Part shown: in pieces, positions 1 to 64,000 of the stretch
Layout of the letters: every line of letters begins with the position of its first letter
Numbering within the stretch: position 1 is the first letter of the stretch
Assembly (NCBI GenBank): GCA_003556605.1
Contig: PWQX01000086.1
Location: forward strand, 21,023-85,022
Origin: Spirochaetaceae bacterium
GTDB lineage: Bacteria > Spirochaetota > Spirochaetia > DSM-27196 > SLAA01
Direction: 5' to 3'
Length of the DNA stretch: 64,000 nt
Translations under genes and position numbers: made by a program
The notes under the pieces: generated by a model
Told to the model about the DNA's origin: nothing
The model's input: only the letters and a program-made list of their open reading frames with translations
The model's database searches: none

Positions 1-392
1 TTTTGGAGCTGATCAAGGTCTCAGGGGTAGGCCCCAAGCAGGCGATTCGTATTCTGTCGGGCACCAGTATAGACAGTTTCGTAGCGATGATGGAGGCAGG
101 CAACCTCGATGGGCTGTCAACTATCCCCGGTCTCGGGAAAAAGACGGCGCAGAAGATCGTACTCGCGCTGCAGGGTAAGTTGGTCAGCGCTGCGGGCGGC
201 GGGAAAGAGGGTCCGGCCGAACCCGGCGGCGCCGACGCCGAGCTGGTGACGGCGCTGTGCGAGATGGGCTTCGACCGCAAGGCTGCTCGTGAGGCGATCG
301 AGCACGCGCTGGGTGAGCTGGAAAAGCAGGGCGTTCACCCCGCCGAGCGCGAGCAGGAAGCCTTTCGGCGCGCGATCATTGCGCTGAGCTGA
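1..392 (+). CDS. ruvA: Holliday junction branch-migration protein RuvA, C-terminal part (5' end lies outside the window)
   Basis: Two HhH motifs (VSGVGPKQAIRIL; IPGLGKKTAQKIVL) and a domain-III-like C-terminus (ELVTALCEMGFDRKAAREAIE). Directly upstream of ruvB. The ORF runs to the window edge. Confidence 0.9.
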   Translation, partial: LELIKVSGVGPKQAIRILSGTSIDSFVAMMEAGNLDGLSTIPGLGKKTAQKIVLALQGKLVSAAGGGKEGPAEPGGADAELVTALCEMGFDRKAAREAIEHALGELEKQGVHPAEREQEAFRRAIIALS

Positions 393-413
393 CCAATTGA
401 GCTCAAGGATTGA

Positions 414-1565
414 GTGTACAAGCATATGAGTAACGACGACGATCGTGACCAGTTCTCGCAAGACGAGATTCCGCCGGATACCGCTTCCCCGGCCGACAGT
501 GAGCTTCTGCGTGGGGAGGAAGGAAGCGACGACGTCCATGAAACGCGTCTGCGCCCGTCGCGCTTACGCGAGTTCCAGGGCCAAACCGAAATCAAGCGCA
601 ATCTCGAGGTGTTCATTCAGGCGGCGCGCGAGCGCGGTGACAGTCTGGACCACGTATTCTTCAACGGTCCGCCCGGGCTCGGGAAAACGACGCTTGCCGG
701 GATCATGGCGCATGAGCTGAACGCCGAGTTCAAGGTAACCGCCGCCCCGGCGCTCGAAAAACCGAAGGACCTTGCAGGTATACTCACCACCGTGCCGCGT
801 AACACTGTGTTCTTCATCGATGAGATCCACCGCCTGCGTCCCGCTATCGAGGAGATGCTGTACATCGCGATGGAGGATTTCGAAATCGACTGGGTGATCG
901 GGCAAGGGCCGTCGGCGCGCACCATTCGCATCCCGATTTCGCCGTTTACATTAGTGGGTGCGACGACCAAGGCCGGGCTCATCTCCGGCCCCTTGTACAG
1001 CCGGTTCGGGATCACGATACGGCTTTAGTTCTACAGCGCCGAGGAGCTCGGACAAGTGTTGCAGCGCTCGGCCGATATTCTTGAAGTGTCGGTTGAGCCC
1101 GAGGCGGTGCGCCTGCTCGCGCACAGCGCTCGCGGAACCCCGCGTGTGGCCAACCGCTTGCTTCGCAGGGTACGCGACTTCGCGCAGATTCTGGGCGACG
1201 GAACTATCACCGCCGCCATCGTTGAGGAAAGCCTCACGCGCTTGCAGATTGACCGCTACGGTCTCGAACGACACGACCGCCGCATCCTCAACACTATTAT
1301 CACAAACTACGGCGGCGGTCCGGTGGGTGCCGAAACGCTCGCAATCTCGATCGGCGAAGCGATCGACACGCTGGAAGACTTCTACGAGCCGTACCTTATT
1401 CAAAGCGGGTTTCTGCAGCGCACCCCGCGCGGGCGAGTCTGTACGCCGCTTGCGTACACGCATCTCGGTCTGCCGGCGCCGCAACCGGGGACAAACGGCG
1501 GCGGCACACGGGATCCGCAACTAAGACAGCCAGGATCGCATGAAGACCAAGGATTTCTTTTTTGA
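414..1565 (+). pseudogene. ruvB: Holliday junction DNA helicase RuvB, interrupted by one in-frame TAG at 1026-1028
   Basis: ORFs 414-1028 and 1056-1565 share a frame. Walker [10 protein letters not shown], Walker B FIDEIH, sensor region [19 protein letters not shown] and RGTPRVANRLLRRVRDF are all present. The junction reads RL*FY where E. coli RuvB has RLEFY. N-terminal start is uncertain. Confidence 0.85.
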
Positions 1566-2559
1566 GCTTCCCGAGCGCTTGATTGCGCAGCACCCGGTCC
1601 AACGCCGCGAGGATGCACGGTTATTGATGATGTCGCGGGTCAACGGCGGGCTGCAGGACCGCGTAGTGACCGAACTGCCGGATCTCTTGCCACCGCGCTC
1701 ACTGGTGGTGCTTAACGACAGCCGCGTCGAGCCGGTACGGCTGCGGGGACGAAAGCTCGCGGGCGGCGGCGCGGTGGAGGTGTTGCTCGTTGAGCCGTTC
1801 ACCGGCCGGCGCTGCCGCGCGATGCTGCAGCGCGCCCGGCGGTTACAGCCGGGCGCACGGCTCGAGCTGCCCGGGCGAGTCGTTGCTACCGTGGTCGCGA
1901 AAGACCCACCGTTCGTAGAGCTCGAGTTCACGTGTGACCTTGACATCGCGTATCTGCGGCGCTTTGGTTCGGTGCCGCTTCCGCCCTATATTCGGCGCGG
2001 CCCCGTTGCCGAGGACCGCAGGCGTTACCAGACGGTGTATGCGGCGGTGTCCGGCTCGGCAGCTGCCCCTACCGCCGGACTTCACTTCTCTCCTGAGTTG
2101 CTGCGCCGCCTGCGCGGAGGTGGTCACGACATCGCGTTCGTCACGTTGCACGTCGGCCCGGCCACGTTTCTCCCGGTGCGCAGCGAGCGTGTGGAGGACC
2201 ACCAAATGCACCGCGAACGCTACTCGATTCCGTCACCTACCGCAGCGGCGCTTGCCACTGCGCGTTCGGAGGGCCGCCCGGTAGTTGCGGTGGGCACCAC
2301 CACGGTGCGGACCCTTGAGTCCGCCGCCCGGGCCGATGGGCTGAAGGCCGGCAGCGGCGAGACCGATTTGTTTATCTATCCGGGGTTCGTGTTTCAAGTG
2401 GTCAACGCGCTCTTCACCAACTTGCACACCTCCGAGTCGAGTTTGATGATGCTGGTGGCAGCCTTCGCAGGATACGAGAACGTGATGGCTGCCTACCGCT
2501 ACGCGGTGGAGCAGGGGTATCGGTTCTTCTCGTATGGTGACGCGATGTTGATCAAGTAG
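1540..2559 (+). CDS. queA: S-adenosylmethionine:tRNA ribosyltransferase-isomerase
   Basis: Typical QueA N-terminus (DFFFELPERLIAQHP), central GSAAAPTAGLHF, C-terminal GTTTVRTLES and FFSYGDAMLI. 339 aa, the expected length. Confidence 0.95.
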   Translation: MKTKDFFFELPERLIAQHPVQRREDARLLMMSRVNGGLQDRVVTELPDLLPPRSLVVLNDSRVEPVRLRGRKLAGGGAVEVLLVEPFTGRRCRAMLQRARRLQPGARLELPGRVVATVVAKDPPFVELEFTCDLDIAYLRRFGSVPLPPYIRRGPVAEDRRRYQTVYAAVSGSAAAPTAGLHFSPELLRRLRGGGHDIAFVTLHVGPATFLPVRSERVEDHQMHRERYSIPSPTAAALATARSEGRPVVAVGTTTVRTLESAARADGLKAGSGETDLFIYPGFVFQVVNALFTNLHTSESSLMMLVAAFAGYENVMAAYRYAVEQGYRFFSYGDAMLIK

Positions 2560-2601
2560 CGCAGCTCAGCGGCTCGGAGATCAAGTAGCGCAGGTCAGCG
2601 G
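2550..2601. repeat. 23-bp direct repeat (2550-2572 and 2579-2601, one mismatch) spanning the queA stop codon
   Basis: gatcaagtagcgcagCtcagcgg and gatcaagtagcgcagGtcagcgg, read directly from the sequence. Spacing is 29 bp. Confidence 0.85.
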
Positions 2602-3201
2602 TTAGTAGGTGTCTTCGTCCATCTGCTCAAAGCGGCGGCGAACCTCACGCAGGTGTCTGAGATGGCGATGGATTACGAAATCGTAATCAAGGTCACCGGT
2701 CTCGATGCGGTAGTTCTCGTCGGCCCAGTACTGTACATCGGGCAGATGAACGTCGCGGAACTCCCATGCAAGATCCGACCACTGCAGCGTTATTTCCCAG
2801 TATACGCGCGCGAACTCGAACAGCTCCTCGGCGCGGTCGAGGCTTTCAAGGTTCTGACGTTTCCACGGGTAATTGTAAAAGTAGGCTGCGCGCTTGTTAT
2901 ACTGGTTACCCCACTGCAAGTACAGCTCAACGAGCTTGAGGTTTATGTGCATCGTGAACAAATAGCGGTAGCGTGCCCAGTCGCGTTGATCCTCTATTAC
3001 CGCCAGCGCGTACAGCGGGTTCGCGAAGTCGGCGCGCAAGGCCTGTTCCAGCCAGTATATGTTCTCCTTGATGAGATTCGGATTCTGATGTAGGTGCTGC
3101 CGATACAAGCGGTACAGCTGTTCGCGATATATGAGCCGATAGCCGAACAGCGGGCAGGCGAGGAGCAGTAGCGCCGGAATGAGCACCGCGAGACGTTTCA
3201 C
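2602..3201 (-). CDS. hypothetical secreted protein or lipoprotein, rich in aromatic residues
   Basis: 199-aa ORF. N-terminal signal peptide with a possible lipobox (MKRLAVLIPALLLLAC). No family recognised. Confidence 0.6.
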   Translation of the reverse strand: MKRLAVLIPALLLLACPLFGYRLIYREQLYRLYRQHLHQNPNLIKENIYWLEQALRADFANPLYALAVIEDQRDWARYRYLFTMHINLKLVELYLQWGNQYNKRAAYFYNYPWKRQNLESLDRAEELFEFARVYWEITLQWSDLAWEFRDVHLPDVQYWADENYRIETGDLDYDFVIHRHLRHLREVRRRFEQMDEDTY

Positions 3202-3204
3202 AGT

Positions 3205-3861
3205 CTACAGTATCGGCGTAATAGCGAGGCGGCTCCAGATCTCCTCGGCGATCGTTTCGGGATCCCGGCTGCCGTCGACGCGGTGAATCTGCATATTGCA
3301 GTCGGCATACTGTTGCAGCGCTTGTCGATACGCGTGGTATACGGTATCTTGAAAGCCTGCGGTTTCGTAAATCTCGCTCAGGCTCCTGGACTTAATCCGC
3401 TCCAACCCCGTTTCGCTTGGTAAATCTAGAAACACCAGATGTTCCGGAAGCGCAAAAGGGGCATTCAGCATTTGCACGAGCTCGAAGCCGCAGAGGCTGC
3501 CCTGGTAAGCAAGCGACGAGAACAGGTAGCGGTCACACACTACGTAGCGGCTCCGGGCAAGCTCGGCGCGAATGCCGTGCTCGGGATCATCGAGGTGCTC
3601 ACTGCGATCAGCCGCAAAGAGATAGGCCATGGTAACGTCGGTTGCACGTTCCTTCCCCGAGAGAACCGCTCGGATATGTTGTCCAATCGGCCCCGGGGTA
3701 GGCTCGGCGGTCAACACCGCGGCGTGCCCCGCGCTGCGAATGCGATCGGCGAGCCGTCGCGACTGCGTAGTGGTACCGGCGCCGTCAAGACCTTCAAATA
3801 CGATAAACCGAGGGAGCACCTCAGGCGGGAAGCTGTTCGTCGAGCTTTTAATTGATGCCAT
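3205..3861 (-). CDS. tmk: dTMP (thymidylate) kinase
   Basis: P-loop FIVFEGLDGAGTTTQ. About 218 aa, typical for Tmk. DRY-like motif (CDRYLFSSLAYQ). Confidence 0.85.
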   Translation of the reverse strand: MASIKSSTNSFPPEVLPRFIVFEGLDGAGTTTQSRRLADRIRSAGHAAVLTAEPTPGPIGQHIRAVLSGKERATDVTMAYLFAADRSEHLDDPEHGIRAELARSRYVVCDRYLFSSLAYQGSLCGFELVQMLNAPFALPEHLVFLDLPSETGLERIKSRSLSEIYETAGFQDTVYHAYRQALQQYADCNMQIHRVDGSRDPETIAEEIWSRLAITPIL

Positions 3862-3878
3862 AACGTGCTACCATGTAG

Positions 3879-6800
3879 GTGTATAGGAGACTGTTGCTTC
3901 TTTTCATGAGCACTGTACGTATTCGACCGAATATCATAGCTCTGGCCATCCTTTTAATTACGGTTGCCGTCGTCGTTAGCCCGGTTCATTCCTTTATGAG
4001 CGCACGACTTACGGAGTTGAAGGCCGATGCGCTCGATCAATTAGAGGCTGAGCTCGGGCGCAGGGTGAGCTACGACCGCATCTCTCCGTCGATTTTTCGG
4101 CGCCTCGATATTCGCGGCCTGCGAGTGCACGGCGCGGAGGCAGATAGCGAGGTTCTACTCGCCGTTTCGCGGGTGCGAGTGTACTATAGTTTGGCTGATC
4201 TGATAAGCAACCGTGAGCGCAATCCGCTACGGCGCATAAGTATTGAGAATACACGTTTTCGCTATGATTCGGATGCCGATCGTGAGCTGTATGAGCTGGT
4301 TCGCGAACTCGCCGAAGCACGTGAGGGTCGCCGTACGCGCGAGTCGGAGTTCTCAATCGTTGGACGAAACCTGTCCTTAGAGCTCGTTCACGAAGGCCGC
4401 GAATACCGGCTGGACGACTTCTTTTTCGACGCGAGCCTCGCCGGTAGCGCTCGTTTGCGCGCGCACGCGCGGGTCAGTCTCTCGGAGCTCGGTGCGCCGT
4501 TCGGCCGCGCAGGCATTGGCCCGGCGACCGCACAAGTCGCGATCAGCGGACGTATAGATGAGGATTTCAATCTCGCCGACGTCACACTCGAGCTCCCACA
4601 TTTTGAAACCGAGTTCTTCGCGCTCCAAGACCAGGCTTTTGCGGTGAGTTTGGGTGAGCGCAAGATCGTGGCGCGTAAGCTCCAGGACCGGGAGCCGGTG
4701 GACATTACCTTGAGTTATAACCTCGAATCAGGGGAGGTGGCCGGGAGCTTTCTTGCGCAGGACTATCGCCCGGCAGATTCACTACGCCTGCACGGTGCGG
4801 CAGGGGAATACGACGGCTGGATGCAAACCGTAGTCTCGGGCGAAGGGCGCTTGAGCTGGCAGCACGACGGTGACCTCGATTACCGCGTCGCGATGCAGGC
4901 TGAGCTTCCATCCGAGGCCGAGCGCCTGCGCGTGTCGGCGGTGCTGCGGGGCAACCGCAAGCGCGTGGACTTCGATCACGTTATAGCGCTGTCGGAAACC
5001 GGTTCGGCCGGCTTCGACGGCTATGTAACGCTGCGGGATAACACTCCCAACGGCGATCTAGTCTTGAACGAGTTCAGTTACGGAGGTTCCCAGCGGGTCA
5101 CCGGGCGTGTGGCGTTGTCCGGCGGCGACGGATTGTATCAACTCAGCTCACGGCATGTGGACTACGGCGGGTTTGAGTTCTTCAACCTCCGCGCCGAGAT
5201 CAGGCAGCGCAACGGCGGTTTGGGTTTTGAGGCTTCAAGCGACCTTGAGTTCTTGGGCGAAAGCGCGGTCGCGGCCGCCGGTGTGGTGAAACTCGGCGAG
5301 CGGCCGAACGTCTCGGTCGATGTGGACGTGCGCAACGTGCCGCTCGAGCGACCATACGCAGCCTGGCAAGCGCTCAGCGGCGGTACCCAAGCGCCGCTTG
5401 CGCCTGCAGGTCTCGAGCGCTACATCCTAGACTCGCAGATTACGATCGATGTGGACGACGCGACGGTTCAGGTCAGCGCTCCGACTGTATCACTGTACGA
5501 CCGCGAGAACCGCGACAACTTTGCCACATTCACAGTACAAAGCGTAGGCGCCGACTATCACGTTGAGAATATCGTGGTCGGTATCGGCGAACGCCGGGGC
5601 CGTGGCGCGTTAACCGCACGAGTAGACCGGCGCAATCGGCTTCGATTTGAAAGCGAGGTTGAGTTCGAGGGAATCGCGTACGAGCTTGCCGGGCTGTTTG
5701 ACCCTGCGGGGCGACTGGTGGCCGAAGGCTCCTACGGACTAGACCTGAACGCGTCGTTTGGTGCGGGTCGCAATGTGGTCTTTGCCCTGGAACTCGATGA
5801 CTTTCCGTTTCCGGCCGGTACGCGCCGGATGATCGCGAGTGTTAGTCTCAACGGAGTGCTGGTAGGCGTCGACCAATGGGAACTACGCGTTCGCCGCGCT
5901 CGCCTTGCGCAACTGCCGTTTCTCTCCGATGACACGGTTGCGATTGAGTTCACCGGACGCTTCGAACCTTCAGGTGCACAGGTGCAAGATATTGTGTACG
6001 AGGATCGCTTCTCGCGTCTCTCGGGAAGCGGAGACCTCCAGTACGACCTTGCCGCGCCGCTTAACATGGACGCGGTGTTTGCAGTGGCGAGTGACACCGG
6101 AGAGGAGCGCTACGAGGTAAGCTTTGAGCTCAGTGAAGACAGGCTCGAAGGGCGCGCGCTGGTAACCAACGCGTCGCTACGCCGCCTCGGCGCCCAGCCT
6201 ATTCGCGGTGGCCTGGACGGCGAGTTCGTACTATCGGGTACGCTTGCGTCCCCGCAATTTGACGGGCGCTTCGAGTCGGTTGAAGCGCGTTTCAATAACG
6301 ACCCTTTTCAAGCCCGCGGTGAGCTTATCTATCGCGAAGGAACCGTTGGGGTCCGTGATATCAGTGTCAGGTATCTCTCTAACGAGCTCACCGACGTGGA
6401 AGGCAGCCTCGATCTCGAAAGCGGCGCACTGGTGCTGAACAGCCGTTTCGAGCAGTTCGGCCGGCCCGATGCTATAGAAGTTACCGCCGCACTGCGCGGC
6501 GAGTTCAGCCCTCGGGAAGAACGGGCGCTGCGGTTCGGAGACCTCACCGAGCGCGACGTGTTTGCCGAGCTCACGGTGTTTTCCGAAGCGCTTGCGGAGT
6601 CCGGGGGACGCTGGGATTTTCAGATCACGCGTAACGAAGGGCAGAGCGCGGTCAGAGGCGGACCCGAGGACGCGATCAACGCGTTCATGGACGATGACGG
6701 CTCGTTCCGCCTGCGTTTGAGCGACCCACTGCCGGTGACGCTTACGGCGCAGGGCACCTACGAAGACGGCGCGGTCGAAGCCGACCTCACCCGCATCATG

Positions 6801-8213
6801 GTCAATGCCGACCGCATGCAGGACCTGTTGAGCTTCCGCCGGTTCGCAATACGCGGGGGGCAGGTGAGCGGCAGCCTGCGCGTGGTAGGTCCGATTAATG
6901 ACCCCGACTTCTTCGGCACGCTCAGCGCCGAGAATGCGCGCGTGTGGGTCGATTACGTCGCCGACGAAATCACCGCTGAGCAGTTCTACGTAGTGTTGCA
7001 GGAAAAGGTAGTTTCGATTAATCCGTTCCTCGCGAGAGCGGGTCGCGGAGAGGTGGATGCCCAAGGACAGGTGCTGCTTGGACGCTGGACGCCTGAAGAG
7101 TACGAGTTTGAGTTCCGCACGCTCGACGAGTACGGTGTTAACATTGCGCATACCTTTGATTCTCTGACCATAGACGGCTTCGGCACCGGGATCTTCACGA
7201 TATCGGGCACCATGCAGCTGACTACCCTCGGGGGGAGTATTACCGCCCGCTCGACGACTATAACGCTCGGGCTCCCGTCCGAGCCGAAGCCACGGAGAGG
7301 TGATCACGACGTGACCGTCGACCTGGAGATTACCTCGGGACGTGGGGTAGAGTTTTATTGGCCGACCCGGAGCTTCCCGATCCTGAGGAGTTTTGCGCGG
7401 GTCGGCGAGACGATTGATTTTGAACACTCAAACGTAGACCGCAGCTTTGCGTTACGCGGGGATGTGGGCATACAGGGTGGTGAGATCTTTTATTTCGATC
7501 GCAGTTTCTACATCAGGGAGGGGCGAATCTCGTTCGACGAGACGCAGGATCAGTTTGATCCGCGCCTCTCCGCGCGCGCTGAGATCCGCGAGATCTCCGA
7601 CCGCGGACCGGTGACCCTGTATTTGGTAGCTGATGACACGCGCTTGAGTGAGTTTACCCCGCGCTTTGAGTCGGACCCGTTGCTGAGCGAGCAAGAGATC
7701 GCCGAGCTGCTCGGTGGCCAGGTTTTCACTCAGACAGCCGGCGATATCGCCGCGCTGTCATCGGCGGTGCTGTTGACCGGGGATGTAGTAACCCAGTTTG
7801 GGGTGATGCGTACCTTTGAGAGCCGGGTGCGGCAGTTCCTGCGGCTCGACCTACTATCGGTGCGAACGCCGGTGTTGCAGAACTTGGTTCGGGGAGCGGT
7901 CACCGAAGAAGAGGCAGAGCAGCCTATTGACACTACCGGGCCATCTCTTGGAGAGTACTTCGATAACACGTCGGTATTTCTGGGCAAGTATCTCGGAACC
8001 GATCTGTTTCTTGAGTTGCTTGTCAGAATTCAGGCATCCGACCGTCGCGATCCGGAGGCTCGGGACTTGGGTGGAGTATCGGTTGATTCGGAGTTGACGC
8101 TGGAGTTTCAAACTCCGTTCTTCAATCTGGACTGGAACTTCTTCCCGCAGAATCCGCAGGATCTTTTTGTGACGGACAACACCTTCACGTTTTCTTGGGG
8201 GTTTTCGTATTAG
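3879..8213 (+). CDS. tamB: TamB-like translocation and assembly module protein (DUF490 family)
   Basis: 1444 aa. N-terminal membrane anchor (IIALAILLITVAVVV), long beta-rich body, C-terminus ending in an aromatic residue (FTFSWGFSY). Immediately upstream of bamA, as in other spirochaetes. Start is uncertain: GTG 3879, TTG 3894 just downstream of AGGAGA, or ATG 3906. Confidence 0.8.
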   Translation: MYRRLLLLFMSTVRIRPNIIALAILLITVAVVVSPVHSFMSARLTELKADALDQLEAELGRRVSYDRISPSIFRRLDIRGLRVHGAEADSEVLLAVSRVRVYYSLADLISNRERNPLRRISIENTRFRYDSDADRELYELVRELAEAREGRRTRESEFSIVGRNLSLELVHEGREYRLDDFFFDASLAGSARLRAHARVSLSELGAPFGRAGIGPATAQVAISGRIDEDFNLADVTLELPHFETEFFALQDQAFAVSLGERKIVARKLQDREPVDITLSYNLESGEVAGSFLAQDYRPADSLRLHGAAGEYDGWMQTVVSGEGRLSWQHDGDLDYRVAMQAELPSEAERLRVSAVLRGNRKRVDFDHVIALSETGSAGFDGYVTLRDNTPNGDLVLNEFSYGGSQRVTGRVALSGGDGLYQLSSRHVDYGGFEFFNLRAEIRQRNGGLGFEASSDLEFLGESAVAAAGVVKLGERPNVSVDVDVRNVPLERPYAAWQALSGGTQAPLAPAGLERYILDSQITIDVDDATVQVSAPTVSLYDRENRDNFATFTVQSVGADYHVENIVVGIGERRGRGALTARVDRRNRLRFESEVEFEGIAYELAGLFDPAGRLVAEGSYGLDLNASFGAGRNVVFALELDDFPFPAGTRRMIASVSLNGVLVGVDQWELRVRRARLAQLPFLSDDTVAIEFTGRFEPSGAQVQDIVYEDRFSRLSGSGDLQYDLAAPLNMDAVFAVASDTGEERYEVSFELSEDRLEGRALVTNASLRRLGAQPIRGGLDGEFVLSGTLASPQFDGRFESVEARFNNDPFQARGELIYREGTVGVRDISVRYLSNELTDVEGSLDLESGALVLNSRFEQFGRPDAIEVTAALRGEFSPREERALRFGDLTERDVFAELTVFSEALAESGGRWDFQITRNEGQSAVRGGPEDAINAFMDDDGSFRLRLSDPLPVTLTAQGTYEDGAVEADLTRIMVNADRMQDLLSFRRFAIRGGQVSGSLRVVGPINDPDFFGTLSAENARVWVDYVADEITAEQFYVVLQEKVVSINPFLARAGRGEVDAQGQVLLGRWTPEEYEFEFRTLDEYGVNIAHTFDSLTIDGFGTGIFTISGTMQLTTLGGSITARSTTITLGLPSEPKPRRGDHDVTVDLEITSGRGVEFYWPTRSFPILRSFARVGETIDFEHSNVDRSFALRGDVGIQGGEIFYFDRSFYIREGRISFDETQDQFDPRLSARAEIREISDRGPVTLYLVADDTRLSEFTPRFESDPLLSEQEIAELLGGQVFTQTAGDIAALSSAVLLTGDVVTQFGVMRTFESRVRQFLRLDLLSVRTPVLQNLVRGAVTEEEAEQPIDTTGPSLGEYFDNTSVFLGKYLGTDLFLELLVRIQASDRRDPEARDLGGVSVDSELTLEFQTPFFNLDWNFFPQNPQDLFVTDNTFTFSWGFSY

Positions 8214-8253
8214 CAGACCCCCGGCCACGTTTACGATGAATTGAGGAGACTGT

Positions 8254-10749
8254 ATGCGAAAGCGCTTTGGAGTGTGCGCGCTACTGCTGTTATTGGTATC
8301 CGCTGCTTTTGCGCAACAAGACAACGACGATTGGTACCTTGACCAACCGATTTACGATATTGAGTTCGACGGACTCCGTTACGTCTCTGAAAGCGAGCTC
8401 GCCGGAATCGTAGAGCCGTTCATCGGCCAACGGTTTACCGAGACGCGTTTCCAGAACCTACAACGCAGGTTGTACGCGCTCGACTACTTTGAGGAGATCG
8501 TTCCAATCGCCGAGCGCGGTGGTCCCGACGGTGATCAACTGGTGTTACGCTTTGAGGTATCCGAGCGCCCCGTTGTGTCGCAAATTCGATTCGAGGGAAA
8601 TCGAAATATACGCCGGCGTCAGCTCGAGGACGTAATTCTGCTTTCTGCAGGCGACGTTGTAACCGATTCGCGCCTCCGTTCGGCACGCAATGCCATTGCC
8701 GGTGAGTATGAGGAGCGCGGTTACCCCGAAACCGAAGTAGCAACACGCATTGAGGAAGATGAGGACGGACGCCAAACGGTGGTGTTTGAGATCACTGAAG
8801 GGTTTCGAACCGTGATTCGTGAGATCGAGTTCTCAGGCAACAGCTTCGCTTCGGCGAGCACGCTTCGTGGAGCCATGGAGAGTCGTCCGCAGTCGCTTTT
8901 CAGCCGCGGAATCTTTCAGGAGGGCCTACTCGAGCAGGACCGGCGTCAGATCGAACAGTACTACAAAGAGCGCGGCTATATCGACGCACGTGTTGTGGAT
9001 ATCGTCACCGAGATTGAGCGTGACGAGGAGGATGAGCGTAACTACGTTACGCTTACGGTGTTCGTGGAAGAAGGGCTTCGCTACACCTATGGGGGGATGG
9101 AGTTTGAGGGCAATACCTTGTTCAGCGACGAGCAGCTGAGCGAACGCCTGCGCCTAAGCCCCGGTACTGTTCTCAATCAACAAAGGCTTGAAGCCGATTT
9201 CCAACGCGTGGCGGATCTGTACTTTGAGAATGGCTATATCTTTAACGAAATCAGCCGCGAAGAGATCCGCGACGAGGAGGAACAGACGATCTCCTACCGT
9301 GTAAACATAGTGGAGCGCGACCGTGCTCGTATTGAAAACATCGTAATTCGCGGCAACGAGAAAACGCGAGATCATGTGGTGCGGCGCGAGATTCCGCTCG
9401 AAGAAGGCGAGGTCTTTAACGCCGCGCGCGTTCGCCAAGGGCTTCAGAATCTCGCGAACACGCAGTATTTTTCCAGCGTCGTACCTGAGACCCCGCAAGG
9501 CAGCGCCGAAGGCCTGATGGACCTGATTGTGAATGTCGAGGAGGGCAATACTGCCGACATCCGGCTGGGGATCGCGTTCGGTGGCAGTGCCGATTTTCCG
9601 GTTTCTGCGCAGATTCGCTGGCAAGACATCAATTTCATGGGACGCGGCCAGACCGTCGGTGCAGAGATCAACGCCTCACCGGTAAGCCAGCGATTCGCCG
9701 CGAACTTCCAAGAGCGCTACCTCTTTGGGCGCCGCTGGTCGGGCGGATTGAGCGCTTCGGTTGAGAGGTCTATTCGATCTAACGTGCGCACCCTCAGCGA
9801 TGAAACCGACGACGCCCCGGCGCCGTATACCTCCGAGGACGAGTACGACGACGCCGGTGGACCGTTTCGAGCGCCGATTCCGGAACAGTATCTCATGGAG
9901 TACACTGCCTGGAACATCTCGGTCGGTGCGAATACCGGTTATCGTTGGGCGACCCCTGCCGGGCGTTTGAGCGCTCGGACATCGTTCCGTACCAGCGCCG
10001 AGTACATTGATTACGACCGCGACATCTACACGCCGTTCAACGAAGCGACCCGCGAGAACTGGCAGCGCTGGCGCTTCGTCAACCGCTATGGCATCGGCAG
10101 CTCGCTCGACAGCCGGGATCTGATCATCAGCCCGTCCACCGGCTTCCTGCTGAGTCAGGATTTCACGTTCGCGGGCGGCGTTTTTCGCGGGACGCAGCAC
10201 TTCATCAAGACCGAAAGCAAGGGCGAGCGCTTTTTCACGCTGTTCGATATTCCCGTGTTCGAGAACTGGAACTTCAAGTGGGTGCTCGGCGGTCAGTCCA
10301 AACTTGACCTCATCTACGATTGGCCCGAGGGTTTGGTACCCGAGCGCGACCGTGATCGACCCGAGCGCTGGATCTCCGACTCCAACCTCCTGTTTCTGGA
10401 CGGTATGTTCAACGCCCGCGGCTGGACCGGGCGCCGTGGTGACCGGGGACGCGCGCGTTGGAACAATTGGTTGGAGCTGCGCATGCCACTCGCCGAGCGG
10501 ATCATCTGGCTCGATGGGTTTGTTGAAGGTGCTACGCTTCAGGAAGAGCCCGGTGATATTCTGGACCTGGAGCCGGAAGACTTCCTGTTCAGTACCGGTT
10601 TCGGTCTGCGCTTCACTATTCCGCAGTTTCCGATCCGCCTCTATCTTGCGCGTCGCTTTACGATCGAGGAGGGAGATGTGCAGTGGGAGGAGAGTACCGG
10701 ACCGTTCGGCTTCGACTTTGTCTTCTCAATTGGTACTGAGTTGTTCTAG
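8254..10749 (+). CDS. bamA: outer membrane protein assembly factor BamA
   Basis: Signal peptide, repeated POTRA-like modules (IxxIxFxGN motifs: IRFEGNRNI, IEFSGNSF, MEFEGNTLF, IVIRGNEKT), C-terminal beta-barrel ending in F (FSIGTELF). Confidence 0.92.
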   Translation: MRKRFGVCALLLLLVSAAFAQQDNDDWYLDQPIYDIEFDGLRYVSESELAGIVEPFIGQRFTETRFQNLQRRLYALDYFEEIVPIAERGGPDGDQLVLRFEVSERPVVSQIRFEGNRNIRRRQLEDVILLSAGDVVTDSRLRSARNAIAGEYEERGYPETEVATRIEEDEDGRQTVVFEITEGFRTVIREIEFSGNSFASASTLRGAMESRPQSLFSRGIFQEGLLEQDRRQIEQYYKERGYIDARVVDIVTEIERDEEDERNYVTLTVFVEEGLRYTYGGMEFEGNTLFSDEQLSERLRLSPGTVLNQQRLEADFQRVADLYFENGYIFNEISREEIRDEEEQTISYRVNIVERDRARIENIVIRGNEKTRDHVVRREIPLEEGEVFNAARVRQGLQNLANTQYFSSVVPETPQGSAEGLMDLIVNVEEGNTADIRLGIAFGGSADFPVSAQIRWQDINFMGRGQTVGAEINASPVSQRFAANFQERYLFGRRWSGGLSASVERSIRSNVRTLSDETDDAPAPYTSEDEYDDAGGPFRAPIPEQYLMEYTAWNISVGANTGYRWATPAGRLSARTSFRTSAEYIDYDRDIYTPFNEATRENWQRWRFVNRYGIGSSLDSRDLIISPSTGFLLSQDFTFAGGVFRGTQHFIKTESKGERFFTLFDIPVFENWNFKWVLGGQSKLDLIYDWPEGLVPERDRDRPERWISDSNLLFLDGMFNARGWTGRRGDRGRARWNNWLELRMPLAERIIWLDGFVEGATLQEEPGDILDLEPEDFLFSTGFGLRFTIPQFPIRLYLARRFTIEEGDVQWEESTGPFGFDFVFSIGTELF

Positions 10750-10771
10750 GTAGGTAAGGAGATGGAAACCA

Positions 10772-11290
10772 ATGGGTAGAAACGCAATCCTAGGAGTGTT
10801 GCTGCTGGTTATCGTGAGTTTCGCTGCCTCCGCGAATCAGCTCAGCACCGTTGGAGTCGTTGACGTGCAGCAGGTGTACAACAGCTTCTATCGCGAGTCG
10901 CGCCAGGTACGCGAGCTGGAGCGGCTGCGGGACGAGTACCAGGAAGAGATTGACAGTTATCTCGATATGCTCGAGGTGCTTCGCGACGACTACGCCGACG
11001 CACGCCACGAGGGCAATATTCGGCGTGCTCTCGAGCTTGAAGAAGAGATCGAGGAGCTCGAGGTGTTTGTCGATGAGCTGACCCGCCGCCGCCGTCGTCA
11101 ACTCGAACGCCGTCAGCAAGAAGTGCTTACCGACGACTTCTTCGAAGACTTACAGCAGGCAATCGTGTATGTCGCGGAGACCGAGGGCTATACGATAGTG
11201 TTGCGCTCCGACGCAGACGGCTTGCAGTGGTGGAGCTCGGTCGTTGATATTAGCCAAGAGGTGGTCGACCGTTTGCGGCGAACACGGTAA
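10772..11290 (+). CDS. skp: OmpH/Skp-like periplasmic chaperone
   Basis: 172 aa. Signal peptide plus a charged coiled-coil body. Position directly after bamA. Confidence 0.75.
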   Translation: MGRNAILGVLLLVIVSFAASANQLSTVGVVDVQQVYNSFYRESRQVRELERLRDEYQEEIDSYLDMLEVLRDDYADARHEGNIRRALELEEEIEELEVFVDELTRRRRRQLERRQQEVLTDDFFEDLQQAIVYVAETEGYTIVLRSDADGLQWWSSVVDISQEVVDRLRRTR

Positions 11291-11339
11291 CTTAACGCGG
11301 CTACAGGGAGAGTGAGCTCCCGACCCGAACATATTCACA

Positions 11340-13961
11340 ATGCCCGACAACACTCCGATGATGAAACAGTACGCCCGAATCAAGGCCCAATATCGGGATG
11401 CTGTACTGTTTTTCCGCCTCGGAGACTTCTACGAAATGTTTAAGCAGGACGCGATCGATGTGTCGCGCCTGCTCGGGCTGACCCTGACCCAGCGCAACGG
11501 CGTTCCAATGTGCGGCATTCCCTACCACGCCTCGCGCGGTTACATCGGGCGTCTGATAGCCGCCGGCAAGAAGATCGCGATCTGTGAGCAGGTACGCTTA
11601 GCCCCGGACGGCAAAGGCTTGGCTGAACGAGAGGTCATCGAGGTCATTACCCCCGGGACCGTCACCGAAGAGGACTACCTCGAGGCGAGCTCGAACAACT
11701 ACCTGCTGGGGCTTGCATCTGCGCGTCAGACCGTTTCCATAGGCTACATTGACCTCGCCACCGGACGCTTGTGTCTTACCGACTGCCCGATAGAGCGGAT
11801 TCAGGAGTACGTGCGCTGCGAGCTTGTCCGGCTGCGGCCGCGCGAAATCCTACTACAAGAGAGCCTGCTGGAGGTTCTCCCGCATTCGGACGAGCTGTTC
11901 GACGGGTGTCTGGTGAATCGTTATCCCGACTGGGCTTTCGACGTTGCCTCGGCCGAGCGCGACCTCTGCGAGACCCTCGGTGTGGTGAATCTCAAGGGGT
12001 TCGGCATTGATTCGGGAGCGCCGGTGTTGGCATCGGTTGGCGTCCTGCTTGAGTATCTGCGCGAGAGCATCAAGACAGCCTTGCCGCAGATGCGTGAGGT
12101 GTTGTGGTACCGCGACAATGAGTACGTTGTGCTCGATGAGTCTACTCAGCGCAACCTCGAGCTCACGCAGAACATGCAGGATCGCACCGGCGCCCACACG
12201 CTGTGGTCGGTAGTGTCGGATACGCGTACCGCCATGGGTGCACGCCGATTGCGTAGTTGGCTCTTATATCCGCTCAAGGACAGAGAGGCTATCGTTGCCC
12301 GCCAGGACGCGGTTGAGCGCATGTATCACGAACAGCTGCTGTTGCAACGCGTGCGTGAGCTGTTGTCGGGTATTCTGGACCTCGAGCGCCTGGCGGCGCG
12401 TATTGCCGTGGAGCGCGCCCACGCCAAGGACCTGGTTGCGATACGAAACACGCTTGGAGCAGCGCTGCAGCTCGATGGCGCGCTCAGCGACACGCTGGGA
12501 AAACAGGATTCATTACTGAGATCCGAGTCACGCGCGCGTGCTGCCGCAATCCGCGAGCGGCTACAGCAGGCGCTACTCGATGAACCGTCGATTCTCCTCA
12601 CCGAAGGCAACATTATGCGCGCGGGTTGGGATACCGAGCTCGATGAGCTGCGCGAACTGCGGGACAACAGCAAGGCGGTGCTTGAACGCTATCTGCACGA
12701 AGAGCGCGAGCTCACCGGAATCAATGCGCTGCGGCTTCGGCAGAACCGCGTTTTAGGGTATTACTTTGAGCTCACTAAGGCCAATCTCGCAGGCGTGCCG
12801 GAATACTTCATTAGGCGACAGAGTCTCTCGAACGTTGAACGCTTCACGACCGCGCGGCTCGGCGAGTTGGAAGAAGCGCTGAACTCGGCCGCCGAACGTA
12901 TCGTCGAGCTTGAACGGCGTTTGTTCGTACGGCTGCGCGACGGGGTCGCCGAGGAGCTGAGCGTGCTGTACGACCTCGCCGATGCGCTTGCCCATCGTGA
13001 TTGCATACAATCATTTGCGTTTACCGCAACGCGGCGGGGCTACACTCGTCCCGTAGTTGAGGCGGGGACTGAACTGGTCATTCACAACGGTCGTCATCCG
13101 GTGGTGGAAGCGTATTCACCGGCCGGGAGTTTTGTTGCCAATGACTTGGAGCTTGGGACAAACGGCAAGAGCTTTGCGCTGATAACCGGTCCGAATATGG
13201 CCGGCAAGTCGACCTTTCTGCGCCAGACCGCGCTGATCGTACTGCTCGCGCAAACCGGCTGCTTTGTGCCCGCCGAGGAGGCGCGCATTGGGTTGGTGGA
13301 TCGGATCTTCTGCCGGGTTGGGGCCACCGATAATCTCGCGCGCGGCGAGTCGACATTCTTGGTTGAGATGAACGAAACCGCCAATATACTGCGCAACACT
13401 ACCGCCACGAGTCTTGTGATCATGGATGAGGTGGGACGGGGCACGAGCACACGCGACGGGCTTGCGATCGCGTGGGCGGTCTCTGAGCACCTCGCGCGTC
13501 ATACGCGCCCGCGCACCTTGTTCGCCACCCATTTCCACGAGCTCACCGAGCTCGATGAAGACGCTGTGTTCAATCTTTCGCTCGCGGTCTCGGAGCAGGA
13601 CGGCGAAGTAGTGTTTTTGAAGCGTGTGCGCGAGGGGCCCTCGAGCCAATCGTACGGCGTGCAGGTTGCGCGCATCGCGGGCTTGCCGGAAGAGGTGTTG
13701 CAACGCGCCTACCGCCTGATGGAAGACTCTGCATTCGAAACTTCCTCCCCGCCGCTTCCGGGGCGTAAAGCAGGCGCCGGTCTCACAGCCGCTGCGGGGT
13801 TAGAGAGTGAGCGTACCCGCGAGCAGAATGAGCTGTTCGATCCGGCCGAGATCGTCGCAAACGAGTTGAGCGGTTTGGAATTGGACCGCATTACCCCAAT
13901 AGAGGCACTGAACATCCTGGCTCGCTGGAAGAACCGGCTGAACCGGTGTACACACCCGTGA
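11340..13961 (+). CDS. mutS: DNA mismatch repair protein MutS
   Basis: N-terminal TPMMKQY...FFRLGDFYEMF, Walker A GPNMAGKSTFLRQ, DEVGRGTST, FATHFHEL. 873 aa. Confidence 0.97.
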   Translation: MPDNTPMMKQYARIKAQYRDAVLFFRLGDFYEMFKQDAIDVSRLLGLTLTQRNGVPMCGIPYHASRGYIGRLIAAGKKIAICEQVRLAPDGKGLAEREVIEVITPGTVTEEDYLEASSNNYLLGLASARQTVSIGYIDLATGRLCLTDCPIERIQEYVRCELVRLRPREILLQESLLEVLPHSDELFDGCLVNRYPDWAFDVASAERDLCETLGVVNLKGFGIDSGAPVLASVGVLLEYLRESIKTALPQMREVLWYRDNEYVVLDESTQRNLELTQNMQDRTGAHTLWSVVSDTRTAMGARRLRSWLLYPLKDREAIVARQDAVERMYHEQLLLQRVRELLSGILDLERLAARIAVERAHAKDLVAIRNTLGAALQLDGALSDTLGKQDSLLRSESRARAAAIRERLQQALLDEPSILLTEGNIMRAGWDTELDELRELRDNSKAVLERYLHEERELTGINALRLRQNRVLGYYFELTKANLAGVPEYFIRRQSLSNVERFTTARLGELEEALNSAAERIVELERRLFVRLRDGVAEELSVLYDLADALAHRDCIQSFAFTATRRGYTRPVVEAGTELVIHNGRHPVVEAYSPAGSFVANDLELGTNGKSFALITGPNMAGKSTFLRQTALIVLLAQTGCFVPAEEARIGLVDRIFCRVGATDNLARGESTFLVEMNETANILRNTTATSLVIMDEVGRGTSTRDGLAIAWAVSEHLARHTRPRTLFATHFHELTELDEDAVFNLSLAVSEQDGEVVFLKRVREGPSSQSYGVQVARIAGLPEEVLQRAYRLMEDSAFETSSPPLPGRKAGAGLTAAAGLESERTREQNELFDPAEIVANELSGLELDRITPIEALNILARWKNRLNRCTHP

Positions 13962-14042
13962 GATAACTCGCCGGCAGCCTGTGGTCACCGGGGACGGAGC
14001 GCACTTTGCAAGCGGTAGGCCCCCACCGCTCGCCGCCGCAAC

Positions 14043-14858
14043 TCACAGCTGAAGCGTCGCTGCAACGACTGCAGCACCCATCGCGAGTGCGCCGATCATC
14101 CCGGGCCCTCGCAGGTTCCAGAACACAAGCTGCGCGATAGTCTCAAGAATCCACATTAGCGCGTATATAAACAACAGCGGATACAGCGGGAGCTCCGGCG
14201 GCTGCAACACCGCGGTCATAAGCGCCGCTACCACAAACCATCCCAGGTAGTTCGTCAGTGGAACGCCGAAATACCGGCCGCGTCGCTGCCAGCGCCACAG
14301 TCCCCAGGTGACCATCTGCGGATCCAGAAACAGATCCCATGCGGTGAAGGCGGCGGCCGCAATCAACGCAAAAGCAAGGCCGGAAGAGGTGCCGAGGATT
14401 GCCTGTGCAATCGCCCAGGACGGCGGCAGCATCATCAACCACGCCAGGGGCACAACCACCGGCACGTGCCCAAGCTGCGGTTGCAGCCGTTCAGTATAGA
14501 TGTAGCCGCCAAACGGAAACCCCGTGCGCGAGCCGGAATACTCAACCACCCAGGCGAGCAGCGCCACGGCGAGGCCGGTACTCACGCCGCGTACGAATCC
14601 CCACTGCACCGACAGCACCGTGAGCACCAGGAGACTCTGCATTACCACCCCGGCCGAGATGGCCGCGGGCTCTGCAGACTTTCCGGCAACGCGCCGCACA
14701 ATCGGAAGCGATATCATCGTCACAAGCCACAGTACGAGCAGCACAACGGTCAGCGGCTGTAGTTCGGCGAGCAATCGGTCAACGTGTAAAGCCACCGGTG
14801 ATCCGGTCACGGTCCTACCACCTTCAGTCTGAAGAAAGCCCGGATAAACGGTATCCAC
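14043..14858 (-). CDS. polytopic membrane 'carotenoid biosynthesis protein' (DUF422/CruF-like candidate 1',2'-hydratase)
   Basis: 271 aa with about 7 predicted TM helices. Contains GFPFGGYIYT, a motif I associate with the PF04240 family. Overlaps the 3' end of the lycopene cyclase gene by 52 nt on the same strand. Confidence 0.55.
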   Translation of the reverse strand: MDTVYPGFLQTEGGRTVTGSPVALHVDRLLAELQPLTVVLLVLWLVTMISLPIVRRVAGKSAEPAAISAGVVMQSLLVLTVLSVQWGFVRGVSTGLAVALLAWVVEYSGSRTGFPFGGYIYTERLQPQLGHVPVVVPLAWLMMLPPSWAIAQAILGTSSGLAFALIAAAAFTAWDLFLDPQMVTWGLWRWQRRGRYFGVPLTNYLGWFVVAALMTAVLQPPELPLYPLLFIYALMWILETIAQLVFWNLRGPGMIGALAMGAAVVAATLQL

Positions 14859-15961
14859 GGCACGGTGGACATCAGTTTCAAGTCCTCGACCACTGTAGTC
14901 TGTTCATTGAGAAAACGCAGTACACGGTCGATTGGGTTTTTCCGGAACAAATGGCTGAAGACCTCCTCACTGAGCTCTCCGCGGCGGTATAGTATCTGCA
15001 GGAGCATTGAGTCGAGCAGCCGATAGCGGCGCGGCGCGCGCGGCAGCGCGAAAGGGTGTCCGTGACGCTCGAGCGATGTGACGATTGCCGCCGTGTCGTT
15101 CTGTATGCGATGAAACGCGAAGCCGCTCGATGCCTTGACGCGGCCGCCTTTCGTCCCGGTGTAGAGAATATGCCGCCCGCCGCGCCGCGCAAACGGCTGA
15201 TCGGTCATCGGGATAATGCCGTGTTCTTCCTCTTGAACGCGGTAGCTATGTATACCGAGTACCTCCTCGATGTAGGCGCGCAACTCACGCTCGTATTCCT
15301 CAGCCGTAAGTATGTCAGCTGAGAACAGCGTATACTCCACCAACGCCCGCCGCTTGGAAAAAGGCAGAATATAGATAAACCGCATCACGCCGTGCTGGGG
15401 TACGCGGAAATCGAAAAACCGAATCGCCTCAGGGTCAAAGCAATCAACGTCGGTCTCAATTACCCAGCCTTTGAAGTGTTGCTTGATGAAATGGTAGCGC
15501 GTAGTATCGACGTGAAACTGCTCAGGAATGATGAGACTATCGAACAGATAGCTCCCGCTGAGGGTCTTGCCGTCTACGATGACCTCGGCCCCCTCGGAAG
15601 TATCGCGCGTTTCCTCAACGAATCCCTCCAAGAAAGTAACGTTAGGGGTGCGTTCAATCACATCGTGCATGTACTGGTAGAACTCTAAGCCCGGGATCAT
15701 GCAATACTGATACGGGGCAAGGTGGTAGCGCTCGCGATGCTGTGCGCTCAGAAACTCCATGATGTTCCAGCGATGCCGAACCACCGGGTCAAACACAAAC
15801 TCGCGGTCGGTCCAGAAACACCAGGTGCGGTCGTTGCTGCGTTTGGGGTCTTTGTCGATGATCACGATTGAGCGGTCGCGCAAGCTGCTTTGCAGGAGCT
15901 GATAGGCCAAACTCAGACCGGCTGCGCCGCCCCCTGCTATCAAATAGTCATATTGCTCCAT
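14807..15961 (-). CDS. lycopene cyclase family protein (CrtY/CrtL type)
   Basis: N-terminal FAD-binding fold YDYLIAGGGAAGLSLA, DRTWCFW motif, C-terminal RFLNE motif. 384 aa, typical of PF05834 cyclases. Confidence 0.8.
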   Translation of the reverse strand: MEQYDYLIAGGGAAGLSLAYQLLQSSLRDRSIVIIDKDPKRSNDRTWCFWTDREFVFDPVVRHRWNIMEFLSAQHRERYHLAPYQYCMIPGLEFYQYMHDVIERTPNVTFLEGFVEETRDTSEGAEVIVDGKTLSGSYLFDSLIIPEQFHVDTTRYHFIKQHFKGWVIETDVDCFDPEAIRFFDFRVPQHGVMRFIYILPFSKRRALVEYTLFSADILTAEEYERELRAYIEEVLGIHSYRVQEEEHGIIPMTDQPFARRGGRHILYTGTKGGRVKASSGFAFHRIQNDTAAIVTSLERHGHPFALPRAPRRYRLLDSMLLQILYRRGELSEEVFSHLFRKNPIDRVLRFLNEQTTVVEDLKLMSTVPWIPFIRAFFRLKVVGP

Positions 15962-16031
15962 AACCCTTTTAGTATACGCCTAGCCGCAAAATACGGTCAA
16001 ACAGAAGCGTCGTGAAAATCAAGACAGTGTA

Positions 16032-17009
16032 TTGATAGCGGAGTGTAACAAAATGCGTCTTAGCACTATCAAGCCGCTCTCGATCCGAGAACTGCTGTAC
16101 AGCTTCGCTGACCTGCTCGCCCCAAAGCCGTGCATTCTGTGTGGTGCCGTGCTCTCCCGCCTCCGCGCGTGGTGTGACGAGGGCGGGAGGCAGAACCCGC
16201 CATCGCCCCCGATTCCGCTTGCCCCAGACACCGCGCTCGCCATCTCGACATCGAACGAGTTGCTCACTATCGGAGCCGGCGCGGGGGTATGCCCACGCTG
16301 TGTGGACGAGCTTTGTACTGCAGCAAACTTCGCCCGCATGGACTTCGGCCGAACCGAGCTCACCGGGAGTGTCGCGGTGTCATCTCAGCCGGGCCGGTCA
16401 GCGCGGCCGGCAGAGAGCAGTTACAGCAGCCGGAGCGGGTGCACCCGCTGCAGCCGCGCGCTGATCTCGGAGCTCGAGCTGTGCAGCACGTGCCGCAACA
16501 CCGACCCGGCTTTCGCTCGTGCACACGCGCTGTTTGAGTATCGCGGGGCCGCACGCAAACTGCTGTGGTTCTACAAGTTCGAGAATCGAAAGGCGCTCGC
16601 ACCGCTGTTTGCGGCGCTGCTGTACTCAGCCTATTCGGTACAGTTTGCGCCCGCGCCGATTGTACCAATTCCCGGTCAGAAGCGCGCGCGGGCAGCTCGG
16701 GGCTGGGACCAGATGGAGGTTCTCGCGCGCATCCTGCGCCGCCGCTACGGGGTTCAGGTACTTGGTGCGCTACGCCGGAGTTCAACCGGTACCGCTCAGA
16801 AGAGCTTGGGCCGCACGGAGCGGCTGAAGCACGCCGCCGGGCACTACCAGTTAGCGGGGCTGGCGCGCAACCTGAAGCTTGAGCACCACCCGCGCGTGGT
16901 ATTGCTTGACGACGTACTCACCACGGGTGCAACCGCCTCAGCGTGCTCCGGCCTGTTACACCAAGCCGGCGTGCCCGAGGTACAGGTCCTAACGCTCACC
17001 ATCCGGTAG
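16032..17009 (+). CDS. comF: ComF family protein (phosphoribosyltransferase domain)
   Basis: Several CxxC pairs in the N-terminal half (CILC, CPRC, CTRC, CSTC). C-terminal PRTase signature VVLLDDVLTTGATASA. Confidence 0.8.
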   Translation: MIAECNKMRLSTIKPLSIRELLYSFADLLAPKPCILCGAVLSRLRAWCDEGGRQNPPSPPIPLAPDTALAISTSNELLTIGAGAGVCPRCVDELCTAANFARMDFGRTELTGSVAVSSQPGRSARPAESSYSSRSGCTRCSRALISELELCSTCRNTDPAFARAHALFEYRGAARKLLWFYKFENRKALAPLFAALLYSAYSVQFAPAPIVPIPGQKRARAARGWDQMEVLARILRRRYGVQVLGALRRSSTGTAQKSLGRTERLKHAAGHYQLAGLARNLKLEHHPRVVLLDDVLTTGATASACSGLLHQAGVPEVQVLTLTIR

Positions 17010-17047
17010 CTTGTTCGTTCGCCCCCTCCGTACCGGGACCTGGCCCG

Positions 17048-17077
17048 TTGACACCGTAGTCGCCGCTTTGTTACAGT
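17048..17077 (+). promoter_or_regulatory. sigma70-like promoter TTGACA-N18-(TGt)TACAGT
   Basis: TTGACA at 17048-17053 and TACAGT at 17072-17077, preceded by a TG (extended -10). Lies between comF and rimP. Confidence 0.4.
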
Positions 17078-17108
17078 AAAGCAACACTCAGGCCCATGCC
17101 CGTCCGAG

Positions 17109-17140
17109 GGAGTCGTTCCTGGAATCGACTCCTTTTTTTT
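17109..17140 (+). terminator. intrinsic terminator: GGAGTCG / CGACTCC stem followed by T8
   Basis: Stem 17109-17115 pairs with 17126-17132. T8 tract at 17133-17140. This is the only canonical hairpin plus U-tract I found in the window. Confidence 0.7.
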
Positions 17141-17226
17141 GCTCGAGAGTCGCAGCGATGAGCCGCTACGAAGGCCGGAGGGTGTCGCGAGGTAACAGGA
17201 CAGGGCCTTGCAAGATTGGTGGCGTT

Positions 17227-17679
17227 ATGAGTAGAATTGAGCAAGAGCTCCGGCGAGAGATCGAGCCGGTTATCGACGGTTTAGGGTTTTACCTTGTGGA
17301 GCTGAAAGCGTCCGAGTTGAAGGACCGCTTTCATGCGGTGGTGACGATCTATCGAGAAGCCGGCGTAGACCTGGACGCGTGCGCCGAGATCCACCGCACA
17401 ATCCTACCGCGTATCGAGCTGTGGCGGGATGCACGGGATGTTCACCTCCAGGTGAGTTCCCCCGGTTTGGACCGCACGCTCAAGCACCAACGAGAGTATG
17501 CGATCTTCGCCGGCAAAAGGATACGGGTGCTGCTTAGCTCAAGCAAGGAGTGGGTGAGCGGTGTGCTCAGGGGAAGCGATGAGGATTCCTGCACTATCGA
17601 AACTGCGGACGGTATACGTCGGGTTGCTTTTGCCGAGATTCGAAAAGCAAAGCTCGATGATTTCTGGGAGGAAAGGTAG
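17227..17679 (+). CDS. rimP: ribosome maturation factor RimP
   Basis: The N-terminus MSRIEQELRREIEPVIDGLGFYLVELK matches the usual RimP start. Directly upstream of nusA. The ORF is open back to ATG 17158, but the homology-like start is 17227. Confidence 0.85.
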   Translation: MSRIEQELRREIEPVIDGLGFYLVELKASELKDRFHAVVTIYREAGVDLDACAEIHRTILPRIELWRDARDVHLQVSSPGLDRTLKHQREYAIFAGKRIRVLLSSSKEWVSGVLRGSDEDSCTIETADGIRRVAFAEIRKAKLDDFWEER

Positions 17680-17684
17680 ACGAC

Positions 17685-19445
17685 ATGAGCTCGGCACTCA
17701 GTGATGCGATCCGGGGGCTCGCACAAGACAAAGGTATCTCCGAGGAGCTGATTCACCGAACAATCGAGGAGTTTCTGCTCGCAGCGTATAAAAAGAAGTT
17801 CGGCACTTCCGACAACGCCGTGGTGAAGTTCGGTGATGACGAAGGTGAAGTCACGTTGTTCGCGCAGAAGCGCATCGTTGAAGACGTATACGACCCGGTG
17901 ACCGAGATAGAACTGGAAGAAGCGCTTGAGTACAACGACGAGTGTGAGATCGGCGACGAGCTGTTGATTGAGATCAATCCGCAGGAGTTCGACCGGACCG
18001 CAATTCAAAGCGCAAAGCAACGTGCCAAGCAGACTCTGCGAGAAATCCAGAAAGACACCTTGTACTCCGAGTTTAAGGACAAGGTAGGCGAGATGATCAT
18101 TGGGTACTACCAGCGTGAACGCAACGGTAATATTTTTGTTGATCTCGGGAAGACCGAAGGGATTCTTCCAAAACGCTACCAGTCGCCACGAGAGGTCTAC
18201 CGTCCGAATGATCGCATCAAAGCCTTAATTTACGAGGTCAATAAGGCTCCGACGGGTCTACAAATCGTCTTGTCGCGCACTCATACAGAGTTCGTTCGGC
18301 GCGTATTTGAGCTCGAAGTTCCCGAGATTTACGACAAGACCGTTGAGGTCTTCAAAATAGTTCGTGAGCCGGGGTATCGTACCAAGATTGCGGTGTACTC
18401 CAACCGCGAAGACGTTGATCCCGTGGGCGCGTGTGTCGGTATGCGGGGCGTGCGTATTCAAGCAATTGTCCGTGAGCTCGAAGGCGAAAAGATAGACATC
18501 TTGAAGTTCGATACCAACGTCCCCGAGTTCATTCGCAACGCCTTGTCGCCCGCCGAAGTGTCGCAAGTGGTGATCCTCGACGAAGCCAAGAAACAGGCGC
18601 TGGCAATTGTTCCGGAGTCGCAGTTATCGCTCGCGATCGGCAAGCAGGGCTTGAACGTGCGTCTTGCGAATCGGCTTGCCGATTGGAATATCGACGTCAA
18701 GACCGAGGTGCAGTTTGCCGAGATGGATGTCGTCGCCGGCTCTAAGCGCGCCGTGTCGCAGTTGTTCGGCGATTACGACAGCGAGGAGGACGAGATCACT
18801 ACTGTGGCCGAGTTACCCGACATTCCCAAACACGTGGCCGAAGCGCTTAAAGACTACGGCGTTGAGCTGATCGAGGATCTTGTTGCGCTCGGTGAAGACG
18901 GGTTGAGACAGATTGAGGCACTGTCAAACGAAGACGTGGAATTGGTCCAGCAGATTGTCGCCGACAACATTGAAATCATCGAGGGTGAAGAAGATGTTGA
19001 GGCTGAAGGTGAGGTCAAGACTGAAACCGAACCCGAAGAAGCGCCCCAGCCCGAAGAGCCGGCGGCGAAGACCGCCTCTGAGCGCGCCCGTGAGCGCATC
19101 GCCGCCGCCGAGCGCGAAGCGGCCCAGGCCGGTGTACAGCTTGATGAGACGCAAGAAGTCGCTGAAAGCGCCGAAGCGGACGAAGAGCAAGCCCGCACTG
19201 GTGAGGATGAAGAGCACGAGATTACTCGGATTGACGAGCTGCCGAATATCTCCAACAAGATCGTGGCGGCGCTCGAGCATCACGGAGTTGAGCAGATTGT
19301 AGACTTATTGAACCTCAACGAATCCGAGCTGCGCCGCATAGCAGGGCTCGATGAAAACGACGTCGAGCAGATTCGAGAAATCATTGCCGACAGTGTTGAG
19401 ATTATCGAGCAGGATGAGGAAGATGGCGAAGAGGTCTCGTCGTGA
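17685..19445 (+). CDS. nusA: transcription termination/antitermination factor NusA with two C-terminal HhH repeat modules
   Basis: S1 domain, KH motifs (GACVGMRGVRIQAI; AIGKQGLNVRLA), then two similar ~65-aa modules separated by an acidic linker. Confidence 0.95.
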   Translation: MSSALSDAIRGLAQDKGISEELIHRTIEEFLLAAYKKKFGTSDNAVVKFGDDEGEVTLFAQKRIVEDVYDPVTEIELEEALEYNDECEIGDELLIEINPQEFDRTAIQSAKQRAKQTLREIQKDTLYSEFKDKVGEMIIGYYQRERNGNIFVDLGKTEGILPKRYQSPREVYRPNDRIKALIYEVNKAPTGLQIVLSRTHTEFVRRVFELEVPEIYDKTVEVFKIVREPGYRTKIAVYSNREDVDPVGACVGMRGVRIQAIVRELEGEKIDILKFDTNVPEFIRNALSPAEVSQVVILDEAKKQALAIVPESQLSLAIGKQGLNVRLANRLADWNIDVKTEVQFAEMDVVAGSKRAVSQLFGDYDSEEDEITTVAELPDIPKHVAEALKDYGVELIEDLVALGEDGLRQIEALSNEDVELVQQIVADNIEIIEGEEDVEAEGEVKTETEPEEAPQPEEPAAKTASERARERIAAAEREAAQAGVQLDETQEVAESAEADEEQARTGEDEEHEITRIDELPNISNKIVAALEHHGVEQIVDLLNLNESELRRIAGLDENDVEQIREIIADSVEIIEQDEEDGEEVSS

Positions 19446-19475
19446 GATGAGACGGCTATAGTGAAAAGGTGAGTT

Positions 19476-22052
19476 ATGGCGGAAGAAGATCAAGAGAAGA
19501 AAGAGCAAAAGCGGAAAGCAACACTGATAAAGCACAAGAAAGAAGAGCCGCAGACAGAGAAGACGGACCAGACGGGAGAGAAGCCCGACAAAAAGAAGGT
19601 CCGGGTGGTCGTGAAACGTAAACCTAAGACTACCGCTCCGTCGTCGGCCGAGGTCGGGCAATCTTCCGTACAACGCACTGCTTCTGAGACCGACGGCACC
19701 GAGGGTGCAATTGCGCCCGAACGTCCCTCGGAAAGTCAGCAGCCGCAGCATGTCCAAGAACAGCAGCAACGTGAGGAAGGCACCCGGCAGCAAGAGGTCG
19801 CGCGCGAGCGGCCTGACACCCGCTCTGAGGGCGCGCCGCCGCAAGCCCGCGGCCCCTCGCGCCCCGAAGACGGCGGCGATCACAGGCGTCGTCCCAGTGA
19901 CAGGCAGCCGGCCGACAGGCTGGGCAGCGGTCCTCACACTCGCGCAGGCGAAACCGGACGCGGTTCGGGAGCGCCGGGCGGAGCACGCAGCGGCGGTTTC
20001 CCCGGCTCAGGCGGCCCGCAACGCGGCAGCGGCGGGCCGCGCTCCGGCGCACCGTCCGGCCGTGGCCCCGGAAGCGCTGCCGGACGCGGACCGGGCGGTC
20101 GCCCAGGCGGTCCTTCCCGCGGCGCCGAAGCCCCGCCGCGACAGACCGGCGACAGTAAGACCGGAGGCCCCAAGCGCTTCTATCGCTCTAAACGTAAAGA
20201 GTATGCATCAAAGAAAGAACGTGAGCGCGAGAAGCAGATTCAGGTGAAGCAGCGCAAGCCGGTTGTGAAGGCTAACCCTGTACCCAAAGAGATCGATATC
20301 ATGGAGGTGATCACCGTATCCGAGCTTGCGAAGAAGATGAACCTCAAGGCCTCGGATCTGATTTCGAAACTGATGTCGATGGGTATGATGGTTACTATCA
20401 ATCAGCAGATAGATGCCGAAACGGCCGAAATACTCGCCGCGGAGTACGGCTGCAAGGTCAGGATTGTGTCTCTGTACGATGAAACCATCATCGAGACCGA
20501 GAAAGATCAAGAGAGCGACATGGAAGCGCGTTCGCCGATCGTGACCGTGATGGGCCACGTGGACCATGGGAAAACCAAACTGCTGGATGCCATTCGTGCA
20601 ACCGACGTAGTAGCCGGTGAGTTCGGCGGCATAACCCAGCACATCGGTGCCTATCAGGTTGAGATTCCGCAGGGACGTTTGACTTTTCTCGACACGCCGG
20701 GGCACGAGGCGTTTACCTTGATGCGCTCGCGTGGAGCGCAGATCACCGATATCGTAATCCTCGTAGTGGCCGCTAACGACGGCGTGATGCCGCAGACAGT
20801 TGAAGCGGTTCATCACGCTAAAGAAGCCGGCGTTCCCATAATCGTCGCGATCAACAAGATAGACCTGCCGAGCGCTAACCCCGATCGTGTCAAGCAGCAG
20901 CTATCGGAGCACGGCCTTGTGCCCGAGGATTGGGGTGGAAACACCATGTATCTCGAGGTTTCGGCGCTGCAGCGCGAGGGGATCGAAGGGCTGCTTGAAG
21001 CGGTGATGCTTCAGGCGGAGGTGCTTGAGCTCAAGGCAAACTATAGCTGTAAGGCCGAGGGTAAGGTCATCGAATCCAAGATCGACCCGGGCCGCGGGAC
21101 GGTTGCCACGGTCCTCATTGAGCGCGGCACGCTAAATATCGGCGACTCGTTCGTTGCGGGAATCTATCCCGGTAAGGTGCGGGCGATGTTCGACGACCGC
21201 GGCGTCAAAGTGGAGTCGGCGAAACCGTCGATGCCCGTGGAGATCCTCGGGTTTACGGGGATACCCGATGCCGGCGACCCGTTCCAGGTGACCGCAAACG
21301 AAAAGGTCGCGCGCCAGATCGGCGACAAGCGGCAGGAGCTGAAAAAGGTAGAGGTCGCTAAGAACGTCAAGAAGATCACGCTTGACAACCTATACGACAG
21401 CATCCAAGAAGGTGAGATTCAGGAGCTCAAGGTCATTATCAAAGGCGACGTACACGGATCGGTCGAGGCGTTACAGTCATCGTTGGAACGGCTCTCAACC
21501 GCAGAGATTCGCCTCTCGGTTATTCACGCCGCCGCCGGCGCGATTAACGAAAACGACGTAATGCTCGCTGCGGCCTCAAACGCAATCATCATCGGTTTCC
21601 ATGTACGACCCACGCCGCGAGCAGGAGCGGTGGCCGAGCAGGAGAAGGTGGAGATTCGCAAGTATAGTATCATCTATGACGCGGTCGACGACATTACGAA
21701 CGCAATGGAAGGTATGTTGCAGCCGGACATCAGTGAAGAGGTTATCGGCCAAGCCGAGGTTCGCGACACCTTCAAAGTGCCGAGAATGGGCACAATTGCC
21801 GGCTGTTACGTGGCCTCGGGCAAAGTGCGACGCAACGCACACGCGCACCTCATCCGCGACGGTATCCAGGTCTTCAGCGGTAAGATAGGCTCACTGAAAC
21901 GGTTTAAGGATGACGCGCGTGAGGTTGAAAGCGGTTACGAGTGCGGAGTGGGCCTCGAGAACTACAACGACATCAAAGTTGGCGACGTGATTGAGGTGAT
22001 TGAATACAAAGAAATTGCCAAGACGCTCGATAAAGCGGGGTCGGAGGATTGA
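19476..22052 (+). CDS. infB: translation initiation factor IF-2
   Basis: G-domain motifs [24 protein letters not shown]. Low-complexity G/R/P-rich N-terminal region. 858 aa. Confidence 0.97.
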
Positions 22053-22065
22053 GGAAGACGGCTCG

Positions 22066-22413
22066 ATGTCTGAGTGGAGACTGAAGCGGGTCGAAAGTCA
22101 GTTGCTCGCCGAGCTCGCTACGCTCATTTTGAGCGGCGAGGTTCGGGATCCACGTATCTCGCAGCTCGTGACCGTGCTCGGCGTCACGGTCACAAAAGAC
22201 TTGAAGCACGCCAAAGTACGCGTAGGCGGGTTTCTCGAACCCGCGGCGTTGGAGAGAGCTGTTGCCGGGCTTAACAATGCCTCAGGATTCATGCAGAGCC
22301 GCATAGGCCGGCGCTTGAAGTATAAGTACACTCCGCAGTTAACCTTTGTAGCCGACCTGAGTGTTCGCGAGGGATACGAAGTTACCAGGAGGATAGAGGA
22401 ACTCGACCGGTGA
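22066..22413 (+). CDS. rbfA: ribosome-binding factor A
   Basis: RLKRVESQLLAELATLIL...VRDPRI...VTVTKDLKHAKV, typical of RbfA. Position after infB. The upstream-extended ORF was trimmed to ATG 22066. Confidence 0.9.
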   Translation: MSEWRLKRVESQLLAELATLILSGEVRDPRISQLVTVLGVTVTKDLKHAKVRVGGFLEPAALERAVAGLNNASGFMQSRIGRRLKYKYTPQLTFVADLSVREGYEVTRRIEELDR

Positions 22414-23309
22414 GCACCCCGCGTGACGGTCTCGTCTTATTGCACAAACCGGCCGAGATAACTTCGTTCCAAGTTCTCAAACCGGTAAAGGCGCGCCTGG
22501 AAACCGGCAAAGTGGGACATACCGGCACCCTCGATCGCTTTGCCGAGGGGCTGGTGATTGCGGTGGCCGGCGGATGCTTGCGCTTTGCACCGTACGTTAC
22601 GGCACTCGAGAAGGAGTACCGTGCCGTGGTGCAGTGTGGCACTGAAACCGCAACGCTTGATCCCGAAGGTGAAGTCACCGCCACAGCGCCGCTACCGTCG
22701 TGGGAACAATTGCGTTCGGCAGCTCAGCAGTTTCGTGGCGAGATCATGCAGAAGCCACCGCTATACTCTGCGATCAAACTCAGTGGTAAGCGCGCGTCGC
22801 AGCATACCCGCTCGGGAAACGTGCCGCACCTCGCCGAGCGCCGTGTCATGATCTACGATCTCGAGCTCTTGCGGTACGAGACGAGGGGTCGTCTCGAGCT
22901 TCGCGTGGTATGCGGCGCAGGTACTTATGTGCGCTCACTCGCCCGCGATCTGGCCTATGCGAGCGGTTCATGCGCGCATCTTATCGCGCTGCAGCGTACC
23001 CGCATCGGCGCGTTTCACTTGCGCGAGGCAGTAGTGCCGGAGGCTTTCGATCCCGGGCGTGATCTGTGGCATCCGGCACGGTTTCTTCCACAGCTCAACG
23101 GTATTACAACGCTGGTGGTCTCTAATGCGGTTGCCGAGCGCCTACTGCACGGAACTCCTCTACACCAGCCGTATTTTGCCGAGGTGCGTGCGCAGGTGTC
23201 CGACGATGGAGTGTTCGCTGTTTGCCGTGATGATGGCCGGTTCATCGCGCTCGTTGAGCGCGATGAAGGGATCTGGAAATATAGGTTCGTGAAGGCAATC
23301 GACCCGTGA
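22410..23309 (+). CDS. truB: tRNA pseudouridine(55) synthase TruB
   Basis: GLVLLHKP...TSFQVL and the catalytic-Asp motif GHTGTLDRFAEG. GTGA overlap with rbfA. Confidence 0.93.
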   Translation: MSTPRDGLVLLHKPAEITSFQVLKPVKARLETGKVGHTGTLDRFAEGLVIAVAGGCLRFAPYVTALEKEYRAVVQCGTETATLDPEGEVTATAPLPSWEQLRSAAQQFRGEIMQKPPLYSAIKLSGKRASQHTRSGNVPHLAERRVMIYDLELLRYETRGRLELRVVCGAGTYVRSLARDLAYASGSCAHLIALQRTRIGAFHLREAVVPEAFDPGRDLWHPARFLPQLNGITTLVVSNAVAERLLHGTPLHQPYFAEVRAQVSDDGVFAVCRDDGRFIALVERDEGIWKYRFVKAIDP

Positions 23310-24109
23310 GAGTACTGTCTTGGGAGCAGCTGATCGGCGCAGAGGTCGCCGTGAGCGAGCCGGTGGCGATGTCGATAGGGGTGTTCGACGGGGTGCATCG
23401 CGGGCATCGTTGTTTGATTGAGCTCATTCGCGGGTATGCGCACGACACAGTCCCGGCCGTGTTGACCTTTCGCCAGAATCCGGCACGCCGGCTGCGACCG
23501 CAGTACTATCACGGTGATGTTGAGAGCTTTCAACAACGCTTAGAAAAGCTCAAGCAGCTTGGAGTAACGACGGTGATCGCGGCTGAGTTCACCACGCAGT
23601 TTCAGCAACTCACCGGTGAGGAGTTTCTCGATCTGTTACGTGCGTGTTTACCACTGCGCTATCTCGCGATTGGACCGAACTTCCGCTGCGGGCGTGAGAT
23701 GCAGATGACCGCACGAGACGTCCGCCGCTACCTTGAGAACCTCGGCGTCAGGGTTGACATCGCTATCCCCGTTGTCGATAATGACATCAAACTGCCTGTA
23801 AGCAGCACAGTGATACGGCGAGCGGTGCTGGACGGCGAGTTGGAGCGCGTGCGACACCTTTTGGGAAGTGATTTTGAAGTGGATGTAGCTGATGTACCGC
23901 TACAACAACACGGTTCGCAGTGTCGTGTGCGCAAACGCGATTGTCTACAAGTTCTTCCGCAGACCGGCTTGTTTGAGGTGGAGCTGCTCGGCGGGGGCAG
24001 TACACATCGGGATACACTAGAGATAACGGAAAACCACTTCGGGTGGACACAAAACTGCAATACTACAGATCGTATTCGTTTTTTACGGCAACTCAAATCG
24101 CACGAGTAA
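23306..24109 (+). CDS. ribF: FAD synthetase (FMN adenylyltransferase) RibF with a short, divergent C-terminal domain
   Basis: N-terminal nucleotidyltransferase motif IGVFDGVHRGH. In the C-terminal ~85 aa I cannot see the riboflavin-kinase PTAN motif. Confidence 0.8.
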   Translation: MRVLSWEQLIGAEVAVSEPVAMSIGVFDGVHRGHRCLIELIRGYAHDTVPAVLTFRQNPARRLRPQYYHGDVESFQQRLEKLKQLGVTTVIAAEFTTQFQQLTGEEFLDLLRACLPLRYLAIGPNFRCGREMQMTARDVRRYLENLGVRVDIAIPVVDNDIKLPVSSTVIRRAVLDGELERVRHLLGSDFEVDVADVPLQQHGSQCRVRKRDCLQVLPQTGLFEVELLGGGSTHRDTLEITENHFGWTQNCNTTDRIRFLRQLKSHE

Positions 24110-24124
24110 TAAGGAGAACAATAG

Positions 24125-24394
24125 ATGCCGCTCAGTAAGGAAAAAAAGCACGAAATCATCGTCCAGTTCGGGAACGGCGAGCAGGATACCGGTAAGACCG
24201 AAGTTCAGATCGCTATGCTGACCACCCGCATTGAAGAGTTAACCGGGCACTTCAAAGCGCACAAGAAAGACCATCATTCCCGGCGCGGGTTGTTGAAGCT
24301 TGTCGGCCAACGGCGGCGCTTGCTCAAATACCTCCGGCGCAAAGATCTTGACGCGTACCGAGCTTTGATCAAGCAGCTCGGGCTCCGCAAATAG
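24125..24394 (+). CDS. rpsO: 30S ribosomal protein S15
   Basis: 89 aa. [29 protein letters not shown] signature. Confidence 0.97.
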
Positions 24395-24429
24395 CATATC
24401 GGAACAGTGAAGACAAGGATTAGGAAGTA

Positions 24430-26652
24430 ATGGAACGTATCTCAATACACATCGGAGACCAGGAGTTGGTTCTGGAAACCGGCAAGATGGCCAAGCAAGC
24501 CAACGGCTCAGTGTTTGCGACCTTGAAGGGCACTGCGGTCTTGGCGACCGTATGCTGCGGTAGCAAGATCGAGGAACGCGATTTTGTGCCGCTGCAGGTG
24601 GAATATAACGAGAAGTACTACGCGGCGGGTAAGATCCCGGGCGGTTTTCTGAAGCGCGAAGGGCGCCCCAAAGACAAAGAGATTCTGGTCTCTCGCCTGA
24701 TTGACCGCCCGATGCGGCCGTTGTTTTCCAAAGCGTTCAAGCGCGAGATTCAAGTGGTGCCCACCACCGTGTCGGCCGACCAGTCTAATCCACCGGACGT
24801 AGTGGCGATGGTTGCCGCCTCGGCAGCGGTGCATATTTCCGATGTTCCGTTCGACGGCCCAATCGGGGCAGTGCGCGTAACTCGGTTCAACGGCGAGTAC
24901 CTCATCAATCCCACCTTTGAGCAGACTGCGCGCGGCGAACTCGACATCATAGTGGCCGGCAGCGAGCACGGTATCATGATGGTGGAGGGCGGCGCGCATC
25001 AAGTGTCTGAAGAGGTGATGCTCGGCGCGATCGAGGCTGCGCGCGAACCGATCGCGCAGTTGTGTCGCATCCAAGAAGAGCTGCGCGCGAAGGTCGGCAA
25101 GGAAAAACTGCCGCTGGTGGAGGAGCCCCAGGAGCCGGCGATCGCCGAAAAGGTGCGCGAGTATCTGCGCCCGAAAGTCGCCGAGGCTACCTTTGTTGAA
25201 GGCAAGTTCGGCCGGTCGAATGCCTTGAAGGCGGTTTCCGAGGAGGCGCTGGAGCATTTTCGTGAAGAGATCGCTGAGGAAGACGAGCCGCAGTTCAGGA
25301 AGATTGTAGAAGAAGTTGAGCGCGAGGTCATGCGCAGCGCCATCGTCGAACGTAATGAGCGCTGCGACGGGCGCCGTCCGGAAGATATCCGGTCAATCAG
25401 CTGCGAAATCGATGTACTCAACCGGACGCACGGCTCGGCGCTGTTTACGCGCGGTGAGACGCAGGCGCTTGCAATCACAACGCTCGGTACCGTGTACGAC
25501 GAACAGATCATGGACGATCTCGAGGGCGACCGGCGCGAGCACTTCATGCTGCACTACAACTTCCCGCCGTTCTCGGTTGGCGAAACCGGCCGCCTGGGTA
25601 CCGGGCGCCGCGAAATCGGTCACGGGCATCTTGCGCATCGTGCGCTTGAGAACTTAGTTCCGACAAAGGAGGAGTTCCCGTACACCATTCGGGTTGTCTC
25701 GGAAGTGTTGGAGTCCAACGGCTCCTCCTCCATGGCGACCGTCTGCGGCGGTTCTCTGTCGCTAATGAACGCCGGCGTCCCAATTGCTAAAGCGGTAGCG
25801 GGAATAGCAATGGGTTTGGTCCAGGAAGGCGACACCACGGTGGTGCTGTCCGATATCCTCGGTGAAGAAGACCACCTCGGCGATATGGACTTCAAAGTTG
25901 CCGGGACGACAGACGGAATTACCGGTTTTCAGATGGACATCAAGATCGCGAACGTCAGCCAGGAGATCATGCGCGTAGCGCTCGAACAGGCGCGCAGCGG
26001 TCGCATGCACATTCTCGAGAAGATGAACGCAGTGATCGAGCGCCCGCGAGAGGCACTCTCGGAGCACGCTCCGCGTATTCTGAGTTTCAAGGTTGACACA
26101 GAAAAGATCGGCTTGCTGATTGGTCCGGGCGGCAAGACCATTAAGAGCATACAGGAAAAGCACGACGTCACCGTCAGCATAGAAGATACCGGCACCGTCA
26201 CGATATACTCTAAGGATAAGCCGGGCGCTGAGCACGCGAGAGAGGCGTTTCTGGCGCTGCTCGAAGAGCCGGAAGTCGGGAAGACGTATGACGGCGTGGT
26301 TCGGCGCATTGTGGATTTCGGCGCTTTTATCGAGTTTCTCCCGGGCAAAGAGGGGCTGTGTCATATATCGAAGATGGCGCCCGGCCGCGTGAACCAAGTG
26401 AGTGATGTTCTGCAAATGAACCAAGAGGTTCCGGTTAAGATTATTGAGATCGACAAAATGGGCCGCGTCAATCTCAGTCTGATCTACGATACCGATGAGG
26501 AAGAACGCGACTCGGGTTATCGTGATCGCGACCGTGAGAGGGTGCGAGAACAGCGCGACCGTGACGGTCGAGGACGAGGTGGTGACCGTGGCCGCGGTGG
26601 TCGCGGTGGCGACCGCGGAGAACGCGGTGGTGGACGACCCCGGCGCGATTGA
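24430..26652 (+). CDS. pnp: polyribonucleotide nucleotidyltransferase (PNPase) with an RGG/RD-rich C-terminal tail
   Basis: Two RNase PH domains (RPLFxxxF, FKVAGT), KH (GPGGKTIKSI), S1 (GVVRRIVDFGAFIEF), then ~50 aa of DRDRER...GRGRGGDRGRGGRGGDRGERGGGRPRRD. Confidence 0.97.
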   Translation: MERISIHIGDQELVLETGKMAKQANGSVFATLKGTAVLATVCCGSKIEERDFVPLQVEYNEKYYAAGKIPGGFLKREGRPKDKEILVSRLIDRPMRPLFSKAFKREIQVVPTTVSADQSNPPDVVAMVAASAAVHISDVPFDGPIGAVRVTRFNGEYLINPTFEQTARGELDIIVAGSEHGIMMVEGGAHQVSEEVMLGAIEAAREPIAQLCRIQEELRAKVGKEKLPLVEEPQEPAIAEKVREYLRPKVAEATFVEGKFGRSNALKAVSEEALEHFREEIAEEDEPQFRKIVEEVEREVMRSAIVERNERCDGRRPEDIRSISCEIDVLNRTHGSALFTRGETQALAITTLGTVYDEQIMDDLEGDRREHFMLHYNFPPFSVGETGRLGTGRREIGHGHLAHRALENLVPTKEEFPYTIRVVSEVLESNGSSSMATVCGGSLSLMNAGVPIAKAVAGIAMGLVQEGDTTVVLSDILGEEDHLGDMDFKVAGTTDGITGFQMDIKIANVSQEIMRVALEQARSGRMHILEKMNAVIERPREALSEHAPRILSFKVDTEKIGLLIGPGGKTIKSIQEKHDVTVSIEDTGTVTIYSKDKPGAEHAREAFLALLEEPEVGKTYDGVVRRIVDFGAFIEFLPGKEGLCHISKMAPGRVNQVSDVLQMNQEVPVKIIEIDKMGRVNLSLIYDTDEEERDSGYRDRDRERVREQRDRDGRGRGGDRGRGGRGGDRGERGGGRPRRD

Positions 26653-26684
26653 GCGCAGCCGGGAGGCCTGCGTGAGCTCTAGCT

Positions 26685-27116
26685 GTGGGCACGGTTGAGG
26701 TTCTGTACCGGTCGGAATCCGGCCTGCACCCCGAGTACTCCTCGGCAGATGCGGCCGGTGCCGACTTGAAGGCGGCGCAAGAAGTGCGAATCGCGCCGGG
26801 CGAGCGCCGGCTGGTTGGTACCGGGCTGCATATCGTGCTCCCCACCGGTTACGAGGCGCAGGTGCGGCCGCGCTCCGGTATAGCCTGGTCGTACGGTGTT
26901 ACCGTGCTGAACGCCCCCGGAACGATCGACGCCGATTATCGTGGCGAGATCAGGGTGATGCTCATTAATCACGGGGCTGAGGTCTTTGAGATTGCCCGCG
27001 GCGACCGTATTGCACAGCTGGTGATTGCGCCGGTAGAACGCGCGCGCTTTTTGTCGCAAGGTGAATTGCCGGAGTCCCAGCGAGGGGCCGGAGGCTTCGG
27101 TTCCACCGGCATTTAG
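26685..27116 (+). CDS. dut: dUTP diphosphatase
   Basis: Motifs [42 protein letters not shown] start. Confidence 0.92.
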
Positions 27117-27171
27117 CCGGAGGCGAAGAAGTATATTGAAGGCACATAAGCCGATCAGCGGTTACGGCGTG

Positions 27172-28440
27172 ATGTATTGCTATCTCACGCGAGAGTTCCT
27201 ACTTGCGTTCGCTGTAGCGTTCCTTTTCTTCTTCGTTATTTTCTTCGTAAATCAACTCCTTCTTCTCGCGGAAGACATTCTTACGAAAAGCGTGCCGCTC
27301 GGCGATGTTGCGCGCTTAGTGCTGTACTCGCTTCCGTCGATAATTGCCCTCGCATTTCCCTTCGGCGCTCTCGTAGGCGCGCTGCTGAGCGTTGGCCGGC
27401 TTTCGCAAGACAATGAGTTCTTGGCGATACGCGCAGCCGGTATTTCATTGGTACGCATGTTTATCCCGTTCGCGGTGCTTGGGCTTGCGTTCTCCTCAGT
27501 CTCGTTCGTCATGAACGACTACTTTTTGCCGGTAGGCACCATAAACTTCGCGCGCTTATACCGGGAACTGTTGTACTCAAACCCCGACCTTGAGCTGGAG
27601 TCCAACAGCGTCACTGAGTACCAAGACAGCATCATTGTCACCGGCGAGGTTGAAGGCAATCGTATCAGCAACCTCGTTATTGTCGACCGTGACGGCGACA
27701 CCGACCGTCTGATTCTCTCACGTTTTGCGCGTCTGCGCCCCGAGACACACGGTGCCGGAGTGATATCGCTGGAGCTTGAGCGGGTCACAACTCACGAGGC
27801 GCAGCGAACCGAGCGTTTGAGCTACCAATACGCTCGCTCGGAACGAATGGTCTATCACATCCTGCTCGGCGACATAACGCTTGCAATGCACTCGCCCGGT
27901 CCTCGCGAAATGAGCTCCTACGACCTGGCGCAAGAGATTATGGAGAAGCGCCGCAAACTCGACGCACAGCGTGAGAGCCATCACGAGTCGCTGCGAGAGC
28001 TCGAGCGGCGCGCCGAGCAGCAACGCGCCGAGCGTGACAGGGCTTTGGAGCGTGACGATGCTGCCGCGCAGGCTGAGGAAGCCGAGCTCGTGCTGCAACG
28101 CACACAGCGCGAGCTGGAGCGTGACCGCGAGCGAACCTTCTTTGACCGGACGCTTCAGCTGTATAAGATTGAGTTTCACAAGAAGTTTGCGATTCCGTTC
28201 GCGTGTGTCGCTTTCGTCATTTTTGCCTTTCCGGTAGGTATTGTCGGTGGTAGGCACGGGCGGTCAATCGGGTTCGGAATCGGGCTTTTTATCGCGGTGT
28301 TGTATTGGGCACTGATTCTCGGCGGACAGACCGTTGGGATGGAGCCACCGTACGTCTCACCGGTGCTGGCGATGTGGTTTCCAAACCTCTTGGTAGGCGG
28401 AATTGGCGTTGTGTTATTCGCTGCCGTCGTGCGGAGATAG
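27172..28440 (+). CDS. LptF/LptG (YjgP/YjgQ) family permease with a charged helical insertion
   Basis: N-terminus YLTREFLLAFAVAFLFF, multiple TM helices, and FHKKFAIPFACVAFVIFAFPVG before the C-terminal TM bundle. The upstream-extended ORF (27061) overlaps dut and was trimmed. TTG 27136 is an alternative start. Confidence 0.8.
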   Translation: MYCYLTREFLLAFAVAFLFFFVIFFVNQLLLLAEDILTKSVPLGDVARLVLYSLPSIIALAFPFGALVGALLSVGRLSQDNEFLAIRAAGISLVRMFIPFAVLGLAFSSVSFVMNDYFLPVGTINFARLYRELLYSNPDLELESNSVTEYQDSIIVTGEVEGNRISNLVIVDRDGDTDRLILSRFARLRPETHGAGVISLELERVTTHEAQRTERLSYQYARSERMVYHILLGDITLAMHSPGPREMSSYDLAQEIMEKRRKLDAQRESHHESLRELERRAEQQRAERDRALERDDAAAQAEEAELVLQRTQRELERDRERTFFDRTLQLYKIEFHKKFAIPFACVAFVIFAFPVGIVGGRHGRSIGFGIGLFIAVLYWALILGGQTVGMEPPYVSPVLAMWFPNLLVGGIGVVLFAAVVRR

Positions 28441-28448
28441 CTTGTATT

Positions 28449-29531
28449 ATGGTGGTTACGCTCGACCGGTTCATCCTCAAACAACTCGTTGCGAGCTTAC
28501 TGGTGAGTCTCAGCTTTTTCGTGCTGTTGCTGCACGTCATTGAGCTTTTCGCGAATATTGGTCGCTACCTCTCGCTTGAAATTGAGATGCGCGAGGTCCT
28601 GCGGGTCCAGCTTTTGTATATTCCAAAGTCGGTGTCACTTTCGTTGCCGTTGGGGATGTTGTTCTCGGTAAGCTACACACTCGGCATGATGTATAGCCGC
28701 AACGAACTAATCTCGGTGTTTGCCGGCGGCATGCCGCTACGGCGCTTTGTGACGCCCGTGGTGGTCACTGGAGCGCTAATGAGCGCCGTGGGTTTCTGGT
28801 TCGAGGAAGCGGTGGTGATTGAGTCCTACCGGCAGAAAAACGCGTTGCAACGAGAGCTTTTGCAGGCGCACCGCGACTTCAGCAACCCCGATGTCGCGGT
28901 CTTGGGTGACGCTAACCGCATTGTCTACATCGCCGATTTCTACGACGCCGACCGCCGGACGCTGTCACGGGTACTCGTGGCGGTGCGCAACACTGACGGT
29001 GAGTTGCTGGAACGGATCGACGCCGGGTCGGCGCGCTGGAACGGAAGTGCTTGGGAGTTCCAGAACGTCCGCCGATACACCCGCACCGTCGGCGATGAGC
29101 GGTTTGAGCGTCAAGACCTAAACACTTACACCGACTCGCGCTTTGACACCGAACCCAACGTGTTTGCGCGCTTAACGCGTGAGATCGCCGAGATGCCGCT
29201 GGAGCAAGCGCACGCTTGGGTAGAGTCTTTACGCGCGGCGGGGTTACCGCATCGCCGTCAGTTAAGCGAGGTCTACGAGCGCTACGCGTTTGCCACTACA
29301 CCTCTACTCATGGCGTTGTTTGCCACCGGTGTAGGCTCGCGACTGAAAAAAAACGTGCTGCTCGGCAGTTTGCTTACGTCGGTTTCGCTTGCGGTAGTCT
29401 ACTACGTCGCCCGCATGGTCTTGAATCTACTGGCGGTTTCCGGTAGCGTTGAGCCGCTGTTCGGGGCGTGGGCGCCTGTCGGGGTGTTTCTTACGCTCGG
29501 TATTGCGCTGTTCCAACACGCGCGAACATGA
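28449..29531 (+). CDS. LptF/LptG (YjgP/YjgQ) family permease
   Basis: N-terminus LDRFILKQLVASLLVSLSFFVLLL, six-TM architecture with a central soluble domain. Adjacent paralogue. The ORF was trimmed from 28305 to ATG 28449. Confidence 0.8.
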   Translation: MVVTLDRFILKQLVASLLVSLSFFVLLLHVIELFANIGRYLSLEIEMREVLRVQLLYIPKSVSLSLPLGMLFSVSYTLGMMYSRNELISVFAGGMPLRRFVTPVVVTGALMSAVGFWFEEAVVIESYRQKNALQRELLQAHRDFSNPDVAVLGDANRIVYIADFYDADRRTLSRVLVAVRNTDGELLERIDAGSARWNGSAWEFQNVRRYTRTVGDERFERQDLNTYTDSRFDTEPNVFARLTREIAEMPLEQAHAWVESLRAAGLPHRRQLSEVYERYAFATTPLLMALFATGVGSRLKKNVLLGSLLTSVSLAVVYYVARMVLNLLAVSGSVEPLFGAWAPVGVFLTLGIALFQHART

Positions 29532-29574
29532 GCATGTACTGCGTCATAAGTCGATCAAAGAGTGAGCAACACCG

Positions 29575-30729
29575 GTGTTTAGCATTCATCATCAAGACCG
29601 CCGTTGCAGCGCTCGCACCGGTGAGCTGCGCCTACCGCACGGCCCGGTGACTACACCGGCGTTTATGCCGGTAGGGACCGCCGGTTCGGTCAAAGGGCTG
29701 GAGCCTGAACAGGTTGCCGCCTTGGGTTTTCGCCTCATCCTCGCGAATACCTACCACCTTTATCTGCGGCCGGGTATGACGGTGCTGGCGGAGCTCGGTG
29801 GGCTGCATAGCTTTACCGGTTGGCGCCACAACATCTTGACCGATTCGGGCGGATTTCAGGTCTATTCACTTTCGCGACTGCGCAGGATGCACGCCGACGG
29901 TGTGGAGTTCCAATCGCACATCGACGGATCACGGCACCTGCTCACGCCGGAAAAGGTCGTTCAGATTCAGCGGGTGTTCGGCAGTGATATCCAGATGGCG
30001 CTTGATTACTGCACCGGCTTCGAGATCACCCGTCGAGAAGCTGAGAATGCGCTAAAGATTACCACGGAGTGGGCGCGACGGGCCGCAGCCGCCTGGCGGG
30101 CGATAGAGGGTGGGTATCAGGGTGTATTGTTCCCGATAGTGCAGGGCAACTTCCATCATGACCTGCGGCGCCAAAGCGTGGCCGAGATTACCGCGCTCGA
30201 TCTGCCCGGTATAGCAATCGGGGGGCTGTCGGTAGGAGAACCGTTCGCGGTTTACGAGGAGTTCGTAGCGGCTACTGCTGAACAGCTGCCGACCACGCGA
30301 CCGCGTTACGTTATGGGGATCGGGACCGCCGAGTACGTGCTCACCGCAATTGAGCACGGAATAGACCTATTCGACTGCGTTTTCCCCACCCGCGCCGGCC
30401 GCAACGGCTTAGCATTCACCGCTCACGGCCGCGTGGTGCTGAAACACGCCGCGCACCTGAGCGCGCAGGAGCCGATTGAGCAGGACTGCGATTGCGACAC
30501 CTGCCGCCGGTATTCGCGGGCGTACCTGCGGCATCTGTTCAAAGCCGGCGAATTGCTGGGGCCGGTTCTCGTCAGTCGGCACAACCTTCGGTTTATGAGC
30601 CGTCTGGTTGAACACGCGCGTGCCGCGATCGAAGCCGACCGCTTTCTTGCGTTCAAGCACGAGTTTCTCACCGCCCATAAAACAGGTCTTGCGTCACAGC
30701 CTGACGCACCGGATGAGGTGCAGCCGTGA
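29575..30729 (+). CDS. tgt: queuine tRNA-ribosyltransferase
   Basis: TPAFMPVGT, LTDSGGFQ, and the zinc site CDCDTCRRYSRAYLRHL. 384 aa. Confidence 0.95.
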   Translation: MFSIHHQDRRCSARTGELRLPHGPVTTPAFMPVGTAGSVKGLEPEQVAALGFRLILANTYHLYLRPGMTVLAELGGLHSFTGWRHNILTDSGGFQVYSLSRLRRMHADGVEFQSHIDGSRHLLTPEKVVQIQRVFGSDIQMALDYCTGFEITRREAENALKITTEWARRAAAAWRAIEGGYQGVLFPIVQGNFHHDLRRQSVAEITALDLPGIAIGGLSVGEPFAVYEEFVAATAEQLPTTRPRYVMGIGTAEYVLTAIEHGIDLFDCVFPTRAGRNGLAFTAHGRVVLKHAAHLSAQEPIEQDCDCDTCRRYSRAYLRHLFKAGELLGPVLVSRHNLRFMSRLVEHARAAIEADRFLAFKHEFLTAHKTGLASQPDAPDEVQP

Positions 30730-32324
30730 GCAACGAACCCCCGGAGGTCGGCCGAACCGCGCACGCCTCCCAGCCCTCACTGCGAAGCAGCACCGTCTCG
30801 ACGTTAGTGGTCATGGTCTCCACCTTTGTGTCGCGGCTGCTGGGGTTCTTGCGCATCGCGGTGATCGGTGCGGTGTTCGGCGCCTCGGGAAACGCCGATG
30901 TCTTGAACCTAGTGTTCAATATTCCTAACAACCTAAGAAAACTTCTCGCCGAGGGCGCGTTGTCTTCGGCGTTTATTCCGGTCTTATCGCGAGAAATCGT
31001 GCGTGACCCCGCCGGCGCAAAACCACAGCTCGTAGTCCGCAACATCTTGGCGCTACAGTTTGTGATTCTGGTTCCGTTGCTTATTCTGTCGGTGGTTTTT
31101 GCAAATCCTATCATCAACACGATCCTGGACTTTCCTGAGCCTGAGCGCCAGGCGCTCGCCGCCGATTTGTTCCAGTATTTGATCAACTACTTGCTGCTGA
31201 TCAGCATTAGTGCGGTGCTGGTGGGCACGCTGAACGCGCACAACCGTTTTCTCGTGCCGGCGGTAACTCCGTTATTCTTCTCAATTGCGGTTATCGTGTC
31301 GATTCTTACGCTGCATCGCCAACTCGGGGTGTTCTCAATGGCAGTAGGAGTGCTTGTCGGCGGGGTATTGCAGGTTGCGTTTCAGGCACCCTTGTTCCTG
31401 CGTTTAGGCTACGGTTTTCGCCTTTCATTTCGGTTCGATAGCCCGGAGTTCCGCCAAATCATGCGACAGTGGCTACCGGTGGTGGCTACGGCTTCAATTT
31501 TCACCATCAATCAACAGGTGTCGCTCTTTTTCGCAAGCGGTTTGGAGGACGGTAGCGGTTCGGCGATGACCAACGCGTTGACGTTCTGGCAACTGCCCTT
31601 CGGCATCTTCAGCGCCTCTATTACTACGGTTTTGTTCCCCCGCATGAGTCGCGAGCACGCACAGGACGATATAGACGGGCTGCGTCGATCGGTTGAATAC
31701 GGATTACGATATCTCTTCGCCCTGTTGATACCGGCGGCGCTGGTCTTGGGACTACTTGGGCGCGAGATCATCGCTGTGGCGTTACAGCGCGGGGCGTTTG
31801 AGGTACAGTACACCCAGTTGGCTGCACGCGTGCTCGGCGGATTCAGTATCGGCCTGTTCAGCGTGGCGGCATTTACCTTTCTGCAACGCTTTTTTTATGC
31901 CTGTGGAGACTATAAGACGCCGCTTCGTGTGGCGATAATAACCTTAGTCGTGGATGTAGCGCTTGCGCTTTGGCTAAAGGAGACCTGGCTGCGTGTGGTG
32001 GGCCTTTCCATCGCAAACTCAGCGGCGTTTACCCTCGGTGCGCTCTTGTTGTTTCGGGGTGCCTACCGGGATCTGAACGGCATGGCGCTGCGTGCATTCG
32101 CAGTGACGGTGCTCAAGGTGAGTGTGACGGGAATACCTCTCACCGCGTTCATCTTGGCCTTTCTTGCCTACAGCGGCGATTGGTGGGTCCACGGGAGCAC
32201 GCTCGGAAACCTCGCTCGGCTGGCCGCAGTCGGATTCCCTAGCGTTCTCATCGTGGTCTTGATGTACATTCTGTTGCGAGTGGAGTTCGTACGCACCATT
32301 GTGTCGAGGAGAAGGAAGCCGTGA
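30726..32324 (+). CDS. murJ: lipid II flippase MurJ (MviN family)
   Basis: 532 aa, about 14 TM helices. N-terminal SRLLGFLRIAVIGAVFGASGNADV...LRKLLAEGALSSAFIPV, typical of MurJ. Confidence 0.9.
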   Translation: MSNEPPEVGRTAHASQPSLRSSTVSTLVVMVSTFVSRLLGFLRIAVIGAVFGASGNADVLNLVFNIPNNLRKLLAEGALSSAFIPVLSREIVRDPAGAKPQLVVRNILALQFVILVPLLILSVVFANPIINTILDFPEPERQALAADLFQYLINYLLLISISAVLVGTLNAHNRFLVPAVTPLFFSIAVIVSILTLHRQLGVFSMAVGVLVGGVLQVAFQAPLFLRLGYGFRLSFRFDSPEFRQIMRQWLPVVATASIFTINQQVSLFFASGLEDGSGSAMTNALTFWQLPFGIFSASITTVLFPRMSREHAQDDIDGLRRSVEYGLRYLFALLIPAALVLGLLGREIIAVALQRGAFEVQYTQLAARVLGGFSIGLFSVAAFTFLQRFFYACGDYKTPLRVAIITLVVDVALALWLKETWLRVVGLSIANSAAFTLGALLLFRGAYRDLNGMALRAFAVTVLKVSVTGIPLTAFILAFLAYSGDWWVHGSTLGNLARLAAVGFPSVLIVVLMYILLRVEFVRTIVSRRRKP

Positions 32325-33904
32325 GATCGATAACGGTAATGCTGGTGCTGATACTGATAGCGCTCACGAACGCGGCCGGCGATGCCTACGCCGAGAGTCC
32401 CTGGGGGGACGCCGCCTGGGAGGAGTTGGGCCCGAGAGAGGCGACCTCTGACGGCGTGCGGGCCGGCGAGTCCGGCCCGGCGGATGATAAGGCTCCAAGG
32501 AGCGAAGTCCGTAGTGATTGGGAAGAAGACTTGCCGGGGGGAAACGACCCGGATGCGCAGGATTTAGCACCGGTACCTGAAACCGAGACCGAAGCCGTCG
32601 ACCAGCCTGTCGACGCAGATGAGGAAGCGGATCCGCGGATCGCCGACTGGCGTGCGAGCCTGCTCTATGGAATAGACGATCTCGTGTTGGAAGCGCTGTC
32701 GGAGATGATCTCAAACCAGCAATCCGGACTGGGGCCGGAGACCCTGGAGGTGCTGTCCGCGACACGCAACAACGAGGTGCGCGCGCAAGCGCTTCAGTAT
32801 CTACGCACCATTGAAGACGCGGGTGCAGCCGCTATTGCGCTTGCACTGCTGCAGAACGGTCCCGACGGTGAGGTAATGCGCGCGGCCATTCGCTATCTTC
32901 GCGATGTGGAGCCGAACGAGCCTGAGCACTCGGCGCAACGGGCTCAGGTGATGTTCGAACTGATACCCGACAGCTCGCTGCGCACCGCGCAGGTCGCCGT
33001 GCGGGCAATTGGGGGCTTCGGCGGCACCGAAGAGGCGCGCTTGCTCGCTGAGTTATTCAACGAGCTGCCTTCCGATTCGCAGCAGCTCCAAGGCGAGATT
33101 CTGCTCGCGATTGGAGACATCGCAAGTGAAGACGCGGTACCGTTCCTAATTCAAGTCTTGCAAGACCCAATCTACGGCAGTGTTCTGCGCCGGTACGCGG
33201 CCGACGGTTTGGGGCGTACCGGAGACGAGCGGGCGCTGCCGGCGCTCCGGGAGGCGGCCGAGTCTGAAGACTCCTCCTTGAAAGCATACGCGGTTGGGGG
33301 GCTTGCACGGTTTGAAGATGCGGCGTCGGTTGAGACGTTGCGGCGGGCGATGCGCGATTCCAATCCGTTGGTACGGCGCTTTGCGATCGAGGGACTCGGT
33401 CGCAATCGCGAGACGGACGCGGTCCCGGCGCTGATCTTTCAAGTCCGCCGTGATCCGGACTTGCAGGTACGCTTTGCGGCAACGGGAGCGCTCGCACAGA
33501 TCGGCAACGATGAAGCAGTTTCGTTTCTGCACGAGCAGTATCGTATAAGCGCTACTCCGGTGGAACTGCGTAACAGGATCGCCGGCACCTTGATTGAGCA
33601 CCACTTCGAACGCTCCAGCGATCTCTTTCACGAGGTCATGGATGAAGAGTGGCCACGGAATGATTCGCGCGTGCTCCAACACCTTGCACGTACACTATCG
33701 GAGACAGAAACAGACGCGGCAGCGGAGTTCTACAAGCGGCTGCTTGAGCATCCCAGCTTCGTGATTCAAATCTACGCAGTACGCGGCATTCATCACAACC
33801 GCCTATCAGCGTTTCGCGACGCGCTCGAGACGCGCGCTCGAGACCACAACCACCCGGCGCTCAGGCGCGAAGCGAAAGCTGCATTAGCAGACCTTGGGCT
33901 GTGA
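32321..33904 (+). CDS. secreted HEAT-repeat protein
   Basis: Signal peptide (MLVLILIALTNAAGDAYA), an acidic linker, then repeated HEAT-like units (xxVRxxAxxALGxxGxxxAvpxL). GTGA overlap with murJ. Confidence 0.7.
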   Translation: MRSITVMLVLILIALTNAAGDAYAESPWGDAAWEELGPREATSDGVRAGESGPADDKAPRSEVRSDWEEDLPGGNDPDAQDLAPVPETETEAVDQPVDADEEADPRIADWRASLLYGIDDLVLEALSEMISNQQSGLGPETLEVLSATRNNEVRAQALQYLRTIEDAGAAAIALALLQNGPDGEVMRAAIRYLRDVEPNEPEHSAQRAQVMFELIPDSSLRTAQVAVRAIGGFGGTEEARLLAELFNELPSDSQQLQGEILLAIGDIASEDAVPFLIQVLQDPIYGSVLRRYAADGLGRTGDERALPALREAAESEDSSLKAYAVGGLARFEDAASVETLRRAMRDSNPLVRRFAIEGLGRNRETDAVPALIFQVRRDPDLQVRFAATGALAQIGNDEAVSFLHEQYRISATPVELRNRIAGTLIEHHFERSSDLFHEVMDEEWPRNDSRVLQHLARTLSETETDAAAEFYKRLLEHPSFVIQIYAVRGIHHNRLSAFRDALETRARDHNHPALRREAKAALADLGL

Positions 33905-33958
33905 AGCCGGTCTTAAACGTTCTCGAGAGCGGAGCGTGGGTCTTCGCAACCCGGCGGG

Positions 33959-36661
33959 TTAGAACTCGGCGGGCTCTACGGCCTCCACCACGTAATCGTA
34001 TTCACGCTCGTTGATCTCAAATTTTAGGTGATCGCCGGGAGCTCGATTATAGAGCTTGCTTCCGAGCGGCGAGAGATACGAGATAACCGAGTTCTCCGGG
34101 TCAGACTCCCACGGGCCGAGGATGGTATAAGTTTCGGCCGCGCCGGTGCGGTTGTTCTGCAACTGCACCCGCGTGCCGAACGATACCGTCTCGGTCTTCA
34201 CCTCGTCGGGGCGCATGACCTCGGCGGTCTCAAGCTCTTCCTTGAGGCGCGCCGCGGTGGAGTTCAGAAAATCCTGACGCTCTTTGGCCGCCTTGTATTC
34301 GGCGTTTTCCTTCAGGTCACCGAGTCCCAACGCTGCGTTGATTTCTTTCGAGTTCTCAGGGACCTCAACCTCCTGAATGCGTTGTAGTTGTTTCTGCTTG
34401 TTTTCAAATGAGCGCGGGGTGGTAATAAACCCACGGCTGACGGTCTCCGCCTCTTGTTCGCCGTAAAACTTGAACTTCGGGAAACGATCAAGGATCTGCT
34501 GCTTGAGCTCAATACGAATAGAGGGATCTAGATCTTTAACGTCGCTGATAAGGGTGTAAATCCTCGTGATTGACATCTCTTCCGCATCGGCAATGAACTG
34601 CGACACGTTGCGGTCTTTGAACAAGAAGCCGTGAATCTGTCGATTGAGCTTGCGGTTGTACGTGGTATCACGCTTGTTGTCGATGTCACGATAGGTGATG
34701 TCCAGCAGGTGGATCATACTGATCAAAACCTTCTCAAACGGCATCTCCAGTTCTTGGAACCACTTGTCTTGATAGCAGTTGCGAACCAGCCAGATATACG
34801 GTTCACGTTGGTCGCGGTAGTTGGAGTGCAGCCGGTGAAACAGCTCCTGCAGCTTGTCGGTGCGTTCGGCACGTTCGAGCTCGGTGATGATTTCGCGGGT
34901 GAGGGCGTAGGGAAACAGCTGCACGAAGCGATCCGGCCAGTCGGAGACCTGCCGGCGCAGGTGCTGCAGAAACTCTTTGCGCAAATCGGCGTTTTCAATC
35001 CACCGGAACACCTCTTCCAAATCCGAGATTTGCTCATAGTGCGGCAAGAACTCGAGGTCGAGGTCCCCCGGATGTAAGAAGGGGTAGCGCGCTATGATAC
35101 GACGAACGAGCAGAAGACTCGAGATCGTATACTCGTTGACTGTCGTGACGTTGCGTAAAGACCCCACGAAGTAATCGAACATCTCGCGGAAGAATTGACT
35201 GTCGGTCCCCTCGATGCCGCCATCTTCGATGTAGTCGAGAAACTCATCGATCGTCTTGACGCGGTCAAAGAAATTCTTTTCGGCTTTAAACTTGTTGAAC
35301 GTCTTTTCCTCAAAGGTGATCGGCTGTTCTCGCACCATATAGTGGTCGAGCTTGTCAGTGAGATTACCGAACTCCTGGTTGGTCTTGAGCTCGTTGCGCG
35401 CCTTCGCGCTCCATGCGGTCCATTCGTTGGGGGTGAGAATCGACGGAACCAGCTCGGCCTTGATCCGCTTGATATCGGCCGCATTGCCGCAGCTCTTGAC
35501 CACGGTGCGTAACGCCCACACTACGTCGCCTTTTACTTTCTTGCGGAGTTTCTCCTTCTTCCAAATGCTTTTCAGAACCCACAGATGGTTTCTCTCGAGA
35601 ATATCGAGCGAGCTCACCGCCATCTTCAGCGACATGGTGTGTCCGCGTCTACGCGCAAAATCGACAACGACAGAGTCGTCGTCAATTGAGCGGATAATCC
35701 CAACACCCCAAGCGCGATGATGCACGAAGTTCCCCGCGTCGAACGAGATGTGCTTCTCAAAGTCGGCTATGGCGTCATGGATATTGCGCCAGGTCTGATT
35801 GAGGTTCGAGAGCTTAATATACTCCTCGAGGTGGCTGTGATCCGCATACTTGGCACGGTAGCACTCCACAATTTCGTTACGGGCGAACGCGTTTTTCGGT
35901 TCGTAATGGAGAATACGCTTCAACAGCTCAATCGCGGTGTCCCAGCGTTGATTGTTCTTGAAGTAGGGATAGAGCTCTTCCAGCAGTTGCGAAGCGCGTT
36001 CCGGACTGATGCTCTTTGCAATCTTGCTTTCGGCGTGGTAGAAGAACTCGGTCTCCTCGGGAGCATACTGAATAAGTTTGTGCCACACCTCGCGCAAGTT
36101 GTTAAACGCCTTCTTGTTGATATAACGGTGCAGGGCCTTCTTGTAATAGTCGACTGCCTCCTCAAGCTCACCGAATTCTTCCTTGCGCTCAGCGAGGCGC
36201 CGGACAATGTCAGCTTCATCGAAATCAACGCGAATCAACCGCTCCCAGACGGCATACATATTGTCGAGTTGATTCTCGTTGTTGTAACAATCGGCGAGCG
36301 TTCGCAGTGCGGCCTTGTTTTCGCCGAACTCAAGAATCCGGTTCGCCAGGTACGCGACGATGTTCCATTTGTGGTTGTCGGCGAATATATTGATCAGTGC
36401 CACCAAGTTAGTGTCGTTAACCGTCTGCCGGGAGATGTGTAGGACTCCGGAGATGTAAAGCGCGATGATGCTGTTCTTCGTGTGCTGCAGATGTTCCTCG
36501 CACTCGGCCAAGACGTCGTCTTGGCGACCTTCTGCGAAAACCTGCTCGAGTACATTGTCGAGTTCTTTGAAGTTGTTGACGGTATAGTTGTTCAGCGTTG
36601 CTCTCGTCCATTTCTCTTCATTCAGCAGCCCGCTGATATCGGTTAGAGCCTGCTCAGCCAT
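33959..36661 (-). CDS. greA: long-form transcription elongation factor GreA (spirochaete type, ~740-aa N-terminal extension)
   Basis: The C-terminal ~150 aa are GreA-like (LKENAEYKAAKERQDFL...VSFGTRVQL...TYTILGPWESDP...ISYLSPLGSKL). The total of 900 aa matches the ~900-aa GreA I recall from Borrelia. Confidence 0.85.
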   Translation of the reverse strand: MAEQALTDISGLLNEEKWTRATLNNYTVNNFKELDNVLEQVFAEGRQDDVLAECEEHLQHTKNSIIALYISGVLHISRQTVNDTNLVALINIFADNHKWNIVAYLANRILEFGENKAALRTLADCYNNENQLDNMYAVWERLIRVDFDEADIVRRLAERKEEFGELEEAVDYYKKALHRYINKKAFNNLREVWHKLIQYAPEETEFFYHAESKIAKSISPERASQLLEELYPYFKNNQRWDTAIELLKRILHYEPKNAFARNEIVECYRAKYADHSHLEEYIKLSNLNQTWRNIHDAIADFEKHISFDAGNFVHHRAWGVGIIRSIDDDSVVVDFARRRGHTMSLKMAVSSLDILERNHLWVLKSIWKKEKLRKKVKGDVVWALRTVVKSCGNAADIKRIKAELVPSILTPNEWTAWSAKARNELKTNQEFGNLTDKLDHYMVREQPITFEEKTFNKFKAEKNFFDRVKTIDEFLDYIEDGGIEGTDSQFFREMFDYFVGSLRNVTTVNEYTISSLLLVRRIIARYPFLHPGDLDLEFLPHYEQISDLEEVFRWIENADLRKEFLQHLRRQVSDWPDRFVQLFPYALTREIITELERAERTDKLQELFHRLHSNYRDQREPYIWLVRNCYQDKWFQELEMPFEKVLISMIHLLDITYRDIDNKRDTTYNRKLNRQIHGFLFKDRNVSQFIADAEEMSITRIYTLISDVKDLDPSIRIELKQQILDRFPKFKFYGEQEAETVSRGFITTPRSFENKQKQLQRIQEVEVPENSKEINAALGLGDLKENAEYKAAKERQDFLNSTAARLKEELETAEVMRPDEVKTETVSFGTRVQLQNNRTGAAETYTILGPWESDPENSVISYLSPLGSKLYNRAPGDHLKFEINEREYDYVVEAVEPAEF

Positions 36662-36680
36662 GTTTGTACACTCCCCCCAC

Positions 36681-37634
36681 TCAGGTAATATAGTGCTCGT
36701 AGATCTTAGGATCGATGCTGCGGAGTTTCAGCAACACTTCATCGATCTTATCCCGGTCCTCGCCCGTGTTGAAATAGTGATCAATCAACCAGAAATACCG
36801 GTTGATCAAACGGGGTACCAGAAGCTCGTTCTTTCCACGCTTGTCGCTGTGTTCCCGTTCAAGCGCGTAAATCGACTGCTTCAGCCGGCCGTATTCAATT
36901 GAGCGCAACTCACGTTTGACCGTAAACACCCCGTACAGCACCCCATAGACCGGCACCCATTCTTCGAGTTCCGGCGACTGGTAGCCAAGCCCACGCAGCT
37001 TGCTTACCAGTCGTGTGATCAGCTCAGATTCCAGAAACCCGAGATCAATGCGCTGTGCTCCCAGGAAAAAGGCCTCACGAAAGAACGCCTTCGATCGCTG
37101 AACCTCATTGACGAAAGCATAACAGTCGGCGAGCTCAGCGTAGATTTCGGCATCGTCCTTCTTCTGAGATGCCGCCCGCCGGAGGCTCTCCAGCGCGCTG
37201 TCGTACTCGCCTTTCCCCTTGTAGCACCGCCCAATGCGCAACAGCAGCTCCGAGTCGGCGTCAAACGCTTCATCGAGCAAACCCCGGTAGCGTTCCAGCG
37301 CCGAATCAAACACGTGCTGTCTCACCGCATATAGGCATTGTTCAGCGGCTTGTCCGACCCGCTCAACAAAGTGGTTGAACAACTGCCACTGCGATACCAG
37401 ATATTCGGCCTGCTCGAAGCTGGTCGCAATCTCCTGCACCGCGCGCCCACGGTCTCGCCAGAAGTTCACGTACTTGAGGGCGGCTACCACTTCGGTACTG
37501 TCAAAGTCCAGCGAGAGCGCGCGCTCTATACCTTCGGCGGCAACATCCAACTCATGGCTTTTGATCGCCTCATACGCACTATTCAGCAAATCTTGTATGT
37601 TCTCGTCGCTGGCGACCGAGCTATGTGCGTGCAT
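36681..37634 (-). CDS. hypothetical all-helical (TPR-like) protein
   Basis: 317-aa ORF, 19 nt upstream of greA on the same strand. TPR-like stretch (LLLRIGRCYKGKGEYDSALESLRRAA...AEIYAELADCY). Confidence 0.5.
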   Translation of the reverse strand: MHAHSSVASDENIQDLLNSAYEAIKSHELDVAAEGIERALSLDFDSTEVVAALKYVNFWRDRGRAVQEIATSFEQAEYLVSQWQLFNHFVERVGQAAEQCLYAVRQHVFDSALERYRGLLDEAFDADSELLLRIGRCYKGKGEYDSALESLRRAASQKKDDAEIYAELADCYAFVNEVQRSKAFFREAFFLGAQRIDLGFLESELITRLVSKLRGLGYQSPELEEWVPVYGVLYGVFTVKRELRSIEYGRLKQSIYALEREHSDKRGKNELLVPRLINRYFWLIDHYFNTGEDRDKIDEVLLKLRSIDPKIYEHYIT

Positions 37635-37727
37635 AGTATCCTATCGTATTGTAGCTTCTGATGGTAATCCGTTTCCCCGTCCAGCGTCAACGCCCCGGAC
37701 GTCGCGCACCGGGTAAGGGGAACTCGA

Positions 37728-37757
37728 TTTACACGGTACAACCTGTTCGGGTATTAT
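37728..37757 (+). promoter_or_regulatory. candidate promoter TTTACA-N18-TATTAT, ending 6 nt before the rpe ATG (possible leaderless mRNA)
   Basis: TTTACA at 37728-37733, TATTAT at 37752-37757, ATG at 37764. No Shine-Dalgarno sequence in between. Confidence 0.35.
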
Positions 37758-37763
37758 AGCAGA

Positions 37764-38423
37764 ATGAACGTGTTTGTGGCACCATCACTTCTGGCAGCCG
37801 ATTTTACGTCAATCGGTGATGCATTACGGCGCATTGACGGCAGCGGAGCCGAGTGGGTTCACCTGGACGTGATGGACGGGCACTTCGTGCCGAACCTGAG
37901 CTTCGGTGCGAAGATGGTGGCAGATATCCGGACGCGTACGAAACTACCGCTTGACGTTCACCTCATGATCGAGCACCCGGAACGCTCTGTCGAGCAGTAT
38001 ATCAAGGCCGGCGCAGATTACATTACGTTTCATATCGAGGCGTTGGTGCACGCTCATCGCTTAGTACAACAGGTTCACGCCGCCGGCTTAGGATGCGGCA
38101 TCGCTCTGGTTCCATCCACGCCGGTATCAGCGGTCGAGCATCTGTTGGGCGACGTGGATTTGGTGCTGGTGATGACCGTAGACCCCGGCTTCGGCGGGCA
38201 AGCGTTGATTCCGCAGTGCGTCGACAAAGTGCAGCGGTTTTCCGAGCTGCGGACGCAACGCGGGGCGAGGTTCTTGCTCTCGGCTGATGGCGGGGTGAAC
38301 GGTGATACCGCCGGAGCGCTGCGCGCCGCCGGCGTGAATGTCCTAGTATCGGGTTCTGAGTTTTTCCGGAGCTCGGACCCGGCACACGTAGTGTTGCAGC
38401 TTCGCGGACAGCAGGTTGCGTGA
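37764..38423 (+). CDS. rpe: ribulose-phosphate 3-epimerase
   Basis: APSLLAADF, HLDVMDGHFVPNLSFG, MTVDPGFGGQ, DGGVN. Confidence 0.95.
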   Translation: MNVFVAPSLLAADFTSIGDALRRIDGSGAEWVHLDVMDGHFVPNLSFGAKMVADIRTRTKLPLDVHLMIEHPERSVEQYIKAGADYITFHIEALVHAHRLVQQVHAAGLGCGIALVPSTPVSAVEHLLGDVDLVLVMTVDPGFGGQALIPQCVDKVQRFSELRTQRGARFLLSADGGVNGDTAGALRAAGVNVLVSGSEFFRSSDPAHVVLQLRGQQVA

Positions 38424-38506
38424 CGCCAAAGCGAGCTGCTGAAGCGGCGGCGTCTCAGGGTTTAGTTTAGTGTCCAGTGGTCGACATTGTATGTGAGGCA
38501 CAGTAT

Positions 38507-39493
38507 ATGCAAGCAGTAGCACGAATGCGCACAGTGGCACTAAGCGGCGTCGTCTGCGCGGCGCTGGTGTTGATTGCAACGCCGAGTGGGGCGTTGCAGC
38601 GGTTGCCTGCCCGCGACCCGTTCGCCACCGCGGTACAGCAATTTCGGGCGGGTAATTTTCGCGAAGCGGCAGACACATTTGCGGAGACCGCTGAGCTGGA
38701 GCCGAGCTATGCAGCGCCGGCGCTGTTGTGGAGCGCAAAGGCACTGATAGCCGCAGATCAGCTCAGCGCGGCCGAAGCCCGGCTGGAACGGGTGCGCAGC
38801 GAGCATCCGGGCACCGAGCCCGCCGCTGAAGCGTTGTATCAGCTCGGACGGGTGGCGTATATCGATGAAAAATACGGCAGAGCACTGGGGTATTTCTCAC
38901 GCTTCGTTGACGTGTATCCGAGCTCACCGTTTGTCGGCAACGCGTACTACTGGGCCGGCGAGTCGCTGTTGTCCCTGGGGCATCTTGATGAAGCCGAGAC
39001 GATGTTCGCCACAGTGGTAGAGCGCTTTCCTGACAGCTATCGCACCGCGAACGCCGAGTCACGCCTAGATCTCATGCAGTTACGCCGCCGCGACGCGTAC
39101 TTCCGGCGCTTGTTGCGCTGGAGCCATGAAGAGCAACTGAGCCTCATCGAGGAGCTTGATCGTCGCGATCAAGCGCTGCGAGAGGCAGTCGACGATTATC
39201 GAATCCGGCTGTTAGAGCAGGCGCCGAGCGAATACCGCGCCCAGCTGTTGGATCTCGAGCAGCAGCGGCGGGCGCTCGAGCAGCGCTTACAGCAGCGCGA
39301 GCAGCGGATTGCAGAGCTCGAGCAAGAAGTCTACGAGCTGCGTGATGCACAGGCAGCGCCGGAGACTACGGTACGCGCGTACCGGCGGCGTTTCGAAGTG
39401 CTGGAGCTCAAAGCAGAAGCGCTGGAGTTGCGCCGGCAGCTCCTTGATAGATTGCTCGAGCAGGAGCGCCGCAGGCCGGGAGGGGCGGAGTGA
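38507..39493 (+). CDS. secreted TPR protein with a C-terminal Q/R/E-rich coiled coil
   Basis: Signal-like N-terminus (VALSGVVCAALVLIA), YbgF-like TPR units (AEALYQLGRVAY...; GNAYYWAGESLLSLGHLDEAETMF), then a long heptad-like region. Start is uncertain (GTG 38477 or ATG 38507). Confidence 0.65.
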   Translation: MQAVARMRTVALSGVVCAALVLIATPSGALQRLPARDPFATAVQQFRAGNFREAADTFAETAELEPSYAAPALLWSAKALIAADQLSAAEARLERVRSEHPGTEPAAEALYQLGRVAYIDEKYGRALGYFSRFVDVYPSSPFVGNAYYWAGESLLSLGHLDEAETMFATVVERFPDSYRTANAESRLDLMQLRRRDAYFRRLLRWSHEEQLSLIEELDRRDQALREAVDDYRIRLLEQAPSEYRAQLLDLEQQRRALEQRLQQREQRIAELEQEVYELRDAQAAPETTVRAYRRRFEVLELKAEALELRRQLLDRLLEQERRRPGGAE

Positions 39494-40626
39494 AACGCAC
39501 ACGCTTATCGGTGTGGGTGGTCACCGCAGCAGCGCTCGGGGCTTGTATCGCTGCGGTACCGGGTTTAACGGAGCTCTCGGCCGAGCCAGGCCGCCGCGCA
39601 ATAGCAGAGCTAGAGCGCGGCCGCGTACGGCTGGAAGTGTACTCCGGCCGCGACGGCTTCATGCTGTGGTATCTCGATCCACACGATGAATGGACACCGC
39701 TGTTATTCCGTGGAGACCCTGCGGCAACGGTAATGGCGGTTCGCGACGGCGATCGTATCGTGGATTTGGGTCGCTCGTCGCGTATAAGCATGCAACAAAC
39801 CGAGCGTCGCGGGCACGCTGTCGTACAACGGTTCGTCGGTTTTGATATGGCGATCGACCGTGTCTTTACCCCGGTTCGCTCGCGGGGCTCACAGCGAGCT
39901 GACGGCATTCGTATTGTAATTACGCTCCATAATCGCTCGAACCAACGCCGGAATCTCGGGTTACGCGTCCTCTTTGATACCTATCTCGGCGAAACAGCCC
40001 CGGGCGAGGCTGGTCATTTCCAACTCGACCGAGGGTCGCCGGTGCGGTTCGAGACCAGCCTAAGACCTGAACAAGAATCGGTGCGGTACTGGCTCACGCG
40101 CGCGCCGGATCGCCCGGAGCTAACGCTGCAGCAGACGCTGCAGGGCGGCGGTGTGACCATCCCGGACCGGGTGGTGTTTGCCAACTGGAAGCGCTTGTTC
40201 CAGAGTACCTGGGATTACACGGTCTTACCGTCGCGGCGGTTCAGCGACCCCCCGTATTCGTTAAACGATTCGGCGGTTGCCGTGTACTACAATCCGGTTT
40301 CAGTGCAGCCGGGAGCAAGCCGAGAGATTGTGATAGTGCTCAGCGCCTACGCCCCGGTCGGCTTCGACGATATCGAAAACCGCGAGGATGCGCATTTTCC
40401 GCCGGTTCCCGACGATGAGCCTCCGCCGTTACACCGGCGTGAACCTGACGAGTTTGCGATCATGAGTATGAGCCCGGAACGACGGGCGGAGTATCTTAGA
40501 CGATTGGAGGAATTAGACGCGTTGATCGCCGATTTGGAGCACGAAGCCGAACGACCGCAAGAGTTGACCTTGAAACGCTTACAGGAGCTGCGCCAACGGC
40601 TGGATGAGTTGCGTAAACCGCAGTAA
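39490..40626 (+). CDS. hypothetical exported protein
   Basis: 378-aa ORF. GTGA overlap with the upstream gene, N-terminal signal/anchor (LSVWVVTAAALGACIAAV), C-terminal helical region. No family recognised. Confidence 0.6.
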   Translation: MKRTRLSVWVVTAAALGACIAAVPGLTELSAEPGRRAIAELERGRVRLEVYSGRDGFMLWYLDPHDEWTPLLFRGDPAATVMAVRDGDRIVDLGRSSRISMQQTERRGHAVVQRFVGFDMAIDRVFTPVRSRGSQRADGIRIVITLHNRSNQRRNLGLRVLFDTYLGETAPGEAGHFQLDRGSPVRFETSLRPEQESVRYWLTRAPDRPELTLQQTLQGGGVTIPDRVVFANWKRLFQSTWDYTVLPSRRFSDPPYSLNDSAVAVYYNPVSVQPGASREIVIVLSAYAPVGFDDIENREDAHFPPVPDDEPPPLHRREPDEFAIMSMSPERRAEYLRRLEELDALIADLEHEAERPQELTLKRLQELRQRLDELRKPQ

Positions 40627-40628
40627 TC

Positions 40629-41732
40629 ATGGCGAGGTCGAAATCAAAAGGGCTCAAACGCGCAGAGCGACTCTTCCGCCGCCGGCGGTACAGCGAGGTA
40701 ATTCGGCTGCTCGAGCCTCAAGTGTTCATGTACCGTGACCGCCCGATGTTTTATTATTACCTCGGCGTCTCGTGTTTACACACCGGCGATTTCGGAGGGG
40801 CGTACTCGTACCTGCAGCGGGCACAGCAACTTGACGCCGATAACATAAACATCGGACTAGCGCTCGCGGCAATCGCAATGCGGCGTCGCCAAACCGACCT
40901 CGCGCTGCGACTGTATCTCTCGGTACTGGACCGGGAACCTAAAAGCCCAATCGCAAAGCGAGGGCTTACAGCGCTGCGGCGGGCTGAAAACGAGAACGAA
41001 CTGGCCGAAGAGCTCGATCAAGGCGGAATCGGCCGTTACTTGCCGTGCCCCGGACCGTACCTGCCGCGGCCGCTGCTGATCGGTACGCTTGTAGCAGCCT
41101 TGGCAGCTGTGCTCGCCGTTATGCTGCCATCTGTGGTGGAGCGTTTCAGTGACCCCGCGGCACCGGAGCGTGACGGCGTTGAAGTGCTCGAACTCGAGCA
41201 CATGCAGCGCGACGTTGTACAGTACGAGGGTGAGTTTCGGTATGTCTTGACCACCGACGAGATTCGCGACACCTTTGAGCGCATCGGCGATTACTTCAAC
41301 CAGTATCGTGACAACGAGGCGCGCCGGGAGATCAACCGCATTGTACACTCGAACGCGCACCACGAGATGAAAGAGCGGGCGCGATTACTCGCTGAGTATC
41401 TTCAGACGCCGAGCTTCACAAACTTTGCGGCCGAGGACAGCTTCACGTACGAGGAGGTGCAGGCTGAGCCCCGCCTGCACGACCAAACCTACGTTCGCTG
41501 GCGCGGGCGTGTTGCAAACCTGCGGCACAGCGAAGAAAAGATCGAGTTTGATTTCCTCGTAGGCTACGAAGATGAGCGTGTGCTGGAGGGCATAGTTCCG
41601 GCACGCCTGGAGTTCTCCGCCCGAGTGGAGCCGGCTATGCCGGTTGAGCTCATCGGCAGAGTCGTAACCGACAACGGCTTCGGTAGACTCGAGGTCGTCT
41701 CAATTCGTCGTATATCACCGCAAGTCGGCTGA
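40629..41732 (+). CDS. TPR-domain membrane protein
   Basis: Starts 2 nt after the upstream stop. N-terminal TPR units (YYYLGVSCLHTGDFGGAYSYLQRAQQLD), one TM helix (LLIGTLVAALAAVLAVML), and a C-terminal domain of unknown family. Confidence 0.65.
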   Translation: MARSKSKGLKRAERLFRRRRYSEVIRLLEPQVFMYRDRPMFYYYLGVSCLHTGDFGGAYSYLQRAQQLDADNINIGLALAAIAMRRRQTDLALRLYLSVLDREPKSPIAKRGLTALRRAENENELAEELDQGGIGRYLPCPGPYLPRPLLIGTLVAALAAVLAVMLPSVVERFSDPAAPERDGVEVLELEHMQRDVVQYEGEFRYVLTTDEIRDTFERIGDYFNQYRDNEARREINRIVHSNAHHEMKERARLLAEYLQTPSFTNFAAEDSFTYEEVQAEPRLHDQTYVRWRGRVANLRHSEEKIEFDFLVGYEDERVLEGIVPARLEFSARVEPAMPVELIGRVVTDNGFGRLEVVSIRRISPQVG

Positions 41733-41781
41733 AAACTGCGCGGTAACTCGATCACCGAGACACGGGGAGGGAGAACGCCAA

Positions 41782-42231
41782 ATGCGAGCAGTGGTGCAGC
41801 GCGTCAGGCATGCGAAGGTTACGGTAGGGGGCGCGGAGACCGGACGTATTGACTCGGGGATATTGGTGTATCTCGCAGTCGCATCGGATGACGGAGGCTC
41901 GGACCTCGATTACGTCGTCGAGAAAGTGCTAAACCTCAGGATCTTCGAAGACGAAGAACGCAAGATGAACCGTTCGGTCCTTGATACCGGCGGCGGTGTG
42001 TTGGTGATATCACAGTTTACGCTGTACGGGGACACCCGCAAGGGCCGCCGGCCGTCGTATAACCGGGCCGCTCCGCCACAGCAAGCCGATGCGCTGTATA
42101 GGCGCTTCGTAGATGCCATCGCTGCACGAGGCGTTGCGGTTGCAACCGGTGCGTTTCAAGAGAGGATGATCGTCTTAAGTGAGAACCTCGGCCCTGTAAC
42201 CATCCTCGTTGACTCTAAGCGAGAATTCTAG
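41782..42231 (+). CDS. dtd: D-aminoacyl-tRNA deacylase
   Basis: MRAVVQRV...GILVYLAV...LRIFEDE...ISQFTLYGDTRKGRRPS. 149 aa. Confidence 0.93.
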   Translation: MRAVVQRVRHAKVTVGGAETGRIDSGILVYLAVASDDGGSDLDYVVEKVLNLRIFEDEERKMNRSVLDTGGGVLVISQFTLYGDTRKGRRPSYNRAAPPQQADALYRRFVDAIAARGVAVATGAFQERMIVLSENLGPVTILVDSKREF

Positions 42232-42300
42232 ACTGTGGGCCGGCCGCTGGTCACAGTACGGTACAGTCTGTCGCAGCTCAGTAGATTCACAGCGCTGCGG

Positions 42301-43449
42301 TCACATAAACAGCTTTGGAGAGGACAAATACGTGCGGGCATGAAAATCATCGAAGAAAGGCGAAAGCGACTGCTCCTCATTCATTCGCATAATCAGCTCA
42401 GCACTCAGACGGGCCGAAGACACCACCTGCAGCGACGGCAATCGGCGCTTGAGATCCCCCGACACATCCAGCGTATCGGTAACCAAGACAGTGTCGAGCA
42501 TGCCGTTGTCGTACAACCACCCGAGGCGGTCTACAGCCGGACCCGAAAACACGGGATGGATGATCGCAATGTGGACCTTGGCAACCCCGCGCTTCTTGAG
42601 CTCTTGCGCTAAGGTGTGAATAGACCCGCCGGTGTCAATCATGTCGTCCACGATCCATACTTCTTTTCCGCTCAGCGGAGAGTCGCTGAGGATAGTGGTG
42701 GATTCCACGGTATTGGCTCTGTTGTAGGCACGTTGCTTGTGCGCGATTACAAGATGTGTGTCGAACGCACGCGCGAACTTCTTGGCAATCCCCTCGCCGC
42801 CGGCATCCACCGAGCAGAACAGCCACTGTTTCTGGACATAATCGGTCAGCACCTCGTTGGTCTTAATGAAGTTTTCGGCAATGTACTCCTGCAGCAATGG
42901 CACCGCCGGCACGTCGTCGATCGCACACAGACGCGGGTCGACAACGGTCTTCGACTTATCTGAATGCAGCTGATAGGTGATGATATGGTCCACTCCGAGG
43001 CTCATCAGGGTCTTATAGTGTATCCAGAACCCAACTGAGTTTCGTCGGGTAGTACGGTCGGAACGCGATGCGCTGCAGTACGTCTCAAACAGCGTGATGC
43101 GTTGCGGTTGCGCGCGGCGGATAGCGTCGATACAGTGATACAGCTCCATCTTGTTCTGTTCAACCGTCAAGCTCTGATTATTGCGGCCCGCCTGGGCGAA
43201 CAGGAATACGTCGCGACCTCGCACCGAGCTTTGCAACTCGACCTCGATCTCACCGTCGGCAAACTGCACCGGTCGCAACTCACCGACGTAATTCGCGCGT
43301 CTATGGGTAGCGTGGAAATCGGGGAACGTTTCAAGTTGATGTGCGACCCGCGCGGCATAGTCGTGCATTGAACGCGTAGACAGAAGCAATAAGTCGCCCC
43401 GCATATCACTTAGCATAGCGTAACTCGTATTGACCTGCAAGATATGCAC
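42301..43449 (-). CDS. prs: ribose-phosphate pyrophosphokinase (long form)
   Basis: PRPP-binding loop VWIVDDMIDTGGSIHTLA. Architecture consistent with Prs. GTG start. Confidence 0.88.
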   Translation of the reverse strand: MHILQVNTSYAMLSDMRGDLLLLSTRSMHDYAARVAHQLETFPDFHATHRRANYVGELRPVQFADGEIEVELQSSVRGRDVFLFAQAGRNNQSLTVEQNKMELYHCIDAIRRAQPQRITLFETYCSASRSDRTTRRNSVGFWIHYKTLMSLGVDHIITYQLHSDKSKTVVDPRLCAIDDVPAVPLLQEYIAENFIKTNEVLTDYVQKQWLFCSVDAGGEGIAKKFARAFDTHLVIAHKQRAYNRANTVESTTILSDSPLSGKEVWIVDDMIDTGGSIHTLAQELKKRGVAKVHIAIIHPVFSGPAVDRLGWLYDNGMLDTVLVTDTLDVSGDLKRRLPSLQVVSSARLSAELIMRMNEEQSLSPFFDDFHARTYLSSPKLFM

Positions 43450-43554
43450 CTATAGTATGCCCAAAGACAAGCAGTATGCAGACGGCGCCGGTTATTAGTA
43501 GGTAGTGGGGGCACAGCGCTCACCACTGCATTCCACCGGTCAGCGAGGAACGAA

Positions 43555-44631
43555 ATGGCGAAAAAGGAACAGGTCTCCGCTCCTGGTAACCAAGAGGAGC
43601 GCAATCGTGCACTTGAGGCTGCTCGCCTCAATATCGAGAAGCAGTATGGCAAGGGCTCGCTCATGAAGATGAGCGAGGGGCGCCAGATACAGAATATTTC
43701 GGTAATCCCGAGCGGCTCGATCCTGCTCGACGAGGCGTTGGGACTCGGAGGCTACCCCAAAGGGCGCGTTGTCGAGGTCTACGGCCCCGAGTCTTCCGGT
43801 AAAACCACTTTAGCGCTGCATGCTATTGCCGAAGCGCAGAAGCAGGGAGGTATTGCGGCGTTCATCGATGCCGAACACGCCCTTGACCCGGTATACGCCG
43901 GGCACTTGGGCGTCAATATCGATGAGTTGTGGGTCTCGCAACCCGACACCGGCGAGCAAGCGCTGGAGATTGCCGAATCACTGGTGCGATCGGGCGCAGT
44001 AGACATCATTGTCATCGATTCGGTGGCTGCGCTTACGCCACAAGCCGAGATCGAAGGCGAAATGGGTGATTCTCATGTAGGCTTGCAGGCGCGACTCATG
44101 AGTCAGGCGCTTCGTAAGCTTACCGGTACCCTGCACAAGTCCGGCACTTGCATGATCTTCATCAACCAGATCCGCATGAAGATCGGCGTAATGTTTGGAA
44201 ACCCTGAAACCACCACCGGCGGAAAGGCCTTGAAGTTCTACTCATCGGTACGTTGTGAGGTGCGCCGTATAGAGACAATCTCAAAAGGCGCCGACGAGGC
44301 AATCGGCAACCGGGTACGCGTAAAGATCGCCAAGAACAAGGTAGCGCCCCCGTTTCGCAAGGTCGAGCTTGAGTTGATGTTCGGTACCGGTCTCTCGGCG
44401 TCCGGCAGTTTGCTCGATGCCGCGGTGAAGTACAACATTTTTCAAAAAAGCGGCAGCTGGTACTCATACGGCGAGGAGCGTATAGGGCAGGGTCGTGACA
44501 ACGTGAAGCAGTTTCTCGAGAACAACCCCGAGATCGCGGCACAGGTTGACGCGGAACTGCGAAAACTGATGTTTCCGGCCGTCGAGCCGGGAGAGCCTGA
44601 GCAATCAGGCGATGAAGGCGATGAGCACTGA
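43555..44631 (+). CDS. recA: recombinase RecA
   Basis: Walker [33 protein letters not shown], acidic C-terminus. 358 aa to TGA 44629-44631. Confidence 0.98.
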
Positions 44632-44844
44632 GGCGCCGAGCCGAAGACTAAGCAGAGCCCGAAATCAGGCGCCCGCAAGAAGCCGTCTGCCGTGACAGGG
44701 ACAAGCACAGGTGCTACCGCACAAACCGGCTCGAGCTCCGGTGTCTCCGCCTCCAATACCTCTAACGCCGCCGCGTCACCCGATCCCGAGCCCGCTTCGG
44801 TTGCTGAGCCGAAGCCAGAGCCGGCCGAGGATGAGCTGTTCTGA
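44632..44844 (+). other. 70 sense codons in frame with recA after its TGA, ending AEDELF-TGA (possible lost or read-through C-terminal extension)
   Basis: My own translation gives GAEPKTKQSPKSGARKKPSAVTGTSTGATAQTGSSSGVSASNTSNAAASPDPEPASVAEPKPEPAEDELF*. Third codon positions are mostly G/C, as in the flanking genes. Confidence 0.35.
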
Positions 44845-44888
44845 TCAAACCGTTCATTCGAGGATCACAAACGGCCCCTCGGTCGAGC

Positions 44889-45365
44889 GTGTATGTGGGG
44901 CTCGGCAGCAATATGGGCGACCGCGAAGCAACGCTCACCGCAGCAGTTGTGCTGCTGCGTGGGTGCTTTGGTGGGCTGGCGGTCTCTCGGTTGTATGAGA
45001 GCGAGCCGCAATACGATCACAATCAGCGGCGGTTTCTCAACGCGGTCGCGGGAGGGCCAACGCAGCTCGGACCCTTTGAGCTGCTCGACCGGCTGTTGGC
45101 GATTGAGAAGCGTTTCGCTCGGCGGCGCGACGTCGAGCGTCCAAAAGGCCCGCGAACGCTGGATCTCGACCTGCTGCTGTACCGTGACTGGATTGTACAC
45201 CACCCGCGGCTCGCGCTTCCGCATCCCGGTATGGTTGAGCGTGCGTTTGTGCTAATCCCGTTAGTGGAGCTGGACCCCGCCGTGCGCGACCCCCGTACCG
45301 GAATCACGTTTGCAACCTATCTCTCGCAAGCCGATTCGGAGGGGATTTACCCGATCACCTCCTGA
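44889..45365 (+). CDS. folK: 2-amino-4-hydroxy-6-hydroxymethyldihydropteridine diphosphokinase (HPPK)
   Basis: VYVGLGSNMGD, RTLDLDLLLY, LPHPGMVERAFVLIPL. GTG start. Confidence 0.9.
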   Translation: MYVGLGSNMGDREATLTAAVVLLRGCFGGLAVSRLYESEPQYDHNQRRFLNAVAGGPTQLGPFELLDRLLAIEKRFARRRDVERPKGPRTLDLDLLLYRDWIVHHPRLALPHPGMVERAFVLIPLVELDPAVRDPRTGITFATYLSQADSEGIYPITS

Positions 45366-45399
45366 GAGTATAATTATCTATATTCCGGTGTCTTAATCT

Positions 45400-46167
45400 A
45401 TGCAACAACAAGAGTCAGCCAACAACGCGTCTGAGACGCACGCGGTATTCAAATTACAGGACTTCGAGGGACCACTTGATCTCTTGTTGTTTCTCATCCG
45501 CCGTAGCGAGATAAACATTTACGACATCCCGATCCATGAGATTACCGAGCAGTATCTCTCGTCGCTGCGCTTCGCCGAGCGTGTTGATCTCGAGAACCTC
45601 ACCGAGTTCTATGTCCTCGCGGCGACCTTGCTGTACATCAAGTCGCGCATGCTGCTACCCATCGACGCTGACCTTGGTGATGAGATAGACGACCCGCGTG
45701 CGGAGTTGGTCGAACGCTTGATTGAGTATCAGAAGTACAAGAAGCTCACTGATATCATGATCGAGCGCGAGAAGCACAGCGAGTGGGTGTTGGATCGTCG
45801 GAAGAAAGAGATCGCCCTGCCGTTCCCGGACGAAGACGACCTTTGGGAACAGATGGATGTCTGGGACTTATTCAAGGCTTTCTCAGCCATTCTGGAGACG
45901 GTGTCCGACGATCATGTCATCGATCTCTACGAAGAGGTGTCAATCAACGAGAAAATCACCTTGATCAACGAGCTGCTCGAGCGCAAAGACCAGTTCCCGT
46001 TCACAGAGTTGTTAGTGCGTGCCGACTCGCGTATGGAGATCGTGTGCGCATTACTGGCGATCCTGGAGACCGTCAAGGCTCGGCGCGTCTTCATTTTTCA
46101 GAACCGCCTCTTTGGTGACATCATCATACGTCGAGGCCTCGGGGAATCGAACGGTGGATCTGAATAG
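45400..46167 (+). CDS. scpA: segregation and condensation protein A
   Basis: FEGPLDLLLFLIRRSEINIYDIPIHEITEQYL, typical of ScpA. Followed by scpB. Confidence 0.9.
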   Translation: MQQQESANNASETHAVFKLQDFEGPLDLLLFLIRRSEINIYDIPIHEITEQYLSSLRFAERVDLENLTEFYVLAATLLYIKSRMLLPIDADLGDEIDDPRAELVERLIEYQKYKKLTDIMIEREKHSEWVLDRRKKEIALPFPDEDDLWEQMDVWDLFKAFSAILETVSDDHVIDLYEEVSINEKITLINELLERKDQFPFTELLVRADSRMEIVCALLAILETVKARRVFIFQNRLFGDIIIRRGLGESNGGSE

Positions 46168-46696
46168 GGCGACCGCGGTTGTAGAGGCGATACTGCTGCT
46201 TGAGAATGAGCCGGTAACGCTCGAGCAGCTTGCAAAGATCAGCAAGCTAGATCGACCGGTTATAGATCGCTGTCTGGCGAAGCTTGAAGAACGTTACGCC
46301 GACGCTGCGCACGGCATCGAGGTTGCGCACTTGGCCGAAGGCTATGTGCTGCAGCCTAAACTCGAGTTGTGGGAGAACCTGCGGGACCGCTACGGCAAAC
46401 GGAATGAGAATAGGCTCTCGCGCGCGGCGCTTGAGACGTTATCGATCATCGCGTACTCACAGCCGATAACGCGCGCCGAGATAGAAGGACTTCGCGGTGT
46501 GTCGCCCGACGGGATGATTCGGTTGTTACTACAGCGCGAACTCATCCAGGAGATAGGGCGTAAAGACGCTCCCGGGCGGCCCGTACAATACGGGACAACC
46601 AGCGAGTTCCTGAAGCTGTTCCGGCTAGCGAGTATCAAGGATCTTCCAAGACTCGGTGACCAGGATCAGGAGCGGTTCGAGCCCTATGATGAGTAA
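46154..46696 (+). CDS. scpB: segregation and condensation protein B
   Basis: VEAILLLENEPVTLEQLA, SRAALETLSIIAYSQPITRAEIEGLRGV, GRPVQYGTT. Start chosen at GTG 46154, overlapping the scpA end. The ORF is open from 46019. Confidence 0.88.
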   Translation: MDLNRATAVVEAILLLENEPVTLEQLAKISKLDRPVIDRCLAKLEERYADAAHGIEVAHLAEGYVLQPKLELWENLRDRYGKRNENRLSRAALETLSIIAYSQPITRAEIEGLRGVSPDGMIRLLLQRELIQEIGRKDAPGRPVQYGTTSEFLKLFRLASIKDLPRLGDQDQERFEPYDE

Positions 46697-46709
46697 GGAA
46701 CAATGGCCC

Positions 46710-47426
46710 ATGCGCCTGCACCGCTTCATGGCAAAGGCCGGCGTGGCTTCTCGTCGCCGTTGTGAACGCTTGATTGAGGAAGGGCGCGTCAAGGTTAACG
46801 GACGTCAAATTATCCGCCAGGGTGAGACGGTAGGGCCCGACGACGTCGTCACCTTCAACGGCAAGCGTCTGCGCATTACCGCCGCGCCGGTGTACCTCGC
46901 GATGAACAAGCCCCCGCGATATCTCTGCAGCAATCACGATCCGGCAGGCCGTCCGCTGGTGATTGACCTCTTGCGCGACACGGTAAGCGAGCGCGTGTTC
47001 ACTGTGGGACGCTTGGACTTCATGTCGACCGGTCTCATCCTGCTCACCAACGATGGCGAGTTTGCCCGGATCATATCACATCCCTCCAGTAAGATCGAAA
47101 AGGAGTACCTCGTAGAGTCCCGGCGGCCGATCTCGGAGGAGATGCTCGAGGGCTACCGGAAGGGAATCCGTGTGGAAGGCGAAACCTATAAGCTGAAATC
47201 ATACCGCATCAAGAATGCGCGGCGTGTCCACCTGGTCCTCGAAGAAGGCAAGAACCGCGAGATTAGGCGCGTGTTTACGCATTTCAACGTAGCTTTGCGC
47301 CGAGTCCACCGCATTCGCATCGGTACTCTGTGGCTCGACAATCTGTCGCCCGGCATGTTTCGCCCGCTGAACGACCGCGAGATGCACAAACTGCTGGCGC
47401 TTGCCGCCCAACAGGAAAACGCATGA
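46710..47426 (+). CDS. rluB: rRNA pseudouridine synthase (RluB/RsuA family)
   Basis: S4 domain (MRLHRFMAKAGVASRRRCERLIEEGRVKVNG) and the catalytic motif GRLDFMSTGLILLTNDGE. Confidence 0.88.
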   Translation: MRLHRFMAKAGVASRRRCERLIEEGRVKVNGRQIIRQGETVGPDDVVTFNGKRLRITAAPVYLAMNKPPRYLCSNHDPAGRPLVIDLLRDTVSERVFTVGRLDFMSTGLILLTNDGEFARIISHPSSKIEKEYLVESRRPISEEMLEGYRKGIRVEGETYKLKSYRIKNARRVHLVLEEGKNREIRRVFTHFNVALRRVHRIRIGTLWLDNLSPGMFRPLNDREMHKLLALAAQQENA

Positions 47427-48064
47427 TTGTAGCTATCGACGGGCCTGCCGGCAGTGGAAAAAGCGCGATCGCTCGCATGGTCGGTGAAAACACCGGCTTC
47501 ACGTATATCAATTCCGGGCTGTTCTACCGCGCGCTCACGCGCAAGGTCCTGGACTCCGGGTGCGATCCAAGCAGACGCGAGCAAGTACTGCCGATCGTCG
47601 CAGACACTGAACTGCGGTGGCGCGATGGCAGACTGTATCTCGACGGCAAACCCGTCCCGGCAGCCTCCCTGCGTACCGACGAGGTTGACAGTCACGTAGC
47701 GCAGCTTTCTTCGTTCCCCGAGCTGAGGCAGTTAGTCAACACTGCGCTGCGCAGCTCGGCGCGGGACCAGGATAGTGTTGTTGAGGGACGTGACATTACT
47801 ACGGTGGTGTTTCCCGACGCCGAGGTCAAGATCTACCTCGATGCGAGTATTGAAGCACGGGCGGAGCGGCGGTACAAAGAAAACACCAGTGGCTTGAGTC
47901 TAGACGCGCTGAAAGCCGCGATTGCCGAGCGCGACCAACGCGACCGTGACAAACAACAGGGCAGCCTCCAGCTGAGCGAGGACGCGGTCCATTTGGATAC
48001 CTCGGACTTGACCATCAATACAGTTTATGAGACAGTTATGGAAATAATTCAATCGAAACGTTAA
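47423..48064 (+). CDS. cmk: cytidylate kinase
   Basis: MIVAIDGPAGSGKSAIAR. ATGA overlap with rluB. The ORF was trimmed from 47330. Confidence 0.93.
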   Translation: MIVAIDGPAGSGKSAIARMVGENTGFTYINSGLFYRALTRKVLDSGCDPSRREQVLPIVADTELRWRDGRLYLDGKPVPAASLRTDEVDSHVAQLSSFPELRQLVNTALRSSARDQDSVVEGRDITTVVFPDAEVKIYLDASIEARAERRYKENTSGLSLDALKAAIAERDQRDRDKQQGSLQLSEDAVHLDTSDLTINTVYETVMEIIQSKR

Positions 48065-48085
48065 TCAGGAGAACTAGTAGGTATC

Positions 48086-49810
48086 ATGGTAGAGAAGGAA
48101 GCGCAGAACACAGAGTCGCTGAGTGAAACTGTTCCGGAGGAGACTCGTGACGAGTTTCTCAGAACCATCGATGAGATGGAGGTTGGCCAACCTGAAGTCG
48201 GCGAGCTTATTAGTGGGACAGTTGTCTTAGTCGGCTCGGAAAACGTGTTCGTCAACATCGGCTACAAATCCGACGGCAAAGTTGCCCTGGAAGAGTTTGA
48301 AGAACCGCCGAAAGTCGGAGATAACGTGGATGTGGTGCTTCAAAGCAGAGACGCGCGCTCGGGCGGCGTACCGGTATCAAAACGCAAGGCTGACGAGCGC
48401 GTCTTCTGGAAAGAGCTCAAACTCGCATTCCAAGATCACATACCGGTTGAAGGTAAAGTTACCCGCAGCGTTAAAGGTGGATTCGAAGTTCAGATTCATC
48501 CGGGAGTTCGCGGATTTAACCCTATCTCAAAGATGGACACCCATCGCATTGAGAACCCCGACGAGTATGTGGGGCTGGAGTCCAAGTTCTATGTAGAACG
48601 GCTATACAGCGAGAATCGGGTGAATATTATTCTCTCCCGCCGTGCTTGGCTTGAAGAGGAAGTGCGACGTAAGCGTGATGAGTTCTTCAAGAGTGTCGAC
48701 ATCGGTGATGAGGTTACCGGAGTGGTCAAGACCTTTACGTCGTTCGGCGCCTTTATTGATCTTGGTGGCTTCGACGGTCTGCTGCACATCAACGATATGA
48801 GCTGGGGGCACGTAACCAGACCGAAAGACATTGTCAAGAAAGGCGAGCAGCTCTCGCTCAAGGTCATCCGCATGGATCCCGAAGAGCAGAAGGTCAATCT
48901 TTCTCTGCGACATATGACCCCTGATCCGTGGGAAAGATTCGAGAGCAAGTACCATATCGACGACGTTGTTATCGGGCGTGTGACTAAGCTCGCGGATTTC
49001 GGTGCTTTCATCGAGCTTGAGGAGGGAATCGAAGGGCTTGCACACATCTCGGAGCTATCGTGGGTGAAGCGCATCAACCATCCGCGGGAGGTCTTGAAGC
49101 CCGGTGACGAAGTTGAAACGAAGATTCTCGATTACGATATCGCCCATGGGCGCGTTTCTTTAGGCATCAAGCAGGTATTGCCGAATCCGTGGGAGACGAT
49201 GGCGGAACAGTATCCGGCCGGAACGCAGCTCGTGCGCCCGGTGAAGAAGATCACCAACTCAGGCGCGTTTGTTGAGCTCGAGGAAGGTGTTGATGCCTTT
49301 TTGCATATCGACGACCTGTCGTGGGCCAACCGCCCGCGTAACGTTTCCGACGTCCTCACCGAGGGTGAGAATGTCGAGGTAGTGGTTCTGTGGGTTGATC
49401 CGGACAACCGAAACATCCGGGTTGGGGTGAAGCAGCTGTCTGAGGATCCGTGGGCTACTCTCAAGCAAGCATCCACGCGACGAGAGATCATAGAAGGTGA
49501 GGTCACGAACATCACCGATTTCGGTCTGTTTCTGCGCGTACACGGCGGCATAGAAGGGCTGCTGCATAAGAACAACCTCACCGATCCTCGTGTGGAGGCG
49601 TACGAACACGCGGTGAAGCGCATTTCGGTAGGTGACAAGCTGAACGTTGTCATTACCGAGATAAACCCCGCCAAGCAACGGCTTTCGCTGTCGGTGCGCG
49701 AGCTTGAGCGCAAGGAACAGCGCGAGGAGATGCGGAAATACATCCACGACGCCGGTGAAGAAGATACCTTCACCCTCGGCGAGTTTTTGAAGGACAAAGG
49801 CGAGGTATAA
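48086..49810 (+). CDS. rpsA: 30S ribosomal protein S1
   Basis: Six tandem S1 (OB-fold) repeats, for example GVVKTFTSFGAFIDLGGFDGLLHI, GRVTKLADFGAFIELEEGIEGLAHIS and GEVTNITDFGLFLRV. 574 aa. Confidence 0.95.
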   Translation: MVEKEAQNTESLSETVPEETRDEFLRTIDEMEVGQPEVGELISGTVVLVGSENVFVNIGYKSDGKVALEEFEEPPKVGDNVDVVLQSRDARSGGVPVSKRKADERVFWKELKLAFQDHIPVEGKVTRSVKGGFEVQIHPGVRGFNPISKMDTHRIENPDEYVGLESKFYVERLYSENRVNIILSRRAWLEEEVRRKRDEFFKSVDIGDEVTGVVKTFTSFGAFIDLGGFDGLLHINDMSWGHVTRPKDIVKKGEQLSLKVIRMDPEEQKVNLSLRHMTPDPWERFESKYHIDDVVIGRVTKLADFGAFIELEEGIEGLAHISELSWVKRINHPREVLKPGDEVETKILDYDIAHGRVSLGIKQVLPNPWETMAEQYPAGTQLVRPVKKITNSGAFVELEEGVDAFLHIDDLSWANRPRNVSDVLTEGENVEVVVLWVDPDNRNIRVGVKQLSEDPWATLKQASTRREIIEGEVTNITDFGLFLRVHGGIEGLLHKNNLTDPRVEAYEHAVKRISVGDKLNVVITEINPAKQRLSLSVRELERKEQREEMRKYIHDAGEEDTFTLGEFLKDKGEV

Positions 49811-49834
49811 CGCCGTGCGTGGGTCCGCGACGAA

Positions 49835-51340
49835 ATGGTTAAGACGAACATCGATCCGCAGAAGTTTGAAACCTTCATTGAGATCAACACCTTAATCAAT
49901 TCGTACTACGCAGATCCGCGTGCCCTCCTGCAGCGCATTCTCGAGTCCGCCACTCGCTTGACCGCTGCCGAGGCCTCTTCATTGCTGCTCTTGAAGCCCG
50001 AGACCGGCATGCTGCACTTTGAGATCGCGCTCGGCTCAAAAGGTGCCGAGGTTAAGCAGTTCAGCCTCAAGCGCGGCGAAGGCATTGCCGGCTGGGTTGC
50101 AGAACACAACCGCTCGCTCATCGTTAACGACGTTGCCCAGGATCCGCGTTTCCAGTCCGAAATCAGCACCAGCATTCAGTTCGAAACGCATGCCATACTT
50201 GCGGTGCCCATGCGGATTCAAGACCGCTGCGTGGGCGTGCTCGAAATGGTGAATAAGCGGGGGAGGGGAGTTTTCACCGCCGAGGACCAGCACTGGCTGG
50301 AAATATTCGCGACCCAGGCGGGGTTAGCCATTCAAAACGCCAAGTCGTTCCAGGCGGTGCGTGACCAGATTGACGTTCTCAGAGACCAGATGAACGGTGC
50401 GCAAGGCTATCACACAATGATCGCCGAAAGCCGCCTGATGCAAGAGAAACTCGAGTTAGTTGCGCGCATCGCCGAAACCGATTCCTCGGTGCTGATTCTC
50501 GGTGAGAGTGGCGTCGGCAAGGAATTGATTGCGGAACAGATCCACAAACGCAGCGCGCGCCGCAACGGCCCATTGGTGCGCGTCAACTGCGCGGCGCTTC
50601 CGGAACCATTGTTGGAGAGCGAGTTGTTCGGGCATGTAAAAGGTGCGTTTACCGATGCCGACCGTGACCGAACCGGTCGATTTGAGCTGGCCGACGGCGG
50701 AACGATCTTCCTAGATGAGATCGGCGACCTTCCGCCTGCCTTGCAAGCGAAAATGCTGCGCGTCATTCAAGATCGCACTTTCGAACGAGTGGGCTCCAGC
50801 ACGCCGGTGCGCGTCAACGTGCGCATACTGGCCGCCACCAACAAGGATATTGCGCGCGCGGTGGACGAGGGCTGGTTCCGCAGCGACCTGTACTATCGAT
50901 TGAACGTCTTGCCGCTTGAGGTGCCGCCGCTGCGCCGCAGGCGCGAAGATATCCCGGTGCTGGCCGAGTTCTTTCTCAAACGAGTCAACCAAGAGACCAA
51001 GAAACAGGTGCAAGGCTTTACCGACGAAGCCATGGAGACGTTGTTGTCGTATTCATGGCCGGGTAACGTCCGCGAGCTCGAGAACGTGGTAGAGCGCGCC
51101 GTTGTAATTTGCGAAAAGAGCTATATCAGTCCGGCTGAGCTCTCGCTTGATCACGGACGAACCGGCCGTGACCAACAGTACGAGGACAAGTCGCTGAAGG
51201 AATCGGTAACACTGTTCAAGAAGCATTTTATCCGCAACGCGCTCGAACGACACGGCTGGCATCAGACCGAAACCGCCAAAGCGCTCGGTATTCAACGAAC
51301 CTACCTATCTCGTCTAATCAAAGAGCTTGAGATAAAGTAG
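49835..51340 (+). CDS. sigma-54-dependent transcriptional activator (GAF - AAA+ - HTH)
   Basis: N-terminal GAF-like domain. AAA+ Walker A GESGVGKE, the GAFTGA-type loop [15 protein letters not shown], Walker [10 protein letters not shown], and a C-terminal Fis-type HTH ([18 protein letters not shown]). Confidence 0.9.
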
Positions 51341-51370
51341 AAGCCACGATTTTCGACAGGGAGCACAACT

Positions 51371-52066
51371 ATGGCGAAGACCCAAGACGACGTACAGGCA
51401 AAACCGACGGTTGCCGAGAGCGTATCTGCGTTCTTGCACCGCTTTCGTAAACAGATCGTGATCGTTTCAGCGGTGTTGGTCGCAGGTGGAATCGGCGCTG
51501 CGGTGATTATGGAGATTCAGTCGCGCCGCGCTGAAGACGCCTTAGCGCGCGCTGAAACGGTGCAGGAGCAGTACGAGCACTGGTTGGCCGCCGATCAGGA
51601 CGAACGCGGCGAGATTGAGCCTGAGCTGTTCGCCGAGCTCGAGGCAATCCGCGATCGCTACTCCGGTACTTACGGTGGATTGCGCGCACAGTACATCGAA
51701 GCAAACATGCATTATGAGTCCGAGCGCTACGAAGCTGCAGGCATGGTCTTCGAGCAGCTCGCCGAAAACTACCCGAATTCACATCTTGCCCCGCGGTCCT
51801 TACTCTACGCGGCGTTCGCCGCGGAGGAGCTTGATGATCCCGGCCGCGCCGAACGGCTATTCCGCCGCCTGGTTGATTCGTACGGCGCCGACGTCCCTGA
51901 AAAGCCCCGCGCACTATTCGGTTTAGCGCGAATATACGAGCTGGGGCAGCGTTACCAGGACGCCGAAACGGCCTATAGTGATCTGGTAGAGCGGTATTCC
52001 GCCAGTCCGTGGAGCAATATGGCCCGGAATCGCTTGATCGCCCTACGAGCGCAGGATCGGATCTGA
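51371..52066 (+). CDS. membrane-anchored TPR protein
   Basis: One N-terminal TM helix (IVIVSAVLVAGGIGAAVIM) followed by TPR-like repeats (RYEAAGMVFEQLAENYP...; ALFGLARIYELGQRYQDAETAY). Confidence 0.6.
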   Translation: MAKTQDDVQAKPTVAESVSAFLHRFRKQIVIVSAVLVAGGIGAAVIMEIQSRRAEDALARAETVQEQYEHWLAADQDERGEIEPELFAELEAIRDRYSGTYGGLRAQYIEANMHYESERYEAAGMVFEQLAENYPNSHLAPRSLLYAAFAAEELDDPGRAERLFRRLVDSYGADVPEKPRALFGLARIYELGQRYQDAETAYSDLVERYSASPWSNMARNRLIALRAQDRI

Positions 52067-52177
52067 TGAGGACCCGGTGTTCGCGCGGTGCGTGTCACCC
52101 TGGGACTTGGGAGCGCGCGTGCCTCTGCCGGGGCGTCAGAGGCGGCTCCTGTAGCGCTTAAATTACGGTGAGCACAG

Positions 52178-52930
52178 GTGCGAAAGAAGCTGAACCAGGT
52201 GTATCGCGGCTTCAACATCCGCGCACGAACGCTTATGCTGCTGATTCTCTTCACTGCGGCAACAAGATGTGGGTTGCCGGTCATACCATTCTTGAGCCCA
52301 CCGGAACGATTAACCGCCACGATTGTTGATTTCGAGATCCGGTTTGAGCATCCCGGAGTTTCGGAGGCATTGAGCGGGGTCTTTAGGGGTTACGAGTTGT
52401 ATTACAAGTTCTACGGCGATATTCGGGAAAATGATGCCGTTGTCCGTGATATCGAGGAGCAGTTCATCGACGACGATGACGTGATACAAGACTCGCCGCG
52501 TCAACCCAACCCCAATAGGCTGACGCAGCTTGACTATCGCCGAATTCGACGCGTCGATCAGCCGGCACGGCGTCCCGTAATCAGAATCGACGCGGGCGAT
52601 CGTCAAACAGACCTAACGATAACCCTGCGGTTTCCGGAACAAGAAGAAGACGACGCAGTCTTCTTCATCGATGATGCTGATCCGGTTGCTTTGAGACGCG
52701 GTGTCGATGATATCGATGATACACCGAAAGCGTTTTTCCCTTTCGGTGAACAAAACGATGATGGCGTCTATGCGGCAGGGGACGACGACTTCAGCGAGGA
52801 GCTGCTGGATCGACTGCGCGACGATAGAATCCATATTGCAATCTACGGCTTGGCTTACGGGCTAACCGATGATTTTGAAGTCATCTACAGTGTGCCCGAG
52901 TTCTTAGGACGGGTCGAGTTGCGCATCTAA
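52178..52930 (+). CDS. hypothetical acidic (lipo)protein
   Basis: 250-aa ORF (GTG start). Hydrophobic N-terminus ending in Cys (LMLLILFTAATRC). D/E-rich body. No family recognised. Confidence 0.5.
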   Translation: MRKKLNQVYRGFNIRARTLMLLILFTAATRCGLPVIPFLSPPERLTATIVDFEIRFEHPGVSEALSGVFRGYELYYKFYGDIRENDAVVRDIEEQFIDDDDVIQDSPRQPNPNRLTQLDYRRIRRVDQPARRPVIRIDAGDRQTDLTITLRFPEQEEDDAVFFIDDADPVALRRGVDDIDDTPKAFFPFGEQNDDGVYAAGDDDFSEELLDRLRDDRIHIAIYGLAYGLTDDFEVIYSVPEFLGRVELRI

Positions 52931-52951
52931 TGATCAGAGAGGTGAACGGCT

Positions 52952-53236
52952 GTGGCAACGTATTATTTGAACATCGCACTGACATATATGGTGATCGGCT
53001 TTGGCATCACGCTGTGGTTCTATTACGTACTCCGGCGTCCGTTTTTGGGAAGATTCTGGGGAGCGCTCGTGCTTGGCTTAGTCGGTGCGTTTCTCGGGGG
53101 CGTGATCGATTTCTACTTTGAAGACGTCCTCGCGCAGCTCGCCAACTTGAACAACGTGAATATCTTTCCGCCGCTGATTACCTCGTTCGTGTTGATGTGG
53201 CTATTCTCAACCGTTGCGAGCTCTGATCGTTCATGA
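52952..53236 (+). CDS. small integral membrane protein (possibly GlsB/YeaQ/YmgE-like)
   Basis: 94 aa with 3 hydrophobic helices. The glycine-rich helix WGALVLGLVGAFLGGVI resembles that family. GTG start with GAGAGG upstream. Confidence 0.45.
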   Translation: MATYYLNIALTYMVIGFGITLWFYYVLRRPFLGRFWGALVLGLVGAFLGGVIDFYFEDVLAQLANLNNVNIFPPLITSFVLMWLFSTVASSDRS

Positions 53237-53269
53237 GATGCTTTGTGTCAGGGTTACCGGATCCGGGTG

Positions 53270-53298
53270 TTGTTCACACGATTATTACTTCTGATAAT
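53270..53298 (+). promoter_or_regulatory. candidate promoter TTGTTC-N17-GATAAT upstream of mazG
   Basis: Hexamers read directly, in the AT-richer intergenic region about 50 nt upstream of ATG 53346. Confidence 0.3.
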
Positions 53299-53345
53299 AC
53301 ATATTCGGTCTACTTAAATCAATCAATATACTGAGGCACGCTGTT

Positions 53346-54275
53346 ATGAACAAGATGCACGACGACGCTAACAACAACGCGCGCGACCGTCGCACCGCCG
53401 CCTCTATCGCCGGCGGTGCTTCGCAGCCGGAGTCTGAGCGGCAAGACTCTCCGCTTGCCCGGTTGAAGGCACGCGAAGACCCTCATTACGAGGAGCAATA
53501 CGCTGTAGAGGCGTTTCGCCGCTTCTATCGGATTGTACGGATACTGCGCGACCCGGACGGATGTCCCTGGGACCGTGAGCAAACTCCGGAAAGCATGAAG
53601 GAAAGTTTGGTTGAAGAAGCCTATGAGGTCGTCAGCGCGTTTCGCGGCGGCGCGCGCGAAGAAATACTGGAGGAGCTCGGCGACACCCTATTGGTTGCTA
53701 CGATGATCGCTTACATGCTTGAGCAAGCCGGTATAGGCAGCGTGGCAACGGTATTGGAAGCTGTGTCGGCGAAACTGGTGCGGCGGCACCCACACGTGTT
53801 TGGTGCCGATCGCGCAGGAATGAACAGCGATCAAGTTCTGCGCCAATGGGACGATATAAAAGCCTCGGAAGGAAGGAAACGCCGTTCACAGCTTGAAACC
53901 GGCAAGATCCGCGGCCTTCCACCGCTATCACGAGCGGTCAAGCTGCAGGAAAAGGCGTCAAAGCGAGGCTTTGACTGGGACAAGTGCGAGCCGGTGTTTG
54001 ACAAGGTTCAGGAAGAGCTGCAGGAGCTCCGCAAAGCATACCAAGCGTCGGATGACCTCGGAACCGAGCATGAGTTGGGAGATCTGCTGTTTAGCGTTGC
54101 AAATTTGGCGCGGGTACTTCGGCACGATCCGTCGGCGGCACTCCACGCTGGGAACGAGAGATTTGTCGAGCGCTTCGAGTTCGTCGCGCGAGAAATGGAC
54201 CGCCTGGGACTCGATATGAGCGCTGCAACGCTCTCCGAGATGGAAAGGCTTTGGCAACAGGCAAAGAAACGATAG
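53346..54275 (+). CDS. mazG: nucleoside triphosphate pyrophosphohydrolase MazG
   Basis: LRDPDGCPWDREQTPESMKESLVEEAYEV, ELGDTLL, and a second MazG repeat with ELGDLLFSVANLAR. Confidence 0.9.
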   Translation: MNKMHDDANNNARDRRTAASIAGGASQPESERQDSPLARLKAREDPHYEEQYAVEAFRRFYRIVRILRDPDGCPWDREQTPESMKESLVEEAYEVVSAFRGGAREEILEELGDTLLVATMIAYMLEQAGIGSVATVLEAVSAKLVRRHPHVFGADRAGMNSDQVLRQWDDIKASEGRKRRSQLETGKIRGLPPLSRAVKLQEKASKRGFDWDKCEPVFDKVQEELQELRKAYQASDDLGTEHELGDLLFSVANLARVLRHDPSAALHAGNERFVERFEFVAREMDRLGLDMSAATLSEMERLWQQAKKR

Positions 54276-54359
54276 ATATACACAACGGTACCTTCTAATA
54301 AAGTTTATGATGCTGTATACTTTTATGCAAGACCTCGTGCTGTTCTGATGGGTGCCGGC

Positions 54360-56285
54360 TTAGCTCTCGAGCTCAAAGCTTTCGTGCTGTTGTTGATACT
54401 CTTCTTCGGGAACTTCGGGTTCCTCTTGCTCCTGCTCTGCCCTGAGCCACCAGCTGAGACCAAGGGAGTGGAGCGACTCTTCGTAGGATTCTCCGGTAAA
54501 GATTCCATGCATGATTACGTTTGACGCACGCGGTGCCCACCACTCCCACTCGTTAGAACCGTCTACCATTACGGCTAGGACAACCTTGTCTTCGGGGTCA
54601 CCGGCATCATAAGGTCCATACGAAACAAACCAAGAGTGTAACTCATCCGGACGGCCGGTCTCTCCGGTGCCGGTCTTGCCGGCGATATCAACCGCCCGGG
54701 TGGTAATTACCGGGCGGGCTGTGCCTTCCGCCACTGCTCGGCGCAGGGCTTTGCGCAACTGTACGAAGGTTTCTGCACTGATGTCGGCGGTTCGCAGGAC
54801 TTCCGGTTCAACGCGGTGGATAATCTGCCCGGTTTCCTGATCGCGCACCTCGCGGAGCACGTGTGGACGATAAATAACCCCGTTATTCACGACCATGGCC
54901 AAGGCGTTTGCAAGCTGCAGCGGGGTAACCTCAATGAAGCCCTGACCGATAGAGAGGTTGACAGTATCGCCCCCGACCCAGCGAGAGCCGAAGCGCGCCT
55001 GCTTCCACTCAGGCGTCGGCACCAGTCCAGGCACCTCACCTGGAAGATCAATGCCGGTACGCTCACCGAAGCCGAACTGTTTTGCGTAGTCGATTATGAC
55101 GTCTTCACCAAGATGATCGCCACCCATAGTGTAAAAGAAGACGTTGCACGACTGAGCCAGCCCATCGAACAGGGTTAACGGTCCATGGCCGTATTCTATC
55201 CAGCAGTTAAACGTGCGGTTGCCGAAACGGAGCGAGCCGCGACAGGTTACCGGCTGATCCAGCGGGAATGCTTCTTCCTCGAGGACCGCCGCCGTCATAA
55301 TCATCTTAAACGTTGATGCCGGCACCGCAGCGGACTGAATCACGCGGTTGAGAAACGGCGCGCGCGCATCGATTGATAGGCTTTGAAAGGACTCTGTACG
55401 ACCACGCTCGAAAAAAATGTTAGGGTCGTAATATGGATAGGAGGCCATCGCAAGGATTTCGCCGCTGTGCGGTCGCAGCGCGACAACTGAGCCGGTGCGC
55501 TTGCCGAGGGTGCGTTCGGCGAGTTCTTGTATGCGCCGGTCGATTGTCAGCACCAGGTTTTCACCGAGCTCCGGGATAATAGGCTCGAGCTCGCCCTCGC
55601 CTACCTCACGCCCGCGGGCATCTACCTTCAGAAAACGGCGCCCTTGCTCGCCACGCAGCATCTCGTCGTACTGCTGTTCGATACCGGCTTTCCCGAGAAG
55701 CGAGTTGGCAGTATAACCGCGATTATATAACACTTGGAGCTCTTCGGTGGTAATCTGACCGACATAACCAAGCGTATGCGCGAGCGAGTTTGCCATAGTG
55801 TACTGCCGTACCGGTGAATTACGCCAGCGAACACCGGGATAGCGTTCCGTGTTCTCTGCGAGATACGCGACGATCTCAAACGGCACCGCGGTGTCTATCT
55901 CAACCCATTGATAGACGTTGTATCGTCTTGCAGGAATGCGTTGATGAATGCGAGATACCGAAATATCGAGAGCGTCGGCGATACGTTCAAAGAGCTCCTC
56001 GTGTGAATCGCGCGGAATACTAGCGGGGTTAATCTCAATGGCGAACGAGTCTACGTTCGTCACTAGCGGCGAGTCGTAGTTTCGGTCAAAGATCTGCCCC
56101 CGCGGCGCCGGAATAACGGTGCTGCGGCGCGTAACCTGCTCAGCCCGCATTGCATAGATATAGCCGTCGATAATCTGTAATGAGAACAGGTATCCGAGAT
56201 ACACGATGAACAGGAGTGCGATGACGCCGGCAAGGACGAGAATGCGTTCCCTCGATACCCTACGATTCGAACGTAACTCCGTCAT
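54360..56285 (-). CDS. mrdA: penicillin-binding protein 2 (elongasome transpeptidase)
   Basis: N-terminal TM anchor, SxxK (ASTFKM) and KTGT (GKTGTGE). Located after mreBCD. Confidence 0.93.
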   Translation of the reverse strand: MTELRSNRRVSRERILVLAGVIALLFIVYLGYLFSLQIIDGYIYAMRAEQVTRRSTVIPAPRGQIFDRNYDSPLVTNVDSFAIEINPASIPRDSHEELFERIADALDISVSRIHQRIPARRYNVYQWVEIDTAVPFEIVAYLAENTERYPGVRWRNSPVRQYTMANSLAHTLGYVGQITTEELQVLYNRGYTANSLLGKAGIEQQYDEMLRGEQGRRFLKVDARGREVGEGELEPIIPELGENLVLTIDRRIQELAERTLGKRTGSVVALRPHSGEILAMASYPYYDPNIFFERGRTESFQSLSIDARAPFLNRVIQSAAVPASTFKMIMTAAVLEEEAFPLDQPVTCRGSLRFGNRTFNCWIEYGHGPLTLFDGLAQSCNVFFYTMGGDHLGEDVIIDYAKQFGFGERTGIDLPGEVPGLVPTPEWKQARFGSRWVGGDTVNLSIGQGFIEVTPLQLANALAMVVNNGVIYRPHVLREVRDQETGQIIHRVEPEVLRTADISAETFVQLRKALRRAVAEGTARPVITTRAVDIAGKTGTGETGRPDELHSWFVSYGPYDAGDPEDKVVLAVMVDGSNEWEWWAPRASNVIMHGIFTGESYEESLHSLGLSWWLRAEQEQEEPEVPEEEYQQQHESFELES

Positions 56286-56288
56286 GGT

Positions 56289-56798
56289 TTACACGAACCC
56301 CCCGCGCTCCGGCTCAGCCAAGGGCGGCACTAACCGCAGCAGTGCAAACGCCGGTGGCGCCAAGAGCGAGTTATACGCCAGCTCAATCGCGAAGCGTCCG
56401 CTCAGTACACCGGAAAATGCCAATTCAATTCGAAAGACCGCTATCAGAAGCGAGGCAAGCAGTCCTTGGGTGAGCGTTGCGACCAATACTAGTAGGATCG
56501 GCAGCAAAATAGGATCAAGAAACATCTTTTCCTGCGTTTTCCCGGCGACATACCCGATGATCGTCTTGCTAAACGCGTGGAATCCCAATGGCGATAGGCT
56601 CAGAAAATCCTGGGTGATACCGGCAGCAAATCCGCCGAGCTCACCGGCAAAGCTTCCCTTCTTGTTGGCCAGGAACACCACCACGATGAGCGCGATGTCA
56701 GGAACCACCCCGGCGATCGCGATGCCGCGCAGAATATTGCTCTGCAGCAGCGCGAAACCCACCGCTATGATCGTAGCATACACCAAAGCAACCGACAT
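56289..56798 (-). CDS. mreD: rod shape-determining protein MreD
   Basis: 169-aa polytopic membrane protein between mreC and mrdA. Confidence 0.8.
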   Translation of the reverse strand: MSVALVYATIIAVGFALLQSNILRGIAIAGVVPDIALIVVVFLANKKGSFAGELGGFAAGITQDFLSLSPLGFHAFSKTIIGYVAGKTQEKMFLDPILLPILLVLVATLTQGLLASLLIAVFRIELAFSGVLSGRFAIELAYNSLLAPPAFALLRLVPPLAEPERGGFV

Positions 56799-56816
56799 TT
56801 CGATGTTGCCTCTTCA

Positions 56817-57674
56817 TTACTCCGTTGCTTCACCGCTATCCGCCGCGAGTACGAACACGTATTCCAAACGCGAGAAGTCCAGCAGCGACGCAATCTCAAT
56901 CTCCAGCGAGGTCTCATAAGGTCTTGAGTGCACCGCTTCTATAGTACCGATCTGAATACCGGGTGGGTACACTGAGCTCATGCCTGAGGTCACGATCATG
57001 TCGCCGTACCCGATCTCGGCCCGCGCCGAATCGGGGATGTATCGCATAATGAGCGCACCGGTACCGATTCCGCCTCCTTGAATGAGTCCGTCGTAACGCG
57101 AATCCCGCAAGCGGGCCGCAACATAAGATGAACTGTCAAAGATTGGTTTAACGACCGACGTTCTGCTCGTGACGCTCTTCACTCGCCCCACAAGGCCCTG
57201 ACGCCCCTCTTGTACCGCAATCACCGGCATATCAGACTGCAGACCGTCGCGCGTTCCGCGGTTCAAAGTGAGCGTCACAAAGAAGTTACCTGGATCGCGG
57301 GCAATCACTCTGGCGGGGATGTTCGCGAATGTGATCTCCTGCGAAAAACCCAGAGTCTCCCGCAGGGCAAGGATTTCGCGCTCAAGATCTTGAATATCGC
57401 GTTCGATCGCTTCGTATTCCCGCAGTTGCTCAAGAAGGTCTTCATAGTCCTCACGCAGCTGACCCAACTCCCGCACCGAGTTTACCGTCGAGCCAATGAA
57501 GCTTCCGGCACCGGATAACCCCCGCTGTGCGGAACCGAGAAGCGATCCTATCACTCCTATCGGACCACCGGTGACGCCGGGACTACTGAGCCCCATACTC
57601 AGCAGCGAAACAGTGAGGAGTACGACGAGCGTAATGGCAGCTTTGTGGGTGGAAAAACGATTTGTTCCTTTCAA
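56817..57674 (-). CDS. mreC: rod shape-determining protein MreC
   Basis: N-terminal anchor, a coiled coil ([34 protein letters not shown]), then beta-rich domains ([10 protein letters not shown]..., GLVGRV). ATGA overlap with mreB. Confidence 0.88.
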
Positions 57675-58708
57675 AGCTTATTATAGATATGATGATGATC
57701 GTTCATCCCTTTCTCGTGCTCAAAAAACATTCCCGCACCCAACACAACACAGTTGAGCGGATCTTCAGCCCGGAAGCATGGGACCCCGGTTTCATTCGAC
57801 ACCAAGTGATCTAAGCCCTTTAGCAAAGACCCGCCACCGGTCATGACTATGCCCCGCTCAACGATATCTGCGGCCAGCTCCGGAGGCGTTTGTCCCAAGG
57901 TGCGCTTGATTTCCTCCACAATTGCGGTTATCGGTTCTTGCAGCGCTTCGCGGACCTCTACGCTGTCTATTTCCAGCCGGCGAGGTAGCCCGGTGATCGC
58001 GTCGGTTCCCTTAATCTCCATGGTCTCTATCTTCTTGTCCGGCGCCGCGTTCCCGATTGTTCGCTTCAGCTCTTCGGATGTACCTTCGCCGATGATGAGG
58101 TTGTGAACGGTGCGAACGTGCTTGATGATTGCTTCATCGAACTCGTCGCCGCCGAGCCGAATCGCGTTGGTAACAACCATGCCCCCAAGCGAGATGACCG
58201 AGATCTCGCTGGTACCTCCACCGACGTCGCACACCATATGGCCGGCGGGTTCATAAATTGGAATTCTAGCGCCGATTGCGGCTGCAAGGCTCTCTTCAAT
58301 CACCTTGACCTCGCGCGCACCGACCTTGTAGGCGCTTTCTTCAACAGCACGACGCTCAACCTCGGTAATACACGACGGAACGCCGATCACCATCCGGGGC
58401 TTGACCAGCCAGCGGCGTCGCAGCACTTTCGCGATGAAATAGCGCACCATTTTTTCAGTGGTCTCTAAGTCGGCAATCACGCCGTCTCGCAGCGGCCGGA
58501 TTGCGATGATATCGCCGGGTGTCTTCCACAGCATCCGGCGGGCATCCTCCCCAACCGCGACCACTCTTTTTGTACCCCGTTCAACAGCAACCACGGATGG
58601 CTCATCGATCACGATTCCCTTTCCGCGAATGTACACCAACGTATTACAGGTTCCCAAATCGATACCGAGATCGGTGGAGAACGCATTAAACAAGCTTCCG
58701 AACGCCAT
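57671..58708 (-). CDS. mreB: rod shape-determining protein MreB
   Basis: [12 protein letters not shown], actin-fold phosphate loops ([16 protein letters not shown]), [14 protein letters not shown]. Confidence 0.97.
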
Positions 58709-58722
58709 CGGTTGTCACTCTC

Positions 58723-59262
58723 CTAGTTGTTCTGTAGGCTCTGCAGCGCCCCAGCGTGCTGTGGGTCCAGCCGAACCGCCTCGCGCCATTGAGCCCGCGC
58801 CCGTTCGCGATCGTCTTGAACCATATGCAACTCACCCAGCAGGTAATACGCATGTGCCGCGTCCTCGTTCGACGCCAACACGTCCTCCACCTTTTCGCGA
58901 GCTTCCTGGTACCGCTTTCCCGCAATCAGCACTTCAGCTAGGCGCAGTTGGGATTGCTGAATAAGATAGCTGTCATCGCTTACCGACAGAACGCGCTGGA
59001 AAGCGTATTCGGCATCAGAAAGCCTTTCAAGCTCCATCTGCGTCTCACCGAGGGTGAAATACAGCAGATCGTTTGGGTTCTCGACTACTGCAGCCTGCAA
59101 GCTTTCTGCGGCTTGCGAATAATCACCGCTCGCTGCGTAAGCTACTGCCAGATACTCGTGCGCATCGGCGGCATGGTACCCGTGTTCTAAAGCCCGGCTC
59201 ATGTACTCAACCGAAAGGTCGTAATAGAACGGACCGGTGTGAAAATATGCCTTGCTCAGCAC
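58723..59262 (-). CDS. TPR protein (C-terminal half of a possibly split gene)
   Basis: 179 aa with a GTG start. TPR units (HEYLAVAYAASGDYSQAAESLQAA; AHAYYLLGELHMVQDDRERARAQWREAVRLDP). Starts immediately after, and in frame with, the TAA of the upstream ORF. Confidence 0.6.
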   Translation of the reverse strand: MLSKAYFHTGPFYYDLSVEYMSRALEHGYHAADAHEYLAVAYAASGDYSQAAESLQAAVVENPNDLLYFTLGETQMELERLSDAEYAFQRVLSVSDDSYLIQQSQLRLAEVLIAGKRYQEAREKVEDVLASNEDAAHAYYLLGELHMVQDDRERARAQWREAVRLDPQHAGALQSLQNN

Positions 59263-59682
59263 TTAGTACAGCTCTCCACGCAGCTCGTCGCTGTCATGCA
59301 GAAGCGCCTTTCGAAGTTCTCGAATTGCGCCCTGCATATAAACGCGACGGTGCTCTTCGTCAACCTGTTCTAGCCCGGCGTAGAACTGTCCGAATCCCGA
59401 GTATATTAACGCCGTACGGTCCATTGGATTCTCAGCGAGTCGCGTTTCAGTCTCGGCAATAAGGTCTTGGTATCTCTCTTCAGACCATAGTTCAGCTAAC
59501 TCGGCGCGTCCGGCAGCGCGCACCACGTTGTAAAAAAACCGGTGCCCACCGAACAGCACAAACGCCAGCACCGACAAGAATACCACAGATGCTAAAATAC
59601 TTCCGGCTATCATGCGAGCAGATGGCTCTTGTCGTGTCTTCCCACGGGAAGCAAAGTTGAAGCGCGCTCTGGGGTATCTCAT
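59263..59682 (-). CDS. membrane-anchored TPR-like protein (N-terminal half of a possibly split gene)
   Basis: TM helix IAGSILASVVFLSVLAFVLF followed by helical repeats. Ends at TAA 59263-59265. ATG 59682 is preferred over the TTG 59718 given in the ORF track. Confidence 0.55.
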   Translation of the reverse strand: MRYPRARFNFASRGKTRQEPSARMIAGSILASVVFLSVLAFVLFGGHRFFYNVVRAAGRAELAELWSEERYQDLIAETETRLAENPMDRTALIYSGFGQFYAGLEQVDEEHRRVYMQGAIRELRKALLHDSDELRGELY

Positions 59683-59697
59683 GCTGAGTCTGGCGCT

Positions 59698-59726
59698 ATT
59701 AAAGTATTTTTTGGACAAAAAGTCAA
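59698..59726 (-). promoter_or_regulatory. candidate promoter TTGACT-N17-TTTAAT (minus strand) between rnpB and the TPR-mre genes
   Basis: Reverse complement reads TTGACT (59726-59721), a 17-nt spacer, then TTTAAT (59703-59698). ATG 59682 lies 15 nt downstream of the -10 element. Confidence 0.3.
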
Positions 59727-59765
59727 TCTATTGGTAGATATCGACAGATATCAGGCCGTCGATCA

Positions 59766-60139
59766 GCCGAGGAACGACAGGTCTGTAAGCCGGGTTCTGT
59801 ACGATCTGACGATCGCCGCCACCATCCGTCTGCGGTGCGCGTTTCCGCGCACCTGCAGCGATCTACCCGCAGAGATAGCAGGCGAGCAACCTCTCTGCTG
59901 CTTGATCTTGCTCCCGGCAAGGTTTACCATGCCGCCCGCAGTTACCCGCGGACCGGTGAGCTCTTACCCCACCGTTTCACCCTTGCTTCACCGTAGTGAA
60001 GCGGTCTGGTTTCTGTGGCACTTTCTGTCGCCCCGCTGGGGACGCCCGGGCGTTACCCGGTGCCGTGCTCTATGGAGCCCGGACTTTCCTCCGGAGCCGG
60101 CTCGGACTCCGGCGGTGGCGCGACCTGCCGTTCCTCGGC
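59766..60139 (-). ncRNA. rnpB: RNase P RNA, bacterial type A
   Basis: The reverse complement contains the universally conserved blocks GGAGGAAAGUCCGGGCUCCAUAG, GGUAACGCCCGGG, ACAGAAA, AGGGUGAAACGGUGGGGUAAGAGCUCACC, GGUAAACC, GAGCAAG and ACAGAACCCGGCUUA. The P1 stem forms between GCCGAGGAACGGCAGGUC (5') and GACCUGUCGUUCCUCGGC (3'). Ends are good to within a few nt. Confidence 0.95.
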
Positions 60140-60168
60140 GTCTCGACACAGTGATTCAAACCGCTGTA

Positions 60169-61197
60169 CTAATCGACTTCGTCGAAATCAGCATCCTCAT
60201 CTTCCTCGTCTTCTTCCTCCAGATCATCTTCTTCGAGGTCATCTTCGTCTTCCTCGAGCTCCGCCTCTTCGTCCTCGTCAAGATCATCGTCGGTTTCGTT
60301 CAAATCGAGAGGTTCTTCATCGAGCACATTTTTATCGGCATCATCGAGCGCTTCATCGTCTTCACTATCGTCTATATCGGTGGTGACAATGCTGCTATCG
60401 TCGTCAAAATCATCGTCGTCGAAGTCGCCGAGTTGACCCATAAGATCGACAAGGCCTTCGGCATCATCCTCAGGCGTCGGCAGATCTTCATCACCCATGT
60501 AGAAGACAATCTTGCTGCAGTATGGGCAGAATTTGATTTCGGAACCTTCGCGCACCTCGTTGACGAACTGATTCGGGAGAATCATTTGACACCCGCTACA
60601 CACACCCTTGCGCAGCGACACAATGCCTTCGCCCTCTTTGCTGCGAATGATGCGTTCGAACTTAAACAACAGCTCAGGATCGAGATCAGGAACGAGTTCG
60701 TGCTCGTCGGTCTGCAGGTTTCTCAGCTGATCCTGCTTTGCTTCTGTCTCGCCCTTGATTTTGGCCTGCTCCTCGGCGAGCTCACCCTCCTGCTGTTGTA
60801 TCATCGCTTCTTCGCGTTCCAACGAGTGCGACATCTCTTGGAAACCCTTTTCTTCACGCTGCAGCTCTTTGCGAAGCTCTTGCTCGCGCTCACCGGCGTC
60901 GCGGATCTCCTTATCGAGTGCTTCGTACTCGCGCTGCGTTTTGATTAGGTCCATTTGTCTCTCATAGCGTTCGCGCTCGCGCTCGGCTTCCTCGAGACGG
61001 AGCCTGAGATCGGTGATCTTCTTGCGAATCGCCTCGTACTTCTCGTTGTTCTCGATGTAGGTCTTCTTGAGGCGATTCAGCAGCTCGGTCTTTGTGGCGA
61101 GTGACTTGGGCAGATCGCGTATCTCAGCCTCGATCGCGAACTTCTGGGATAGTACGTTTTGTAAGGCGCGCAACTTATCGATTACGTCGTGGATCAT
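60169..61197 (-). CDS. coiled-coil / C4 zinc-ribbon protein (COG1579, DUF164-like) with a ~105-aa polyacidic C-terminal tail
   Basis: Long N-terminal coiled coil (QREYEALDKEI...), zinc ribbon CSGCQMILP...FCPYCSKIVF, then a tail of roughly 60 percent D/E ending DADFDEVD. Confidence 0.8.
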   Translation of the reverse strand: MIHDVIDKLRALQNVLSQKFAIEAEIRDLPKSLATKTELLNRLKKTYIENNEKYEAIRKKITDLRLRLEEAERERERYERQMDLIKTQREYEALDKEIRDAGEREQELRKELQREEKGFQEMSHSLEREEAMIQQQEGELAEEQAKIKGETEAKQDQLRNLQTDEHELVPDLDPELLFKFERIIRSKEGEGIVSLRKGVCSGCQMILPNQFVNEVREGSEIKFCPYCSKIVFYMGDEDLPTPEDDAEGLVDLMGQLGDFDDDDFDDDSSIVTTDIDDSEDDEALDDADKNVLDEEPLDLNETDDDLDEDEEAELEEDEDDLEEDDLEEEDEEDEDADFDEVD

Positions 61198-61217
61198 CAG
61201 CGTGACTCTCCTGTTCT

Positions 61218-62954
61218 TTACTGGTCTAGATAATCTTTTAGCTTACGACTACGCTTGGGATGCCGTAAGCGACGCAGCGCTTTCGCTTCGATCTGCCGAA
61301 TTCGTTCGCGAGTTACATTGAAGTACAAACCAACTTCTTCCAGTGTTAACGAATACCCATCTTCGAGACCAAAGCGCATCTTCAGTACCTCTTGCTCACG
61401 TTCGGGTAGAGAAGACAACACGCCGCGGAGCTGCTCCTGTAACAGCGTGAACGCGGTTTGATGCGCGGGGTTTTCAACGTCTTTGTCCTCGATGAAATCA
61501 CCGAGCAATGAGTCCTCTTCTTCCCCGATCGGTGTTTCAAGGGAGATCGGCTCACGGGCGACATTCTTGACCGACTTTACCCGTGCAACCGACCATCCGA
61601 GGCGTTCAGCGACCTCTTCATCACCCGGTTCGCGCCCAAGCATCTGCATCAATTGCCGCGACTCACGAACTACCTTATTGATCTGCTCGATCATGTGGAC
61701 CGGAACTCGGATAGTACGGGCCTGATCTGAGATCGAGCGCGTAATCGCCTGGCGAATCCACCATGTCGCATAGGTGGAAAACTTGTACCCTTTGCGATAC
61801 TCAAACTTCTCTACCGCCTTAATCAGACCGATGTTACCTTCTTGTACAAGATCGAAGAAATGCAGGCCCCGGTTGGTATACTTTTTGGCAATGCTCACGA
61901 CGAGACGAAGGTTTGCTTGAATCAAGCGATCCTTGGCGTCCTGCATCATGGTCTTACCGCGAACGATTTCTTGGGATTGCTCGAGAATGTCGTCAATCAC
62001 ATCCTCAAACTCAACTTCGAGGTTCTTCAGTTTTTTCTCAGTGGTCTGGATCTGGCGAATCTTGTCCTTGATCTGGTCGGCCGAGAGACCGAGCTCCTCC
62101 TCAATTCGTATGCGCTCTGAAGTCATCGCTAGTCCGCGGCCCAGACTCCGTAGCTCCCGCATGTTCGAAACGCGTAAACGTTTCTCAATCCGGGCCTGTT
62201 CCTTTTGGTGCTTACGGATCTCACGCGCGGCTGAAATGAACTTGTCGGAGAACGAGATGATCTCCTCGGGAAAAATCTCCACCTCTCGCAGCTTGGCGCT
62301 CAGCTCTCTGCGCTTCTTGCGCAGCGCGTTGTCTTCCAAAATATCGCCGCCCTTGGCGATAACTTTGTTCTTCTGCTCAAAATACAGCTTGAGGTCTGAT
62401 ACCGAGTCGCGCAACGCGTCACGATAGCATTGCGATAAGCGCCGGCGTTCAGCAAGAAACTCGGAGATTTCCTTCTTAGAAAGGTTCATCTCGCGAGGAT
62501 CCTTTCTTGAGAAGGCCCGCTGTGCCAAATGATACAGCTCAGGAATCAGCATTCCAGAGTGTTTAATGACGTTCCTGATGATGGTTTCGCCTTCTTCCAT
62601 TCTCTTAGAAAGCTCAACCTCTTGCTCGGCAGTGAGCAGATTCTCTCTGCCGATCTCCCGCAAGTACAGGCGTATAGGGTCGTCGACAAGGTTGTCCTTG
62701 TCGCCCATCACCAGCCGTTTCTTTTTCGTCGACTTCCGCTCGGCCGGCATTTCATCCTCGGGCTCCGCAGGACCGTCCTCCGCAAGGGAGACATCATGCT
62801 TGGCTAGAATGCCGATTACTTCCTCGATCTTCTCGGTATTAACGATTGAATCAGGCAAAAAATCACTCACCTCGTCATAGCTTATGCTATTTTTTTTTGT
62901 CTTCGCGTAGTCAATGAGTTTCAGAATCGCGGGATCATTCCGTAAATCTATCAT
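61218..62954 (-). CDS. rpoD: RNA polymerase primary sigma factor (sigma-70)
   Basis: Region 2 ([17 protein letters not shown]), region 3, region 4 ([31 protein letters not shown]). 578 aa. Confidence 0.97.
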
Positions 62955-64000
62955 CGATGAGCACCTTCAGCTTGTTCAGCTCCTTATCGAGGTACATCTT
63001 CTGTTCGAGTAACTCGTCGATTTGGTATTGGGTGTCGTCCCCGGCGACGGTTCCGGCGCCAAGCCGCCGCAGTCGAGACTCGATCTCACGCTGTTGCTGT
63101 CGGTAACTCCGCTCCTTGATATTGAGCACCGCGTCGTAAACAGCTCGCTCCTGGTTCAAAGCGAACTCATCAGAAGAAAGCTTCTCAACCACTACCCTAC
63201 GCAAATCGGGGCTATCGATCCGCTCGATCAACAGCTCAAGAGCACGCTCCTCCCTCCTGTACGATTCTTCCAAGGCCAGAAAGAGCGTTACCGCGTTCTT
63301 GTCCCGCAGATCATCAATGTCAAGCATCCGTCGGACGAACGTAAACTGGTCGCGGTTCGCAACAACAGCGACCATTAGAAACAAATCTGTCGTTATGATA
63401 ACTTCAGCAGGTTCACCCGGTGCATCTTGCGATGCACGGTGCACCCTCGGCGCTCCTCGCCTTTGGTAATCCTGCACGAGCGATTGGAGCTCAACCCCCA
63501 GAGTATCGGCGAATTGCCTCAAATAGGCGTCTCGTTTCACTTCGGACCGTACGGCTTCAATATAAGGAAAAACCTCCTTCATGGCAAACTCCTTGCCGTC
63601 TGGAGTGCCGCTGTCCACGCGCCGTAACGAGCGGGAAACGAGAAAGGTGAATACATCTTTGCTACACGATAACCTATTTTCTAACTCTTTGCTACCACCT
63701 TCTTCAAAAATCTCAGCTGGATCACTGCCCTCCGGCAGCTCACAGACCGCCGTTTTGAGCTCGGCGGTCTCAAGCAACATCGCCGCACGACGCGCAGCTT
63801 CCTGCCCCGCTGTGTCGCTGTCAAACACCAGCGTCACCGTGTCGCAGAGGCGGCGCAGCAGCCGCGTATGGTGCTCGGTCACTGCGGTGCCAAGCGGCGC
63901 GACCACGTTATTGACGCCGGCAGCGTGGCAGGCGAGCACATCGGTATACCCTTCGACCACAAAGACACGCCGCTCGCGGCGCACGCTCTCTTTCGCGACG
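62935..64000 (-). CDS. dnaG: DNA primase DnaG, C-terminal part (5' end outside the window)
   Basis: Toprim motifs [12 protein letters not shown] and [13 protein letters not shown]. The ORF is open to the window edge and overlaps the rpoD start by 20 nt. Confidence 0.9.

Follow-up and report, generated by a model that had tools for sequence, protein, structure and literature searches.

An in-frame TAG private to one metagenome-assembled contig interrupts the ruvB gene of an uncultured soda-lake spirochaete

What does a single in-frame stop codon stand for when it interrupts a housekeeping gene that is otherwise perfectly conserved? The question is raised by the ruvB gene near the beginning of a 64-kb stretch of metagenome-assembled DNA (the window, 57.5% G+C), in which two open reading frames at 414-1028 and 1056-1565 share one frame and are separated by a TAG at 1026-1028. 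A preliminary description of the locus, made from the sequence alone, reported this arrangement correctly, including the peptide GITIRL*FYSAEEL across the break. It proposed that the event is very recent, a base-call or assembly error, or tolerated by read-through.

The features of the locus and two comparable changes elsewhere in the window are compiled in Table 1. The ruvB frame can start at GTG 414 or ATG 426 and terminates with TGA at 1563-1565. The start at 414 given in the preliminary description has to be revised, the likely start being ATG 426, from which all four available contigs of the same species call a protein of 379 amino acids. With the TAG read as glutamate, the joined frame scores 467.4 bits against the NCBIfam RuvB equivalog model NF000868 (cutoff 282; model positions 12-328 of 330), whereas the two halves taken separately reach 254 and 193.5 bits and thus both fall below the cutoff. 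Pfam divides the Glu-restored protein into RuvB_N (residues 42-200, with the model used in full, 1-159 of 159), AAA_lid_4 (203-276) and RuvB_C (278-347). The stop at residue 201 is therefore located in the linker of two residues that joins the P-loop domain to the lid domain. Upstream, the ruvA part present in the window matches positions 76-198 of 202 in the TIGR00084 ruvA profile (93.8 bits); in the contigs of the same species RuvA comprises 202 amino acids and is preceded by ruvC and a YebC-family gene. The preliminary remark that ruvA looks intact can extend to its last 129 codons only, as the gene is cut off by the beginning of the window. Downstream, QueA matches NF001140 over positions 1-339 with 409.8 bits, and its protein is identical in the four contigs, in agreement with the earlier statement that queA is intact.

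Table 1. Coordinates of the ruvB locus and of two further private in-frame stops in the window
Feature	Position	Strand	Remarks
ruvA, 3' part	3..392	+	last 129 codons; gene cut by window start
Complete ruvB reading frame, one interruption	426..1565	+	379 codons plus stop; colinear with NF000868
N-terminal ORF, 200 aa, up to the premature stop; contains the whole P-loop ATPase domain	426..1028	+	Pfam RuvB_N
Premature TAG, ruvB codon 201	1026..1028	+	T at base 1026, where every conspecific assembly has G
SD-like GAGGAG (1041-1046) and, 9 nt later, GTG 1056; possible accidental restart	1041..1058	+	direct sequence reading
C-terminal ORF, 169 aa, lid minus its first 8 residues plus winged-helix domain	1056..1565	+	
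queA, intact	1540..2559	+	start overlaps last 26 nt of ruvB; ends in TAG
Second private nonsense change, recA codon 359, TCA to TGA (S359*)	44629..44631	+	sister contig comparison
Third private nonsense change, TPR gene codon 117, TAC to TAA (Y117*)	59263..59265	-	sister contig comparison

The match to characterized RuvB proteins (NF000868/TIGR00635) is full and colinear over all three domains, the motifs are present including the SRFG arginine finger and RGTPRVANRLLRRVRDF, and the neighbourhood ruvC-ruvA-ruvB-queA is kept. The Glu-restored protein aligns without gaps to the solved structures from Pseudomonas aeruginosa (7x7q, 6blb), Thermotoga maritima (1in4) and Thermus thermophilus (1hqc), and the stop corresponds to the E of RLEFY in the P. 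aeruginosa protein. The difference is that a TAG stands in place of the acidic or amide residue that comes after the final strand of the P-loop domain, and the gene as written encodes only residues 1-200. Since this TAG denies the gene a single uninterrupted CDS, the window carries ruvB with a nonsense allele rather than a demonstrably functional RuvB.

Four sister contigs were collected through exact matches to the QueA protein: one from a JGI soda-lake sediment metagenome, two from NCBI metagenome-assembled genomes (MAGs; GCA_003552375.1 and GCA_003562055.1) and one Logan contig from SRR490155. The sister assemblies originate from Siberian soda-lake sediment. Over 2.6-6.6 kb the contigs share 99.1-99.7% nucleotide identity with the window, and on this ground they are taken to be the same species from different strains or samples. 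All four contain the gene order yebC-ruvC-ruvA-ruvB-queA with an intact RuvB of 379 amino acids, and in the alignment base 1026 is G, giving GAG, in every one of them. Four further sites in ruvB vary between the window and the sisters, all of them synonymous, so codon 201 is the only difference from the RuvB of the species at the amino-acid level; the Glu-restored protein is exactly the one recorded from the sister contigs. The earlier claims that one GAG to TAG change explains the break and that no other lesion is present are thereby borne out. The sister sequences had also been named as a check for an assembly or sequencing error. They do carry GAG, which does not prove such an error, as it fits a mutation private to one strain equally well.

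A wider comparison covered representatives of 80 GTDB species with 62-81% identity, for the most part uncultured members of the Spirochaetales living in soda and saline lakes. Across these and the four conspecific loci (84 in total) the residue at the site of the stop is D in 35, E in 24, N in 19, G in four, and Q and S in one each. The glutamate regarded as conserved in the preliminary description is thus constant within the species, but D, E and N alternate across the order and the position is not strictly conserved. Neither a stop nor a gene end was found at codon 201 in any of the 84 loci, all of which run continuously through the site; naturally split, two-gene versions of RuvB and orthologues that end here, which had been raised as a way to refute the idea of a broken gene, are therefore absent from this set. 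The exact fragments of 200 and 169 amino acids are recorded from a single NCBI contig of 95,716 bp only, evidently the one from which the window was taken.

Over positions 1-2600 the variants of the window are shared with two of the sister contigs (L001 and L003) up to about position 1370 and with another (L004) from about 1704 onward. As read from these variants, the switch of haplotype inside ruvB-queA points to either recombination between strains or a chimeric consensus.

The ruvB stop has company in the window. The recA gene (43555-44844) is read as an ORF of 358 amino acids, compared with a RecA of 429 amino acids in two sister contigs (L089 and L090). The lost tail comprises the C-terminal 71 residues, a low-complexity stretch rich in S, T, A and P and ending in AEDELF, and the RecA core is whole, with the Pfam domains RecA and RecA_C ending at residue 337. 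A gene for a TPR protein upstream of mreB (58723-59613, minus strand), which encodes 296 intact amino acids in two sister contigs (L093 and L094), is broken into fragments of 116 and 179 amino acids. The 358-residue RecA and the two TPR fragments are recorded only on the same 95,716-bp contig as the RuvB fragments, and the independent assemblies from JGI, Logan and ENA showed none of the three private stops. Two other regions were considered as split genes and rejected: the reading frames at 56289 (mreD/PBP2) and those that overlap at 45.4-48 kb (scpA, scpB, rluB and cmk) are ordinary adjacent genes.

In-frame stops occur in more than one MAG of the species, since a sister MAG (GCA_003566105.1, contig L093) has a nonsense change of its own, E387* (GAG to TAG), in a gene for a GAF/sigma-54 activator at 15459-16964 of that contig. 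The corresponding gene of the window is an intact ORF of 501 amino acids (49835-51340), in which the equivalent of E387* lies at position 50993.

To place the three stops among the other differences, changes private to the window were polarised at 47,940 positions, each covered by at least two other assemblies. This gave 42 private changes, of which 26 are synonymous, 12 non-synonymous, three nonsense and one intergenic. The density is not elevated (42 per 47.9 kb; the two sisters in which the most sequence could be polarised have 45-49 per 30-36 kb), and the majority are synonymous transitions; for these reasons the base calling on the contig looks generally sound. No indels that would testify to error were found between the window and the aligned sister contigs. 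Among protein-altering singletons, nonsense changes make up three of 15 in the window and none of 65 in the sisters (hypergeometric p of about 0.006, calculated by hand). Random single-base changes in the genes of the window are expected to yield about 4.7% nonsense, for which three in 15 corresponds to a binomial tail of about 0.03, likewise calculated by hand. Nonsense is thus modestly over-represented among the private changes. Chance, artefact and selection are all possible sources of this excess. Two of the three stops lie in genes of homologous recombination.

The types of substitution were examined as well. Of the three private stops, two arose by G:C-to-T:A changes and one by a C-to-G change; G:C-to-T:A is also the class with the highest nonsense yield in the genes of the window (8.4%). 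An unpolarised comparison gave nine protein-altering and no synonymous G:C-to-T:A differences (p = 8e-5). The burst of such changes specific to the window that this seemed to indicate was mostly dissolved when more sisters were used for polarisation, leaving three polarised singletons: the exact TruB and Pnp proteins of the window are also present in other assemblies, and several supposed G-to-T changes of the window turned out to be private to, or shared among, the sisters. What is left is a weak hint of a G:C-to-T:A excess. A mutator phenotype caused by mutS is unsupported; the two N-terminal differences (TPMMKQY/ARIK versus TPMMQQY/ARTK) are unpolarised and look conservative. Nine of the 12 polarised private amino-acid changes cluster at 4140-6514, in the N-terminal half of a TamB-like protein of 1,439 amino acids (gene at 3894-8213), which suggests a divergent and possibly recombined haplotype block, or fast evolution.

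Three known phenomena invite comparison. 'Internal stop' pseudogenes of draft genomes and MAGs show the same picture of a housekeeping gene that is perfect except for one nonsense substitution, seen in one assembly only, and with similar lesions nearby (recA and the TPR gene) and in a sister MAG, nothing distinguishes the ruvB of the window from them. 8-Oxoguanine leads to G-to-T changes that are either real mutations, as in mutY or mutM defects, or artefacts of library preparation. Two of the three stops agree with such damage, but the third is C-to-G and the polarised G:C-to-T:A singletons number only three. Programmed read-through or recoding, as for pyrrolysine at UAG or selenocysteine at UGA, likewise places an in-frame stop in a conserved gene, but here no relative has the stop, genes ordinarily terminate with TAG, and neither a recoding element nor a tRNA gene was seen in the window.

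Judged by these comparisons, the TAG in ruvB is a private single-base change that evolution has not yet filtered, either a real recent allele or a consensus error; both of these readings of the preliminary description stand. We consider a real and very young loss-of-function allele of the captured strain or sub-population to be the best account, with a probability of roughly 0.5. A substantial chance is left to the alternative that the organism has GAG and that T at 1026 is a consensus error of one metagenome assembly, for which a low-coverage stretch, damage-induced G-to-T changes or the retention of a minor-variant path during assembly are possible causes. Such an error would account for the absence of the TAG allele from all four independent assemblies and of its fragments from every other source, an absence that is necessary for an artefact and not sufficient for one. 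The two additional private nonsense changes within the same 64 kb, the excess of nonsense among the singletons and the one-sided unpolarised G:C-to-T:A differences speak for it too, oxidative damage in library preparation being a further source of this class of change. Against it, the total of private changes is not elevated and consists mostly of synonymous transitions, unlike random error, indels relative to the sisters are missing, the G:C-to-T:A signal shrank under better polarisation, and random damage should not be able to win the consensus at normal depth. The sister MAGs of the species were assembled with MEGAHIT from Illumina HiSeq reads (PMC6146748), and in an assembly of this type a one-off substitution error would be unlikely to prevail. 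Because the source contig is long (at 95.7 kb probably adequately covered), because its other private variants look biologically filtered, and because of the Illumina/MEGAHIT background of the sister MAGs, we lean slightly towards the real allele. The E387* change counts in the same direction, as it means that nonsense alleles occur elsewhere in the assembly set. On the other side, a free-living bacterium would be heavily burdened if its whole genome were affected at the rate of the window, with three nonsense changes in 64 kb (about three in 53 genes).

The remaining accounts are all less probable. A real stop might be tolerated, either by low-level read-through of UAG or by a restart at GTG 1056 that would give a RuvB in two pieces (1-200 and 211-379). 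The break falls exactly between RuvB_N and AAA_lid_4, an SD-like hexamer and a GTG follow 13-30 nt downstream of the stop, and the 169-residue ORF was called by a gene caller. We nevertheless regard this as improbable: none of the related loci has a split ruvB, and the restart product would be without the first eight residues of the lid. The bases of GAGGAG and GTG are identical in the intact sister alleles, where they are plain codons (E-E...V), which means that they did not arise as a start signal. Read-through, the third proposal of the preliminary description, is disfavoured because no relative shares the stop and genes of the window regularly end in TAG. It is also unlikely in view of the T that follows the TAG, a base that makes a strong termination context in E. 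coli. Folding of the RNA around and downstream of the stop gave no clear sign of unusual structure (-51.4 kcal/mol for positions 1000-1120; z = -1.78; equalled by six of 200 shuffles). A reassignment of TAG to sense, for pyrrolysine or otherwise, has next to no probability and was rejected. Only the in-frame TAG itself would favour it, whereas TAG terminates 14 of the 52 mapped genes of the window (TGA 25, TAA 13), among them queA and tmk at conserved ends, conspecifics encode Glu with GAG, tRNA genes are absent from the 64-kb window, and no single reassignment fits TGA and TAA, the two further in-frame stops. An old pseudogene in a lineage that is losing ruvB would also have a broken frame, but the absence of a second lesion excludes it: apart from the stop the protein has no amino-acid difference from the intact one of the species, and the gene is intact in four conspecifics and 80 related species. 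A lineage decaying at this gene is accordingly given a very slight chance. It is quite improbable, too, that all three private stops are real and linked, in a lineage with altered homologous recombination that combines a ruvB-null state or a two-piece RuvB with a RecA devoid of its tail. If this were true, selection would have favoured the alleles, or a general leakiness of termination would have made them tolerable, and the over-representation of nonsense among the private variants would be explained.

The preferred reading, a young loss-of-function allele, can be followed to its expected consequences. One G to T substitution at 1026 would have converted Glu201 from GAG to TAG in an otherwise perfectly conserved ruvB, and translation would end after residue 200. 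The product would be a P-loop fragment with Walker A and B, sensor 1 and the arginine finger, deprived of the lid (sensor 2, RGTPR) and of the winged-helix DNA-binding domain. With these parts missing, branch migration by RuvAB would be lost or crippled. Moreover, ribosomes would fall short of the end of ruvB, which overlaps the start of queA, so that the expression of queA may drop. By analogy to E. coli, a ruvB-null cell should be viable but repair-deficient; the allele would exist briefly and should not persist. Such a brief existence agrees with the finding that no other assembly or species has it.

The stop in ruvB is therefore an ordinary nonsense SNP, private to one metagenome-assembled contig, and neither conserved nor programmed nor novel. 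For biology it carries little weight, whether this uncultured soda-lake spirochaete has a private nonsense allele in a housekeeping gene or the assembly contains an error. With three in-frame stops in 64 kb, the gene and pathway calls of this MAG require caution: ruvB, recA and the TPR gene should not be counted as lost unless reads support it. Should the stops prove genuine, the strain would represent a natural variant deficient in ruvB, of modest interest for the persistence of repair-defective lineages in sediments.

Some minor observations were made in the course of the comparison. In the JGI contig (L089) a 1-bp deletion in a C run, at the position equivalent to window 47407, shifts the rluB and cmk calls to 258 and 195 amino acids, compared with 238 and 213 in the other assemblies; this looks like a lesion or an error of the JGI assembly and not of the window. 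Just after the stop of queA, at 2553-2600, there is an imperfect tandem duplication of the 3' end of queA (ATCAAGTAGCGCAG[C/G]TCAGCGG, twice), of which 21 bp are missing in one sister contig (L002). Finally, the minus strand at 33959-36661 encodes a protein of 900 amino acids with a C-terminal GreA/GreB domain in addition to the Pfam domains HTH_GRAD and GRAD_C; it is an unusually long member of the GreA family and is kept in all sister contigs.

Follow-up and report, generated by a model that had tools for sequence, protein, structure and literature searches.

The recA gene in the 64-kb stretch of spirochaete DNA analysed here (referred to below as the window) is interrupted by an in-frame TGA, and the 70 codons that follow this stop are, close to certainly, the severed C-terminal tail of the RecA protein itself. 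What the window carries is a nonsense variant (or a base error) of a long-tailed recA, and as such it is ordinary in kind. The full-length protein of this species has 429 residues, in which the folded core and the C-terminal domain are followed by a disordered linker of approximately 90 residues and by a short E-L-F tip. The single base responsible for the interruption, a C-to-G transversion at position 44630, is probably a real, strain-specific nonsense allele, this being likelier than an error in the consensus sequence.

The features of the locus are listed in Table 1. The reading frame and its continuation were found to be as reported in a preliminary description of the sequence: RecA ends in ...GDEGDEH directly before the TGA at 44629–44631, and the frame then stays open for exactly 70 codons, to a second TGA preceded by the tip AEDELF. 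The translation of this stretch, in the same frame as recA, is GAEPKTKQSPKSGARKKPSAVTGTSTGATAQTGSSSGVSASNTSNAAASPDPEPASVAEPKPEPAEDELF, which ends in ...PEPAEDELF. The codons for E-L-F (44833–44841) are in frame but are situated beyond the premature stop, and the ORF as it stands in the window has no E-L-F-COOH terminus. That ORF does contain the complete RecA core (PF00154, residues 18–281) and the RecA_C domain (PF21096, residues 284–337), together with the first 21 residues of the tail, an acidic stump with a net charge of −7. It matches the TIGR02012 RecA equivalog model over residues 15–336 with a score of 545.4 bits, against a cut-off of 325.3. The Walker A P-loop, GPESSGKTT, is found at residues 77–85, and the invariant block of the conserved L1/L2 region is also present. 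None of the RecA domains recognized by Pfam and NCBIfam extends past residue 337, and the premature stop, at codon 359, lies downstream of them all.

Table 1. Features of the recA–folK locus, in window coordinates
Feature	Position	Strand	Remarks
recA as read in the window	43555..44631	+	358 codons and the premature TGA
Premature stop, TGA	44629..44631	+	TCA (Ser359) in four conspecific assemblies; the sole difference is G for C at 44630
Severed 70-codon RecA tail	44632..44841	+	Low-complexity K/S/T/G/A/P linker, predicted to be disordered
Codons of the C-terminal tip, A-E-D-E-L-F	44824..44841	+	E-L-F-COOH is nearly invariant in spirochaete RecA
Native recA stop, TGA	44842..44844	+	Stop used by the full-length conspecific genes
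True recA–folK intergenic spacer, 50 nt	44845..44894	+	folK is called 50 nt past the recA stop in L001–L003
folK (HPPK)	44895..45365	+	PF01288; TIGR01498, 118 bits (cut-off 54)

The length of the open frame carries little of this argument. An earlier guess that an open stretch of 70 codons would be a 5–10 percent event was about right: in the window, the G+C content of which is 57.5%, 10.7% of the stop-to-stop intervals reach 70 codons or more. At least 70 open codons also follow the stop in 13 of the 57 long ORFs of the window. By length alone the open frame is weak evidence, and neither its length nor the size of the gap in which it lies is special, a crude tiling of ORFs having left several other ORF-poor stretches of 250–450 bp. 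The gene-like preference for G or C at third codon positions that had been pointed out in the extension was borne out by measurement: third-position G+C is 0.70, as compared with 0.68 in recA, 0.71 in folK and 0.72 in scpA. A separate small gene beginning at GTG 44692 (50 aa) was considered and rejected, as its codons are no more than the last part of the RecA tail, in the same frame; inspection by eye of the sequence just upstream of this GTG revealed no GGAGG-like ribosome-binding site.

It is comparison with close relatives that identifies the extension. A protein search in which the query was the read-through translation of the window recA and its extension returned three RecA proteins of 429 residues (P0001–P0003), 99–100% identical to the query over their full length, and one of 358 residues (P0004), the sequence of which is that of the window ORF; the stop form occurs on one contig only. 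A fourth full-length allele (P0121) was obtained from a cluster look-up. Ser occupies position 359 in all four of the full-length proteins, and the severed tail of the window corresponds to their residues 360–429, exactly in P0001 and P0002 and with one Lys-to-Glu replacement in P0003 and P0121. Homology, and not length, thus shows that the 70-codon stretch is not there by chance. Chance had been listed as an option in the preliminary description. The frequency of such stretches at the G+C content of the window, given above, would allow for an accidental open frame in a non-coding recA–folK spacer; this is nevertheless excluded, to the point of meriting virtually no credence, by the match at 69–70 of 70 residues to the C-termini of uninterrupted conspecific RecAs, and by the tip, conserved throughout the lineage, in which the frame ends.

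The same conclusion is reached at the DNA level. Conspecific loci were available from four independent assemblies, of which three are GenBank assemblies, GCA_003566105 (L001), GCA_003562055 (L003) and GCA_003552375 (L084), and one is JGI metagenome 3300000362 (L002; contig name prefix SL_1KL_011_SED). The window is 99.65–99.81% identical to L001–L003 over 7–11 kb, which indicates that all of these are strains of one species, and over recA and its tail it differs from each of those three at only 2–4 of 1290 nt. At position 44630, L001, L002, L003 and L084 all have C where the window has G, giving TCA in place of TGA. These results support the first of the options put forward in the preliminary description, that a nonsense mutation or base-call error has truncated a longer RecA. 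Alignment with RecA from close relatives, which had been suggested there as a check, reveals a homologous tail that continues through the position of the stop, and among the relatives compared none was found in which RecA ends at GDEGDEH and is followed by stop-containing DNA.

Among the five conspecific sequences, the amino acid sequence of the tail varies only at position 44650, where the window, L001 and L002 have AAG (Lys) and L003 and L084 have GAG (Glu). A single tail difference among five sequences makes the within-species dN/dS of the tail uninformative. In the next species (P0005 and P0007), an S-G pair is observed by eye, in unaligned sequences, at a similar place after the acidic stretch. 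Metagenome and genome contig collections were also scanned with a DNA pattern that spans the site and leaves the variable base open (N); the pattern matches the window and L001–L003, but it yielded no further copies in those collections. They therefore contain no contigs of this species, and the scans add nothing to the allele counts.

The spacing of recA and folK can be understood in the same terms. The window recA stop is followed by a gap of 257 nt (44632–44888) to the next ORF, or of 263 nt to the folK start of the relatives (44895). It had been proposed that this gap fits an extension of RecA, and this is indeed what is observed: in the relatives, recA coding sequence, with the native stop counted, takes up 213 nt of it, and the true spacer amounts to 50 nt. 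No terminator-like site was found between recA and folK.

Upstream of the gene, a sigma-70-like promoter match was observed at 43430–43458 (TTGACC, a 17-nt spacer and TAGTAT), approximately 97 nt upstream of the recA start. This match lies in a divergent intergenic region that is shared with a minus-strand ribose-phosphate pyrophosphokinase gene. Elsewhere in the window, a crude greedy tiling of ORFs left ORF-poor stretches of 270–450 bp at 24110–24429, 28441–28818, 29122–29574, 59263–59628 and 60949–61217, any of which may contain a small gene, an RNA or a regulatory region.

The long tail is not confined to one species. Among the best 120 RecA matches, 118 end in -LF, most of them in [DE]ELF; the two that do not are the truncated form (P0004) and one protein ending in ELLY. 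In the 119 homologues, the tail, measured from the end of the RecA_C domain, ranges from 32 to 120 residues in length (median 68), and A, S, G, E, K and P are abundant in it. The tail of the window, if read through, has 92 residues and is split by the TGA after the 21st. It is apparent that positional conservation in the tail is restricted to its very end, where E is present in 112 of the 119 proteins, L in all 119 and F in 118. The tail is acidic over its last 10 residues (−0.44 and −0.22 charge per residue) and close to neutral in its middle part. An acidic tip with a terminal aromatic residue, anticipated earlier from what is known of RecA tails, is thus what ...AEDELF provides.

The linker is too divergent and too rich in indels for a practical codon alignment between species, and synonymous codon diversity at the tip was used instead. 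In 51 species-level genome loci, the Leu of the tip is encoded by CTG (22), CTC (13), TTG (9), CTT (5) and CTA (1), the Phe by TTC (26) and TTT (20), and the Glu by GAG (29) and GAA (8). Such variation among synonymous codons indicates purifying selection on the peptide of the tip and not on its DNA.

As to taxonomic range, the long disordered ELF tail was found in many MAGs labelled Spirochaetaceae, Spirochaetales or Treponema. The remark in the preliminary description that some treponemal RecA proteins exceed 400 aa proved to be sound, in that RecAs of more than 400 aa ending in -LF are present in three Treponema-labelled MAGs (L040, L058 and L080). Sphaerochaeta-labelled MAGs and some other spirochaete MAGs have a short RecA of 340–361 aa that lacks the tip, which indicates that members of this phylum can live with a tail-less RecA. 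A limited literature search, which is not proof of novelty, found no description of the ELF-tipped spirochaete RecA tail.

Structural comparison and modelling agree with this division of the protein into a folded body and a flexible tail. The window RecA aligns with E. coli RecA in PDB 3cmu across residues 13–341, and alignments with solved RecA structures reach no further than about residues 341–367. In an AlphaFold2 model built with 61 homologues, the predicted folded body extends to about residue 340, no secondary structure is predicted after residue 339, and pLDDT is below 50 at residues 344–409 and 413–429. No confident docking of the ELF tip is seen in this monomer model.

An in-frame UGA followed by a conserved coding extension resembles programmed read-through or selenocysteine recoding, and the preliminary description had included regulated UGA read-through, giving two isoforms, among its options. 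In that event the stop would be read by a near-cognate Trp tRNA, as selenocysteine or by a suppressor, and short and long RecA isoforms would be made by design. The frame beyond the stop is intact and under selection at the protein level, as such a mechanism would predict. Some basal misreading of UGA occurs in bacteria generally, and traces of the full-length protein may form in this way. Very recent descent from a gene without the stop, however, accounts in full for the intact frame. The stop is not conserved within the species, the four conspecific assemblies having TCA, and in none of 80 related genome loci (L004–L083, which represent other species only) does a stop precede an in-frame extension terminating in ELF. 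The ancestral codon specifies Ser, not Cys or Sec, and TGA is also the codon at which the gene natively ends.

Nor do the surroundings of the stop favour recoding. TGA is the commonest stop among the long ORFs of the window (27 of 57) and TGA-G the commonest four-base context (14 of 57), so that the TGA at 44629–44631 is a normal signal for termination. RNA folding of the 91 nt that surround and follow the stop gave no greater stability than that of shuffled sequences (MFE −20.3 kcal/mol, versus a shuffle mean of −22.8; z = +0.82). Neither a SECIS nor any other Rfam element was found in the search, the sole Rfam match being to sR49, with 17.6 bits (gathering score 50) and E = 0.74. ARAGORN detected no tRNA or tmRNA genes in the 64-kb window. 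With the stop unconserved, no structure downstream and no Rfam match above threshold, programmed read-through is unsupported and is considered very improbable.

A more substantial alternative is that the G at 44630 is simply a wrong base in a metagenome-assembled contig, the organism having TCA at this site and a normal RecA of 429 aa. This is regarded as the less probable explanation, but as one to be taken seriously. The stop is carried by one assembly (P0004, on a single contig), as against four with TCA. The tip that it removes is almost invariant in the 119 homologues, so that a true loss would be unexpected and would probably be costly. Nonsense changes in highly conserved housekeeping genes are normally selected against, and this, with the near-invariance of the tip, gives greater weight to an artefact or to a transient allele of low frequency. 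In addition, random errors, being unfiltered by selection, produce stops more often than real polymorphisms do.

Set against these considerations is the character of the other differences that are private to the window. There are 16 private SNPs in 11.3 kb, comprising 7 synonymous, 6 missense, 2 intergenic and 1 nonsense, and at the other variable sites the conspecific assemblies share their variants in a mosaic fashion. This pattern, rich in synonymous changes and biological in appearance, shows that the window represents a distinct strain, and it makes any single private difference likelier to be real than to be an error. The divergence of the strain, approximately 1.4 private differences per kb, is far above the consensus error rate that is typical of short-read assemblies. 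No other sign of poor assembly was detected in the 11 kb compared, in which the sole indel belongs to L002 and not to the window. Furthermore, the stop falls in a disordered part of the protein, where truncation is likely to be tolerated. On balance, we infer that the G at 44630 was present in the cells.

Two local observations were made during this comparison. Seven of the 16 private SNPs are situated within 39639–40652, where three synonymous and three missense changes fall in an ORF at 39490–40626 (378 aa, without a Pfam match) and one lies just after it; the SNP density of this stretch is approximately 7 per kb, versus approximately 0.9 per kb in the other 10 kb compared. The cluster may mark a tract of recombination or a gene that evolves rapidly. 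The indel in L002 is a base missing at window position 47407 (about 8853 in L002), relative to the window and L001. It alters the junction of the pseudouridine synthase and cytidylate kinase genes (258 + 195 aa in L002, instead of 238 + 213 aa). Whether polymorphism or error of assembly, it belongs to L002 and not to the window.

In this assembly the C-to-G change turns Ser359 (TCA) into TGA, and translation accordingly ceases 21 residues into the tail and yields a RecA of 358 residues. Seventy-one residues, Ser359 and the 70 that follow it, are missing, and with them the greater part of the linker and the whole of the ELF tip. Basal UGA misreading, mentioned above, might restore a trace of the full-length protein. 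The 213 nt left untranslated might also weaken the expression of folK, if recA and folK are co-transcribed. As the stop lies beyond all of the folded domains recognized in the sequence, the truncated product is probably functional, and not the product of a dead gene. In some respects the allele is like the ordinary nonsense alleles or incipient pseudogenes found in MAGs: the stop arises from a single base, an intact in-frame remnant follows it, and orthologues have a sense codon. It differs from the usual MAG pseudogene in that recA is rarely disrupted and in that the stop is placed after every folded domain.

What the truncated protein would do may be judged by analogy with E. coli. In E. coli, the C-terminal tail of RecA keeps filament nucleation and competition with SSB in check, and its deletion gives a more active protein. 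Removal of the tail reportedly relieves autoinhibition, in that SSB is displaced more easily and less Mg2+ is required. Engineered C-terminal deletions, such as RecA deltaC17, have been described (Lusetti et al. 2003, J Biol Chem 278:16372; Eggler et al. 2003, J Biol Chem 278:16389; both cited in PMC4457935). As in RecA deltaC17, the core and the C-terminal domain would be kept and a flexible tail lost, and in both proteins the lost end is acidic with a terminal Phe (...NEDF in E. coli, ...AEDELF here). On this analogy, the truncated RecA should retain its activity as a recombinase, perhaps under weaker restraint, and it would lose any partner of the ELF tip.

The analogy has clear limits, however. 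In contrast to the engineered E. coli deletion, the truncation here is natural (or an artefact), and it removes 71 residues and not 17. The 21-residue acidic stump would stay in place, so that electrostatic autoinhibition may partly persist. The tails themselves are also dissimilar. The spirochaete tail is predicted to be disordered and ends in Phe, with an acidic last 10 residues, but it is approximately 90 residues long and near neutral except for the last 10 or so; it is not a simple acidic tail, unlike the short, uniformly acidic one of E. coli. All of the functional consequences of the truncation are ones that we infer from this model, the tail of which is much shorter and more uniformly acidic.

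In its layout the native spirochaete tail is closer to another protein. Bacterial SSB carries its tip (SSB-Ct, ...DDDIPF) on an intrinsically disordered linker (e.g. PMC10164576). Both proteins have a folded DNA-binding body, then a low-complexity linker that varies in length and sequence, disordered in SSB and predicted to be so here, and finally, as the sole conserved element, a short acidic motif that ends in a hydrophobic residue and Phe-COOH. The motif is [DE]-x-E-L-F and not D-D-D-I-P-F, and it is found on RecA; the likeness is a lead from sequence and modelling and does not denote membership of the SSB-Ct class. Since SSB, and not the short tail of E. coli RecA, is the nearer parallel in layout, the ELF tip may serve as a docking motif, either for a partner protein or for RecA itself. 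A search of the other ORFs of the window found no SSB-like acidic tip, so that there is no tip of the organism's own SSB for comparison.

A bolder reading, offered tentatively and thought rather unlikely, is that the TGA is real and segregates in a soda-lake spirochaete population. It would then represent a natural loss of the SSB-like linker and ELF-COOH tip, placing a de-repressed or partner-blind recombinase beside the wild type in the same habitat. As a separate component of this reading, the linker and ELF tip may constitute a short linear motif, hitherto undescribed, by which a specific partner is recruited or which folds back onto RecA itself.

For annotation, the call of a 358-aa recA and the 257-bp gap behind it are misleading, and the gene should be flagged as having an internal stop relative to the 429-aa conspecific form. 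No recoding mechanism is called for by the recA of the window. If the stop allele is real, it would provide a natural experiment on the function of the ELF tip. Of greater interest than the stop, however, is the presence of a conserved linker and ELF module on RecA in a large group of spirochaetes.
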